A stretch of 64,000 nt of DNA, taken from an uncultured delta proteobacterium (GTDB lineage Bacteria; Myxococcota_A; Polyangia; Fen-1088). Made by a program: the position numbers and the translations under genes. This document shows positions 1 through 64,000 of this stretch, piece by piece. The number at the start of each line of letters is the position of its first letter. Position 1 is the first letter of the stretch. Location of the stretch: NCBI GenBank assembly GCA_963767925.1, contig CAVYGB010000008.1:3232001-3296000 (forward strand). The letters run 5' to 3'. The notes under the pieces are model-generated. The model searched no databases. It saw nothing but the letters and a program-made list of their open reading frames with translations, and had not been told where the DNA came from.

Positions 1-967
1 CCCGGACCACCAGGTCGGCGGCCAGGTTGACCACGAAGGTGATGGAGAACAGCAGGATGCCGATGATGAACAGCACCTGGTAGTGGTCGGAGCCCACGCG
101 AGGCCTCGCCCAGCTCGGCGGCGATGGTGGCGGTCAGGGTCCGCACCGGATCGAAGATGCTGTCCGGGATGTTGACGGCGTGGCCGGTGGCCATCAGCAC
201 CGCCATGGTCTCGCCCACCGCCCGGCCCACCCCCAGCAGCACCGCCGCCAGCAGGCCGTTCTTGGCCGCCGGCAGCAGCACCCGGTAGATGGTCTGCCAG
301 CGGGTGGCCCCCAGCGGCCAGCGCCGCCTCGCGGTAGGAGTCGGGCACCGCCTTGAGGGCGTCCTCGCCGATGCTGACCATGATGGGCACGCTCATCAGC
401 GCCAGCAACAGAGCGCCGTTGAAGACGTTGAGCCCCACCGGCACGTGGAACACCTTCTGGATGAGGGGGTTCATCACCGAGATGCCGATGAAGCCCCAGA
501 CCACCGAGGGGATGGCGGCCAGCAGCTCGATGACGATCTTCAGGGTCTCCTTGCGTCCGCTTGCCGCAGAACTCGGAGACGAAGACCGCCGCCCCCAGGC
601 CGAAGGGGACCGCCATCACCATGGCCAGCAGGGTCACGCTGGCCGTGCCGACGATGAGCGCCAGCACCCCGTAGCGAACGTTGCTGTGCGAGGTGGGGAA
701 CCACTCGGTGCTGAACAGGAACTGGCCCAGGTCCAGCCCGCCGAACAGCAGCCCGGCCCCCTCGCGCACGACGAAGAAGAAGATGCCGAAGACGAACAGG
801 ATGGCGCTGACGCCACAGAACTGGATCACCCACTCGAGGGTGGTCTCCCCGATCAGCTCCCAGGTGCGCCGCCGCGCGGGCAGGCGCACCGTCACACGCA
901 GCTCGGGAGCCGGGGCGCCGGCGGAGGTGGTCAGCTTCGCCGGCAATTCGGTGGTGTCCCCGTTCAC
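1..967 (-). CDS. pstC: Phosphate ABC transporter permease PstC (3' end outside window; apparent frameshifts)
   Basis: N-terminus ...YGVLALIVGTASVTLLAMVMAVPFGLGAAVFVSEF; C-terminal frame GETMAVLMATG...RTLTATIAAELGE; directly downstream of pstS. Confidence 0.9.
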
Positions 968-1003
968 GTTTCGACCTCGGTCACGTCTCGTTGTCCGGCC
1001 CGA

Positions 1004-1930
1004 TCACTTCTTGGGCAGCGGCACGTAGCCGGTCTGCTCGACGATCTTCTGCCCGACGTCCGAGAGGATCCAGTCGAGGTACTTGCTGGACGTGCCGGCG
1101 AGGGCTCGCCCGGGGTGTACATGAACATCGGGCGAGAGATGGGGTAGCTCTTGTCGAGCACGGTGGCGATGCTGGGCTCGATCGCCGGTCTCACCCTTCT
1201 TCTTGGCGAAACCTTGACGATCTTGACGTCGGCGGTGGCGTAGCCGAGGCCGCTGTAGCCGATGGCCCCCGCGGTCTTGCCCACCAGCTCGACGACCTCC
1301 TTCGACCCGTTCATGTCCATCGACCCGGGCTTGAAGTCGTTCTTCTTGCCCACCACGGTCTCCCGGAAGTAGGCGTAGGTGCCGGAGTTGTTCTGTCGGC
1401 TCACCCGGATGATGTCCTCGCTCTTGGCGCCGGGCACATTGGCCACGCCGAGGTCGGACCACTTGTTGATCTTGCCGCCCTCCTTGTAGATCTCGGCGAG
1501 CTCTTCCATGCTGATGGTCTCGAGCGGGTTGTCCTTGTGGACGTAGATGGCGAGGCCATCGAAGCCGACCAGGAACTCCTTGGGCTCTTTGCCGTGTTTG
1601 CGGGCGTCTTCGATCTCCTCGGGCTCGAGCTGGCGGCTGGAGTTGGCGATCTCGGCGGTGCCGTTGATGAGCGCGGCCACCCCGACGCCCGAGCCACCGC
1701 CCGAGACCTCGACCGAGACGGCGGGCGCCGACCTTGGCGTATTCCTCGGCCCAGGCCTGGGCCAGGTTGACCATCGTGTCCGAGCCGATGTTCTGGATGG
1801 CGATGCCGGTCTCGGCGCTCTGTTTCCGCTTGCAACCGGGGGTCAGGACCGCGCCGGCGGTCAGCAGGGCGCCGGCGGCCAGGACCACGCCGAGGCGGGT
1901 GGAGAGGGCTGGTCGTAGCTGGCGGTTCAT
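1004..1930 (-). CDS. pstS: Phosphate ABC transporter substrate-binding lipoprotein PstS (apparent frameshifts)
   Basis: Signal peptide and lipobox (TPGC); GSDTM, IANSSR, SRQNNSGT, IGYSGLGY and YPISRPM motifs split over frames. Confidence 0.9.
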   Translation of the reverse strand: MNRQLRPALSTRLGVVLAAGALLTAGAVLTPGCKRKQSAETGIAIQNIGSDTMVNLAQAWAEEYAKVGARRLGRGLGRWLGRRGGRAHQRHRRDRQLQPPARARGDRRRPQTRQRAQGVPGRLRWPRHLRPQGQPARDHQHGRARRDLQGGRQDQQVVRPRRGQCARRQERGHHPGEPTEQLRHLRLLPGDRGGQEERLQARVDGHERVEGGRRAGGQDRGGHRLQRPRLRHRRRQDRQGFAKKKGETGDRAQHRHRARQELPHLSPDVHVHPGRALAGTSSKYLDWILSDVGQKIVEQTGYVPLPKK

Positions 1931-1959
1931 GGGGTCGTCTCCTTGATGGGGTCGGTCGC

Positions 1960-3061
1960 TCAGTCGATGGCGTCGCCCAGGACGGCCTCGACCAGGTCCT
2001 GAACATGGGCGGCGAGGAAGTCGTAGGTCTCCTGGTAGGCCGCGCGCACCTCGGCGGGGCTGCCTTGCACCGCCGACGGATCGCGCACGCGTCCAGTCGA
2101 GGCAAACCGCCTTGGTGGGCGGCGGGGGGAACACCCGTTGCGCCTCTTGCGCCAGCGCCACGATGATCTGGTAGTGGTCCAGGTGCGGAATCTGGTCCAG
2201 GCCTTTCGAGGTGTGGCGCGAGATATCGACGCCCCTGCTCCTTGAGGAAGGAAGCGGTGGTCGGGGTCTATGGGTCGCGCGTCGAGTCCGGCGCTGGCGA
2301 AGACGAACTTGGGCTGGCCCGAGGGCGTTGCCGATCGCCTCGGCCATCTGGCTGCGGCAGGAGTTGTGCTCGTCGACGAACAGCAGCCGGTAGATGTCGC
2401 TGCCCGAGTGCTTGTGGTATTCGCCGGTGCACATGTAGAGCACCTCCTGGCAGATGCTCTTGGCCTGATCCCCCACCCGCTCGAAGCGGTTGACGATGGT
2501 CATCAGGGGGGCCAGCGCCTGCAGGGGAATCCGCCCCTGCTGCTGCATGCTGACGAGGTCGGCGTTGAGCTGGTGCCGCTGGCGATCGATCAGCTCCTCG
2601 GCCTCCATGGCCCGCCGGGCCAGGGCGGCGTCCTGGGTGAGGAAGGCCTCGATGGCGGAATGCAACATCGGGATGGCCCGCCCGGCCAGCTCGCTGTAGC
2701 GTTCGGTGGGCAGGGCGAACTCGAGCGAGCCGAGGATGACCACCTGGCGGGCGATGCTCTCGGCGTAGTCACCGACCCGCTCGAGCTCGGAGTTGATCTT
2801 GATGGCGGCGTAGGCGAAGCGCAGCGTGCCGGCCACCGGCTGCTGGCGCACGATGAACTCCAGGCAGAGCCGATCGATCTCCTTCTCCAGCTCGTCGATA
2901 CGCTGGTCGCGCACGATCACCGAATAGGCGGTCTGGCGGTTGCGTTCGGTGAGGGCCCGCATCGAGGTCTTCAGGGCAGCTTCGGCCAGGCTGCCCATCT
3001 GTCGGATCTTCGAGCGGATGCGTTCGATGTCGCGCTGGAGGGTCTCTTCGTAGTGGGTCAC
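1960..3061 (-). CDS. phoU: PhoU phosphate-signalling protein fused to a C-terminal LMW-PTP/ArsC-like domain
   Basis: Two PhoU repeats (ELERVGDYAESIA, RFERVGDQAKSIC), then LLFVDEHNSCRSQMAE and a C-terminal W..DP motif; frameshifts in the C-terminal part. Confidence 0.85.
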
Positions 3062-3252
3062 GGTCGTCTCCCGACGCTGAGGCGGGGCGGTCGCGCGCGA
3101 GCCGCCAGCAAAGGCCGCCGGGCACATGGCGGTGGCGGGGGTGGGGGGCTCACGCGGGCCCAGATATGTCACAGTTCCGGGGCCGCTCGCAAAGGGCAAT
3201 CCTTCCCCAAAGGACCTCCAAAACCGACCGAGTTCAGGTCGGCGACGTCCAG

Positions 3253-3270
3253 GTGACAGTTTTGTGCCAA
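3253..3270 (-). promoter_or_regulatory. Putative Pho box (PhoB-type direct repeat) upstream of phoU-pstSC
   Basis: Minus strand TTGGCACAAAACTGTCAC matches CTGTCATAAAACTGTCAC at 15/18 positions, about 190 bp upstream of phoU. Confidence 0.6.
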
Positions 3271-3361
3271 CTTCGGGCGGCAACTTCCTGGCCGCGGGTC
3301 CGATAGGAAACAGCGCTCACCTGCCGCGACGCAGAGAACGCGATCCCGCTCAGGAGCCCGC

Positions 3362-4207
3362 ATGATGGTAACCAAGCTGCCCGATTGGACCGGCCGACGG
3401 GGGACCCGGGTGGCCCTGATCGGCGCGGCCACCGCGGTGCTGCTGCTGCCGCCGCTGGCTGCGGGCGCGGCGCCGGGACGCGGACGGCTCGTCCCCCTCG
3501 CGCCCGCGCAGGCCCCTCCGCTCGAGCCGGCCTCGCCGCCGGCACCGCCGCTGCTGCCCGATCCGGGACGCACGCCCTACCCTGCTCCCGGGTACGCGCG
3601 CTGGCACCTGCCGCCCGCCCCGCCCGACACCTACCTCGATGATCTCCCGCCCGAGACCGAGGGGCGCCACACCGGCTTTTTCATGCGGCTCTCGGTCGGC
3701 CCCGGTTACTACCGGATGTGGGCCGACGCCGCCGAGGGGACGATGGCGCTGCGGGCAGCCGGGGCCGGCCTGACGCTGGGCCTGGGGGGCGCGCTCTCGG
3801 AGAACGTCGTCCTGTTCGGAGAGATGGCCCTGCAGACCACCATCGACCCCCGGGTCGACACCTACGCGGGCAACGGCTCGCGCCCCGGCACGGCGGTGAC
3901 GACGGCGGCGGTGGGACTCGGCGCCGGCTACCACCTGATGCCCGCCCAGGTGTTCGTGGCCGGCTCGCTGCTGCTGGCGCAGGCGCGCGCGGTGGATCGT
4001 CCCACCGAACGGTTGCTGGGCAAGACCGACGTGGGGCCGGGGCTGGCCCTGGCGGTCGGGCGAGACTGGTGGCTGACGCCGAGCTGGACCATCGGCGTGC
4101 TGGGGCGGTTTCAGCTCGCGCGGCTGCGCGATCCGGCCCACGGGAAGGGGGCCGCGATGTGGGGCGCCCTCGCCCTGTCGATCGCCTTCTCCGTCGCCTT
4201 CGAGTGA
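3362..4207 (+). CDS. Hypothetical outer-membrane beta-barrel protein with Pro-rich N-terminal linker
   Basis: Signal-like N-terminus, Pro-rich segment, alternating amphipathic strands, aromatic residue near the C-terminus. Confidence 0.55.
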   Translation: MMVTKLPDWTGRRGTRVALIGAATAVLLLPPLAAGAAPGRGRLVPLAPAQAPPLEPASPPAPPLLPDPGRTPYPAPGYARWHLPPAPPDTYLDDLPPETEGRHTGFFMRLSVGPGYYRMWADAAEGTMALRAAGAGLTLGLGGALSENVVLFGEMALQTTIDPRVDTYAGNGSRPGTAVTTAAVGLGAGYHLMPAQVFVAGSLLLAQARAVDRPTERLLGKTDVGPGLALAVGRDWWLTPSWTIGVLGRFQLARLRDPAHGKGAAMWGALALSIAFSVAFE

Positions 4208-4232
4208 GGCGAGGGCGCGACGGCGTCCGGAG

Positions 4233-5849
4233 TCAGCCGCCGGTCCCGGGCAGGGCGGCGAGCAGACGGGCGGTGTAAGGGTGGGCCGGCTGCTCGAGCA
4301 CGCGATCGGCCGGGCCCTGCTCCACGATCTGCCCGCCGTACAGCACCAGCACCCGATCGGCGAAGGCCCGCGCGCCCACCAGATCGTGGGTCACGAACAG
4401 GAAGCCCAGGCCCCGCACCTGCTGCAGCCGCTGCACGATGGCCAGCACGTCGCGCCGGATCGAGGCGTCGAGCATGCTGGCCGGCTCGTCGGCCAGCACC
4501 AGGGCCGGCTCGACCGCCAGCGCCCGGGCGATGCACACCCGCTGGCGCTGGCCGCCCGAGAGCTGATGGGGGTACTTGCGGGCGAGGTCGGCGGCGGGGG
4601 TCAACCCCACGCTCTCGAGCAGGGCCAGCATCCGTTCGGACCGCAGGGTCCGGTCGGTCATCCGGCGGTGCAGGATCAGCGGCCGCTCCAGGTGGTGGGC
4701 CACCGTGCGGGCGGGGTTGAGGGCGGCGAAGGGGTCCTGGAAGATGACCTGCACCGCCGCCCGGTAGGCCAGCGAGGCGCGCCCGGGCTCCTCGGCCAGC
4801 ACCGAGCGCCCCTCGAGGAGGATCTCGCCCTGGCTGGGTGCCAGCAGGCGGGCGATCAGGCGGACGATGGTGCTCTTGCCCGAGCCGGACGCCCCCACCA
4901 GGGCCACCGCCTCTCCCGCCCGCACCTCGAAGGAGACGTCGTCGACCGCCTGGACGCGGCGGGCCCGGCGGCCCCACCCCGAGACGAAGGTCTTGCCGAG
5001 GCCGCGGACGGCGAGCAACGGGGGATCTTCGCCGCCGGCGGCCGGGCGCGCGGCGGCCGGGTGGCTGCTGGCGGTGAAGGCGGCGAGGAGCTGGCGGGTG
5101 TAGGGGTGGCGGGCGCCTTCGGACAGGGAGCGGGCGGGGGCGGTCTCGACGAGCTGGCCCCGGTGCAGGACGCCCACCCGGGCGCAGACCGCCAGGGTCA
5201 GGGCCAGGTCGTGGCTGATGAACAGGACGGCGAAGCCGAGGCTCTCCTGCAGCTTCAGGATGTGGGTCAGGATCTCCCGGGCCAGGATGACGTCGAGCGC
5301 GGCGGTCGGCTCGTCGAGGATCAGCAGCCCCGGACCCAGGGCCAGGGCCAGGGCGATCACCGCGCGTTGCCGCATGCCGCCCGACAGCTCGTGGGCGAAG
5401 CTGGCGCCCGCCGACCGGGGCAGGCCGACCTGCTGGCACAGCTCGAGGGCCCGCTCCCGGGCCGCAGTCCGATCCATCGCCTCGTGGGCCCGGATGGCGT
5501 CGCCGATCTGGTGGGCGATCGGCAGCAGCGGGTGGAGGGCGTTCATCCCGCTCTGGGGGACCAGGGAGGCCTGCCGCCCGCGCACGCCGCGCAGCTCGCG
5601 ATCCGACAGGGCGAGCAGATCGCGCCCTTGCAGGCAGACGCGCCCGCCCGCGATCACCGCGGGCGGCAGCAGCAGGCGCAGCAGAGCCAGGGCCAGGGTC
5701 GACTTGCCGCTGCCCGATTCGCCGACCAGGCCGAACACCTCGCCCGGGGCCACCCGGAAAGAGACGCCGTCGACCGCCCGCAGGGGGCCGCTGTCGAGCA
5801 GGTAGTCGACCGTGAGATCTTCGACCGACAGCACGTCAGGCGGGGCCAT
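4233..5849 (-). CDS. Peptide/oligosaccharide ABC transporter ATP-binding protein (two fused NBDs, DppD/F-like)
   Basis: Two Walker A motifs (GESGSGKS, GASGSGKS), LSGGMRQR/LSGGQRQR signatures, HPYT motifs. Confidence 0.9.
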   Translation of the reverse strand: MAPPDVLSVEDLTVDYLLDSGPLRAVDGVSFRVAPGEVFGLVGESGSGKSTLALALLRLLLPPAVIAGGRVCLQGRDLLALSDRELRGVRGRQASLVPQSGMNALHPLLPIAHQIGDAIRAHEAMDRTAARERALELCQQVGLPRSAGASFAHELSGGMRQRAVIALALALGPGLLILDEPTAALDVILAREILTHILKLQESLGFAVLFISHDLALTLAVCARVGVLHRGQLVETAPARSLSEGARHPYTRQLLAAFTASSHPAAARPAAGGEDPPLLAVRGLGKTFVSGWGRRARRVQAVDDVSFEVRAGEAVALVGASGSGKSTIVRLIARLLAPSQGEILLEGRSVLAEEPGRASLAYRAAVQVIFQDPFAALNPARTVAHHLERPLILHRRMTDRTLRSERMLALLESVGLTPAADLARKYPHQLSGGQRQRVCIARALAVEPALVLADEPASMLDASIRRDVLAIVQRLQQVRGLGFLFVTHDLVGARAFADRVLVLYGGQIVEQGPADRVLEQPAHPYTARLLAALPGTGG

Positions 5850-6750
5850 CGGACCTCCCGACCACCGGGGTGGCGGCGTCGGCGCCGGTGACCCCCGGGA
5901 CCGCCCGCTGGAACGCCCGCTCGATCCGCAGGCGCGGGTTGCCGAGCTCGTCGAGGGCGCCGTTGACCAGCACCAGGGCGAAGCCGACCAGCCCCACGCA
6001 CAGGCCGGCCGGCACGAAGGTCCACCAGGACCCGGTCAGCAGGGCGGCGTCGCTGCGGGCCCAGTAGAGGATGGTCCCCCAGGTGACCCGCTCGACGTCG
6101 CCGATGCCGAGGAACTCCAGCCCCACGAGGGCGGCGATGGCGTAGAGCACGGCGCCGATGAAGCAGGAGACCGCCAGGGGCACCATGTTGGGCAGGATCT
6201 CGCACAGCACGATGCGGAGCGGGTGCTCGCCGAGCGCGCGGGCGGCGGCCACGAAGTCCCGCTCGCGCAGGGCCTGGGTCTGGGCGCGCAGCACCCGCGC
6301 CGTCCAGGCCCAGCCGGTCACCGCCAGCACCAGGGCCATGGCGGCCGGCCCGGGCGACAGGTAGGCGGCGATCACCACCATGAGCGGCAGGCCCGGCACC
6401 ATGAGGAAGACGTTGATGAGCAGGCTGAACACGTCGTCCACCACGCCGCCGAGGTACCCCGCCGCCGCCCCCACCAGGGTGCCCACCAGCACCACGATGA
6501 AGCCCGCCCCGAAGCCGATGAGCAGCGTGGGGCGGGCGGCCGCCACCGTCCGCCACAACACGTCTTGCCCCTGGCCGTTGGTCCCCAGCAGGTGCTGGCC
6601 CGAGGGGGGCTCGAAGGGGGGGCCCACCGGCAAGGTGGGATCGCCGACCAGCCAGGGGCCGACCAGGGCCATCAGCACGAACAGCGCCAGCAGGATCAGG
6701 CCGGCGAGGGCCTTGCGGCTGGACAGGAGGGCGCGCAGCAGCGTGCTCAT
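5836..6750 (-). CDS. ABC transporter permease (DppC/OppC-like)
   Basis: HLLGTNGQGQD, EAA loop (DFVAAARALG), EILPN, multiple TM segments. Confidence 0.9.
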   Translation of the reverse strand: MSTLLRALLSSRKALAGLILLALFVLMALVGPWLVGDPTLPVGPPFEPPSGQHLLGTNGQGQDVLWRTVAAARPTLLIGFGAGFIVVLVGTLVGAAAGYLGGVVDDVFSLLINVFLMVPGLPLMVVIAAYLSPGPAAMALVLAVTGWAWTARVLRAQTQALRERDFVAAARALGEHPLRIVLCEILPNMVPLAVSCFIGAVLYAIAALVGLEFLGIGDVERVTWGTILYWARSDAALLTGSWWTFVPAGLCVGLVGFALVLVNGALDELGNPRLRIERAFQRAVPGVTGADAATPVVGRSDGPA

Positions 6751-6755
6751 GGCGT

Positions 6756-7736
6756 TCAGGTGCGGCGGCGCAGGCGCGGGTCGACCCAGGTGCTCACCAG
6801 GTCGAGCAGCAGGTTGGCGCCCAGAACGGCGAGGGTGATGGTGAGATAGAGCCCCTGGATGAGCGGATAGTCCAGGCTGGAGACGGCCCGCACCAGCAGA
6901 TAGCCCTGGCCCGGATAGGAGAAGACGATCTCGGTGAGCAGGGCGCCCGAGACGACGAAGCCGAGGGCCATGCCGAACCCGGCCAGGTTGGGCAGCAGGG
7001 CGTTGCGGGCGGCGTAGGCCAGCAGCAGGCGTCCCCGGGGCAGGCCGCTGGCCCGGGCCAGGGTCATGTAGTCCTCGGCGATGACGCCCATCATGGTGTT
7101 GCGCATGGCCAGCAGCCAGCTCCCCAGGGTGGCGAGCACCAGGGTCAGGCCGGGCAACACGGCGTGGGAGACCACGCTGGCCAGGAAGGTGAAGCTCCAC
7201 TGGGGGGTCAGGCCGTCGTCGTAGGCGTGGCGCACGGGGAACCAGCCGAGGGTGAAGCCGACGAGGTAGAGGGCCACCATGGCCAGCCAGAAGTAGGGCA
7301 AGGCTCCCAGGAAGGTGAGGGCCGCCGGCAGCAGCGAGTCGAGCCAGCCCCGCCGCCGCCAGGCGGCCAGCACGCCGAGCAAGGTGCCGAGCGCGAAGCT
7401 GATGACGACCGCCACCCCGCCCAGCAACAGGGTCCAGCCGAAGGCCCCGGCGATGACCCCGCTGACCGGAGCGGGGAAGTGGCTGATCGAGACGCCGAGC
7501 TCGCCGCGCGCGAGGTGCCCGAGGTAGTCGAGGTACTGCTGCAAGAGGGTGCCGTCGCCCAGGCCGAAGGAGCCCCGCAGGGCCTCCAGGGCCTCGGGCC
7601 GCAGCCGGCCGCGGAAGCGGGCCAGCAGCACCCGGGCGGGGTCGCCGGGGATGAGCCGGGGCAGGAAAAACGCCAGGGTCAACGAGGCCCAGGCCGCCAC
7701 CAGGTAAAAGCCGATCCGCCGCAGCAGGTAGCTCAT
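6756..7736 (-). CDS. ABC transporter permease (DppB/OppB-like)
   Basis: MSYLLRRIG...PGDP, EDYMTLARASG, ARNALLP, TEIVFSYPG, DPRLR. Confidence 0.9.
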   Translation of the reverse strand: MSYLLRRIGFYLVAAWASLTLAFFLPRLIPGDPARVLLARFRGRLRPEALEALRGSFGLGDGTLLQQYLDYLGHLARGELGVSISHFPAPVSGVIAGAFGWTLLLGGVAVVISFALGTLLGVLAAWRRRGWLDSLLPAALTFLGALPYFWLAMVALYLVGFTLGWFPVRHAYDDGLTPQWSFTFLASVVSHAVLPGLTLVLATLGSWLLAMRNTMMGVIAEDYMTLARASGLPRGRLLLAYAARNALLPNLAGFGMALGFVVSGALLTEIVFSYPGQGYLLVRAVSSLDYPLIQGLYLTITLAVLGANLLLDLVSTWVDPRLRRRT

Positions 7737-9400
7737 CGGGGGTGAAGGCGCGTGAGCACCAGCAGGGTCTGGGGGCCGTCGATGTAGGGGGCCAGCGGGG
7801 CGTAGGGCGAGCTGGCGTCGGGAAAGCCGGTGACCCGCCGGGTGTTGAACTCGCCCCACATGGTGCCGGGGAAGAGCGGGATGGCGGGGGCGTTCTCGAC
7901 GAACAGCCACTGCAGGCGGTTGACCAGACGGCGCTCCTCGAGGGGATCGATGGTGTCGGCGAGCGCGCCGAGGATGGTGTCGGCTTCGGGCAGCCCGAAG
8001 CGGTGCCAGTTGTAGGCCGCCGCCTCCCCCAGCGGGCGCACGGTGGTCGTCGACATCAGCGAGCGGTAAAAGCCGTAGGGCGTGGTCACCAGGTCCGACC
8101 AGGCCATCGACAGGTCGAAGTCCCCGGTCTGTAGCTTCTCGAACCAGGCGTTCTGCTCGCTGGTCCGGAAGATCACGTCGAGGCCGACCGCGCGCAGGCC
8201 GCGGGCGGCGATCTGGGCCCCGGTGATCCAGTCGGAGAAGCCGGCCGGCACCTGCAGGGTCAGCGAGAGGACCCGGCCCCCCCTGGTGCGGCGGCGCCCG
8301 TCGGGGCCGCGGCGCAGGCCGGCCTCGTCGAGCAGCCGCTCGGCCCGGGCGGGGTCGTGTTCGACCCAGTCGCCGGCGGCGACCGCGGCGGGATCCCGGT
8401 AGCGGGCGTAGGCGTCCGACAGGCCGGTGGCGTCGGCCGGGCGGGTGTAGCCGTGCATGGCGATGCCGGTGATCCGCTTGCGGTCGAGGGCCAGGCTGAT
8501 CGCCTTGCGCACGCGCACGTCGTCGAGCGGGGGGCGGCGGGTGTTGGCGTAGAGGAACACGGTGGCGTCGAGCATCGGGAACCAGTAGTGGTGATGGACG
8601 GGATCCCGGTCCCGGTAGACGCGCCCGATGGCGGGGATGAACGATCCGGCCCAGTCGAGCTCGCCGTGCAGCAGGGCGAGGATGGCCTGCTCGTTGGCGG
8701 CGTAGGCCCGGAAGCGCAGCCCCCGCAGGGCGGGCTTGCCGGGCTGCCAGTAGCGGGGGTTGCGGCCCACTTCATAGACCTGGGGCCGGAAGAAGGTCAC
8801 CTCGGTGAAGGGTCCGGTGGCCACCGGGTGCTCGTTGGCGAAGGAGACCGGATCGGGGACGTCCCGCCAGCGGTGCTCGGGCACGATGGCCTGCTGGGCG
8901 ATCGGCTCGAGGGCGGGGGCGTGGGCCCGGGCCAGGGTGACCACGACGGTGTGCTCCCCCTCGACGGCCACCGCCGTCACGTGCTCCCACAACCCGCGCC
9001 CGTCGAGGGCCGGGTAGCGGCGCAGGAGCTGGAAGGTGAACACCACGTCGCGCGCGGCGAAGGGGGCCCCGTCCGACCAGAGCACGCCCGGCCGCAGGGC
9101 GAAGCGCAGGGTCTTGCGGTCCTCGCTCCAGGTGTACCGCTCGGCCAGCCAGGGGACGTACTGGCCGAGCAGCGGGTTGTGGACGAGCATCGGCTCGTAC
9201 ATCGCCCGGCGGGTCGGCCAGCGCACGGGGCCCGCCTCCAGCAGCGGGTTGAAGTTCCGCACGAAGGAGGCGGTCTGCTCGGTCTCCTCGACCGCGATCA
9301 CCCCGGGCGGCAGCTTCTCGCCCCGCGGGACACAGCCGAGCGCCAGGAGCGCCGCACAGCCGACCCGCCAGGCGACGCCGCTGAGACCCATCGGGCACAT
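7733..9400 (-). CDS. ABC transporter substrate-binding lipoprotein, family 5 (probably oligosaccharide-binding)
   Basis: Lipobox ALGC; RNFNP, WLAE, WSDG.PF.A.DVVFTF, PVATGPF motifs. Confidence 0.85.
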   Translation of the reverse strand: MCPMGLSGVAWRVGCAALLALGCVPRGEKLPPGVIAVEETEQTASFVRNFNPLLEAGPVRWPTRRAMYEPMLVHNPLLGQYVPWLAERYTWSEDRKTLRFALRPGVLWSDGAPFAARDVVFTFQLLRRYPALDGRGLWEHVTAVAVEGEHTVVVTLARAHAPALEPIAQQAIVPEHRWRDVPDPVSFANEHPVATGPFTEVTFFRPQVYEVGRNPRYWQPGKPALRGLRFRAYAANEQAILALLHGELDWAGSFIPAIGRVYRDRDPVHHHYWFPMLDATVFLYANTRRPPLDDVRVRKAISLALDRKRITGIAMHGYTRPADATGLSDAYARYRDPAAVAAGDWVEHDPARAERLLDEAGLRRGPDGRRRTRGGRVLSLTLQVPAGFSDWITGAQIAARGLRAVGLDVIFRTSEQNAWFEKLQTGDFDLSMAWSDLVTTPYGFYRSLMSTTTVRPLGEAAAYNWHRFGLPEADTILGALADTIDPLEERRLVNRLQWLFVENAPAIPLFPGTMWGEFNTRRVTGFPDASSPYAPLAPYIDGPQTLLVLTRLHPR

Positions 9401-9588
9401 CTTAGCCCGCCTGGCCGCCAGCTTCGGCCCACGGCCGACGCACCGCCCTGAAGGGCGGGCCGGCGCGGGGGAGACGGCGGCGACGAGGGGGAGCACGGTC
9501 GATGGAGGAGACGCCCGGCGCGCGGATCTGGAGCACCCCGAGCCTCCGATCCGCCGGGGGGCGACCGAGGAGGCCCGCTCGCAGGGCG

Positions 9589-10275
9589 CTAACGCGGTTT
9601 GCGGCGCAGCGGGACGGTGGAGGCGTCGTGCCCGGCGAACTCCTGGAGGTAGCTGTTGCCCTTGTACTCCAGCTCCTGCTTCAGGCCGATCTCCGAGGAG
9701 TAGTAGGCGCGCGCCGCTTCGCGTTTGAGCTCCACGAAGAAGCGCTCCTCCGGCTTGACCGGCTTGCGCTCGTTGCGGGCCATCAGGGTGACGATGGCCA
9801 GCCGCCGGGCGGGGGTGATCGACAGGAAGGTGGCGCTGGCTCCGTACCGCCCGCGCGCCAGCTCGTCCACCAGCGCCAGCCCCTCGCGGAAGGTGCGCCG
9901 GTCGTCGACCGCGTCCTTGTCGAAGTCCGGGCCCTCGGCCAGGCGGCGATCGATCTCCTCGGCCACCTTGGCGGCGCGGGCGCCCGGGGAGTGAGCGTCG
10001 CTGGGGATGATGATCTCGCTCAGCTCGTCGACCAGGGCCAGCTCGGCGGCGGTCAGGAACTTGCCCGCCGCCCGGGGCTTGTCCGGGGTCGGCGCCGGCG
10101 GGGGCTGGGCCGCGGCCTGTCCGGCCGCGGCCAGCAGCACGGAGACCGCGCTGGCCGATCGGAGCAGGTCCCGGCGGGCCAGTCCCGAGTCGGGCCAGGG
10201 CTCGGCGAAGCTGGCCCCGGAGGTCCGCTCGCCCGCGGTCGCCTCGTCGTCGTCTTGGTCGCGGTATCGGCTCAT
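9589..10275 (-). CDS. Gluconate 2-dehydrogenase subunit 3 family protein (Tat small subunit of a flavin dehydrogenase)
   Basis: Twin-arginine ARRDLL; IIPSDAHSPGA, AYYSSEIG, ELEYKGN; overlaps the GMC gene stop. Confidence 0.8.
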   Translation of the reverse strand: MSRYRDQDDDEATAGERTSGASFAEPWPDSGLARRDLLRSASAVSVLLAAAGQAAAQPPPAPTPDKPRAAGKFLTAAELALVDELSEIIIPSDAHSPGARAAKVAEEIDRRLAEGPDFDKDAVDDRRTFREGLALVDELARGRYGASATFLSITPARRLAIVTLMARNERKPVKPEERFFVELKREAARAYYSSEIGLKQELEYKGNSYLQEFAGHDASTVPLRRKPR

Positions 10276-12077
10276 CCGAGGTTCCTCCGCTTCATCTCTG
10301 CCGCCAGGTAGTCGCAGGACCGCCAGCAGAGCGCCATGATCGTCCAGGTGGGGTTCTGGCAGCCGGCGCTCACGTGGCTGGAACCGTCAACGACGAACAG
10401 GTTCTTCACGTCGTGGGACTGCTGGTACTGATTGAGGACGGAGGTCTTGGGGTCCGACCCCATGCGGGCGGTGCCGAGCTCGTGGATCGACCAGCCCACC
10501 GGCCGGATCCCGCCCCGGGCGTCGAGGATCTCGATGCCGGCGTCCTCGAACATCTCCCGGGCGGTGGCGGCCATGTCCTCGGCCATCTTCTTCTCGTTCT
10601 CCCCGAACTCGATGTTGAAGCGCAGCACGGGGATGCCCCAGCGGTCCTTGACCTGGGGATCGAGGGCGACGTGGTTCTCGTAGCGGGCCAGCACCTCGCC
10701 GAAGCCGCCCATGCCGATGGTGGCGCCGGCCTCGTCGCGCACCCGCTTCTTCCAGGCCCGCCCGAAGCCGGGCAGGCGGTTGGCCGTGCTGGCCCCGCTG
10801 CCCATCCCCATCCCGCTGCCCCCCTCGAAGCCGTAGCCCTTGACGAAGCCGCGCTGCTTGTCCTCCTTGCTCCGCTGCTTGCTGAGGTTGCGGAACTGGG
10901 GGATGTAAAAGCCGCCCGGCTTGCCGTCGTCGTTGGTGCGGGGCTTGCCCACCAGATCCTTGAGCAGGCCGCTCACCCCCGGGCCCATGAGGTGCTCGCA
11001 GAAGTTGTGGCCCACGTGTGAGCTGGAGTTGCCGATCCCGTTGGGGTGCTGGGCCGACTTCGACAGCAGCAGCAGGCGGGCCGACTCCAGGGTCGAGGCC
11101 GCCACCACCACCACCTTGCCCTTGGCCTCGTAGCTCTTGCGGGACTCGCTGTCGATGAACCCCACCCCCCGGGCCTTGCCGGTGTTCTTGTCGACCAGGA
11201 CCTCGTGCACGGTGGCGTCGGTGCGCAGGGTGAGGCGCCCGGTCTCCATGGCCGGGTAGATGAGGCCGGTGGGCGAGTCGAAGGAGGCGTGGATGTCGCA
11301 GCCCCCCACCCGGCGGCTGCAGGCCCCCCGCCCCCAGCAGCGGCTGCGGTACTTGTTGCCCTTGATCCCCTCGGTTGTGACGCCGGCCCGGTAGGGAGTG
11401 AGCACCCGCCCCTGGCCCGCCAGCTTGCGCCGCAGGTGCAGCTCGGCCGCGGTCAGCTTGATGGGGCGCTGGAAGATGCCGTCGGGCACGTGGGCCAGCC
11501 CCTCGGCGTGGCCGCTGATCCCGAGCAGGCGGTCGACCCGATCGTAGTAGGGCCCCACGTCGGCGTAGGAGATGGGCCAGTCCTCGCCGTGCCCGTCGTG
11601 GCTCTTGCCCTTGAACTCGTTGTCCGACATCCGCAGGGCCAGGCGGCCCCACAGGTTGGTCTTGCCGCCCAGCACGCGGGCCCGCACCCAGGCGTAGCGG
11701 GTGCCGGTGAAGGGGTGGTCCTTCTCGTCGACGAGGAGGTTCTTGCTGTAGTCCGAGCTGCCGCTGTTCTGCAGATAGGAGAAGACCTTCTCGAAGGGGG
11801 TCCCCTTGGTGTAAGGCGGCTCGCGCACGGCGTATTCGTTCATCGAGACGGCGCCGTAGCTGGGGGGCATCTTGCCCCGCCGGGGATGCTCCCAGGGCCA
11901 CTCCATCGAGCGCAGCTCCTCCTCGACGTTGAGGCGTTTGCCCGCCTCCAGCAGCAACACGTCGAGGCCGTGGTTGGTGAGCACGTAGGCGGCCATGCCG
12001 CCGGCCGCGCCCGACCCCACCACCACCACGTCGTATGTCCGGGTGAGATCCGCTTCCTTGACGCCAGCGTCGGCCAC
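10272..12077 (-). CDS. GMC family FAD oxidoreductase (sugar/glycoside dehydrogenase large subunit)
   Basis: GSGAAG FAD motif, LGGKTNLWG, DWPISY, Cys-rich segment (RCWGRGAC...GC), HELGTARMG, NPTWT. Confidence 0.9.
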   Translation of the reverse strand: MADAGVKEADLTRTYDVVVVGSGAAGGMAAYVLTNHGLDVLLLEAGKRLNVEEELRSMEWPWEHPRRGKMPPSYGAVSMNEYAVREPPYTKGTPFEKVFSYLQNSGSSDYSKNLLVDEKDHPFTGTRYAWVRARVLGGKTNLWGRLALRMSDNEFKGKSHDGHGEDWPISYADVGPYYDRVDRLLGISGHAEGLAHVPDGIFQRPIKLTAAELHLRRKLAGQGRVLTPYRAGVTTEGIKGNKYRSRCWGRGACSRRVGGCDIHASFDSPTGLIYPAMETGRLTLRTDATVHEVLVDKNTGKARGVGFIDSESRKSYEAKGKVVVVAASTLESARLLLLSKSAQHPNGIGNSSSHVGHNFCEHLMGPGVSGLLKDLVGKPRTNDDGKPGGFYIPQFRNLSKQRSKEDKQRGFVKGYGFEGGSGMGMGSGASTANRLPGFGRAWKKRVRDEAGATIGMGGFGEVLARYENHVALDPQVKDRWGIPVLRFNIEFGENEKKMAEDMAATAREMFEDAGIEILDARGGIRPVGWSIHELGTARMGSDPKTSVLNQYQQSHDVKNLFVVDGSSHVSAGCQNPTWTIMALCWRSCDYLAAEMKRRNLG

Positions 12078-12088
12078 TTCGATCTCCG

Positions 12089-14767
12089 TCAGGGTGAGAG
12101 GTTGAGCCCGCTGAGCTCCACCGCGGGCCAGGCCGAGCCCAGATCCTGGGCCCGGAAGGTGGCGCTGATGGTCCGTTTTTCACCGGGCAGCAGCGAGAGG
12201 TAATTGTCCTGCCAGAGCACGGGCAAGATCTCCTCGCCCCTCGGACCCTTGGTGGCCTTGAGGCGCACGAAGAAGGCCAGGGTCGAGCTGGGGTTCTCCA
12301 GGTTGACGGTCGTGATCACCTCGGCCCCCCGGCGGGCGGTTCGGTTCTGCATCTTGAGCTTCACCTTCGGCAGCTTGGCCAGGGCGGTCAGGTCGGCGAA
12401 GCTCCTGGTCGGCGTGAGGTACCACTCGGACTTGTCCCAGTCCATCACGTCGGCCTTGGTGGGGAGCCAGTAGAGGTTCGAGCCCACCCGGCGGCCCCGG
12501 GCGTCCTCGAGCGAGAGGTGCACGAAGTAGGTCGGGCTCAGGCCGGTGAGCTGGGGCAACGTGATCACCTTCTGGGTGCTGTCGGGGCCGGCGTCGAAGG
12601 TGGTGGTCTGGGTGAACTTCTCGCTCATGTCGAGGTTGAGGACCCGGGCGGTGAGGCGGAGGCCCTTCTCCTCCTGGTACTTGCTGTTGACCACCCAGAT
12701 CGCCCGGTCGTCGTAGCCGTACAGGGGGTGCAGGGGCTCGAGGGCGATCTTGGCCCCGAAGTACCCGCCACCCGGACGCATGTAGTAGTCGTAGAGGTGC
12801 CAGATCAACCCCGGCCAGGCGTTGTTGAGCATCCACTGGATGACGCCGGTCGAGCCGTATTTGTTGCGGCTGTAGGCCTCGAACATCGCCCGGATGCCCT
12901 CGTAGGCCATGATCTGCGACTTGGCGGCGAAGTCCTCCACCGTCTCGGCGGTGCCGTAGCGGGCGTTGAGGGCGTTGGTGAACTTCTTGATGTCGGTGAA
13001 CACGTCGCCGCCGGCATGAAAGTCCCAGACCTCGTTCTGGGGCCAGAGCTTGTCGGGGGGGAACATCTTGCGCAGGCTCTCGATGGGCGGCGGCGCTGGA
13101 CCGGGGCTGGTCTCGCTGTTGAACCCGTAGGCCCCGCCGCGCTTGGAGTCCTCCATCCAGTACTGGGGCGGGATCCACTCGTAGGGGCCGGTCATCTTGA
13201 CCCCGCTTTCGCCCGAGAGAGGGGTGGGCTTGGCGGTGGCCGAGGAGACGACCGGGTTGGGCCAGCGCAGCTCCTCCTCGACCCGCAGGTACATCTTCTC
13301 CACCTCGGGCGGCGGGGGAAAGTCGCTGCCGTTGAGCCACATCACCGGGCTGGCCCGGCCGCGCAGCCGGTAGATCTGGCTGCGCAGGGACTTCTCGGCG
13401 ACCACGTGGTCCTCCGGCTTCCACTTGTCCCACTTCTCCCAGTGGTCGCAGCAACACCAGCCGGTCATCACGAGGATGCCCATGCGGTCGGTGAGGTCGA
13501 AGAAGTGCTCGGGCTCGAGCTTGCCCTCCTGGCGGACGGTGTTGAGGCCCATGTCGCGCACGTAGCGGAGCTGGTCCTCGATCTTCTTGCTGTCGTAGGT
13601 CAGCAACATGTCCGACGACCAGCCCGCCCCCCGGATGAGGACCTTCTTGCCGTTGATGGTGAAGACCCGCTTCTTGTCGGCGTTCAGCTCCGACTTGACC
13701 TCGCGGATGCCGACCTTGCTCGTGACGGTGTGGGCCAGCTTGCCCCCCACCTCGAACCGCATCGTCAGGTCGTAGAGGTGGGGCTCACCCATCTGCAGCG
13801 GCCACCAGAGCCGGGGCCGCTCCATCTTGAGCTGGTTGTACTGGGTGGGGGTGAAGGTCACGTCCTTCTTCTCGTTTGGCCCCAGCGTGACGTCCTGCTC
13901 GAAGCTGATCTTGTCGATGCGCCCCTTGAGCTTGCCGGTGAGGGGCGCGGCGGTGGCGTTCTGGACCAGCGCGGTCACGGTCAGCAGGGCGCTGTCGTTG
14001 TCGGGCTCGTTGACGTCGGCGAACACCGCCGGGTAGCGGACGGCGGCGGGGCCGCTGGTGCTGAGGTAGACCTCGCGCCACAGGCCCATCGATTTGTCGG
14101 GGGGGGCCGGGTTCCAGTCGACGAAGGTGATGGCGAGGTCGTTCTCCTTGGGGGTCCAGACCTGCACGGCGACGGCGTTCTGGGCGCCGGGCTTGATGTG
14201 TTCGGTGATGTTGAACTCGTAGGTGCGCAGGGCGCCGGCCGCCTCTTCCTGCCTGGCGATCTGCTGGCCGTTGACCCAGATGTTGGCCCGGTAGTTGATG
14301 CCGGCGAAGTGCAGCCAGACGCTCTGGCCCTTCCAGGCCGCCGGCACGGTGAACTGCTTGCGGTACCACCAGGGCACGGCGAAGGGGCTGTCGGCCGGCA
14401 TGGGGAACTTGGAGTAGTTCTTGCCGATCGGGTAGGCCATGCCCGGGTACGATCGGATGTTCATGCCGAAGTAGGGATCGGGGTAGACGTTGTTCTTGAC
14501 CAGGCCCCCCACCACGGTGCTCGGCACCGTGACGGGATACCAGCCCTCGGGCTTGTATCCGGCGGTGGCGATCCGATCGCCCGGATCCTTGATCTTGGCC
14601 GACGACTGCAGGCTCCAGCCCTCGGCCAGCGGCTGCACCGCCGCGGCGGCCGGGCCGGCCAGGGTCAGCAGGGCGAGGAGACCGGAGAACGAGGCGGCGG
14701 CGCGCGCGGGGCGGCCGGCGTGGGCGGAGACTGGCTCGCGCCGCGGGGCAATCACGGACTGACTCAT
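12089..14767 (-). CDS. GH2 glycoside hydrolase, exo-beta-D-glucosaminidase (CsxA-like), secreted
   Basis: WVNG, DWNP.PPD, GLNTVRQEGK, GWCCCD, WLNGSD (Asp acid/base), FNSETSPG (Glu nucleophile), WMLNNAWP. Confidence 0.8.
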   Translation of the reverse strand: MSQSVIAPRREPVSAHAGRPARAAASFSGLLALLTLAGPAAAAVQPLAEGWSLQSSAKIKDPGDRIATAGYKPEGWYPVTVPSTVVGGLVKNNVYPDPYFGMNIRSYPGMAYPIGKNYSKFPMPADSPFAVPWWYRKQFTVPAAWKGQSVWLHFAGINYRANIWVNGQQIARQEEAAGALRTYEFNITEHIKPGAQNAVAVQVWTPKENDLAITFVDWNPAPPDKSMGLWREVYLSTSGPAAVRYPAVFADVNEPDNDSALLTVTALVQNATAAPLTGKLKGRIDKISFEQDVTLGPNEKKDVTFTPTQYNQLKMERPRLWWPLQMGEPHLYDLTMRFEVGGKLAHTVTSKVGIREVKSELNADKKRVFTINGKKVLIRGAGWSSDMLLTYDSKKIEDQLRYVRDMGLNTVRQEGKLEPEHFFDLTDRMGILVMTGWCCCDHWEKWDKWKPEDHVVAEKSLRSQIYRLRGRASPVMWLNGSDFPPPPEVEKMYLRVEEELRWPNPVVSSATAKPTPLSGESGVKMTGPYEWIPPQYWMEDSKRGGAYGFNSETSPGPAPPPIESLRKMFPPDKLWPQNEVWDFHAGGDVFTDIKKFTNALNARYGTAETVEDFAAKSQIMAYEGIRAMFEAYSRNKYGSTGVIQWMLNNAWPGLIWHLYDYYMRPGGGYFGAKIALEPLHPLYGYDDRAIWVVNSKYQEEKGLRLTARVLNLDMSEKFTQTTTFDAGPDSTQKVITLPQLTGLSPTYFVHLSLEDARGRRVGSNLYWLPTKADVMDWDKSEWYLTPTRSFADLTALAKLPKVKLKMQNRTARRGAEVITTVNLENPSSTLAFFVRLKATKGPRGEEILPVLWQDNYLSLLPGEKRTISATFRAQDLGSAWPAVELSGLNLSP

Positions 14768-14915
14768 CGAACGGAGGTCCTTTCGGGGGGGGGCGGTCCT
14801 AGAGCAGTGGCCGCTCCCGGGCATTCCGGCTCCCAGAGGGCGCAATTGGCGCCACTATAGAACGCGAAATGGCGCGCCCGGCAAGGGTGGCGGGCGCCCG
14901 GGCCCTCTTTTTACC

Positions 14916-15869
14916 TCACTCTTCGCAGACGCGGTTGCGGCCTTCGCCCTTGGCCCGGTAAAGAGCTTGATCGGCCGCCGAGAGCAGCGCCGCCGGCGAT
15001 TCGTGCATGTGGGGCGGCACGGCGGTGGCGATCCCGAAGCTCGAGGTGACGAGCAGCAGATTTTCCCCGAAGTAGACCGGGGTGTCTTCGAGCCGCTTGC
15101 GCATGCGCTCGGCCACCGCCCGGGCCCCTTCCCGGCCCTCGCTGCGGACGATGACGCCGAACTCCTCGCCCCCCAGGCGGCAGGCCACGTCCTCCTGCCG
15201 CACGCAGCGCTTGATCAGGCGCGACACGTGGCGCAGCACCTCGTCGCCCGCGGGGTGGCCGAAGTCGTCGTTGACCCGCTTGAACAGGTCGAGGTCGCTG
15301 AGGATGATCGACAGCGGCCGCTGGTGGCGGGTGGAGAAGGCGTGCTCCTCGCGCAGGCGCTGATCGAAGAAGCGCCGGTTGTAAAGCTCGGTGAGGGGGT
15401 CCCGCATGGAGGACTCGTAGAGCTGGCGGGCGGCGTGGCGCTCGAGGGGGTCCTGCCGGGAGACGCTCAACACGGTGTGCCGGCCGAGGTGGATGCGGGA
15501 GCCCTCCTGCAGGCGGCAACGGCCCCGCACGATCTCCCCGTCGACGAAGGTGCCGTTGCTGCTCTCGAGATCCTCGATGTAGAGGCGTTCGCCCTCCGGC
15601 TCGGCCACCTTGAGGATGCGGCAGTGCCGGCGGGACAGCCCGGGATCGTTGAGGACCAGCGAGCAGGTCTCTCCCCGCCCCAGCACCGTCTCCCGCTCGT
15701 CGACCTCGCGGGCCAGGCCCATCTGGGGGCCGGCCAGGGCGGTCAACATGAACTGCCGCTCGAACTTCAGCCCGGCGCTGCTGGGCGCCGCGGACTCGAA
15801 GACGTCGGTCCCCTCCTCCCCGAAGCCAGCGAGAAACTGTGGAGAAGCTTCCTGCTTGTCCTCACCCAC
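14916..15869 (-). CDS. FHA-domain diguanylate cyclase
   Basis: FHA motifs (LGRG, SRRH, DLESSNGTFV), DPLTELYNR, I-site RQED, GGEEF. Confidence 0.9.
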   Translation of the reverse strand: MGEDKQEASPQFLAGFGEEGTDVFESAAPSSAGLKFERQFMLTALAGPQMGLAREVDERETVLGRGETCSLVLNDPGLSRRHCRILKVAEPEGERLYIEDLESSNGTFVDGEIVRGRCRLQEGSRIHLGRHTVLSVSRQDPLERHAARQLYESSMRDPLTELYNRRFFDQRLREEHAFSTRHQRPLSIILSDLDLFKRVNDDFGHPAGDEVLRHVSRLIKRCVRQEDVACRLGGEEFGVIVRSEGREGARAVAERMRKRLEDTPVYFGENLLLVTSSFGIATAVPPHMHESPAALLSAADQALYRAKGEGRNRVCEE

Positions 15870-15891
15870 GAACGTTCGACCTCCCCGGTAA

Positions 15892-17190
15892 TCATATACG
15901 GTTCCCGTGCTCCGCGTGGGTCACGCGCGCCGCGGGGACCCCCGGATGGCGCGCGCCAGCCGTCTGACGCAGGTGGGGCGGTGCGGACAGAGCCCCCCGC
16001 TCGCCTACCCCGTCACGTACATCTTGCTGGCCGCGCGACAGGCGCAGCCCCAGCGCCAGCGCCACGCTGAGGGCCACGGCGGCCGCCGCGCCGGTGAGCG
16101 CCCAGCGCAGCCGCCGCTTCTTTCCGCTGGGAGAGGCCTCGCTCCCCGGCCGCGGGCGGCGCTCCACCACCGTGACCCGCTTGGTCTCGGGGTGGGTGAA
16201 CACGCGCGCGGTGACCTCCAGCAAGCCCGCGCCCGCCGGCTGCTCGCGGCCCGGCTCGATGCCCTGCTCACGCAGAAAGCCAGCGGTCCGCATCCGGTCC
16301 CAGGCGAAGCGGGTCACCACCTCGGTCAGCTCGGCGGCGAAGGTGTCGGCGGTGTCGTAGCGACAGGACCGCTCGCGGGCCAGGGCCCGGCCCACGATCC
16401 GGTCGAGCTCGGCCGGGACGCCCGCCCGCTCGCGCGAGGGGGGACGCACCTTGCAGGCGCGCACCAGGGCCATGGTGTGCCGGTCGTCGTGGGCCCGGAA
16501 CAGGCGGCGGGCGGTCAGAAGCTCGTGCAGCAGGACGCCTGCGGCAAAGATGTCCGTCCGCCCGTCGAGCTCGAGCTCCCCCTCGAGGGCCTCGGGCGAC
16601 ATGTAGGCCACCTTCCCCTTGAGCGATCCGTTGCTCGGCTGCTCGGCCGGGCGCGCGCCCGCCATGGCCACCCCGAAGTCCACCAGCTTGACGCTGCCGT
16701 CGTAGCCGACCATGACGTTCGAGGGGCTGACGTCCCGGTGGATGATGGACAGGGGGTTTCCCTCCTCGTCCTTCAGGGCGTGGGCGTAGGCCAGGGCCAG
16801 CGCCACCTCCCGCACGAGGTAGGTGGCCATGCCGACCGGCACGGGCACGCCGTCGAGCCGCTTGAGCAGCTCGGCCAGGTTGACCCCGTGGACGTATTCC
16901 ATGGCCAGGTACAGCTCGCCCTCGTTCTCGGCGAACTCGAAGACCTGCACGATGTTGCTGTGGTTGAGCTGGGCCGAGAGCAGGGCCTCGGCGGTGAACA
17001 TCGCCACCAGCTCGGGGTCGAGGCAAAGGTGGGGCAAGATGCGCTTGACGACTACCAGTCGCTGGAAGTTCTGGGCGCCGTGGATGCGCGCCTTCCAGAT
17101 CTCCGCCATGCCGCCGCGGCCGATGGGCCGGATGAGCGTGTAGCGCCCGAACCGTCGGGCAATGGAGATCCTGCCCTCTGCTTCCGTCAC
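15892..17190 (-). CDS. Hanks-type Ser/Thr protein kinase with C-terminal TM segment
   Basis: GRGGMAE, VVKR, HRDVSPSN, DFG, YMSPE; start codon approximate. Confidence 0.9.
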   Translation of the reverse strand: MTEAEGRISIARRFGRYTLIRPIGRGGMAEIWKARIHGAQNFQRLVVVKRILPHLCLDPELVAMFTAEALLSAQLNHSNIVQVFEFAENEGELYLAMEYVHGVNLAELLKRLDGVPVPVGMATYLVREVALALAYAHALKDEEGNPLSIIHRDVSPSNVMVGYDGSVKLVDFGVAMAGARPAEQPSNGSLKGKVAYMSPEALEGELELDGRTDIFAAGVLLHELLTARRLFRAHDDRHTMALVRACKVRPPSRERAGVPAELDRIVGRALARERSCRYDTADTFAAELTEVVTRFAWDRMRTAGFLREQGIEPGREQPAGAGLLEVTARVFTHPETKRVTVVERRPRPGSEASPSGKKRRLRWALTGAAAAVALSVALALGLRLSRGQQDVRDGVGERGALSAPPHLRQTAGARHPGVPAARVTHAEHGNRI

Positions 17191-17494
17191 CGGACCCCCT
17201 CGCTGAGAACCCGCTCTGCCAAGCCAGCGTCTTGCCGGTTTCGACACCGCGGGGCCCCGGAAGTTAACACAGGCCTCCGGGCTTGAAACCGCCAACCTCG
17301 TCGGTCCCACCCTGATCCGTGGGCCTGATGGCGATGCCCCCGAGACGCATGCGCAACGAGAACGAGGGACCTTCGATCGGCGTCCCCGGACCGGTATCAT
17401 CTGAGTCGACACCCGCCCGTCGCGGAGGCCGGAGAAGCGCAGTTTTTCTCCGGGCCGATCCGGTGGTAAGCAGCGGGGACGGATTTACACCCAC

Positions 17495-19039
17495 ATGCCA
17501 CCCCAATTCGACGACGAGCAGCGAAGCGACACCCCCACCGAACCGGTCCGCAAGGGTGATCCATGCACGATCGTCATCTTCGGCGCCTCGGGCGACCTCA
17601 CCAAACGCAAGCTGGCCCCCGCCCTCTACAACCTCTCCCGGGAGGGTTTGCTTCCCGATTCCCTCGCGGTCGTGGGCTATGCCCGCCGCGAGATCGACAA
17701 CGAGACCTTCCGGGAACGGATGCGGGCCGAGGTGGCCGAGCACACCGGGGGCGCGCTGGATGTCGAGGCCTGGCACCGACTCGAGCAGAGGCTCTATTAC
17801 CAGCGGGGGGATCTCGAGTCGGCCCCCCACTTCGCCGACCTGGAACGGACGCTGACCGAGCTCGAGACCCGCCACCAGACCCAGGGCAACATCCTCTTTT
17901 ACCTGGCCACCGCCCCCGACCTGTTCGCCCCGGTGGTGCGCCAGCTCGAGGCCCGCGGGCTGACCACCGAGACCGATCACCGCTGGCGGCGCGTGGTGGT
18001 GGAGAAGCCCTTCGGGCGGGACCTGGCCTCCGCGCGCGAGCTGAACCTGGAGCTGCGGCGCGCGCTCAAGGAGAGCCAGATCTACCGGATCGATCACTAC
18101 CTCGGGAAAGAGACCGTCCAGAACCTGCTGGTCTTCCGCTTCTCGAACGGGATCTTCGAGCCGATCTGGAACCGCCGCTACGTCGACCACGTCCAGATCA
18201 CCGTCTCGGAGACGCTGGGGGTGGAGGGGCGCGGCGGCTACTACGACCGCTCGGGCGCCCTGCGGGACATGGTGCCCAACCACATCTTCCAGCTCATCAG
18301 CCTGGTGGCGATGGAGCCGCCGATCTCCTTCGAGGCCGACGCCGTCCGCGACGAGCAGAGCAAGGTCCTGCGCGCGGTCAACCCGATGACCCCCGAGCAG
18401 GTGCTCCGCAGCGCCGTGCGCGGGCAATACGGGGCGGGGCGGTTCCAGGGGCGCGCGCTGGTCGACTACCGCCGCGAGCCCCAGGTCAATCCCCTCTCCA
18501 ACACCGAGACCTTCGTGGCGATGCGGCTCGAGATCGATAGCTGGCGCTGGAAGGGCGTCCCCTTTTACCTGCGGGTGGGCAAGGCCTTGCCGAAGCGCCT
18601 CTCCGAGATCGCGGTCGTGTTCCGCCGGCCTCCGTTTTCCCTGTTCCGCAACACCCCCATCGACAAGCTCGAGCCGAACCAGCTCGTGATCAACGTGCAG
18701 CCCGACGAGGGCATCCAGCTCACCTTCGGGGCCAAGAAGCCGGGGGCGGCCATGAACATCGGGCGGGTGGCCATGCGCTTCAACTACGCCGACTACTTCG
18801 GGCAGAAGCCGGCCACCGGCTACGAGCGGCTGCTCTACGACGCCCTGCTGGGCGACCAGACCCTGTTCCAGCGGGCCGACACGGTAGAGGCCGGCTGGAG
18901 CGTGGTGACCCCGTTGCTCGATGTGTGGCAGGCCTTGACCGCCCGCGACTACCCCAACTACGCGGCAGGCACCTGGGGGCCCAGCGCGGCCACCGAGCTG
19001 ATGGCCCGGGACGGCCGGGAGTGGCGCGACGGGCGCTGA
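17495..19039 (+). CDS. zwf: Glucose-6-phosphate 1-dehydrogenase
   Basis: GASGDLT, EKPFG, RIDHYLGKE. Confidence 0.97.
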   Translation: MPPQFDDEQRSDTPTEPVRKGDPCTIVIFGASGDLTKRKLAPALYNLSREGLLPDSLAVVGYARREIDNETFRERMRAEVAEHTGGALDVEAWHRLEQRLYYQRGDLESAPHFADLERTLTELETRHQTQGNILFYLATAPDLFAPVVRQLEARGLTTETDHRWRRVVVEKPFGRDLASARELNLELRRALKESQIYRIDHYLGKETVQNLLVFRFSNGIFEPIWNRRYVDHVQITVSETLGVEGRGGYYDRSGALRDMVPNHIFQLISLVAMEPPISFEADAVRDEQSKVLRAVNPMTPEQVLRSAVRGQYGAGRFQGRALVDYRREPQVNPLSNTETFVAMRLEIDSWRWKGVPFYLRVGKALPKRLSEIAVVFRRPPFSLFRNTPIDKLEPNQLVINVQPDEGIQLTFGAKKPGAAMNIGRVAMRFNYADYFGQKPATGYERLLYDALLGDQTLFQRADTVEAGWSVVTPLLDVWQALTARDYPNYAAGTWGPSAATELMARDGREWRDGR

Positions 19040-19125
19040 TCGATCCCGCGTCAACCCCGCCGGCCTTGCGGCGGGGTGACCGCCGTGACAGCGTCGCCCC
19101 TCCACTGCGAGGAGGAAGAAACGCC

Positions 19126-19647
19126 GTGTCGAAGCTCAGCCTGATCGGGACTCTGTCACTGGGGCTCTTCGCCCTCTCTGCTCGGGCCCAGGACAAGCCG
19201 GCGGCGCCTCCGCCCGCGCCGTCCGCCCCGGGCGCCGCCCCCGCCGCGGACAACCGCCCCAGGTGGGTGGTGGCCTGCGAAGGGGACGTCAAGAAGCTGT
19301 GCGCGGAGCAGGCCAAGTCCGGCGACGCCCGCCCCTGCCTGGCGGACAACGAGAAGGACCTCACCCAGGGCTGCAAGGACGCCTTCATCCGCCAGTACCG
19401 GATCGTCCAGCTCTGCAAGGACGACATCGAGAAGCTGTGTGGCGGGGCCAACGGCGACGGCCGGGCCATCGCCAAGTGCTTCAACGAGAAGCAGGATCAG
19501 CTCTCGCCAAAGTGCCGGGCCGCCCTCAGCCGCGGCTCGCGCGAGCACGACAAGGCCGAGGCCAAGACGGAGGCGGCGACCAAGCCGGCCGAGGAGGCCC
19601 CCAAGAAGAAGAAGGCCGTCAAGGTCAGCAAGCCCGCCGCCAACTAG
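19126..19647 (+). CDS. Secreted cysteine-rich repeat protein
   Basis: RBS GGAGGA, GTG start, signal peptide, two C-x2-D-x3-LC...C...C repeats, Lys-rich tail. Confidence 0.65.
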   Translation: MSKLSLIGTLSLGLFALSARAQDKPAAPPPAPSAPGAAPAADNRPRWVVACEGDVKKLCAEQAKSGDARPCLADNEKDLTQGCKDAFIRQYRIVQLCKDDIEKLCGGANGDGRAIAKCFNEKQDQLSPKCRAALSRGSREHDKAEAKTEAATKPAEEAPKKKKAVKVSKPAAN

Positions 19648-19692
19648 TGCGGTGAGGCACTAGGGATGTCCATTTGACGGACGCGTCCGTTC

Positions 19693-19800
19693 GCGTCCCC
19701 GTCCCCGTCCCCGGCGGCGTCCGCACGCTTGACTGAGCATTTCGACGACGCCGTGGCCCGGGTTGGTCCTGCTCTCCTGGCGCCTCGGGGACGGGGACGC
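19693..19800. repeat. 15-bp perfect inverted repeat built from GTCCCC units (REP-like) between convergent genes
   Basis: GCGTCCCCGTCCCCG at 19693-19707 and CGGGGACGGGGACGC at 19786-19800. Confidence 0.6.
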
Positions 19801-19889
19801 ATACGGCCACGCGCGCAGGCCCCTCCCAAATAGGGACACCCTGGCCCCGGCACACCGCGGGGAGAGGTGAGGTGACGCCCCGGTGGCCG

Positions 19890-20940
19890 TCAGCGGCTGG
19901 CGTAGACGCCGCAGGATTCGCGGACCAGGAGGCGGGAGCTGAGGACGATCTGTTCGTGGGCCCGCACGGTGGTGTCGTCGGTGATGCGGGAGATGAGGGC
20001 CTCGGCGCCCCGCTGGCCGATGAGGAAGCCGGGCTGCGCGATGGTGGTCAGGCGCGGGCGGAAGCCCTCCTGCCACTCGTAGTCGTCGTAGCTGATGATG
20101 CTGATGTCCTCGGGGCAGCGCAGCCCGCGGGCGCCGATGGCCTGCAGCGCGCCGATGGTGAGGCGGCTGTTGGGCACGAACATCGCCGTGGGGGGCGGGC
20201 AGCTCGAGCAGCCGCTGGGTGGCGGCGAAGCCGTCGGCGGCGCTGGCGGTCACCCGGGCCATGTACGCGGAGTCGGGGCCCAGCCCCGCCTCCTGCATCG
20301 CCTGCACGTACCCTTCGGCCCGGTCGCGGTGGCTCGACACCTCGAGCGTTGTGTCGAGCAGGGCGATCTGCTTGTGGCCGAGGCGCTGCAGGTGGCGGAC
20401 GGCGTCGCCCGAGGCGCGCAGGTTGTCCGAGACCACCACGTCGCGTCCCGAGCCCACCTGGCGGTCCACGAAGACGAGCGGCAGCGGATAGGCCTCGAGG
20501 CGGCGCTGCCACTCGGCGTCCTCGCCGCTGCGGGGCGCGGGGATCAGCACCACCCCGTCGCAGCGCAGGCCCCGCAGGGTCTGCAGGTGCTCCCACTCGA
20601 TCATGGGGTCCTCGCCGGCGTTGGCGAGGATGAGGTTGAAGCCGGCCGCGCGGGCCGCGCTGTCGACGCCCTTGACCACCTCCGGGAAATACGGATTCGT
20701 GATGTCGGGGATCACCATCCCAAGGGTCATCGTGCGCTTCATCTTCAGGCTGCGCGCGATGCGGTTGGGCAGGTAGGCCAGCTCCTTGATGGCCTCCTCG
20801 ATCCGCCGCTCGGCGGCGGCGCTCACGACCTTGTGGTTCAGATAGCGCGAGACCGTCGAGATCGAGACCCCGGCCCGGCGGGCGACCTCCCGGATGTCGG
20901 CCGCCTTCTTTTCGCTATCGCCTTCGCCGGAGCTTCTCAT
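19890..20940 (-). CDS. LacI family transcriptional regulator (one apparent frameshift)
   Basis: IREVARRAGVSISTVSR HTH, YLPNRIARSL, C-terminal PEDISIISYDD / LTTIAQP in a second frame. Confidence 0.9.
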
Positions 20941-20977
20941 GAGTTGATGCGCCTGCCACCCGCCCCTCCCCGGATCG

Positions 20978-21677
20978 TCACCGGGCCGGGTTGGCCGCTT
21001 CGATGACTCGTGTTCCGGGAGGCTCGGTCCATTTGAAAAGGGAATCAGCCAGCTTGGTGTTTATCTTTACTTCGGAAAACGTGATGGCGTTGATGTCCCC
21101 TTGCGTATTTATCAGCACGCTCTGCCGGACCAGGTAGGTCTTGGGGTCGACGACGAGGTAGATCGCCTTGTACGTGGACTGTGGCTTGCGCGGCTTGAGG
21201 GCCAGGCGGTGGTCCTCGGCCTCGCCATAAGGCAACTCCTTGGCCACGGATATATCGAACTCGTCGGAGAGCTTGCCCTTGCCCATGAGGAAAGACACCG
21301 CAGCGGGTAGCTGTGATCCCTTGAGATCCTGACGGTAGGCCTGCTTGGCCTCGGGCTCGTAGACCCACAACGTGCCCTCGGAGGCCAGATACATCTGAGG
21401 CTCGGGCCCGGCGTAGTTCCAGCGCATGCGGCCCGGCTTCTTGACCAGCACCTCGCCGGTGGAGGTCCGCTCCCGCCCGGTGGCCGCATAGGTGTACTTC
21501 TGGGTGAACGTGGCGCGGTAGTCGGCCGCCGATTCGTAACGCTTCTGGATCCGCTGGATCACCTGCGGCAGGGGCTCCGGTCTGGCGGTCGGCGGCGGCG
21601 GCGGCGGCCGGGACGCTGGCGGGACCCGCCGCAGGGGCGGCCGCCAGGGCGAACAACGCGAGTAGCCAAGTGGACAT
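20978..21677 (-). CDS. lolA: Outer-membrane lipoprotein carrier LolA (frameshift in signal region)
   Basis: FTQ, KKPGRMRWNY, LWVYEP, FKWTEPPG; same strand, downstream of ftsK. Confidence 0.85.
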
Positions 21678-21790
21678 TTGTTGAACTCTACTTTACGACC
21701 GGGTCGAGCGGGTTCGCCCGCCGAGGCGCGATCGTTCCTCATGAATGTGACGGCGGTCGGTCCGCCGCGATTCAGGCGCCTCAGGGCGCA

Positions 21791-22033
21791 TCAGGTGTCC
21801 AGCGGCGGCGTGTCCGAAAGCAGGCCGAAGCGGGAGCGGTCCTCCTCGGTCGCGATGCGCAGGACCCGGGCCTTGGCGGGGCGCACGGTCCAGCGATCGC
21901 CCATCCACCGCCGAACGAACGGCCAGCGACCGGCGCCGAAGCAGCCGGTGTAGGTGATGGCGAGTTGCTCCGCGCGGCGGCCACGAGCCACCACGACGAG
22001 GGTTCCGGCCGGGATGCCTTCGTCCGGCTTCAT
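21791..22033 (-). CDS. Small hypothetical protein
   Basis: ATG-initiated ORF MKPDEGIPAGTLVVVARG... co-oriented with the cluster. Confidence 0.45.
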   Translation of the reverse strand: MKPDEGIPAGTLVVVARGRRAEQLAITYTGCFGAGRWPFVRRWMGDRWTVRPAKARVLRIATEEDRSRFGLLSDTPPLDT

Positions 22034-22067
22034 CCCAGTGCTTTCCTGGTTTTTCGGGGGGGCCAGT

Positions 22068-22790
22068 CTAACGCCCGCTGCTGCCGGGGGCACCCAGGGA
22101 GAGGCGCAGTCGCAGCGAAACCAGGTCCCGCGCCACCCCCGCGATGCGGCGCAAGCCGGTGCTCTTGCTGCGTCCTGAACGGCGAGGGAGGCAGGATATT
22201 CCCACCACCGAGGTCGGCACCCGCTGGCGCAGCATCCGGATGGGGAACTCGAAGTTGAGGAAAAACGTGTCGGGGACGAGGATCCGGGGATCGAAGAGCT
22301 CGCGCCGGAAGAGATAAGGTCCATCCGACTGCATCGGCACCTGGAACAGCGCCCAGATCAGCCCCCGGATGCCCGCCGACAGGAGCGTCCGGTCCCAGCC
22401 ATCGTCCCGGTCGCGGTAGATCGATAACACCACCGACGCGCCCCCGGTCTTCGCCGTCTCGACGAGGGTCCCGAGCGCCTCGGGCGCGATCTGACCGTCG
22501 CAGGGCAAGAAGGTGACCCAGGGCAAGCTCGCCGCGGCCACCCCGGTCTTCAGGGCGGCGCCGATGCCCCGGTTGACCGGGTGGCGCAGCACCTGGCATC
22601 CGGGGCGCCCGGCGAGCACGGCCCGCGCCGCCTCCGCGGTGCCGTCGCGGCTGCCGTCGTCGACGAAGATCAGCTCGAAGGGGGCCAGACGCGCCTCGAG
22701 CCAGGCGAGGATCTCCGGCAGGACGGTGGGGACGTTGCTGGCTTCGTTGTAAGCGAAGACCACCAGCGCAAGTGGCAGCGTCCCCGACAT
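22068..22790 (-). CDS. Glycosyltransferase family 2 (DPM1-like)
   Basis: AYNE, VDDGSRDGT, NRGIGAA, PCDGQ. Confidence 0.85.
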   Translation of the reverse strand: MSGTLPLALVVFAYNEASNVPTVLPEILAWLEARLAPFELIFVDDGSRDGTAEAARAVLAGRPGCQVLRHPVNRGIGAALKTGVAAASLPWVTFLPCDGQIAPEALGTLVETAKTGGASVVLSIYRDRDDGWDRTLLSAGIRGLIWALFQVPMQSDGPYLFRRELFDPRILVPDTFFLNFEFPIRMLRQRVPTSVVGISCLPRRSGRSKSTGLRRIAGVARDLVSLRLRLSLGAPGSSGR

Positions 22791-22796
22791 GGGCCC

Positions 22797-23318
22797 TCAG
22801 CGGTGCCGCAGGATGCGGGCCGGGCTGCCGGCCACGACCGCATATTCGGGCACGTCGCGGGTGACGACCGCCCCCGCCCCGATGACCGCCCCCCGCCCCA
22901 CCGTCACGCCGGGCAGCAGGATCGCGCCCAGGCCGACGTCGGCGTCCTCCTCGATCACCACCGGGGCCAGGGCCAGCGGGGAGAACAGGACCGGGGTGGC
23001 CCGACCGCTCTCGCGGTGCTGGGAGGTCAGGATCTTGACCCCCGGACCGATGCCGACGCGGGCGCCGATGGTGAGGCCCCCCGCCGAGTGGAAGAAACAC
23101 TGCTGCCCGATCCAGGTCTCGTCGCCGATCTGCATCTGGTTCTGGTGGTACCCCTTGAGGATGCTCGCGTGGCCGACGTAGACGTTGCGCCCGAGGGTGA
23201 TGTTCTCGGGGTGAAAGACCAGCACCCCCGTCTCGAAGACGCAGTCGGGGCCCAGGGCCCGGAACTGCTCGGGCAGGAAGGCGCCCGTCCCGTGGCTGCG
23301 GTGTCTCGGCTTGTCCAT
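22797..23318 (-). CDS. Hexapeptide-repeat acyltransferase
   Basis: Left-handed beta-helix repeats, PGVTVGRGAVIGAGAVVTRDVP...AGSPAR. Confidence 0.85.
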   Translation of the reverse strand: MDKPRHRSHGTGAFLPEQFRALGPDCVFETGVLVFHPENITLGRNVYVGHASILKGYHQNQMQIGDETWIGQQCFFHSAGGLTIGARVGIGPGVKILTSQHRESGRATPVLFSPLALAPVVIEEDADVGLGAILLPGVTVGRGAVIGAGAVVTRDVPEYAVVAGSPARILRHR

Positions 23319-23320
23319 CG

Positions 23321-23984
23321 TCAACCTCCCGCCACGTAGTGAGCCCCGAGGGCGATCCCGAGCTGCCCCGTCCAGTAAAAGGCCAGGTTCATCGTCTGCT
23401 GCATCGGCAGGGGCTGCCGGAAGCGGCCCCAGGCCAGGATGGCGTCGCTGAGATAAAACGAGACCGCCCCGGCCGTGATGGGGACGGTGACGTAAAAGGG
23501 CCAGGGCCCGCCGAGCAGCACGTAGGCCGCGCCCACCATGACGGTGATGGCCAGGCCGTACAGCAGGATCGGCGCTCGCAGCCCCCCGTCGACGCGCGGC
23601 CAGAGCCGGCGCAGCAGCCAGGTCGTCGCGAGGGTCATCACCGCCAGTCCAACGAGCGCCGTCGGATCGAAGGGCCCCCGCCCGCCCCCCAGCAGGAAGG
23701 CGGAGGTGAAGGCGGCGTGGGCCAGCAAGAAGAGCAGCAGGCCGGCGAGGAAGAAGCCCGCCGCTCTCGACCAGCAGGGCGGTGTCGCCGAGGGCCGAGA
23801 GGAGCAGCGCCCCCACAACGAGGACGCCGAACCGATCCTGGGAGGGCATGCCGGTGACGAGGAGCAGGGACAGGGTCGCGGCGGGCTTGGTGAACAGGAA
23901 CAGCCAGCGCCACCGCCCATCGGCGGAGATGAGCGCGATAAGCGCCAGGGCCCCGAAGATGAGCAGGGCCAGGGGGAGCTCCAC
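23321..23984 (-). CDS. YhhN/TMEM86 lysoplasmalogenase family membrane protein (one apparent frameshift)
   Basis: TKP, SALGD, FLLAH, FYLSD, YW.GQ motifs over two frames. Confidence 0.75.
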
Positions 23985-24049
23985 CCCTTCATTTTATGCC
24001 CTTGCGACAGGGCGGTCACCGAAAAGGTGTCCGCACCGACGGTGGCGGC

Positions 24050-27070
<3,021 letters not shown>

Positions 27071-27196
27071 CTCGCTACCTACTTTATCCTACATTGGAAT
27101 CTAAAGCCTACATCCCAGGGTAAACCGGCTGGCGGTCCCGTCAAATTTCCCGCCCGCGGCCGCGGGGTTCCCCCGAGGGCGTCGCCCTGGCGGCTG

Positions 27197-29432
<2,236 letters not shown>

Positions 29433-29670
29433 GCCGGATCCCGTGCGCGCCGGCCGGCGGGCGGGGGAGTCCCGGGTCACGGGCAAAGCGGACACGACAT
29501 TATAGTAGTACGTCTGCCCACATCTTCGCGTCGAGCGCGCCGTCACCACCCGTCCGGGCAGGGCCGGACCGGGCACAAATTCGCCGGAGGGCCGGCTGCC
29601 GCGGGTGGGGGTCGAGGTGTCAGAAGCTCCGGACGCGCGTGCCTACACGGGTTATGATTAGGGCCAACTC

Positions 29671-30354
29671 ATGAGCTGGGAAACCATCCGAGACCTCGTC
29701 CGCGACGAGTGGTTGATTCTGTCCCTCCTGCTGCTCTGGTCGCTGGTGGGGCTCACCATCATCTGCGAGCGGGTTTATGCATTGTGGAACGTGCTCCCCA
29801 AATCGGAGGCGTTCAAGAACAAGGTCGTCGGCGCCATCGAGGCGGCGATCTCGCCAAGGCCACCGCCCTGTGCGAGACGGCCAGCGAGCCGCTCGCCGAC
29901 GTGTTCGAGCGGGGCCTGAAGATGTTCCGCAAACGCTCGGGCAAGGTCACCGAGGCGGTCAACTCGCAGCGCCTGGTTGTCGTCGGATCCTTCAGGCGCT
30001 ACCTCTGGCTGCTCGGCACGGTGGGCTCGTCGGCGCCCTTCGTCGGTCTGTTCGGCACGGTGGTCGGCATCCTCAAGGCCTTCCAGTCGATGTCGGTGGC
30101 CGGCTCGGCCGGGTTCAAGGTCGTCTCCCAGGGCATCGCCGCCGCGCTGGTGGCCACCGCCGCCGGCCTGCTTGTCGCGATCTACGCCATCATGGCCTAC
30201 AACTACTTCGTCGCCCGGGTGAACGCGATCGTCGGTGCAGTACAAGCTGCACGCCGAGGAGTTCCTGAACGCGCTGGCCGAGCACGGGCCGGTCAAGGCG
30301 GCGGCGCCCGCTCCGGCCGCGGCCGGCGGCGAGGGCCCCGTCGCGTCCGCCTGA
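29671..30354 (+). CDS. MotA/TolQ/ExbB proton channel protein (apparent frameshifts)
   Basis: LGTVGSSAPFVGLFGTVVGI, ALVATAAGLLVAI. Confidence 0.85.
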
Positions 30355-30372
30355 TCGAGAGGGAGACAAACC

Positions 30373-30846
30373 ATGGGTATGAACGTCAACCTCGACGACA
30401 GCTCGTCTTCGATGGACGAGTCGGACGGCCCGGAGTCCGTGGTCGCGGAGATCAACATCACCCCGCTGACCGACGTGTTCCTCGTGCTGCTGATCATCTT
30501 CATGGTCACCGCCACCGCGGCGGTGGACGCGGAGAAGGCCGCCCGCGAGGGCGTGAAGGTGGCCCTGCCCCAGGCCGACGCCGCCGGGCCGGTCACGACC
30601 AAGCGGGCGGTGCCGGTGTTGACCATCACCGCGGCCAACGAGATCTTCCTGTTTTCGCGCAAGCTCGACCCCAACCCGACCGTGATAGAGCAGGAGCTGA
30701 AGAAGGCCCTGACCGAGGGGAACTCCGACACCCTCCTACTCCGCGGCGACAAGCAGGTCATGCTGGGATCGGCGGTCGACATCATGTCGATCGCCAAGCG
30801 GGCGGGCGCGAAGAACATCGGCATCCTGACGCAACCAGGCAAGTAG
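30373..30846 (+). CDS. ExbD/TolR family protein
   Basis: EINITPLTDVFLVLLIIFMV. Confidence 0.9.
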   Translation: MGMNVNLDDSSSSMDESDGPESVVAEINITPLTDVFLVLLIIFMVTATAAVDAEKAAREGVKVALPQADAAGPVTTKRAVPVLTITAANEIFLFSRKLDPNPTVIEQELKKALTEGNSDTLLLRGDKQVMLGSAVDIMSIAKRAGAKNIGILTQPGK

Positions 30847-30854
30847 CGGGCTCG

Positions 30855-30902
30855 TCCAAACCGCCCCACGATCGGGCGTGGTCGCATCCAAACCGCCCCA
30901 CG
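30855..30902 (+). promoter_or_regulatory. 16-bp direct repeat, putative enhancer (UAS) sites
   Basis: TCCAAACCGCCCCACG at 30855-30870 and 30887-30902 (32-bp period). Confidence 0.55.
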
Positions 30903-30973
30903 GATCGGCCGGCGATTTTCCCGGCCACCTGAAATTTTCGAGCTCTGGGCGGGCAGCAGCGCCACCGGGCGCC

Positions 30974-30989
30974 AGGCACATCCCCTGCA
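30974..30989 (+). promoter_or_regulatory. Putative sigma54 -24/-12 promoter
   Basis: AGGCAC-ATCCC-CTGCA with correct GG-N10-GC spacing. Confidence 0.65.
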
Positions 30990-31041
30990 GGTAGAGAGGA
31001 CGGCTGGAACGCCAGCCCGCCCGTACCAAAGGAGATTGTCT

Positions 31042-31263
31042 ATGAAGCTGACCCGTACGCTCATTCTCGGAATCGCCTTCCTCATGCCGTCCACGGCGCT
31101 GCTCGCCCGCGCGGATGACAAGCCGGCCGCCGACAAGGCCGCTCCGGCCGAGGGCGCCGCTCCCGCCGAAGGCGAGAAGAAGGCCAAGAAGAAGAAGGCC
31201 AAGAAGGAAGACAAGAAGGAAGAGGCCCCCGCCGCCCCGGCCGCCGAGCCCGAGAAGAAGTAA
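31042..31263 (+). CDS. Small secreted Lys/Ala/Glu-rich low-complexity protein
   Basis: RBS AAAGGAG, signal peptide ending ARA, charged disordered mature part. Confidence 0.75.
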   Translation: MKLTRTLILGIAFLMPSTALLARADDKPAADKAAPAEGAAPAEGEKKAKKKKAKKEDKKEEAPAAPAAEPEKK

Positions 31264-31286
31264 CACCTCCCTCAGCCGAGGTAGAA

Positions 31287-31325
31287 AGGACCCCCGGGAG
31301 CGATCTCTCGGGGGTCTTCGTTTTT
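31287..31325 (+). terminator. Rho-independent terminator
   Basis: AGGACCCCCGGGAG-CGAT-CTCTCGGGGGTCTT followed by a T run. Confidence 0.75.
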
Positions 31326-31423
31326 CAAAGGCTTCGCGCCGAGCGAGCTCGGCGGCAGCTCCGCACGCGTGGCTGGGGTTTTCGCGTTAGGATCGAATCG
31401 AGGCGAGGGCTGAGACGAGGAAC

Positions 31424-33000
31424 ATGACGGTCCGGACCAAGGTCTGGTTGCTGGTCGCAGCGGGGGTCGCCGTCGATCGCGGGCGCCACCGGGTGGCTGC
31501 ACACCTACGCCCTGCGGCGCGAGCTGACCAAGCAGACCCGCGACGCCGCCTCGGCGGTGGTCAAGGAGATCGCCGACGCCCTGGTCGCCCTCGACGCCGA
31601 CGCCGAGGACCACGACCTGGCCCACGTGCTGTCCACCTACAGTGTGCGGCACGCCCGCATCCAGCGGATCGAGCTGCACGTCGAGCGCGAGGACCTCGGC
31701 TCCGCGCTGAGCATCGTCGCCCCCCGGGGCGATCGAGCCGGAGATCCGCCGGCTGGGGCCGGCCTATCCGGCTGCCCGAGCACCGCTTCACCCGGGTCGA
31801 GACCGGCGCCGACACCTACGAGCTCCAGGAGCCGGTCGATCTGCAGGGGCCCTGGAAGGCCACCTTGCTGCTGCACTGGAGCCTGGGGGCGGTCGAGTCG
31901 GTGCTGCGCGAGTCGGAGCGCTGGGCGATCGACGCTGGGGGCCCTGCAGCTGGTGGCGCTGGTGCTGCTGGTCGGCTTCCTGGTCGACCGGGCGGTGGTG
32001 CGGCGCCTCGAGGTGCTGGCCCGGGCCATGCGCGACGTCGAGGAGGGCGACCTCGACGCGGCGGGTGCCGGTGGCCTCCGACGACGAGGTCGGGCGGCTG
32101 TCCCACGGCTTCAACCGCATGCTCGACCAGCTGTCGGCGCGCCGACCGGGAGATCCGGGCCTTCAACCAGCGGCTGGCCCAGGAGATCGACGCCGCCACC
32201 CAGGATCTGTCACAAGAAGAACGTCGCCCTGGCCCAGTTGAACCGGCTGCTGATCGACCTGCGCCGGGAGAACGCCTCCCGGGTGCGGCTGGCGACCCTG
32301 GGGCAGCTGGCCGCCCAGCTGGCCCACGAGATCGGCACGCCGCTGTCGTCGGTCTCGGGGCACCTGCAGCTGGCGCTGCTGCGAGCGGGAGCTGCTGCCC
32401 GGGGTGCGCGAGCGGCTGGAGGTGTCGGTCGCGCGAGATCGGTCGCATCGGGCGCATCGTGCGCGACTACCTCGACTCGACCCGCTCGCTCGAGCCCGAG
32501 CGCAAGCCCAGCTCGCTCCGACAGATCCTGACCGAGGCGGTCGAGCTGACCGGCGGCCTCGACCGCGGCGATGGCGCCCGCATCGAGGTCTCGCTGGCCG
32601 ACGACCCGGCCGAGTTCGTGACCGACCCGGGGCTGCTGCGCCAGATCGTGATCAACCTGCTGACCAACGCCCTCGACGCGGTGGAGCCGGGCGGGCGCAT
32701 CGTGGTGGGGGCCCGGGTCACCGAGGCCGAGGTCATCATCACCGTCAACGACACCGGCAGCGGCATCTCCTCGGAGGACCTGCGGCGGATCTTCGAGCCG
32801 TTTTACACGACCAAGGGGCGCGGCAAGGGGACCGGGCTGGGGCTGGCCATCTGCCGCGAGCTGGTGGCGGCGCTGGGCGGGCAGATCGGGGTGCGAGAGC
32901 ACGCCGGGCCAGGGCTCCACCTTCACCGTGCGCCTGCCCCTGCGGGGCGCGCCCCAGGGGACCGAGGCGCGACCGTACGCGGCGGCCGGGGGCCAGCGCG

Positions 33001-33004
<4 letters not shown>
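31424..33004 (+). CDS. Sensor histidine kinase (periplasmic sensor, HAMP; several frameshifts)
   Basis: LAHEIGTPL, NLLTNA, DTGSG, FYTTK, GTGLGL; ATGA overlap with the next gene. Confidence 0.85.
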
Positions 33005-34386
<1,382 letters not shown>

Positions 34387-34390
34387 CCGC

Positions 34391-35902
34391 TCAGGCGCCG
34401 AACAGGCCCTGGGCGGGGGTCAGGACGTTGTCGGGGTCGAAGCGGGCCTTGGCTCGGAGCAGGAGGTCCCAGCGGGGGCCGAAGTGCTGTTGCCAATCGG
34501 CGGGGGTGAAGTCGGGGACGGCGCCGATCACGTAGCGCCGGCCGCCGAGGGCGACCGCCTGATCGTGGAGGGCGCGGTTGTCGGCCAGCATGCCCGCCAC
34601 CTGGGCGGGATCGGCCTCCGGAAGGCGGAGCAGGCTGAGGTGGAAGGCCGCCGGCTCGTCGGGCACCCGGAACAGCGGCTGCCGGGTGCGGGCGGTGGCG
34701 AAGGGGTAGAGCAGGGCCGGGCCCATCACCCCCGGCACCAGCACCCCCAGGTCGGCCGGGTCGAGCTGGGCCACCAGGTTGCCGATGAAGCCGGCTGCCT
34801 GCGAGGCGGGGAGGAACAGGCTCAGCCAGGGGTGGGCGGTGTTCCAGCGGCCGAGGCTCTTGATGAAGCCGATCACGGGGTCGATCCGGAAGGCGAAGTC
34901 CCGGTAGGCGACGGTGGCGATCTGGGCCTCGGCCCGGGCGTCGCGCAGCCCCGCCAGCAGGGCGGCGTCGTCGGGCACCTGGGGGGGCGAGAAGTAGGTC
35001 GCGGCCTCGATCTGGTAACGCCAGCCGCTGTCGGCGGGGGTGCGCACGATCTGGCCCTCGAGGTAGCTGAAGCGGCCGTCGGCCAGCAGCAGGAGCTGAT
35101 CCTGCAGGTAGGTGGCGAGGTCCTCGTAAAACAGATTGTAGACCCGGGTCTGGGTGGGGGCGGCGACGAGGCGGACCCGGGCGCGCGCGATGATCCCGCA
35201 CTGGCCCACCCCGGCCAGCACGGCGTGAAACAGGCCGGGGCGCTGGCCGGGCGAGCAGATCACCCGCCGGCCCTGCCCGGTCACCACCTCCAGCTCCAGC
35301 ACGGTGTCGACCTGGGCGCCGGCCCGCGAGGTGGAGCCGCCGATGCCGCCCACGCTGAGGGTCCCGCCGATCGACAGGTGCAGGTAGTCGGTCAGCACGG
35401 GGGGCGTGAGGCCAAGCGAGGCGGCGGCGTCGAAGAGCTGCGACCAGTGCACGCCGGCGTCGACGAGGGCGCTGTCGTTCGAGAGGTCGTGGATGGTGGC
35501 CAGCGCGCCGGCGTCGATGACCACCCCACCGGGCGCCTGGGCCTGGCCGGAGGTGGAGTGGGACTCGCGCAGGTCGGGCGTGCCGGCCTGGCCGTTCATC
35601 GACACCTTCAGCCCGTGACGGCGGGCGAAGCGAACCAGGGCGGCGATGTCCGCCACCGATCCGGGCCGGAGGACCGCGCAGGGCTGGCGCGTGATCAGGC
35701 GCCCGAAGTCGCCGGCGAAGGCGGCGCGGGTGGCGGGATCGAGGTGCAGGGTCCCGTCGAGGGGCGGGAGCCGGGCGAAGTCGCAGGCCGCCGCCTCGGT
35801 GACCCAGGAGCGGGCCCGGGGGTCCCAGCCGATGACCAGCGGCAGCGGTGCCGCCCCCAGAAGGCCCTGCAGAACGCGACGACGTGAGCAGCCTGAGCCC
35901 AT
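34391..35902 (-). CDS. Tat-exported FAD-binding oxidoreductase, cytokinin dehydrogenase-like
   Basis: SRRRVLQG, DFGRL, SHSTSGQAQ, LTDYLHLSIGGTLSVGG, LEVVTGQG, GVGQCGII, HPWL, KARFDP..VLTPAQ. Confidence 0.8.
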   Translation of the reverse strand: MGSGCSRRRVLQGLLGAAPLPLVIGWDPRARSWVTEAAACDFARLPPLDGTLHLDPATRAAFAGDFGRLITRQPCAVLRPGSVADIAALVRFARRHGLKVSMNGQAGTPDLRESHSTSGQAQAPGGVVIDAGALATIHDLSNDSALVDAGVHWSQLFDAAASLGLTPPVLTDYLHLSIGGTLSVGGIGGSTSRAGAQVDTVLELEVVTGQGRRVICSPGQRPGLFHAVLAGVGQCGIIARARVRLVAAPTQTRVYNLFYEDLATYLQDQLLLLADGRFSYLEGQIVRTPADSGWRYQIEAATYFSPPQVPDDAALLAGLRDARAEAQIATVAYRDFAFRIDPVIGFIKSLGRWNTAHPWLSLFLPASQAAGFIGNLVAQLDPADLGVLVPGVMGPALLYPFATARTRQPLFRVPDEPAAFHLSLLRLPEADPAQVAGMLADNRALHDQAVALGGRRYVIGAVPDFTPADWQQHFGPRWDLLLRAKARFDPDNVLTPAQGLFGA

Positions 35903-35982
35903 CGAGTCCTCCTCGTGTGTTGTGTCGCCCCCGATGCCGCCAGCGATTATTCCGGAGGTGCTTCCGCCTGGCAACCGGGGGA

Positions 35983-38900
35983 CTACCGTACTGGGGGGCC
36001 CGGGCGGAGCGGGGTCACGGGTGAGGGGGCCGGGGGGCGAGGCTCCACCGGGCCGGGCCGGGGTCCCCGGTTGGGCAGGTCGACGGTGAAGGTGGCGCCG
36101 GCGCCCGGCTTGCTCTCGACCCGCACCGAGCCGCCGAGGGCATCGACGATGGCCCGGGTGATGTAGAGCCCGAGGCCGAGGCCGCCGTACGAGGGCGAGC
36201 TGTCCACCCGCTCGAAGCGGCGGAACAGGCGGGCGATCCGCTGCGCTGGGATGCCGATGCCCCGGTCGGTCACCACCAGGGCGGTGCCATCGGGCTCGGC
36301 GCGCACCTCGACGTCGATGGGGTGGCCCCGCCCGAACTTGACCGCGTTGGACAGCAAGTTCGTGACCACCTGCTCGAGGCGGCGGCGGTCCCAGCGGCCG
36401 GCGGCGGGGCCGGGCAGGATCAGCCGCACGCGACAGCCGGCATCCTCGAGCTGGGGCTCGAAGCGGGCGGTCACCTCGCGCACCACCGCCGCCAGGTCCA
36501 CCGTCTCGAGAAACATCGTGAGGTGGCCGGCGCGGATGCGCGACAGATCGAGCAGCTCGTCGATGAGGGCGGACAGCCGCTCGGTCTGGCGGGCCGCCAC
36601 CCCCACCGCCCGCTCGATGCGCTGGCCGCTGGCCGGCTGCGATCCGTGCAGGAGGCCCTGCACCGCGAGCTGCAGCGCCGTCAGGGGGGTCTGCAGCTCG
36701 TGCGAGGCGACCGAGAGGAACTCCTCGCGCTGGCGGATCGAGTCCTGGGCCCGCTCGTAGAGGCGGGCGTTCTCCACCGAGATGGCGATCTGCGAGGAGA
36801 GGAGCTGCAGCACCCGCACCCGATCGGGGGTGAAGGCGTTGTCGACGAGGTGGTTCTCCAGGTAGAGCACGCCGAGGGGTCGCCCCTGCCGGCGGATCGG
36901 CACCAGGAGGACCGACCGGGTCTGGTGCAGATCGATGAAGGGATCGGGCACCGGGCTGCCCCGGGCGGCGCTGCCCAGCACGAGGGGATCTTCGCTCCGG
37001 TGGGCGTGGCGGACCAGGGCGCGGGGCACGTCCCGGGAGGCGGCCAGCGGCGTGCGGGCCAGCGCGGCCGGCTCCCCGCTGGGCCCGGCCGCGTGCACGA
37101 CGAGGTGGCCCTCCTCGTCGAGGGCCACCGCGCCCCGGGTGGCGCCGGCCACCTCGCAACAGACCGCGAGCAGCTTCTCGAGCAGGCGGTCGAGCACCAC
37201 CTCGCCGGAGATGGTCTCGGCGGCCTTCAGCAGGCCGATCAGGTCGAGGGTCCGGCCGGCCGCCGCGCCCGAGCCCACCAGGCCCGGGCGGGTGACCTCG
37301 CCCAGCTCGGCCGCCAGCAGGTCGGGGTACTCCTCCTCGAGCGCGGCCGCCTTGGCCCCCGCCCCCCAGCGGGCGTACCCCTCGACCGCGGCGCGCAGGT
37401 AGAGCCGGGCGATGCGCCGGCGGGCGCGGGCCCGGTAAAAACGTCCCGCCAGCTCGTTGCCCAGGGCCTCGTCCTGAACGAACCCGCCCCGGCGGGCGGC
37501 GTCGATGGCCTGGTCGTAAAGGCCCGCGGCCTCCTCGGCCCGGCTCTCGCAGCGGGCCAGCTCGGCCGAGACAAGCAGGTGCAGGTGCGCGAAGTTCTCC
37601 GGACAGCCGGCCGCCCAGGCGGCGAGCTGGGCCTGGTTGGCGGCGACCCGCTCGAGGTGGCGGGCCCGCACCTCGGGGGCCGCGCCCTCGGCCAGGCGGA
37701 GCAGGGCCAGCGAGGTGAACAGGTTGTGCTGGGTGAGGGGGAGGATCCCGAGCACCGCGGGGGCGTGCACGGCGGCGGCGTCGGCCGCGGCCAGCGCCTG
37801 GCGCAGGTCCCCGAACAGGAAGGAGGTGGAGAGGCGCAGGACGAAGTGGAGGAACTGGGCCAGGGGGTTGTCCGCGGCCGCGGCCAGGTGGGCCCGCTCG
37901 TCGAAGCCGTCGTCGTCGAAGGTGAAGCGCCCCCGGGTCTGCCCCTGCAGGCAGCGGATGGCCTGGCGGTAGGCGAGGAGGTAGTCGAGGCCCGCCTTGA
38001 CCTTGCTCCGCCGAGCCAGGGCCACCGCGCCCTCGAGCTCGGCCAGGATGCGCGGCAGATCGAGGCCCAGGTGGTAGAGGGTCAACACCAGCACCCCGCT
38101 GGCGATGACCGCGAACTGCAGCTCGCCCCCCTCGAGGCCGCGGGCCACCCCCTGGCGCAGCAGCGAGACGCTCGCGTTGAGCGGAGCGCACCAGTGGTTC
38201 ACGAAGCAGCAGAACACGTGCACGGTCCGGCACTCCAGGGCCGGATCGTCGAAGCGGCGGCTCAGCTCGACCCCCAGGCGGCCGAAGCCGTGGGCGTTGG
38301 CGTAGTCCCGGTGCAGCCCCGCCAGCAACATGCCGTAGGCGGTGTAGGCGAAGGGGGAGTGGACCGCGTTGCCGTGTTCAATCGACAGGTTGACCATGCG
38401 CCCGACGATGAGGCCAAACAGCATGGGATCGCGGACGTAGGCCGGCGACAGCAGGTTGGCCAGGAGCTGCATCCGCGCGAGCTGGACGGCGTCGAACATG
38501 AACGGCTGCTCGAGCACGTCGTGGCTGCGGCGGCCGGCCAGGCTGGCCTGCACCGCCTCCAGCTCTTGACCGACCAGCGCGGGGTTGCCCGCGGCGGGCA
38601 GGTCGAGGTCGAACAGGGCCAGCCCCCGGCGGCCCCAGGTGATGGCCTCATCCATGGCCACCCGGGTGGCGCAGGCGACGATGCGCACGTTGAACACCTC
38701 GGCCTGCTCGAACCTGGTGCGGGCGGCGGCCAGGGCCCCCTCCGCCAGCTGATCGCCAACAAGATGGTCCCCGGCGAGAAAGGCGCACTCGGCGCCCTCC
38801 CGCTGCAGGCCGAAGCGGAGGTCGTCGTGGGCCGGGCCGCTGGCGCCGGGCAGGCGCTCGAGGCCGCGGCGCAGGTAGGCCAGGGCCGGTCCGAAGGCGG

Positions 38901-41202
38901 AGGCCCCCTTGGCCTTGCGGCCTGCCGCGAGCTCGAGGCGGGCGAGCTGCTCGCGCTGGTCGGGGCCGCGGGCCAGGTCGGCCCCCCGGTCGAGCTGATC
39001 GACGATCTCGAACAGCCGCTCGTCGAGCTCGCCGGGTGAGGCGTTTTGCAGGAGCTGTTGCCCGATGGCGAGGTGGATCTGCTGGCGCGCGGGCCCGTCG
39101 AGCAGCGAAGAGGCCGCCTCCTGCACGCGGTCGTGCACGAAGCGGTAAGAGGCGGTCAGGCCCAGCCCCTCGGACTGGTCCGGGCCGGAGCCGTCGGAGA
39201 ACAGCCCCGGTCTCCGGTAGCGGGGGCCGGCCTGGTCGGGGACCAGCAACCCCTCGCGGATGGCCCCCCACAGGTCGGAGCCGATCTCTTCCTCCCGCCG
39301 CCCCGCCAGCCGGGCCAGCAGCCACAGGTCGACCCGCCCGCGCACGCAGGCCGCCATCTGCAAGAGGCGCTGGGTGGGGGCGGGCAGGTCGCGGATGGCC
39401 TCGAGCATGAGCTCGACCACGTTTTCCGTGATGCCCACCCGTTCGATGGCCTGCAGATTCCAGGTCCAGGTCCCCGCGCCCCAGTCGAACCGGAGCAGCC
39501 CGGAGCGGTGGAGGTGGCGCAGGAAGCGGACCACGAAGAAGGCATTGCCCGCGGTCTTGCGCAGCACCAGCTCGGCCAGGGGGCGGCCGGCGTCGGGGGG
39601 GACGCGCAGCCCGTCGGCCACCAGCGCGAGCAGGGACTCGCCCCCGAGGGGGCGCAGCTCGATCGAGCTGGCGGCGGGACCGCCCCGGGCGAGCGCGGCC
39701 ACCGTGGCAGCGGCGGCGCCGGTCAGGTCGGCGGGCTGGCCCCGGAGCGCGACGACGACCAGCAGATGGCGGCTGTCGGGGTGGCCGGCCAGCGCCTCCA
39801 GCAGGCGCAGCGAGCCCGGATCGGCCCACTGCAGATCGTCGAGGAAGAGGGTCAGCGGGCGCAGGCCGGCGGCCAGGGCCTGCACCAGCGCCAGAAAGGT
39901 GAGATGAAAGCGCGTCTCCGCCTCGATCGGACCCAGGGGCGGCACCGGGGTGGCGCCCCCCAGCAACGCCTCGAGCTCCGGGATCACGTCGCAGGCGACG
40001 CGGGCGTTGCGCCCGAGGGCCTGGCGCAGGCGGGATCGCCAGTCGTCCGCGGGGCGGCCCGGCTCGTCGAGCAGCCGGCCGATCAGCGGGCGGAAGGCCT
40101 CGAGGAGGGGGCCGTAGGGGACGTCGCCCTGCCGCTCGACCGGCTTGCCCCACACGAAGCCGGGGCGCACGTCCGGCTGGCGGCCGAGCTCGTGCACGAG
40201 GGCCGACTTGCCCACCCCGGCGGCGCCCCCGACGAGCACCACGGCGCTGGCCCCCGCCGCCGCGGCCTCGAAGGCGGCCCGCAGCCGGCGGCTCTCCCCC
40301 TCCCGGCCGTACAGCCGCTCTCCCCCGAAGGGGCTGGCGACCAGATCGGCGCGGGCCAGCTCGAAGTCCGGGATGTTCCCCCCGTCGCGCCAGGCCCGCT
40401 GGCCCTCTCTCAGATCGGCGAGCAACGCCTCGGCGCTCTGGTAGCGCTCCCCGGGGGCCTTGGCCAGGAGCTTGAGCACGAGATCGGAGAGGGTGCGGGG
40501 CAGCGCCGGGAGGATGCTGGTGAGGGGGACGGGGGCCTTGGCCAGGTGGGCGTGGACGATCTCGCCCGGATCACCGGCCGGAAAGGGGGGCGACCCGCTC
40601 AGCATCTCGTAGAAGGTGGCGCCCAGCGCGTAGATGTCGGCCCGGTGATCGACGACCCCGCCGGTGCGGCCGGTCTGCTCGGGGGCGATGTAGAGCAGGG
40701 TGCCCTCGAGCTCGCCCGGGACGCCCCTGGGGGCGGCCCCCGAGACCCGGGTGGCGGCGTCGAAGTCGATGAGGGTCACCCGCTGGCCGTCGCGGCCCAC
40801 CACGACGTTGAAGGGGTTGAGGTCGCGGTGGATGAGGTTGCGGCGGTGCAGGTCGGCGACGATCCGGGCGAGCTCGACCGCCATCGCCAGAAAGGCGCCC
40901 GGGTCCATCGGCTTGCGCCGCAGCCACTCGCGCAGGTTGTGGGGCCCGGCGTCGGCCAGGACCAGGGCGGGGACCTCCCCCAGCCGGTCGAGGGCCAGCG
41001 CCTGGACCACGCCGGGCAGATCGAGGCTGGTCAGCACCGCGTGCTCGTGGCGCAAGCTGGCCGCGTTCGCGGGCGAGGCGGTGGCGGGATCGATGGTCTT
41101 GAGCACCAGGGGGCGATCGTCGTCCGCCCAGCGGGCGCGGAACACGACGTGCCGCCGGCCCCGGTGCACGAGTTGCAGATCCTGGAAACCTCCCCGCGCC
41201 AT
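35983..41202 (-). CDS. Multi-domain Ser/Thr kinase - AAA ATPase - GAF - histidine kinase
   Basis: HRDLNPFN, YIAPEQTGR, GAAGVGKS, LDDLQWAD, FVHDRVQ, YLEN...AFT, SHELQTP, GLGLGL. Confidence 0.9.
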   Translation of the reverse strand: MARGGFQDLQLVHRGRRHVVFRARWADDDRPLVLKTIDPATASPANAASLRHEHAVLTSLDLPGVVQALALDRLGEVPALVLADAGPHNLREWLRRKPMDPGAFLAMAVELARIVADLHRRNLIHRDLNPFNVVVGRDGQRVTLIDFDAATRVSGAAPRGVPGELEGTLLYIAPEQTGRTGGVVDHRADIYALGATFYEMLSGSPPFPAGDPGEIVHAHLAKAPVPLTSILPALPRTLSDLVLKLLAKAPGERYQSAEALLADLREGQRAWRDGGNIPDFELARADLVASPFGGERLYGREGESRRLRAAFEAAAAGASAVVLVGGAAGVGKSALVHELGRQPDVRPGFVWGKPVERQGDVPYGPLLEAFRPLIGRLLDEPGRPADDWRSRLRQALGRNARVACDVIPELEALLGGATPVPPLGPIEAETRFHLTFLALVQALAAGLRPLTLFLDDLQWADPGSLRLLEALAGHPDSRHLLVVVALRGQPADLTGAAAATVAALARGGPAASSIELRPLGGESLLALVADGLRVPPDAGRPLAELVLRKTAGNAFFVVRFLRHLHRSGLLRFDWGAGTWTWNLQAIERVGITENVVELMLEAIRDLPAPTQRLLQMAACVRGRVDLWLLARLAGRREEEIGSDLWGAIREGLLVPDQAGPRYRRPGLFSDGSGPDQSEGLGLTASYRFVHDRVQEAASSLLDGPARQQIHLAIGQQLLQNASPGELDERLFEIVDQLDRGADLARGPDQREQLARLELAAGRKAKGASAFGPALAYLRRGLERLPGASGPAHDDLRFGLQREGAECAFLAGDHLVGDQLAEGALAAARTRFEQAEVFNVRIVACATRVAMDEAITWGRRGLALFDLDLPAAGNPALVGQELEAVQASLAGRRSHDVLEQPFMFDAVQLARMQLLANLLSPAYVRDPMLFGLIVGRMVNLSIEHGNAVHSPFAYTAYGMLLAGLHRDYANAHGFGRLGVELSRRFDDPALECRTVHVFCCFVNHWCAPLNASVSLLRQGVARGLEGGELQFAVIASGVLVLTLYHLGLDLPRILAELEGAVALARRSKVKAGLDYLLAYRQAIRCLQGQTRGRFTFDDDGFDERAHLAAAADNPLAQFLHFVLRLSTSFLFGDLRQALAAADAAAVHAPAVLGILPLTQHNLFTSLALLRLAEGAAPEVRARHLERVAANQAQLAAWAAGCPENFAHLHLLVSAELARCESRAEEAAGLYDQAIDAARRGGFVQDEALGNELAGRFYRARARRRIARLYLRAAVEGYARWGAGAKAAALEEEYPDLLAAELGEVTRPGLVGSGAAAGRTLDLIGLLKAAETISGEVVLDRLLEKLLAVCCEVAGATRGAVALDEEGHLVVHAAGPSGEPAALARTPLAASRDVPRALVRHAHRSEDPLVLGSAARGSPVPDPFIDLHQTRSVLLVPIRRQGRPLGVLYLENHLVDNAFTPDRVRVLQLLSSQIAISVENARLYERAQDSIRQREEFLSVASHELQTPLTALQLAVQGLLHGSQPASGQRIERAVGVAARQTERLSALIDELLDLSRIRAGHLTMFLETVDLAAVVREVTARFEPQLEDAGCRVRLILPGPAAGRWDRRRLEQVVTNLLSNAVKFGRGHPIDVEVRAEPDGTALVVTDRGIGIPAQRIARLFRRFERVDSSPSYGGLGLGLYITRAIVDALGGSVRVESKPGAGATFTVDLPNRGPRPGPVEPRPPAPSPVTPLRPGPPVR

Positions 41203-41285
41203 GAAAGTCGTATCGTAGGGCGATTTCGCCGGGCGCACCTCCCCTTCTGCGTACTGGATGGTGCTGTTTCAGTCGATGCGGGGTC

Positions 41286-43566
41286 TCACTGACCGCGACG
41301 GCGGCGGCCCAGGAACCCGGCGAGCGCGAGCAGCAGCCAGAGCCCGGGCGAGCCGGCGCCGGCCGCCCCGCCGAGGGCACAGCCACCCTTCGGGCCCGGA
41401 GGAGGGGCCTGATCGCAGGCCGGCAGGTTGGAGGTGATCTCCAGATCGTCGATGGCCGCCTCGACGCCGCCGTTGCTGAGGTTGGCGTCCTCGGCGACGA
41501 AGCGGAACTGGACCGGGCGGCCGACCAGCTCCGCCGGCAGCGGCACCGAGCGCAGCACCCAGCCGCTCGGTGATCTGGTTGGTCAGGCGATCGATCTCCA
41601 TCCAGCCGGCGGCCCCGCCGTCGCCGCCCGCGCCGCGCGCCTGCACCACGAGGCGGGAGTCGGGGCTCACGACCACCCCGGTGCCGCTGGCCGCCGCCTC
41701 GAGCCCGGCGAAGCTAATCCAGTAGCGCACGCGCGGCTGCCGCCAGCCCGCCCCCTCGAACACGGGGGACTGCAAGGTGGTGCGACCGCCGCGCACGAAG
41801 AAGTCCCGCGCGCCGGCGCGGGCCGCCAGGCCGGTGACCCAGGCCGCCGCGCCGCCGTGGGCCCCCGCGGGCTGCACGGCGCTGCCCACCGTGATCTCGG
41901 TGCGCTCGGGGGTGCCCCGTTCCCACACCGCCCCGGCCGAGCTGTCGGTGCCGTCGGGATTGACCTGCCAGCCGCTGTCGGACTCGAAGCCGTCCCCGGC
42001 GGCCGCCTCGGCCCCCAGCACGAGCTGCTGGCGCTTGCGGTGGTAGTGAAAGTCGCTCTGGGTGACGGCCTTGATCGAGACCTCGGCGCCGCAGGGGTGG
42101 CCCCGCAGGTCGAGCGCCAGGCTCGTCGAACGTTTGCCCCCGGCGGGCAAGGCCCCGATCGCCTGCGACTGGCTGATGGTCTTGCCGTCGACCCGGGCCT
42201 CGAGGTCGATCCGGACCCCGGTGGCCTCGCGCTGGCCCGGGTTGTCGAGGTCCACCTCGACCGCCAGGGGACCCCAGGCGGGCGGCTGGCGGGTCGGGTT
42301 GAAGCGCAGGTCGACGACGTCGGAGCGGGCGTCGCCGCAGTCCTGCGAGACCAAGGTGCAAACAACCATCCGGTTGCCGGTGGCGGCGCGCATCCATTGC
42401 TCCCAGAGCAGGCGGGCCCGATCGATGCGCCCGGCGACCTGGACGGCCAGGGGGCTGTCCGCGGTCTCGCCCGGGCGGGTGACAACCACCTGCACCTCGC
42501 GGAAGTAGTCCTGGCGGGCTCCCGCCAGCAGCTCGTCGAAGGCGGGGACCCGGGGGCCGTTGGCCGCCACGATGTCGTCGATGGTGACCTCGACCCGGGT
42601 GCCGGTGATGGTGTTCTGCAGGGGCTTGGGGGTGCTGGCGTACTGGCCGCAGCCGGCCCGCCGGTAGCCGGGGATGTCGTCGATGAAGAAGAAGCTCGGC
42701 ATCTCGTCGGGGGGCAAGAGGCCCATGCCGTAGAGATCGAGGTTGCCGAAGCGGAAGGTGCGGTCGGACCCGGCGGAGAAGGTGCCGTCCCGGTTGTCGG
42801 TCCAGGCGAGCCCGTCGTGCACCGAGCCCTGGGTGTCGACGAAGCGGCTGTAGTGCGAGCAGTCGCGACCGAGCAACACGTCCGAGCTGAGGCCGGTGCG
42901 CGGGTCGCGCACCGACATGAACATCATCCAGCGGTGGCCGCTCTCCTGCCCCCAGATCTCGAGCAGGGGGCGCCAGGCCACCTCGGTGTCCTGGTTCACG
43001 CCCTGCCAGACCCGCTTCATGTTGAGGATCGAGCGCAAGGTCCCGGCCGAGCCGTACTGGCGGCCGGCGTCGCGGGGGTTGATGCCCAGACCGCGCACGT
43101 CGGCCTTGACCGTGAACTCGTAGGCCCCGGCGTCCTGGGTGGCGGTCTCGTCGAAGGTGAGCCAGAGGGTCATGGCCGAGAAGTTGTCGCCGAAGCGCTC
43201 GAGCACCTTGCGGGCCACCTCGGCCATGCGCACCCCCACCCGGTTGCCGTCGGTGGCGACGGTCTGCTCGCTGCCCTCGACGACAACCACCTCCCCCACC
43301 TGGCTCACGCCTCCCTGGTCGGGGTAATAGCCAGGGTTCTGGCGGCGAAAGGCGGCCGCCCGCTCGGCGAACCCCGCGGGGACCTGGAGCTGGCCCGGGC
43401 TGCCGTCCACCCGCACCATGGTGGGCGGCTTGACGTGCATCGCGGGGTCGTAGGCCGAGACCCAGCGCGTCTGGGCCTGCGCCGGGCGGGCGAGCCCCGG
43501 GCCGAGCAGCAGGAGCGAAAACGCGGAAAGGGCGATCGAGGAGCTGAGCGACAGCGGGCTTGGCAT
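41286..43566 (-). CDS. Secreted MYXO-CTERM protein, putative zinc metallopeptidase (frameshift near C-terminus)
   Basis: Signal peptide; QESGHRW...SHYS...LDLYGMG; C-terminus GGCALGG...LWLLLALAGFLGRRRR in a second frame. Confidence 0.6.
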
Positions 43567-43635
43567 CGGCCTCCGGGGGGATCTCTTACTTGACCCCAGG
43601 AGGGTGCCCGCCGGCAAGGGCCAGGCGGGCGCCGC

Positions 43636-44502
43636 TCAGACGCCAGCGAGGAAAGCCTGGGCGGCGTGGCTCAGCGTGCGGTGGGCGGGGTGCACGAGGT
43701 GGATCTTCCGCTCGACGTGCAGCTCCTTGATGCGCACCTCGCGCAGCGCGCCCTGGGCGATCTCCTCCTCGACGCACATGCGGGGCAGAAAGGCGACGCC
43801 CTCGTCCTGCTGGACCAGCTTGCGGATGGTCTCGATGGTGGGCATCTCCACGTCGCGGTTGAGCGGGACCCGCAGGCGCTGGAACTCGCGCTCCACCACG
43901 TCGCGGTAGGGCGAGATCACGTTGTGGGCGATGAAGGTCTCCATCCCCAGCTCGGAGATGGAGACCGTCTTGCGGCGGGCCAGGCGGTGCTGGGGCGACA
44001 CGACGAAGGCCAGGTGGTCGGTGTAGATCACCCGGGAGACGAGGCGGTCGTCCTCGGGGGCGTAGCTGATCACGCCCAGCTCGAGGTCCCCCTCGATCAG
44101 CTCGGCGGGGATGCGGCTCGACAGGCTCCGGCGGATCTGCACCCGCACCCGCGGGTAACGCCGGCGGTATTCGGTGAGGTGCGGCAGCAGGTAGAGGGTC
44201 GTCGACTCGTTGGCCCCGATGGTGAGCCGGCCGCTGGCGTTGTCCCGCCGCTCGGACATGCTGGTGAGCAGCTCCTGGCGCAGGTTATCGAAGCGGCGGG
44301 CAAAATCGAGGACCATGGTCCCCGCGTCGGTCAGGCGGACCGCCCGCCCCTGCCGGTCGATGAGCCGTTCGCCGAGCTCCTCCTCGAGGCGCTGCACCGC
44401 CAGGGAGATGGCGGGCTGGGTGCGGGCCAGGCGGCTGGCCGCCCGGGAGAAGCTCTTTTCGGTGGCGACCGCGCGGAAGACCTGCAATCCGTGAAGATCC
44501 AT
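43636..44502 (-). CDS. LysR family transcriptional regulator
   Basis: SFSRAASRLARTQPAISLAVQRLEEELG, LTDAG. Confidence 0.93.
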   Translation of the reverse strand: MDLHGLQVFRAVATEKSFSRAASRLARTQPAISLAVQRLEEELGERLIDRQGRAVRLTDAGTMVLDFARRFDNLRQELLTSMSERRDNASGRLTIGANESTTLYLLPHLTEYRRRYPRVRVQIRRSLSSRIPAELIEGDLELGVISYAPEDDRLVSRVIYTDHLAFVVSPQHRLARRKTVSISELGMETFIAHNVISPYRDVVEREFQRLRVPLNRDVEMPTIETIRKLVQQDEGVAFLPRMCVEEEIAQGALREVRIKELHVERKIHLVHPAHRTLSHAAQAFLAGV

Positions 44503-44540
44503 GTTCAAGCCGTTCGATGAGAATTGAAAGAAGACGGAGG

Positions 44541-44573
44541 ATAAGTTTCGCTTATAGAATAAGCAAAACCTAT
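44541..44573. promoter_or_regulatory. Tandem LysR T-N11-A boxes
   Basis: ATAAG-TTTCG-CTTAT (44541-44555) and ATAAG-CAAAA-CCTAT (44559-44573) in the AT-rich divergent spacer. Confidence 0.65.
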
Positions 44574-44659
44574 AGATGCCGACACAATAATAAATTCGTC
44601 AAATCCAGCGGACGTCTTTATCCTGGTGGAACATTCTTTTTGCAGAGGGGCCACCACTC

Positions 44660-45812
<1,153 letters not shown>

Positions 45813-45836
45813 CCCGCTCCGCGGTATGGTCCGCGG

Positions 45837-47048
45837 ATGAGGAGCTTCCTGGCGGCCGCGCTCGTGCTCGCGGCCGCGCCGGTGGCCGCGCAGCCGACGC
45901 CGGCGGTGACGACCCTGCACCCCATCTTCGCGGCGGTGCCCGAGCTGCCGCAAGGGGACGAGGCCCACACCCGCTTCGTGGCCGCGGCCAGGCGCCACGG
46001 GCTGGGGCCGGTCGAGGTGATGGATGTGCCCGGCCCGACGCCGGCCCGGGCCAAGGCCTTGCTGCGGGTGGGACGGGCGGCGGTCGAGGCAAAGAAGTTC
46101 GGTGAGGCGGAGGCGGCGCTCGACGAGGCGGCGGCCGACGTCAACGCCCGGGGGGCGGCCGGGTTGACCCCCCGGGAGCTGGCCGACGTCTTCCTGTTTC
46201 TGGGGATGGCCACCCAGAAGGCCGACTGGAAGGACCTGCCAGGTCCCCTGACCGCCATCACGCCGTCCAAGGCCCGGGAGGCCTACCTGAGGGCGGCGGT
46301 GCTGGACCGCGAGCGGGCGCTCTTACCCCGGGAGTTCCCGCCGCTGGCCATCGAGAGCTGGCGGCTGGCGGTCGCCGAGATCGGGCAGCGGCCGCGGGGG
46401 ACCATCCTGGTGCGGGCGGCCACCAGCGCCCTCATCTCGGTCGACGGCGGACCGCTCAAGCCGGGCATCTTGCCCGCCCAGGACCTGGTATTCGGCGAGC
46501 ACTGGGTGCGGGTGGAGGACGCCGGCCGCCAGCCCTGGACGGCGGTGATCCCCCTGTCCGAGCAGTCGATGGAGGTGGACGTGCCACCCGGCAACCCCCT
46601 CGGGCTCGACGACCGGGTGGCGGCGGCGCACGCCCGGCGGCAGGGCGCCGCCTTCGCCCTCGTGGCCGAGCTGAAGCCGGGGCGGCCGGCGTCGCTCGAG
46701 CTGCGCCTCATCGAGGCGGCCGGCGGGGTCCGCCGCGACAGCACCACCCTGCCCTTCCCCGGTGACGTCGGGCAGCTCGAGGCGGCGGTCATGCGGCTCG
46801 ACGAGCACGCCCGCCGGTCGCGCCTGACCCAGCCGGCGGTGACCCGGGTGCCGGCGCCGGCGCTGGGGGCGATCTCGGTGGCGCCGGTGGTGCGCGAGCT
46901 GCCCGACGAGGCCCTGCGCAAGCCCGCCCTGCGCGACGACCCGCGCGGCTGGGCCAGGGCGCGCTGGCCCCTGCTGACGGCGGTGGGGACGGCGATGGTG
47001 ACCGCGCTGGTGCTGGGCCTCCTCGTCGCTCGCGACCAGGGCGACTGA
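45837..47048 (+). CDS. Hypothetical exported protein (TPR-like and PEGA-like segments, C-terminal TM)
   Basis: Signal peptide, helical region, ISVDG...GEHWVRVE, hydrophobic C-terminus. Confidence 0.55.
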   Translation: MRSFLAAALVLAAAPVAAQPTPAVTTLHPIFAAVPELPQGDEAHTRFVAAARRHGLGPVEVMDVPGPTPARAKALLRVGRAAVEAKKFGEAEAALDEAAADVNARGAAGLTPRELADVFLFLGMATQKADWKDLPGPLTAITPSKAREAYLRAAVLDRERALLPREFPPLAIESWRLAVAEIGQRPRGTILVRAATSALISVDGGPLKPGILPAQDLVFGEHWVRVEDAGRQPWTAVIPLSEQSMEVDVPPGNPLGLDDRVAAAHARRQGAAFALVAELKPGRPASLELRLIEAAGGVRRDSTTLPFPGDVGQLEAAVMRLDEHARRSRLTQPAVTRVPAPALGAISVAPVVRELPDEALRKPALRDDPRGWARARWPLLTAVGTAMVTALVLGLLVARDQGD

Positions 47049-47091
47049 CCCGCACCCACCGGGCCCCACAGCGCCCTCCCTCGTCGCCAAG

Positions 47092-47150
47092 AAAGCGCGA
47101 GCAAAAGCGCGAGCAAAAGCGCGAACAAGACGGCACAAGCGCGAGCAAGA
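47092..47150 (+). repeat. 12-bp tandem repeat AAAGCGCGAGCA (three copies plus a degenerate copy)
   Basis: Copies at 47092, 47104 and 47116 (one mismatch), plus a partial copy near 47137. Confidence 0.7.
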
Positions 47151-47207
47151 CGGCGCCAGAGGACGCAAGAGCGCGCACGGGGCCCGCTCCACGCGGTAAA
47201 ATGGAGC

Positions 47208-48815
47208 ATGCCCGTCCTAGGGATCGATCTCGGGACGACCTTCTCCGCGGTCGCCTGCGTGCGCGGCGAAGAGGTGGAGATCGTCCCCGACCGGCAGGGT
47301 CGACGGCTGCACCCGTCGGTGGTGGCCTTGCTGCCCGACGGGGGCAAGCTGTTCTCGTACGAGGCAGTTGCCCGCCGCATCGTCGACCCGTCTTACACCA
47401 TCTACTCCGCCAAGCGGCTCATGGGGCAACCCTTCGCCGGCGAGGAGGCCGGGCTGGTTTCGACCCGCGTGCCCTACTTGCTGCAGGAGGGGAACAACGA
47501 GCAGGTGGTGGTGGTCGGCCCCGACCGCTCCTACAGCATCCCCGAGATCTCGGGCCTGCTGCTGGGCTACCTGCGCGAGTGCGCCGAGCACAACCTGCAG
47601 AGCGAGGTGGAGGCGGCGGTCATCACCGTGCCGGCCAACTTCAACAACGCCCAGAGGCAGGCGACCATGGACGCCGGGCGCATCGCCGGGCTCAACGTGT
47701 TGCGGGTGATCAACGAGCCGACCGCGGCGGCGCTGGCCTACGGGCTGGGGCGGGGCATGTCGCAGCGGATCGCGGTGTACGACTTCGGGGGCGGCACCTT
47801 CGACGTCACCGTGCTGCAGGTCGAGGGGGAGGTGTTCGAGGTGATCGCCTCGGGCGGCGACAGCTTCCTCGGGGGCGACGACATCGACGAGGCGATGATG
47901 ATGCTGCTGGCCGAGCAATTCCAGGGGCAACACCGCTACGACCCCAGCGAAGATCCCACCACCCGCTCGCGGCTGCTGATGGCGGGCGAGCAGATCAAGC
48001 GCCACCTCGGCAAGCAGAGCGAGGCCCGGGGTGAGCTGAAGCTGGGGGACGACAAGAACGGGCAGCCGCGCAGCTTCTCCTTTCACGTCACGCGGGAGCA
48101 GTTCGAGGTGGCCATCGCCCCCCTCGTGTCGCGCACCATCCACGCCTGCGACGAGGTGCTCAACGCCGCCCAGCTCACCCGATCGCAGATCGACGAGGTC
48201 ATCATGGTGGGCGGGTCGACCCGCATCCCCTACGTCCGCAAGGAGGTGGAGCGGGAGTTCGGGCGCCCGGCCCGCACCGACATAAATCCCGACGAGGTGG
48301 TGGCCTGCGGCGCGGCGGTGCAGGCGGCCAGCCTCAGCGGCGACGCGGGCGGGCTGGCCCAGCGGCCGGTGCTGCTGGACGTGACGCCCCGGGCGCTGGG
48401 GATCGCGGTGGCGGGCGGGTTCGCCGAGCCGATCGTCGAGCGCAACGTCCCCCTGCCGGTGGAGCAGACCCGCATCTTCGGCACCTCCTCGGACCAGCAG
48501 ACGAAGGTCGTGATCCAGGTCTGCCAGGGCGAGTCGCGCCGGTTCGAGGAGAACGCCGCCCTGGGCGAGCTGTCGCTGCACGGGCTGCGGCCGGGCCGCC
48601 GGGGGCAGGTGAAGATCGAGGTGACGTTCAAGGTCGACACCAACGGCATCTTGCGGGTGCGGGCCCGGGATCCCGAGACCGACTCGGCCACCGAGGCGGC
48701 GGTCAACGTGCGGGGGACCATGAGCGAGGACGAGATCGAGGTGGCCGCCGGCCGCCAGGCCGAGAGCGTCTCGAGCGACGCGCCGGCCGTGCCCGCGCCG
48801 GAGGCCCCGGCCTAG
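47208..48815 (+). CDS. Hsp70/DnaK family paralog lacking the alpha-helical lid
   Basis: [47 protein letters not shown]; 535 aa. Confidence 0.9.
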
Positions 48816-48829
48816 CGGCCGGATTCGCC

Positions 48830-49387
48830 ATGGCCGCCAGCCCGTCGCCGGCGTCGTATGTCGAGGCGCTGCGCACCTTCGCCGAGCGCATCTTCCCCAC
48901 CCTCGAGCAGCACAGCTACTACCAGCTCCTCAACGTGCCGCCCGAGTCGGACCTCGCGGCGATCCGGGGGGCGTTTTACCGCCTCGCGCAGCAGCTCCAC
49001 CCCGATCGCTTCCACGCCCTCGGGGAGACCGGGATCCGGCAGCAGCTCGAGACCATCTATGCGCGCATCTGCGAGGCCTACCGGGTGCTCGCCAACCCCG
49101 AGCGCCGGGCGGCCTACAACAAGTCGCTGGCCGCGGGGAAGAAGCGGCTCGACCTGGTGAGTCGAGAATCCGGCGGCCCGAAGAACCCGGAAGACGGCAT
49201 CAAACACCCCGAAGCCAAAAAGTTCTTTCGACTCGGGATGGTCTGCCTGGGTAAGAAGGACTGGCGGGGCGCCGTCATGAACTTCAACTTTTCGCACGGC
49301 TTCGAACCCTCCTCGCAGCTCGTGGCGGACAAGCTGGCCGAGGCCCAGTCCGCCGCCGCTGCCGGCAAGGGCGGAGGAGCCAGATGA
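48830..49387 (+). CDS. J-domain protein with C-terminal TPR-like helices
   Basis: YYQLLNV, LHPDR, AYRVL...RRAAYN. Confidence 0.85.
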   Translation: MAASPSPASYVEALRTFAERIFPTLEQHSYYQLLNVPPESDLAAIRGAFYRLAQQLHPDRFHALGETGIRQQLETIYARICEAYRVLANPERRAAYNKSLAAGKKRLDLVSRESGGPKNPEDGIKHPEAKKFFRLGMVCLGKKDWRGAVMNFNFSHGFEPSSQLVADKLAEAQSAAAAGKGGGAR

Positions 49388-49393
49388 GCCGGC

Positions 49394-51250
49394 ATGAGCG
49401 GTGTCGGCGAGGGTGATGCACCCGGCATAGCCGGCGACGGCGGTCCCACCGAGACCATCCGGGCGGCGGTGGTGCCGCGGCTGGGCGGCAAGCTGGGCCG
49501 CCACGAGCTGCTGGAGGTGGTGGGCCACGGGGCCATGGCCACCGTGTTCCGGGCGCGCGACACCCAGCTCGGGCGCGAGGTCGCGGTCAAGGTGATGAGC
49601 CTGGCGGTGGCGGCGCGGGCCGAGTCGGCCGAGCGGTTCCGGCGCGAGGCCCAGGCGGTGGCGGCGGTGAAGCACCCCGGGATCGTCGAGATCTTCGACT
49701 TCGTGGGGGCCACCGAGACCGAGCCGGCCTACATCGTGAGCGAGCTGATCTCGGGGCCGACCCTGCGGAAGTTCCTCGACAGCCGCCGGGGGCGGCTGCT
49801 GCCCGAGTCGGCGGCGCTGATCGCGATCCCGATCGCGGAGGCGATCCGGGTGGCGCACGGGCGGGGCATCGTCCACCGCGACATCAAGCCGGACAACGTC
49901 ATGCTCGACCGGGGCGGGGGCAAGTGCCGGGTGGTGGTGACCGACTTCGGCGTCGCCCATATCACCGGGATGGAGACCATGACCGCCACCGGCGCGCTGG
50001 TGGGGTCGCCCGCCTTCATGTCGCCCGAGCAGGCCCGCGGGCACGGGGTGGGCCCGGCCTCCGATATGTGGGCCCTCGGCGTCTTGCTCTACGAGATGGC
50101 CACCGGGCACCTGCCCTTCCCCGGCAAGGACGCGCTGCTGGTCGTGGCGGCCATCGCGCGCGGGCTGTACAAGCGCCCCTCGCTGATCAGCGGCTACGCG
50201 GGCAGCGGGCTCGATGAGATCTGCGGGCGGTGCCTGCGGGTGCTGCCAGGCGATCGCTATCCCGACCTGGGGGTGATGGCCAGCGACCTGCGGGCGTTCT
50301 GCCGCGCGGGAGGGCTGGAGCCGGACGACCGGAGCCTGTTCGATCTGCTGACCGATCCCGAGCGGTTCGAGGCCGGGCTGCGGCCCCGGGTGGCCGACGC
50401 GGCGGTGGCCCAGGCCCGGCGGCACAGCCGGCGGGGGGAGCTGGGGCGGGCGCTGGGGGAGCTGGCGCGCGCCACCGCCTACGTGCCCCGGCACGCCGAG
50501 GCGGAGAAGCTGGTGGCGTCGATCTCCTGGCGCCGGCGCTGGCTGAAGGTAGCCGGCGCGGCGGCGGCGGCGGTGGCGGTGGCGGGGGCGGCGGTGTACC
50601 TCGGTCCGCGGACCCGGGACTGGCTGGCGCGGCTGCAGGACCGGCCGGCGGCGCCCGCGGTGGCGCCGGCGCCGATCGCCGCGCGGACGATGCCGCCGGC
50701 GTCGCCCGCGGTTGGGACGGCGGTGACCCCCGTGACTCCGCCGGTCCGGACGGTCGAGGTGGAGGGGGCGCGCTCGCGCGAGTCGAGCCGGCGGGCGCGC
50801 GCGCGCAACCTGGCCCGGACGCAGCCGACCCCGGAGGCGGAGGCGGAGGTGGAGGCGGCGCCGGCCGCGGAGGACCGGCCGGCGGAGGTGGAGGAAGTCG
50901 TCGCGCCGGCGGCGCCGCGAAAGGTGGCGGTGGAGATCTTTGCCCCCTACGCGTTCTGCAACCCCAGCCTCGACGACGCTCGCCCGCAGATGTCACCGGC
51001 CCGCTACCGGGGCGCGGCCGCGGTGGCCGAGGGACCTCACCAGGTGTACTGCACGATGCCGGGGGGGATGAGGGTGCTTGTCGGAACGGTGGAGGTGACG
51101 GCGCCTCCGCAGGGCGGCGTCTACGAAGTACGCCTGCGCAAGAGCGACCAGGGCAAGCCGATCATCGTGTCCCCGGGGACGACGAAACTGCGACAGGGGG
51201 ATCCGGCTGCCCCGAGAATTCCGGCCCCGCCGTCGCCGCGGGCCCGGTAA
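49394..51250 (+). CDS. Membrane-anchored Ser/Thr protein kinase
   Basis: GHGAMATV, VAVK, HRDIKPDN, DFG, MSPEQ, TM segment, Pro/Ala-rich extracytoplasmic part. Confidence 0.9.
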   Translation: MSGVGEGDAPGIAGDGGPTETIRAAVVPRLGGKLGRHELLEVVGHGAMATVFRARDTQLGREVAVKVMSLAVAARAESAERFRREAQAVAAVKHPGIVEIFDFVGATETEPAYIVSELISGPTLRKFLDSRRGRLLPESAALIAIPIAEAIRVAHGRGIVHRDIKPDNVMLDRGGGKCRVVVTDFGVAHITGMETMTATGALVGSPAFMSPEQARGHGVGPASDMWALGVLLYEMATGHLPFPGKDALLVVAAIARGLYKRPSLISGYAGSGLDEICGRCLRVLPGDRYPDLGVMASDLRAFCRAGGLEPDDRSLFDLLTDPERFEAGLRPRVADAAVAQARRHSRRGELGRALGELARATAYVPRHAEAEKLVASISWRRRWLKVAGAAAAAVAVAGAAVYLGPRTRDWLARLQDRPAAPAVAPAPIAARTMPPASPAVGTAVTPVTPPVRTVEVEGARSRESSRRARARNLARTQPTPEAEAEVEAAPAAEDRPAEVEEVVAPAAPRKVAVEIFAPYAFCNPSLDDARPQMSPARYRGAAAVAEGPHQVYCTMPGGMRVLVGTVEVTAPPQGGVYEVRLRKSDQGKPIIVSPGTTKLRQGDPAAPRIPAPPSPRAR

Positions 51251-51320
51251 TCGGCCGGTCGAAACGGCGATTTCGTGGCCTGGGCATTGCACAACAACGT
51301 GTTGTGCTACGGTCCAGGTC

Positions 51321-52439
51321 GTGTCGCGGTTCCGCTGCCAGATTTTCGCAGCGTTCCTTTCGTTGTGCAGCTCGGCAGGATGCCTGCTGTACACGGACAC
51401 GTTCAACGTGCCGCCCAGGGTCGATTTGATCGCGCCGGATCAAATGCTCAAGGGAAAGGCAGCCACCTTCAGCGTGCGCGCGCAGGACGACAGCCAGCGC
51501 GCCGAGGACCTCGGCGTGCTCTGGTACGTGCGCGAGGGGGGCCTCTGCCCGGAGAAGGTGGCGCAGGCCCAGGCCTTGTCGCGCGAGGCGGGCGTGATGC
51601 AGGTGGGGGCGCAGCCGACCCTCGAGCTCATCCGGCAGCAGTTCGGACGGTTCTGCATCTGGGTGCTGGTGACCGATCGGGCGGGCGCCGTGGCCCTGGC
51701 CTGGAAGCCGTTCGAGGTGACGAATCAGCCCCCGAACGCGGCCCTCGAGCTGCTCGCCCCGACGCCGCTGCGCCGGGTGGGCAGCACCGCCTACCTGCCC
51801 CTGTACAGCGACGTGCGCATCTCGGCCGACGCCTCGGTCGACCCGGAGGCGGAGGCGCTCGAGTTCCGCTGGAACATCACCGGCCGCAGCGGCGAGCGCA
51901 TCGCCCCCGCGCCCTGCAGCGCCGGCACCCCCAACCAGCTCTGCCACCGGTTCGACGCCGCCGGGGACTACCGCTTCGAGCTGCGCACCTGGGACGGCGA
52001 GAAGATGAGCGCGGCGGCCGAGCTGCCCCTGCTGGTCATGGCCGACGCGCCCCCGTGCATCGAGCAGACCGAGCCGCCTTACCAGCTCACCCGGGTCGTC
52101 GTGCTGGCCACCGAGCAGACGAACCTCAGCGTGGTCGAGATCAGCGACGACGGCGACGCCTTCCCCGCCTTGCCCGGCCAGACGCCCCGGACCTCCTTCA
52201 TCTGGCGCTACCGCTACGTGGGGACGCCGGACTTCACCCGGCGGGCGGTGACCGATGTGCCCTCCCTGAGCTTCGCGCCGGACGCCTACCGTCCGGGCGA
52301 CGAGCTCGAGGTGCGGCTCGACGTGCTCGACCGGGTGACCGATCGGGACTTCGGGGTGTGTGAGGGGCAGCCAGAGTGCAAGATCGATCCGGATCGCGAG
52401 TGTCGGCAGCGGGTGACCTGGAGGGTGAGGTACCTATGA
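51321..52439 (+). CDS. Predicted lipoprotein with Ig/PKD-like domains
   Basis: Lipobox SAGC; NVPP/NQPP and SVDPE...FRW segments; multiple Cys. Confidence 0.6.
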   Translation: MSRFRCQIFAAFLSLCSSAGCLLYTDTFNVPPRVDLIAPDQMLKGKAATFSVRAQDDSQRAEDLGVLWYVREGGLCPEKVAQAQALSREAGVMQVGAQPTLELIRQQFGRFCIWVLVTDRAGAVALAWKPFEVTNQPPNAALELLAPTPLRRVGSTAYLPLYSDVRISADASVDPEAEALEFRWNITGRSGERIAPAPCSAGTPNQLCHRFDAAGDYRFELRTWDGEKMSAAAELPLLVMADAPPCIEQTEPPYQLTRVVVLATEQTNLSVVEISDDGDAFPALPGQTPRTSFIWRYRYVGTPDFTRRAVTDVPSLSFAPDAYRPGDELEVRLDVLDRVTDRDFGVCEGQPECKIDPDRECRQRVTWRVRYL

Positions 52440-54445
52440 GGGCACGGTGGATGGCGGTGGTGGTGGCGGTGGCCGTGGCGGCCGCGGGCTGCGCGGGAGA
52501 GCTGGACGGCAACCGAGGCAACAACCAGGCGCCGCCGGGCTCGGGGGCACCGTCGCCCGCCCCGCCCCCGGTCGTTTATCCCCCGGGGGCGCCGCCGCCG
52601 GCTGCGCCGCCCGTGATGGCGCCGCCAACGGCTCCGCCGGCCCCGGCGCCAACGCCTCCCCCCCCCGCCTCGCAGCCGCCCGCGCCTGCGCCGCCCGTTG
52701 TCGATCCCGCGCGTGGCTGCGTGGTGACCATCGTCCCCCAGAACCCGCCGCACGACCTGCGCGAGCTGCTGGCCGGGCCGGAGTCGCGCCTGCGGGTGCG
52801 GGCCCAGGTCTCGGGTGCGCTGGCCCCGGCCACGCCGTCCTGGACCTGGGAGGTCTCGTTCGGCCAGGTCTCCCCGGTCAGCCCGACCGAGGTCGGGAGC
52901 GCCGACGTGATCGAGTTCCCCCTGCGCTCGCCCGGCGCCTACTACATCCGGGCACAGGCGGCGCCGGGGTGCACCGGCGAGATAACCGCCACCGCGGCCA
53001 GCGCGAGCGACCGCATCCTGAACTTCTGGGTGCGGATCACCCCGCCGCGCGCCTCGGGCCTGCCGCCCCAGGACAACATGATCGTCGTCGGCGGGCGAAA
53101 CACCCCGGCCAAGATCATCGCCCTGCTCCGCGGCCAGCTCGTGCGCATCGATCCGCACGACCGCAACAACAACGCCATCGACTCGTACATCCGGGTGAGC
53201 TCGTCGCAGTCGACCGTGCGCTTCGAGGGCCACAACAAGGACAGCAACGCCGGCTTCTTCCCGTCGCTGCTGCCGCTGCTCAGCTACGACGTGCTCGTGG
53301 TGCCCGACGGCGGCATCGCCCCCGCCCTCATCCGCAACCTGCGGCCGACCGAGCTGGTGGGCTCCCTGTTCACCCTCGACGCCGGCATCCCCGTCTCGGG
53401 CGACATCCGGGCCGGCGCCGGGGCCGGCACCCCGGTGGCTGGCGCGCGCGTCCTGCTGCGCGCCGGCGGCCTGCCGTCGACAATCGGCGCCAGCGACGCC
53501 GCCGGCGCCTACGAGCTGCGCGCCCGCACCGGCACCTGGAGCGGCGTGGTCCTGCCGCCCGCAGGGTCGGCCCTGCCCGAGGCGAACGTCGAGGGGGGCA
53601 TCGCGGTGGGCGCCGCCGCCACCAACCTGCGCTTCCAGTGGCGCGCGCTGCCGAGCGCCCGCCTGGACGTGGCCATCACCGAGCCGACCGGAGTGGCCAG
53701 CACCCGCGCCGTGCGCGTGCGCATCGAGGCCGAGCCGGGCGCCTTGCCCGACGTGGGCAGCTTCCAGGTGGGCGGCGGCCCGCCCCTGCCGGCCAGCGGC
53801 TTCCTGCGCCTGGAGACGTTGACCGGCGCGGGCGGCATCGCCAGCTTCGCCAGCGTCCCCGCCGGGCGCTACCGGGCCTTCGCCATGCCCCCCGACTACG
53901 CCCCCGACGTGACCATGAGCACCGCCCGCATCGAGGCCGGCGCGGCCCAGGCCCAGCGCATCGCCCTGGCCCGCCCCGTCGCCCTGACCGGCCGCGTGTC
54001 GCCCGCCGCCCTGGCCCGGGGCCTGCGCGTCGTCGCCCTCGACGCCGACCTCAACTCCCCGGTCGAGTCGGTCAGCAGCACCGTCGACGAAGCCGGACAG
54101 TTCGGCATGCTGGTCGCCCCCGGCCGCAGCTACCGCGTGCAGATCGAGCCCGCCCAGGAGCGCAAGCTCCCGCGCCTGTTCCTCGGCGCCATCACCGTCG
54201 GCGGCGACACGACCCTCGGGACCATCAACATCGCCGAGGGCGTCACCTTCCTCGGCACCGTCACCGTTGAGCAGACCGTCGTCCCCGGCTCGGTCATCCA
54301 GGTCTACTGCACCGGCCTCCCCCCCGACTGCGTCGACCCCGCCGCCCCCCAGGCCGACGCCGCCCGCCCGGTCGGCGAGACCGTCACCGACGCCAGCGGC
54401 CGCTTCCAGATCCACCTCCCCGATCCCGCGAGCTGGCACCTCTGA
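52436..54445 (+). CDS. Predicted lipoprotein with Pro-rich linker and carboxypeptidase-regulatory-like beta repeats
   Basis: Lipobox AAGC; ATGA overlap; SDAAGAY, TGAGG, VDEAGQF, TDASGRF repeats. Confidence 0.6.
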   Translation: MRARWMAVVVAVAVAAAGCAGELDGNRGNNQAPPGSGAPSPAPPPVVYPPGAPPPAAPPVMAPPTAPPAPAPTPPPPASQPPAPAPPVVDPARGCVVTIVPQNPPHDLRELLAGPESRLRVRAQVSGALAPATPSWTWEVSFGQVSPVSPTEVGSADVIEFPLRSPGAYYIRAQAAPGCTGEITATAASASDRILNFWVRITPPRASGLPPQDNMIVVGGRNTPAKIIALLRGQLVRIDPHDRNNNAIDSYIRVSSSQSTVRFEGHNKDSNAGFFPSLLPLLSYDVLVVPDGGIAPALIRNLRPTELVGSLFTLDAGIPVSGDIRAGAGAGTPVAGARVLLRAGGLPSTIGASDAAGAYELRARTGTWSGVVLPPAGSALPEANVEGGIAVGAAATNLRFQWRALPSARLDVAITEPTGVASTRAVRVRIEAEPGALPDVGSFQVGGGPPLPASGFLRLETLTGAGGIASFASVPAGRYRAFAMPPDYAPDVTMSTARIEAGAAQAQRIALARPVALTGRVSPAALARGLRVVALDADLNSPVESVSSTVDEAGQFGMLVAPGRSYRVQIEPAQERKLPRLFLGAITVGGDTTLGTINIAEGVTFLGTVTVEQTVVPGSVIQVYCTGLPPDCVDPAAPQADAARPVGETVTDASGRFQIHLPDPASWHL

Positions 54446-54534
54446 GAGGGGTGCGCGGAGGCGCGGCGCAACGGAGCGATCTCACCGCGCTGTCGTGAAC
54501 CGCCCGGCCCGGGGAGCGGGGACCTGTGGTAACA

Positions 54535-55366
54535 ATGACGCATTCTGCTCTCGTCGTCGTTCGTCGTCCTGGTCGCCGGCCTGCTGGCGACCACCCAGCC
54601 CGGAGCCGCCGCGCCCCCCGCAGCCGAGGCCGCCGCCCGCGCGCAACCAGCCGCCCCCGCCCCCGAAACGCCGCCCACCCCCGAGCCTCCCGCCAGCCAG
54701 CCCCCACCCCCGGCCACCGCCGCCGAAGCCCTGGACCGCGCCGGCGCCGCCTACGAGTTCGGCGACATCGAGATGATGATCGCCCTCTCCCGCCTCGTCG
54801 CCGAGGGCGCCATGCCCGGCACCGACGACCAGCGCGCCGAAGCCCTGCGCCTGCTGGGAATCGGCCTCTATCTCGACGGCCGCCCCGGCGGCGCCGAACG
54901 CGCCTTCGCCGACCTGATCGCCCTGCGCCCCAGCACGACCCTGGACCCCACCATCACCCGCCCCGAAGTCGTCGCCTTCTTCCGCGACGTCAAGCGCCGC
55001 CACGAGCCCAAGCGCCACCTCGCCCTCGCCTTCCTCCCCCCCCTGGGCCAGTTCCAGAACGACACCCCCATCCGCGGCTGGATCCTCGGCGGCCTCGAGC
55101 TCACGAGCTTCGCCGCCGCCCTCACCACCCGCCTCCTCCTCGCCGACTGGGTCGACGGAAACCGCCAGTGCAAAGGCACCGACGACCCATCCCCCTGCAA
55201 CCGCCTCAAGCTGGTCAACCTCATCAGCGTCGTCACCCTCGGCGCCACCTGGACCACCGGCGTCATCGACGCCATTGTGGGCCTCCGCCGCCCCCAGGAA
55301 CCCACCACCCCCCAGCCCACCCTCACCCTCCTCCCGAACGGCGCCGCACTCACCGTTCCGTTCTGA
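54535..55366 (+). CDS. Exported TPR-like protein with C-terminal membrane segment (frameshift just after start)
   Basis: Signal peptide, AGAAYEFGD, AERAFADL, FLPPLGQFQN. Confidence 0.55.
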
Positions 55367-55397
55367 CCCACTCCCGACTAAAGTACCCCCCACCCAC

Positions 55398-55472
55398 AGG
55401 CGGGTAGCTCAGCGGCAGAGCAGGCGCTTTACACGCGCTAGGTCGCAGGTTCAATCCCTGTCCCGCCTACCA
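55398..55472 (+). tRNA. tRNA-Val (anticodon TAC)
   Basis: Acceptor stem AGGCGGG/CCCGCCT, D-arm GCTC/GAGC, anticodon loop TTTACAC, GGTTCAATCC T-arm, encoded CCA. Confidence 0.95.
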
Positions 55473-55490
55473 GTTAAGTTAGCGATTCGA

Positions 55491-56675
55491 CTACGTATTG
55501 GTTCGCGCCCGCGGCTCCGTTGCCACGGCGTTGCCACGGGTGAGGGCCGAGCGCGCGCCCAACATCGCGATCACGCGTTCGTCCGGGTCGGTGATGGGGG
55601 CGCCGGCGGCCAGGACCTCCGCCGGGATGGGGCGGTGGTGGTCCTCCACGTGGTGGACGTACCGCATGGTCATGGCGATGGTGGAGTGCCCGAGCCACGC
55701 CTGCAGCCGCCACGGGTTCACCCCGAAGCGAGCTGCGTGGGTGGCGAAGGTGTGGCGTGCCGAGTGCCAGCTGCGCTCGCGCAGTCCGGCCTTCTTGCAC
55801 ATGCGATAGACCCCGTGCTTGAGCGCCGCCTCCGCTACCGGCTCTCCCTTCTCCCCGCAGACGATCCGGCCCACCCGGACCTGTGGCAGCGACTTGAGCG
55901 CCGATGTCAGCGATGCCGTCATCGGTACGCTCCGCCGCCGCCCGCCCTTCGGCGTTCCCTCGATGCCCTTCCGGAGTTGCCGGGTGACGGTCAGTCGCCC
56001 GGCAACCAGGTCCACGTCCTCCCACCGCAGAGCCAGAACCTCACCGAGCCGCAGCCCTGCGTCGCCCGCCAGAAGCGCGGACACCAGCAACCACGGCGCC
56101 ACCCGCCGCGCCCCCTCGAGCAGCCGGCTCCACTCCTCGAAGTCCCACGTCTCGATCTCCGGCTTCTCGCAGCGGTAGGGCCGGATCTTCGGCACGCGGT
56201 CGATGAGATCCACCTCCTCCGCGTACCTCAGGACCTTCGAGAGCACGGCCAGGACATTGTTGCGAGTCTTGAGCGAGAGCGGCTTCCGATATCGGTTGCT
56301 GCCTTCGCTCAACTTCGCCTTCAAGCCCTGGATCACCGCCACGTCGATCTGGTCGAGCCGCATATGCCCGAGGAACCCGAGCAGATGGTGCTCGAAAATC
56401 GACCGCTTCTCTACCACCGTCCCCGGCTTGTTCTGCTGCCCCTCACACCACTCCGTCATGTATCGCCCCAGGAACCACTCCTCGAACGTGGGTACTTCCT
56501 TTCCTGCCTTGGGGTTGGTGATCGGCTCGAGAATGCGTCGGATGTGGTCCTCCTCCGCCCTCTCTGCCGCCCACCTGGTGTTGCTCGCGGGCGTGCCGGA
56601 GATCCGGCGCGTGGTGCCGTCCGGAAAGCCAACGACTTTCCGGTAGCGCCACCGTCCGCGACTGTCGCGTCGCAC
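55491..56675 (-). CDS. Tyrosine recombinase/phage integrase (upstream region replaced by a transposon end)
   Basis: GLRLGE, TPKGG, HSARH, LGHS, RYVH catalytic residues; N-terminal RRDSRGRWRYR arm-binding-like segment. Confidence 0.9.
   Translation of the reverse strand: MRRDSRGRWRYRKVVGFPDGTTRRISGTPASNTRWAAERAEEDHIRRILEPITNPKAGKEVPTFEEWFLGRYMTEWCEGQQNKPGTVVEKRSIFEHHLLGFLGHMRLDQIDVAVIQGLKAKLSEGSNRYRKPLSLKTRNNVLAVLSKVLRYAEEVDLIDRVPKIRPYRCEKPEIETWDFEEWSRLLEGARRVAPWLLVSALLAGDAGLRLGEVLALRWEDVDLVAGRLTVTRQLRKGIEGTPKGGRRRSVPMTASLTSALKSLPQVRVGRIVCGEKGEPVAEAALKHGVYRMCKKAGLRERSWHSARHTFATHAARFGVNPWRLQAWLGHSTIAMTMRYVHHVEDHHRPIPAEVLAAGAPITDPDERVIAMLGARSALTRGNAVATEPRARTNT
55518..55539 (+). repeat. Tandem CGTTGCCACGG pair, putative integrase arm-type sites (related pair at 63016-63036)
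   Basis: 11-bp tandem duplication near attL; same motif near attR. Confidence 0.55.
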
Positions 56676-56909
56676 GGGTGTTAGCTCGCAGGTAGTTTCG
56701 TAGATCACCGCGAGGATCTTCCGGCACTGCGCCCCCGGTGAGCCGGGTGAGATGGGGGGCGAGACCGGGACGGTGTGGCGGGGAGGTATTGCGGGAAGGG
56801 CGGCACCAAGGCAAAGCTCCTGGCCGGCAGGCATGGGGCCCGCCCTCGTGATCCCCAACATAAGTTGGGCCCGCCACGGCTGGTACCCGTGCGGACCCTT
56901 GGCCGGTCT

Positions 56910-57530
56910 GTGCAGCTGCGACAGGCGTCGGCACAGACCAGCGAGGAATACGTTAGGCAGGAAGGCTGGCGACAGGCAAGGCTCGAGCGGTGCCCGGTTC
57001 ACGGCGCGGCAGCGGGGTGCGGGTTCCGCCGGCTGGGGACGTACCAGCGGGTCAGGCCGGCCGGGATGCGGGTGGCGCGGTACTACTGCCCCACGGCCCA
57101 CACGAGCTTCAGCCTGTTGCCGGACTGCCTGGCGGCGAGGCTTCCGAGCGATCTCGACGAGGTGGAGCGGGTGGTCGCGGCGGTGGAGGCGGCGCCGTCC
57201 GTGCAAGCCGCGGCGGATGAGCTGCGCCCCGACATCGAGCTGCCCGGGGCGATACGGTGGGTCCGTCGGCGGCTGGGCCCGGTGCGGGCCGCGCTGCTGG
57301 CGCTGGTGACGATGGTGCCAGAGCTGGCAGGCTCGTGCGCCCCGACCATCACCGAGGTGGGGCAGCGGCTGGACAGGCCGGTGCTCCGGCAGGTGCGGGC
57401 TCAGTTCGAGAAGCAACTCGGGAAGGTGGCCGCGCCCGTCGGATTCGGGCGTCCGCCCTCACCCCGCCGACGAGGCCGGACACCCTGCGAACACGACCCG
57501 GGGCCAGACCCGCCGACGCGATCCCGGTAG
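56910..57530 (+). CDS. Transposon ORF1, Cys/His zinc-finger-like protein with possible HTH
   Basis: RCPVH...CGF...GTYQR...RYYCP...FSLLPDCL; GTG start inferred. Confidence 0.65.
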   Translation: MQLRQASAQTSEEYVRQEGWRQARLERCPVHGAAAGCGFRRLGTYQRVRPAGMRVARYYCPTAHTSFSLLPDCLAARLPSDLDEVERVVAAVEAAPSVQAAADELRPDIELPGAIRWVRRRLGPVRAALLALVTMVPELAGSCAPTITEVGQRLDRPVLRQVRAQFEKQLGKVAAPVGFGRPPSPRRRGRTPCEHDPGPDPPTRSR

Positions 57531-57571
57531 CGGTGGTGCGTGGCGCCCACGAGGGCGCCAAGGAGGCACCG

Positions 57572-58928
57572 ATGGACATCAAGGACGACGACAAGGAGCG
57601 ACGCCACGCCGTCGCGCTGTTCCGGTACGGGCTGATCGCGGACCTATTGCACTGGCCGCGAGGAAAGCGCGGGCTCGGCGAGATGATCGCCAAGAAGGCC
57701 GAGCGCGAGCACGACATTCCCGGGTCACGACGTTGCCGGGTGGCACCAGAGACGATCCGGGACTGGCTCAAGGACTACCGACAAGGCGGCTTTGATGCCC
57801 TGCTGCCCAAGCCCCGGCGGGACCAGGGGCAGGCGCGCGCCATCCCGCAGTCGGTGGTGGATCTGCTGTGCATGGTCAAGGAGGACAAGCCGGCGCTGTC
57901 GGTGCGGATGGTGATCGAAGCGGCGCGCGCCTCGGCAGAGGTGCCGCAGGACGTGGAGCTGGCGCCGGCGACGGTGCACCGGGTGCTGTCCCGAGCCGGC
58001 CTGATGGAGCGGCGGCCAGACGAGCCGACGAGCAACGACCGGCGCCGCTTCTCCTACCTGAAGGCAGGTGAGCTGTGGATGAGCGACGTCATGCACGGAC
58101 CGGCAGTCCTCGACGAGCGCAAGCGCCGGCGCAAGACGTATCTCATCTCCTTCATTGACGACGCCACGCGGGTGATCCCCTATGGGGCTTTCGCGCTCGG
58201 GGAAAATGTCGCGTGCTTTCTGCCCGTGTTCGAGCAAGCCATCCGCCGCAGAGGGATCCCGAAGCGGCTCTACGTTGATAATGGGGCGGCGTACCGGTCG
58301 AACCACCTGTCGCTGGTGTGCGCGAAGCTGGGAGTCACGCTGATCCACGCCCGCCCGTACCAGCCTCAGGGCAAGGGCAAGCAAGAGCGTTGGCATCGCG
58401 AGGTCCGACGCCAGTGCCTCGGCATCCTCGGCGAGCAGGACACGACCAGCCTGGAGGCGCTCAACCGCAGGCTCTGGTCCTGGATCGAGGGCGAGTACCA
58501 CCAGGCCCCGCACAAGGGCCTCGACGGTGAGACGCCGATCGAGCGCTGGGCACAGGTCTCCGATGAGGTACGACTGCCCGACGCCAATATCGACGTGGGC
58601 GACCTCTTCCTCTTCGAGGAAAAGCGCAAGGTCCACAAGGACAGGACCGTGAGCCTGCGGGGCGTGATCTACGAAGTCGACGCCGCCCTCGTCGGCGACA
58701 CGGTCACCCTGCGTTTCGACCCCTCCCGCCTCGGCAAGCCGGTCGAAGTCTGGGCCAAGGGGCGCAAGGTCGCACTCGCACGGCGGGTGGATGCCTACGC
58801 CAACTGCTTCGTCAGGCGCGACAACGAGGTCCGCGACACCCTGCGGGTCGACGGCGCCTCCGCGCCGCCACCGCCCGAGGGCCTGCGTCTGCGCGACTTC
58901 GACGGCGGTAGACGAAGGAGGCCGCTGA
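57572..58928 (+). CDS. Mu/TnsB-like DDE transposase (HTH, rve, C-terminal domain)
   Basis: ALFRYGLI, HTH TIRDWLKDYRQGG, DDE: WMSDVMH / YVDNGAAY / GKQERWH; RBS AGGAGG. Confidence 0.9.
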
Positions 58929-59725
58929 TGTACCGCAAGCACTTCGGCTTCAATCGCCATCCCTTCGGCAAGGAGATCGATCCCGACGACCTGTTTGCGT
59001 CAGGGTCCAGCCAGGAATTGGCGGCGCGGCTCGGGCACCTCATCGACATGCGCGGCATCGGGCTCGTCACCGGCGACAGCGGAAGCGGCAAGACCACCGC
59101 CTGCCGAAAAGTCGTCTCGGCGCTGCACACCGGCCTTCACCGCGTCGTCTACGTCGCTCACTCGACCGGCAACGTGATGGATGTCTACAAGACCATCGCC
59201 TGGGAGATGGGCCTGCCCACCGAGCGCAACCGCGCCGCCGTCTACCGCCAGATCCGGACGGAGGTGACCCGGCTGACCACGGAGGCTCGTTGCCGCCCGG
59301 TCCTCATCGTCGATGAGGCCCACCACCTGCGGCCCGACGTCCTCGAGGACCTGCGCTTGTTGACGAACTACCAGATGGATGCCGAAAACCGTCTGTGCCT
59401 GCTCCTGGTCGGCCAGACGGAACTGCGGCGTCGCCTGGGCATGGCGGTCTACGAGGCGCTCAGCCAGCGCATCGTCGTCCGCTACCATTTCGGGGGGCTC
59501 ACACGCGACGAACTGGCCGCCTATCTCGCGCACCGCTTGCGGCTGGCTGGGACCGAACTGCCCCTCTTCGAGCCCGCCGCCATCGAGGCGATCTTCCAGG
59601 CCACCGGCGGCCTGCCGCGCAAGGTGAACCTGCTGGCCCACCACGCGCTCATGGCCGCAGCCCTGGCGCGCGCCAAGACCGTCACCGCCGAGCACGTGCA
59701 GGCCGCCCTGCCGGAGGTCGGGTGA
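58928..59725 (+). CDS. ExeA-like/TnsC-like AAA+ ATPase
   Basis: MYRKHFGFNRHPF, GDSGSGKTT, IVDEAH, LVGQ, GLPRKVN; own RBS AAGGAGG. Confidence 0.9.
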   Translation: MYRKHFGFNRHPFGKEIDPDDLFASGSSQELAARLGHLIDMRGIGLVTGDSGSGKTTACRKVVSALHTGLHRVVYVAHSTGNVMDVYKTIAWEMGLPTERNRAAVYRQIRTEVTRLTTEARCRPVLIVDEAHHLRPDVLEDLRLLTNYQMDAENRLCLLLVGQTELRRRLGMAVYEALSQRIVVRYHFGGLTRDELAAYLAHRLRLAGTELPLFEPAAIEAIFQATGGLPRKVNLLAHHALMAAALARAKTVTAEHVQAALPEVG

Positions 59726-60039
59726 TGCCCCGGCGCCACCGCGTCCTCGACCCTGAGCCGCTGCTGCGGCCCACGCCCGGCGAGCTCACCGCCGCACCCG
59801 AGCTCGGCGTCTTGGCCGCACTCGACGCCAATCTGGCCACGGCCGCCTACCAGCTACACGCCGAGCACCCCGACCTCACCCTCGAGGCCCTCGCGCGAGG
59901 TGACCTCCCCTCGGCCCAGGCGCGCACCGCCAGCCTCCTGCTCTTCCGCTGCGCCGACCTCAGGGCGGCCATCAGGGACTACCGCGCCATCGCCGTCGAC
60001 TCCGATCCCGACGACGACCAGCTCCATCTGCCCTTCTGA
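59725..60039 (+). CDS. Transposon ORF4, small helical protein with acidic C-terminal DDDQLHLPF tail
   Basis: TGATG overlap with the ATPase stop; followed by a hairpin and the element end. Confidence 0.7.
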   Translation: MPRRHRVLDPEPLLRPTPGELTAAPELGVLAALDANLATAAYQLHAEHPDLTLEALARGDLPSAQARTASLLLFRCADLRAAIRDYRAIAVDSDPDDDQLHLPF

Positions 60040-60060
60040 TCGCCCGCTGACCCCACCGCC

Positions 60061-60104
60061 AGAGCCCCGGTCCCGAGCACTTCGGCGCCGGGGCTCTCGC
60101 TTTC
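60061..60104 (+). terminator. Hairpin/terminator after transposon operon
   Basis: AGAGCCCCGG...CCGGGGCTCT followed by CGCTTTC. Confidence 0.5.
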
Positions 60105-60212
60105 TAGCCCCTGCTGATCCCGCCTGCACTCGGCGTGCAATCTGGGAAACCACCCCACTGCACGCGCGCTTTTGGCCGACAAAGCCGCGGTGAAATAGCG
60201 TGAGAGACAACA

Positions 60213-60984
60213 CCTCGTCGACCACGCCCAGCTGCGCGAGCGGCGCAATCAACTGCGCCATCCCCAGTACACCGCGCCCGAGCTCATGGCGACCGGCCCC
60301 AACCAAGCGTGGAGTTGGGACATAACGAAGCTGAAAACCTTTCGTGAAGAGCCAGTACCTGCACCTCTACGTCATCCTCGACATCTACTCGCGCTATGTC
60401 GTCGGCTGGCGAGTCGAGACATGCGAATCCGGCGAGCTCGCCAAGGAGCTCATGGAAACCGCCTGCGAGCGGCAGAAGATCCCACCCGGCCTCCTCACCA
60501 TGCATTCCGACAACGGGCCCCGCGATGATCTCTCAGTCGGTGGCCTCGCTGCTCATCACCCTCGACGTGGCCAAGAGCCACTCGCGGCCCCACGTCTCCG
60601 ACGACAACCCCTTCTCCGAGGCGCAATTCAAAACGCTCAAGTACCGCCCCAACTTCCCCGAGCGCTTCGCCTCCCTCGAGCACGCTCGCGCCTTCCTGCG
60701 GGAGTTCTTCGCCTGGTACAACACCGCCCACCACCACAGCCGGTTGGCCCTGCTCACGCCCCACGACGTCCACCACGGCCTCGTTGACCAGCGGATCAGC
60801 CAGCGAGCCGCCGTCCTGGACGCCGCTTACGCCGCGAAGCCAGAGCGCTTCGTTCGCAGGGCACCGACCCCTCGCCGCCCACCGGAAACCGTTTGGATCA
60901 ATCCACCCAAGCAGTCCCCCGCGACCGAGGAGACGCGAGCGTAAATTCAACAGTTGGCGCTCTCAAAGTCGTTGACAGGTTCCG
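60213..60984 (+). mobile_element. 5'-truncated IS3-family element (integrase-core transposase, frameshifted)
   Basis: ERRNQLRHP...PNQAWSWDITKL, HSDNG, NPFSEAQFKTLKY; stop at 60944; right end approximate. Confidence 0.8.
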
Positions 60985-61464
60985 GCGGCGCTGACTCCGC
61001 CCGTCACCTTCGCTCCGCTTCCTGCGGGTGCCCGACGCTTGGTTGTCCATTCCGATCATGGGCGGATCGGTGTCCTGATCTGCAGCGAGATCCTCGAATC
61101 GGCGGCTCTGGCGAGCCTGACAGGCAAGATAGGGGTTTTGCTGGTGCCCTCATGGAACACGGACACCGGAACGTTCGAACACGTCGCGCATGCCGCAGCC
61201 AGCATGCTCGTGCACTGCTTTGTCGCCGTGGCAAACAACGCGGAGGCCTCCGACTCACGCATCGTAGCTCCCGTGGCTGCGCCTCAGCACCTCCGTGATT
61301 GGGCACGAATTATCCATCGCGAACACAGTCGCGTAATCTGGGGGGACCTCCCGGTTGCGAATCTGCATAGTGCCCATGCGGTCCCCTCAACTCCTCCGGC
61401 CGCCCCTCAAAAGCGTGTCCCGGTCACTTTCAGACCTCTCCCTCCGGGATGGGAAGAACTTTGA
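60985..61464 (+). pseudogene. C-terminal carbon-nitrogen hydrolase (nitrilase) fragment, resembling RT-nitrilase defence proteins
   Basis: Open frame from the IS end: GVLICSE, VPSWNTDTGTF, HCFVAVANN, SDSRIVAP, FRPLPPG. Confidence 0.65.
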
Positions 61465-62131
61465 ACTTCGACTAGACACCACAGGCTCGGCGGGGCCCCG
61501 CCAGCGATGTGGCGATCACGCGGGGTGCACGTCGCTGCCGTGGTCCCGAGCTACCGGAAAGCCGAGGGATCGCACGGCTCCGAGAAACCCCACCGGCTAT
61601 TTTTTTCCGTCCCTTGCAACAACCGCCGGAAAATCGCCCACCGCAGGATGAAGGACGATGACGTGACCAAGGGACAGCGGGGATGGTTGTGGTGGCGTTT
61701 CAGGTGGGGTGGACTGCTCGCGGCGATTCGAGCCGCGCTTGGATTGCCAGCATGTCGCAGTCAGCGCGCGTCCCCATACGCAGCTACTGCACGTGCCAAC
61801 CAATCTACGCACGTGCGCGTCGACAAACTCCACAAGTGGATCGCCGCTCTACGGACCGACCCCGTGGCGCTCGCAATCTCCCAGAGCCGAAAGCGTCGAG
61901 GGGTCTCTCCCGCGGCGATTCTCGGGTGGCATAGGCCACCTGCCCTTCGAGCAGACCAGCAATGTCCAGCACTCCATCAGTATTCACGGAAACAACCTCA
62001 AGATGTACCATTACCTGGTCTCCCGTTCAGGTCAGCTGCCCTGACGTGACGCGTCGTTTATGTGCCAGAGCGCTAGTTCCTTGGGCCTCGTGCTTCGGCG
62101 CCCCGATGCACCATAATGATAATGTTGTGGT

Positions 62132-62569
62132 GTGCTTCCGTCCCTCGATCCGGATACAGGTCTCCTGCCCGCCGGCGAGCACGTGGCTCCTTGGGATGAA
62201 GTGCTGGAGAGGTTTGGATGGAATGACAGGCGCCGTGGACTACTCGATGGACTGGCTGAAGCCCTCGAATTGCTCGCGAGCGTCGGCTGCCGTCGCGTGT
62301 GGATCAACGGCAGCTTCGTCACGGCGAAGGACGAACCGGGTGACGTGGATGTCTGCTGGGACACCGCCGGAGTCGACCTGGACCGCATCGATCCCATCTT
62401 CCGCGACATGTCTCGTGGCCGAGCAGCGCAGAAGGAGCGCTTCGGCTGCGAGTTCCTCCCTAACGTCACCGAGACAGGCAGCGGCCTCGTCTTCGCAGAG
62501 TTCTTTCAACAGGAACGGGACGGTTCCCGGAAGGGAATAGTCGTGCTGGAGCTGGGCGAACAAACATGA
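62132..62569 (+). CDS. DUF6932-like minimal nucleotidyltransferase-fold protein
   Basis: GLLPAGEH, NGSFVTAK.EPGDVD, RKGIV. Confidence 0.75.
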   Translation: MLPSLDPDTGLLPAGEHVAPWDEVLERFGWNDRRRGLLDGLAEALELLASVGCRRVWINGSFVTAKDEPGDVDVCWDTAGVDLDRIDPIFRDMSRGRAAQKERFGCEFLPNVTETGSGLVFAEFFQQERDGSRKGIVVLELGEQT

Positions 62570-63003
62570 TCACCAACGACGTGCAGTATCGGTCCACGAA
62601 GGCCCACCTCCGGAAGTTCGAGGACGCCCTTGCGAATCTGGAGGCCGCCGCCGGGGACAAACCGACCAAGCTCCAGCGACTTGAGATCGATGCGGTGACT
62701 GCCCAGGCCGAAGACCTCCGCGCCGAGATTCGCGAGTATGAGGCGCTGTCATCAGGAAAGATTTCGACATTCGAAGCGTCGTCGCTCGCTGGACTAGCGA
62801 GCTTGCTGATCAAGGCGCGCATCGCAAGGGGGTGGAGCCAGCGACGTCTGGCGGATGAACTGCGAGTCGCCGAACAGCAGGTTCAGCGGTACGAGGCCAC
62901 CGAGTACCGCACCGCCAGCCTGGCGCGGATCGGTGATGTGGCCGCCGCGCTCGGTGTGGACATCGCCGAAACGGCGCGGCTGCGGGATCGCAGCGCCGCA
63001 TGA
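62566..63003 (+). CDS. XRE-family HTH protein with N-terminal coiled coil (putative antitoxin)
   Basis: MITNDVQY, ARIARGWSQRRLA...QQVQRYE; ATGA overlap. Confidence 0.8.
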   Translation: MITNDVQYRSTKAHLRKFEDALANLEAAAGDKPTKLQRLEIDAVTAQAEDLRAEIREYEALSSGKISTFEASSLAGLASLLIKARIARGWSQRRLADELRVAEQQVQRYEATEYRTASLARIGDVAAALGVDIAETARLRDRSAA

Positions 63004-63153
63004 AGGACCTCGGCTGTTGCCATTCCGTTGCCACGGACCGCGGATCTCCCTGGAACTCAGCGGAACCAGCAGGAACGGGACAGGGACCGTAACCAGCGAG
63101 AAGGACTGCAAGTCGGTGCCGCACCACGGGTTTTCCGATCTCCTTCTCGCAAC

Positions 63154-63174
63154 TTCAATCCCTGTCCCGCCTAC
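63154..63174 (+). repeat. attR: duplicate of tRNA-Val 3' end
   Basis: TTCAATCCCTGTCCCGCCTAC identical to 55450-55470. Confidence 0.9.
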
Positions 63175-63209
63175 GAATACAGAATGATCTCGCGGCGTTG
63201 GAGCGCCGA

Positions 63210-63246
63210 TTGACCTGGCAACACTCGTGTTCTACATTTCTGTAGA
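63210..63246 (+). promoter_or_regulatory. Sigma70-type promoter with overlapping palindromic operator for the TA operon
   Basis: TTGACC-17 bp-TACATT; inverted repeat TCTACA-TTTC-TGTAGA (63231-63246). Confidence 0.7.
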
Positions 63247-63261
63247 GAAGAGGACGCGAGC

Positions 63262-63543
63262 ATGGCGGACACGCAAATCTCGGCATTCATCTCCGACACC
63301 ACGAAGGAGCTCGTGGAGCGGTACGTGGAGGCCCACGGGGTCAAGAAGGGTCACCTCCTCGAGGAGGCACTGCTTCACCATCTGCAGGCACTCCGGGAGC
63401 TGCCGGCGGATCTGATCGTTCCCCCCAGACTCGTTGTTTCCCGGGAAAGCTTCGAGCGCGTCGCAGGGTTGGTTGAGCAGCCACGTGAGCCGACGCAGGC
63501 TATGCGAGATCTCATGACTGGCAAGAAGGCTCGACGGCCCTGA
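63262..63543 (+). CDS. RHH-type antitoxin (DUF1778-like)
   Basis: N-terminal beta strand plus two helices, C-terminal P.EPT.AMRDL; TGATG overlap with GNAT. Confidence 0.7.
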   Translation: MADTQISAFISDTTKELVERYVEAHGVKKGHLLEEALLHHLQALRELPADLIVPPRLVVSRESFERVAGLVEQPREPTQAMRDLMTGKKARRP

Positions 63544-64000
63544 TGGCCCGTGAGGTCCGCCGGCTTCGTCCCGAAGACGACCGGTCGGGATTCCGCTCCG
63601 GGAACATCGAGCTCGACCGCTTCTTCCAGCGCTTCGCGGGCCAGAACCAGTTCCGCCATCACATAGGGACAACTTACGTGGCCGTCGACGGCGGGGCCAT
63701 TCTCGGGTTTGCGACGGTTGCTCCTTCCGAGATCGCGACGGCCGATCTGCCACCATCCCGGAGAAAGCGACTGCCGCAATATCCCCTTCCAGTCCTGCGA
63801 CTGGCGCGACTCGCGACCGACGAGCGCGCCCGTGGGCAGGGTGTTGGCAGCGCTCTCTTGCGCGCGGTCTTCGCCTTGGCCCACCAACTCGCGGCCGACT
63901 ACGGTTGCATCGGCGTTGTCGTCGACGCCAAGGCGGATGCGGTCGGCTTTTATGAGCGCTTGGGGTTCCTCCCCCTCGACGTGCAAGGTGGTCAACTGGG
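63543..64000 (+). CDS. GNAT acetyltransferase toxin (AtaT/TacT-like), runs off window
   Basis: FRSGNIELDRFF, YPLPVLRLARLATD..ARGQGVG, VVDAK, FYERLGF; absent from the ORF track. Confidence 0.85.
   Translation, partial: MAREVRRLRPEDDRSGFRSGNIELDRFFQRFAGQNQFRHHIGTTYVAVDGGAILGFATVAPSEIATADLPPSRRKRLPQYPLPVLRLARLATDERARGQGVGSALLRAVFALAHQLAADYGCIGVVVDAKADAVGFYERLGFLPLDVQGGQL

Follow-up and report, generated by a model that had tools for sequence, protein, structure and literature searches.

Proteins that bind the β clamp do so through short peptides with the consensus Q-L-S-L-F/L, in which Q1 and L4 are the most conserved positions and which are often found at flexible C-termini, according to one account of such motifs (PMC3971601). 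These clamp-binding motifs (CBMs) are presented elsewhere as penta- or hexapeptides, for example QLSLPL and QTSMAF (PMC3664792). Some transposon factors use host replication hubs as well, and the examples named in the former account comprise TnsE of Tn7, peptides from nine IS families and a small ORF of IS66 whose C-terminus carries a β motif (PMC3971601). Another docking peptide is the C-terminus of SSB (SSB-Ct), defined in the sources used here as a run of Asp residues followed by Ile/Leu-Pro and a C-terminal Phe whose free alpha-carboxylate is the key contact (PMC3159472, PMC5872125).

The Mu (MuA/MuB) and Tn7-like (TnsB/TnsC, in part with TniQ) systems combine a DDE transposase possessing a Mu-transpos_C domain with an AAA+ partner, have TG...CA ends and generate 5-bp duplications. 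The transposon described here, which lies in a window of 64,000 nucleotides (the whole stretch of DNA that was analysed), shares these traits, the duplications being present in sister copies. However, with 3.5 kb it is much smaller and contains neither TnsA nor TniQ, a resolvase or a CRISPR part; instead, it encodes a Zn-ribbon protein (ORF1) and a tail protein (ORF4). The same order of the other genes occurs in three-gene elements of Geobacillus pGS18 and Rhodococcus pDK2, namely a gene for a DUF6431 or hypothetical protein, an IS481-type or DDE transposase and an AAA ATPase. The ATPases of these elements are 34-37% identical to that of the window, but an ORF4-like gene is absent after the ATPase. 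A further ATPase match on a Palleronia plasmid (H6) was rejected as a transposon, as it sits in a polysaccharide/PEP-CTERM-type locus.

The whole transposon covers 3534 bp (56679..60212, plus strand) with the gene order ORF1, transposase, ATPase and ORF4, all on the plus strand, and is bounded by imperfect terminal inverted repeats (TIRs) beginning with TGTT. Its boundaries were set by homology to three copies of 3.54 kb (L007, L008 and L011), which are 99.8-100% identical, all belong to one metagenome-assembled genome (MAG), have the ends TGT...ACA and are flanked by the 5-bp target duplications GCCGC, CCCCC and CTCCT. Such near-identical copies with target duplications within a single MAG show that the element is mobile. 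In the window it is present as one copy with TG...CA termini. The left terminal repeat TGTTAGCTCGCAGGTAGTTTCG (56679..56700) and the right one ending in GAGAGACAACA (60191..60212) are homologous to the corresponding ends of L007, and 14 of the 22 outermost bases are identical between both ends. A target duplication was not found around the window copy, whose flanks read ACGGG and CCTCG. Within the right end, 19 nt past the stop codon of ORF4, an inverted repeat (60058..60100, plus strand) with arms of 19 nt, 84% complementarity and a loop of 5 nt is located, which the consensus scan did not score as a terminator; the scan of 56600-60300 found neither promoters nor terminators. Relatives of the element exist in Myxococcota-like, Acidobacteria, Burkholderiales and Sulfuricaulis MAGs. 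All 11 true related loci keep the four-gene synteny up to the limits of their contigs; a twelfth candidate (L012, Oligoflexia) turned out to be a chance word match within an unrelated ORF of 313 aa.

ORF1 (56910..57530) encodes a protein of about 206 aa with the invariant residues C28, H31, C37 and C60 in an alignment of seven sequences, resembling a zinc ribbon. By analogy of position it may be the counterpart of the DUF6431 gene in the related plasmid elements. A search of Pfam and NCBIfam gave no match to any family, DUF6431 included, and the pairwise BLASTP match to the DUF6431 protein of pGS18 is weak (E 0.008). The AlphaFold2 model, calculated from seven alignment rows, has a pLDDT of 51 and is too poor for a fold search. 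The transposase (57572..58927) is a DDE enzyme of the TnsB/MuA type according to Pfam, with a helix-turn-helix part (HTH_32, HTH_28), rve (6.5e-11) and Mu-transpos_C (2.8e-8). Among solved structures, TnsB (7svw, E 1.8e-8) is closest to it. Membership in the IS481 family was rejected, since the score of 211 bits for NF033577 is below the NCBIfam cut-off of 224; nonetheless, IS481 is the nearest NCBIfam model and the plasmid relatives are annotated as IS481 family. A conserved C-terminal peptide of the transposase itself, PPEGLRLRDFDG, is evident from the alignment of the gene junctions. The AAA+ ATPase (58928..59725; 265 aa, beginning with MYRKHFG) is MuB-like or ExeA-like and matches Pfam AAA_22 (2.3e-26), and weakly also TniB (E 0.008), whereas its 163.8 bits against TIGR03015 are under the cut-off of 324.5. 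Its sole solved relative by sequence is MuB (8xvb, "ATP-dependent target DNA activator B", E 3.2e-6), and the mean column identity among nine sequences amounts to 90%. In the window both proteins share one open frame (57257-59725) without an intervening stop, unlike the relatives, in which the stop codon of the transposase overlaps the ATG of the ATPase. The core of the element is of the Mu/Tn7 type, with a TnsB/MuA-like transposase and a MuB-like AAA+ ATPase.

The fourth gene, ORF4 (59725..60039), encodes 104 aa followed by a stop codon and is translationally coupled to the ATPase gene, as the initial annotation had stated. A GGAGG (59713-59717) is located 7 nt upstream of the ATG, and this start codon at 59725 overlaps the TGA of the ATPase frame by one base (gggTGATGccc), so that the coupling region as a whole spans 59713..59727 on the plus strand. 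The TGATG junction is preserved in all nine related loci examined, where ORF4 is the last gene and always coupled to the ATPase. Its GC content by codon position (0.80/0.50/0.90) is coding-like in a window of 71% GC. Homologues are numerous, with 82 proteins at E<=0.01 out of 130 candidates and 172 at E<=0.001 in a profile search. ORF4 is therefore a real and conserved gene. The protein consists of a conserved N-terminal segment with PLLRP, a helical hairpin and an acidic tail. Its helical nature, likewise proposed at the outset, agrees with the AlphaFold2 model (83-row alignment, mean pLDDT 81), in which two long and confidently modelled helices at residues 18-47 and 64-91 form the hairpin; residues 91-104 of the tail average only 51-56, with values below 50 at 98-100.

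This body is not related to a described family in the collections searched. ORF4 has no match in Pfam, even at E<=10, or in NCBIfam, the profile search of the PDB returned a lone match with E 0.18, and none of the 49 Foldseek matches of the model in the PDB reached E<=0.001, all of them being generic helical hairpins. No usable match was obtained from the ESM Atlas, and tblastn of 72,556 plasmid records found none at all. The 8000 candidates that were scored included no fused or longer form; as evidence this is weak. The predicted complex of the ATPase (9-row alignment) with ORF4 (83-row alignment) scored 0.00 in both runs (mark 0.32), which had no controls, and speaks neither for nor against an interaction.

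The last 13 residues of ORF4 (92-104, DSDPDDDQLHLPF, 59998..60036, plus strand) form its tail, with the translation ending in DDDQLHLPF as originally reported and QLHLPF encoded at 60019-60036. Tails were counted in 145 ORF4 family proteins, 42 of which are less than 50% identical to the window protein. The tail is conserved across the family while the linker is variable. A C-terminal Phe is present in 122 of 145 members and retained down to 33% identity; after clustering it is the majority residue in 36 of 43 clusters at 70% identity and in 13 of 15 at 50%. In 108 of 145 proteins the final F is accompanied by at least two acidic residues among the last nine, and the eight residues preceding the last one contain on average 2.4 acidic and 0.25 basic residues. 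PF is the ending of 75 members and Φ-P-F that of 64 (both out of 145); among the 122 tails ending in F, Pro is found at −2 in 75 and Leu or Ile at −3 in 76. Distant members (33-45% identity) end in DDIPF, PEIPF, DDVPF, GDLPF or DDFPF, and a tree built from the body alone contains a deep clade of 21 rows with 19 xPF tails. The remaining 23 of 145 proteins have no final F; some of them seem to be frameshifted, but groups ending in DDDPPL/DDPTL and in ...SEHSSS appear intact. Moreover, 47 of the 122 F-ending tails have no Pro at −2 (YLNF, YLHF, SLF, DLF) and fit neither the SSB-Ct nor the full clamp motif. The frequency of F-ending tails is far above chance and, judged from these alignments, the C-terminal tail of ORF4 is under selection.

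With respect to the two known docking peptides, the initial annotation had described a motif resembling both and had asked for conservation of the tail among homologues. This conservation is borne out for the acidic tail with its terminal Phe, but not for the clamp-type hexamer QLxLx[LF], which is found in only 39 of 145 members. QLHLPF of the window protein indeed fits the hexapeptide pattern and is located on the low-confidence C-terminal segment of the model. However, the motif is not conserved across the ORF4 family and is a feature of a single clade: in the body-only tree 35 of 38 QLxLxF rows fall into one derived clade, that of the window protein, in which QLxLPF is strictly kept (36 of 83 close homologues). 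QLxLxF is missing in all 42 members below 50% identity, the pentameric motif in all 145, and Q at −6 occurs in 41 of the 122 F-ending tails. Since the clamp motif is confined to a derived clade, clamp binding cannot be the ancestral role of the tail. The comparison with the SSB tail fared somewhat better. The acidic peptide of low confidence, the hydrophobic-Pro-Phe end of the window protein and of a part of the family, and the terminal Phe with its free carboxylate as the best conserved position resemble the SSB-Ct. Many of the 42 members below 50% identity end in DDIPF, PEIPF or DDVPF, in the manner of the SSB tip. In contrast to SSB, the ORF4 tail is placed on a transposon-encoded helical hairpin and not on an OB-fold ssDNA-binding core, so that ORF4 would at most be a mimic of the SSB tip. 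Furthermore, its acidic residues form a shorter run or lie further from the end. In the window protein QLH stands between DDD and LPF, hence the Asp run does not directly precede LPF, and in the whole family two acidic residues immediately before Φ-P-F ([DE][DE]-Φ-P-F) are found in only 8 of 145 members and one in 33. Taken together, what the family conserves throughout is a Phe at the very C-terminus with acidic residues around it, often as Φ-P-F, and this pattern favours the second option of the initial annotation, a likeness to the SSB tail.

The gene, its synteny, the mobility of the element, the fold class and the way in which the tail is conserved and distributed over the tree have been observed; every binding step in what follows, and its biological consequence, is a proposal. 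ORF4 is quite possibly an adaptor, and we prefer this reading tentatively: its body would join the transposition machinery and its tail would dock on those host proteins of replication or restart which recognise SSB-type tails, possibly also on the β clamp in this clade. The N-terminal segment and the helical hairpin would attach the protein to the machinery of the element, most likely to the co-translated MuB-like ATPase. The disordered acidic tail with its terminal Phe would be the short peptide by which the protein docks on a hub of host replication or repair. Seen across the family, this tail is built like the tip of SSB (acidic, hydrophobic, Pro, Phe-COOH), and readers of the SSB tail would therefore be the most likely partners, in particular PriA, the chi subunit of the clamp loader, primase or enzymes of the RecQ/RecO/ExoI type. 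In the clade of the window protein three residues (QLx) seem to have been added, giving QLxLPF, and as this is a full hexameric clamp-binding pattern, its members may bind the β clamp in addition or as an alternative; a gene for DnaN is not encoded in the window. Either mode of docking would hold the element at forks or at the restart machinery. With such a tether, host replication or gap repair could take over the strand-transfer intermediate; alternatively, target capture could be biased toward replicating DNA. ORF4 itself is an add-on and not part of core catalysis, because related elements without it exist (pGS18, pDK2). A more specific form of this proposal, in which a transposon-encoded SSB-tip mimic on a non-SSB scaffold is seated on the MuB-like ATPase or the transpososome, is rather unlikely; there the SSB-tail code, upgraded to a clamp hexamer in this clade, would serve to bring PriA, the clamp loader or the clamp to the strand-transfer intermediate, or to locate forks.

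The main alternative is that the tail acts within the element and has no host partner at all. Its target would then be a basic, DNA-binding surface on one of the proteins encoded by the element (ATPase, transposase or ORF1), to which the tail would bind as a DNA mimic or a hook, thereby gating the ATPase filament or target binding, or the activation of the transposase. We consider this possible, though on the unlikely side. There are precedents: T7 gp2.5 has a Phe-terminated tail that folds back onto the DNA site of the same protein, and by way of a C-terminal peptide TnsB docks on TnsC and MuA on MuB. The co-translation of ORF4 with the MuB-like ATPase in nine of nine loci would suit such a role, acidity and a terminal aromatic residue as the only universal features are generic for peptides that occupy a DNA cleft, and tails as heterogeneous as YLNF, SLF, PPF and IPF fit a co-evolving partner in the element better than a highly conserved host pocket. 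However, the ATPase is 90% conserved across the loci and yet the tails differ, unlike what tight co-variation would produce. The C-terminal peptide of the transposase could be the ATPase hook instead, the three-gene relatives work without ORF4, and the convergence on Φ-P-F-COOH and QLxLPF, two known codes of host hubs, would have to be a coincidence.

A dedicated β-clamp adaptor, the idea put first in the initial annotation, is improbable. In this case ORF4 would be a small functional counterpart of TnsE, leading the ATPase and the transposase to clamps left on replicating or incoming DNA. This would account for the match of QLHLPF to the hexapeptide pattern at a flexible C-terminus, where many clamp motifs lie, and for the strict maintenance of QLxLPF in this clade, and accessory ORFs of transposons with C-terminal β motifs are a precedent in the account cited above (PMC3971601). 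ORF4 and these transposon proteins have a short motif on a flexible C-terminus in common, but neither sequence nor fold relates ORF4 to TnsE, nor to any other family in Pfam, NCBIfam and the PDB. The distribution described above speaks against this explanation: Q1, one of the two most conserved positions of the motif, is missing from most of the ORF4 family, and QLxLxF, absent from the distant members, maps to the derived clade. A last reading, in which the tail is a signal of another kind, for example for turnover as a C-terminal degron recognised by a protease or unfoldase of the host, or else a structural cap that docks on nothing, is very unlikely; its likeness to SSB and clamp peptides would then be fortuitous. 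C-terminal peptides often serve as degrons and the C-terminus of MuA is read by ClpX; in addition, only a minority of the family fits the strict signature of the SSB-Ct, and likewise that of the clamp motif. However, degrons of the ssrA type are non-polar, unlike an acidic Φ-P-F-COOH end, and the retention of the terminal Phe in members as distant as 33% identity argues for a specific pocket.

According to a recent preprint (bioRxiv 10.64898/2026.05.30.728999), it is still poorly understood how the DNA intermediates of transposons reach the replication and repair systems of the host, and the links to host replication known from the account of clamp motifs are those on TnsE and some transposases (PMC3971601). 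With 104 aa and conservation only in the hairpin and a putative hub-docking tail, ORF4 would be a very simple connector made of one peptide and one Phe. Our literature search found no paper on these DUF6431-type elements and no case of a non-SSB protein of a transposon with the SSB-tail code; if the tail is read as an SSB tip, ORF4 would be a non-SSB protein using this code. As the two host pockets in question are almost universal, docking of this kind would also explain the spread of such a compact element over Myxococcota-like, Acidobacteria, Burkholderiales and Sulfuricaulis MAGs. If the more specific form of the proposal is true, a Mu-like element without TnsA and resolvase would thereby gain a portable, broad-host means of recruiting host replication.

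The ORF4 gene is located at 59725-60039 on the plus strand and encodes 104 amino acids followed by a stop codon; its translated C-terminus, ...DSDPDDDQLHLPF, is exactly the one observed in the initial annotation. The ATG and the stop codon (TGA) of the preceding frame overlap by one base (gggTGATGccc), and a GGAGG is found 7 nt 5' of the ATG. The GC content by codon position (0.80/0.50/0.90) is consistent with coding sequence in a window of 71% GC. The proposed coupling to the ATPase holds, as the TGATG stop/start overlap was found in nine of nine loci. ORF4 also lies downstream of the ATPase as described, but the latter is not a frame of its own in the window: one open frame (57257-59725) comprises transposase and ATPase with no stop in between, potentially giving a TnsB-like/MuB-like fusion of ~718 aa. 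At the junction (58860-58960) the window copy shows, relative to the related locus L007, an 8-nt gap directly ahead of the conserved AAGGAGG...TGATG. Shine-Dalgarno sequence and ATPase ATG are retained in the window, which would still allow translation of the ATPase on its own.

In this upstream frame Pfam recognizes HTH_32/HTH_28, rve and Mu-transpos_C followed by AAA_22. The nearest NCBIfam models are IS481 for the transposase (211 bits, below the cut-off of 224) and the ExeA-like TIGR03015 for the ATPase (163.8 bits, below the cut-off of 324.5). TnsB is the closest solved relative of the transposase (7svw, E 1.8e-8) and MuB the sole one of the ATPase (8xvb, E 3.2e-6). A genome scan yielded 12 loci, 11 of them true; L012 was rejected as a spurious word match. 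The order ORF1, transposase, ATPase, ORF4 is kept in 11 of 11 loci over the part that each contig covers. Three loci of one MAG (L007, L008 and L011) have 3538-3558 bp in common at 99.8-100% identity, with the termini TGTTGG...CGACA and 5-bp duplications (GCCGC, CCCCC and CTCCT, respectively); therefore the element is mobile and Mu/Tn7-like. The C-termini of TnsB and MuA serve as a hook for their ATPase partner. By analogy, the strongly conserved peptide PPEGLRLRDFDG at the transposase C-terminus (window ~58870-58905; six of six copies in the transposase alignment A4) could be a hook for the ATPase.

The window copy extends by homology from 56679 to 60212, has imperfect terminal repeats starting with TGTT and shows no target duplication (flanks ACGGG and CCTCG). 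Within its right end, 19 nt 3' of the ORF4 stop, lies an inverted repeat (60058-60100; 19-nt arms, 5-nt loop) which a consensus scan did not score as an intrinsic terminator. The left end abuts the first codons (5' end) of a minus-strand tyrosine integrase gene (Phage_integrase, 4.7e-24) adjoining a tRNA-Val (55398-55472), and the right end internal sequence of an IS3-like orfB remnant (within 60213-60944; rve_3, 4.5e-14). These flanks (55398-56678 and 60213-60944) look like a rearranged mobile-element cluster at a tRNA integration site. The transposon's island also contains a two-gene cassette (62132-63003), in which a DUF6932 gene (3.3e-35) and the next gene, carrying a C-terminal HTH_3 (1.3e-9), share 4 nt. 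At 63262-63998, a 93-aa ORF without family match ends at the start of a GNAT acetyltransferase ORF (ATG 63543; Acetyltransf_7, 1.2e-13) extending past the window end, a layout which resembles GNAT-type toxin-antitoxin pairs.

ORF1 (56910-57530) matches no Pfam model. It possesses invariant C28, H31, C37 and C60, as zinc ribbons typically do, as well as a conserved ...YCP...SLLPD... segment (compare 1553-2116 of the related locus L013), and it may be the DNA- or target-recognition subunit of the element. In these features it resembles the DUF6431 protein whose gene takes the place of ORF1 in a related plasmid element of Geobacillus; the sequence similarity is marginal (pairwise E 0.008). ORF4 is regarded as an add-on because it is missing from related elements with three genes on the plasmids pGS18 (Geobacillus) and pDK2 (Rhodococcus). 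In the Streptomyces plasmid locus L014 no small ORF follows the ATPase; another one (3253-3483, 76 aa, ending ...ERTDGR) is located between transposase and ATPase. It differs from ORF4, and small accessory genes therefore vary among lineages of this transposon group.

No match to ORF4 was found in Pfam or NCBIfam, no solved relative by sequence search of the PDB or by fold search, no look-alike in the ESM Atlas and no relative among plasmid records; a longer, fused form was not found either, which is weak evidence. Many homologues lie on contigs of ~3.2-4.0 kb, near the element's own length, as is expected because a multi-copy repeat breaks metagenome assemblies. The AlphaFold2 model (83 sequences; pLDDT 81, pTM 0.60) consists of an extended N-terminus and two long helices (18-47 and 64-91), followed by a tail (91-104) with a mean confidence of 51-56 that falls below 50 at residues 98-100. 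Conservation is highest in the N-terminal PLLRP...APELGVLAALDATLATAAYQL stretch, a putative interface with the element's machinery.

Tails were counted in 145 family proteins, leaving out P0100 (an unrelated repeat protein) and P0112 (our own translation). Phe is C-terminal in 122, with Pro at -2 in 75 of these and Leu (63) or Ile (13) at -3; the eight residues ahead of the C-terminal one include, on average, 2.4 that are acidic and 0.25 that are basic. After single-linkage clustering, Phe endings form the majority in 36 of 43 clusters at 70% identity and in 13 of 15 at 50%. Several of the 23 proteins without final Phe are visibly frameshifted or truncated, and two small groups with DDDPPL-like and ...SEHSSS endings look intact. 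Among the 42 members less than 50% identical to the window protein, a terminal F is present in 35, a terminal PF in 24 and QLxLxF in none. A quick tree (91 columns, last 14 residues omitted, many forks unresolved) places 35 of 38 QLxLxF rows in one clade of 41 and the other three (QLPLPF) elsewhere; in a deep clade of 21, 19 tails are of the xPF type, for example DDIPF, PEIPF and DDVPF. From counts and tree it follows that the tail is conserved, and the objection of a non-conserved tail falls away. The conserved part is an acidic context with Phi-(P)-F-COOH (Phi, hydrophobic residue), QL is a later addition within the window's clade, and the docking-type C-terminus is under selection.

The beta-clamp motif is described as Q-L-S-L-F/L, with Q1 and L4 best conserved and often on flexible C-termini (PMC3971601), and occurs in penta- and hexapeptide forms, e.g. 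QLSLPL and QTSMAF (PMC3664792). The window tail matches the hexamer pattern, whereas the family as a whole fails the Q1 rule: Q[LM]x[LMI]x[LF] is present in 39 of 145 proteins and the pentamer in none. That ORF4 is a dedicated TnsE-like clamp adaptor is thus unlikely. Compared with the C-terminal tip of SSB (SSB-Ct), the window tail likewise ends in LPF, but three residues intervene between the DDD run and LPF; the family follows the terminal-Phe rule and, in part, the Pro and acidic rules, two acids immediately preceding Phi-P-F in only 8 of 145. The strictly terminal Phe suggests that its carboxylate is read, as in the SSB-Ct mode. Of the two likenesses initially noted, the SSB-tail one therefore applies to the family and the clamp one only to the window's clade.

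Our tentative reading is that ORF4 is an add-on adaptor whose body would bind the MuB-like ATPase or the transpososome, while its tail would dock on a host hub. In the family at large this hub would consist of proteins reading SSB tails; for the clade of the window the beta clamp is a further possibility. A regulatory or hook peptide acting inside the element is the main rival explanation of the same conserved tail and somewhat less probable, and a degron or other signal is an improbable one. Through docking of the adaptor the element would be anchored at forks or at restart/repair machinery. This fits an element that lacks TnsA and a resolvase and whose sole transposase is of the TnsB/MuA type, so that the host must process the strand-transfer product; 'hiring versus hijacking' is a framing used in bioRxiv 10.64898/2026.05.30.728999. 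Within a limited set of journals, neither a report of a transposon protein mimicking the SSB tail nor a paper on DUF6431-type elements was found. ORF4, an accessory protein encoded by a small Mu-like transposon, is real, conserved and previously undescribed.
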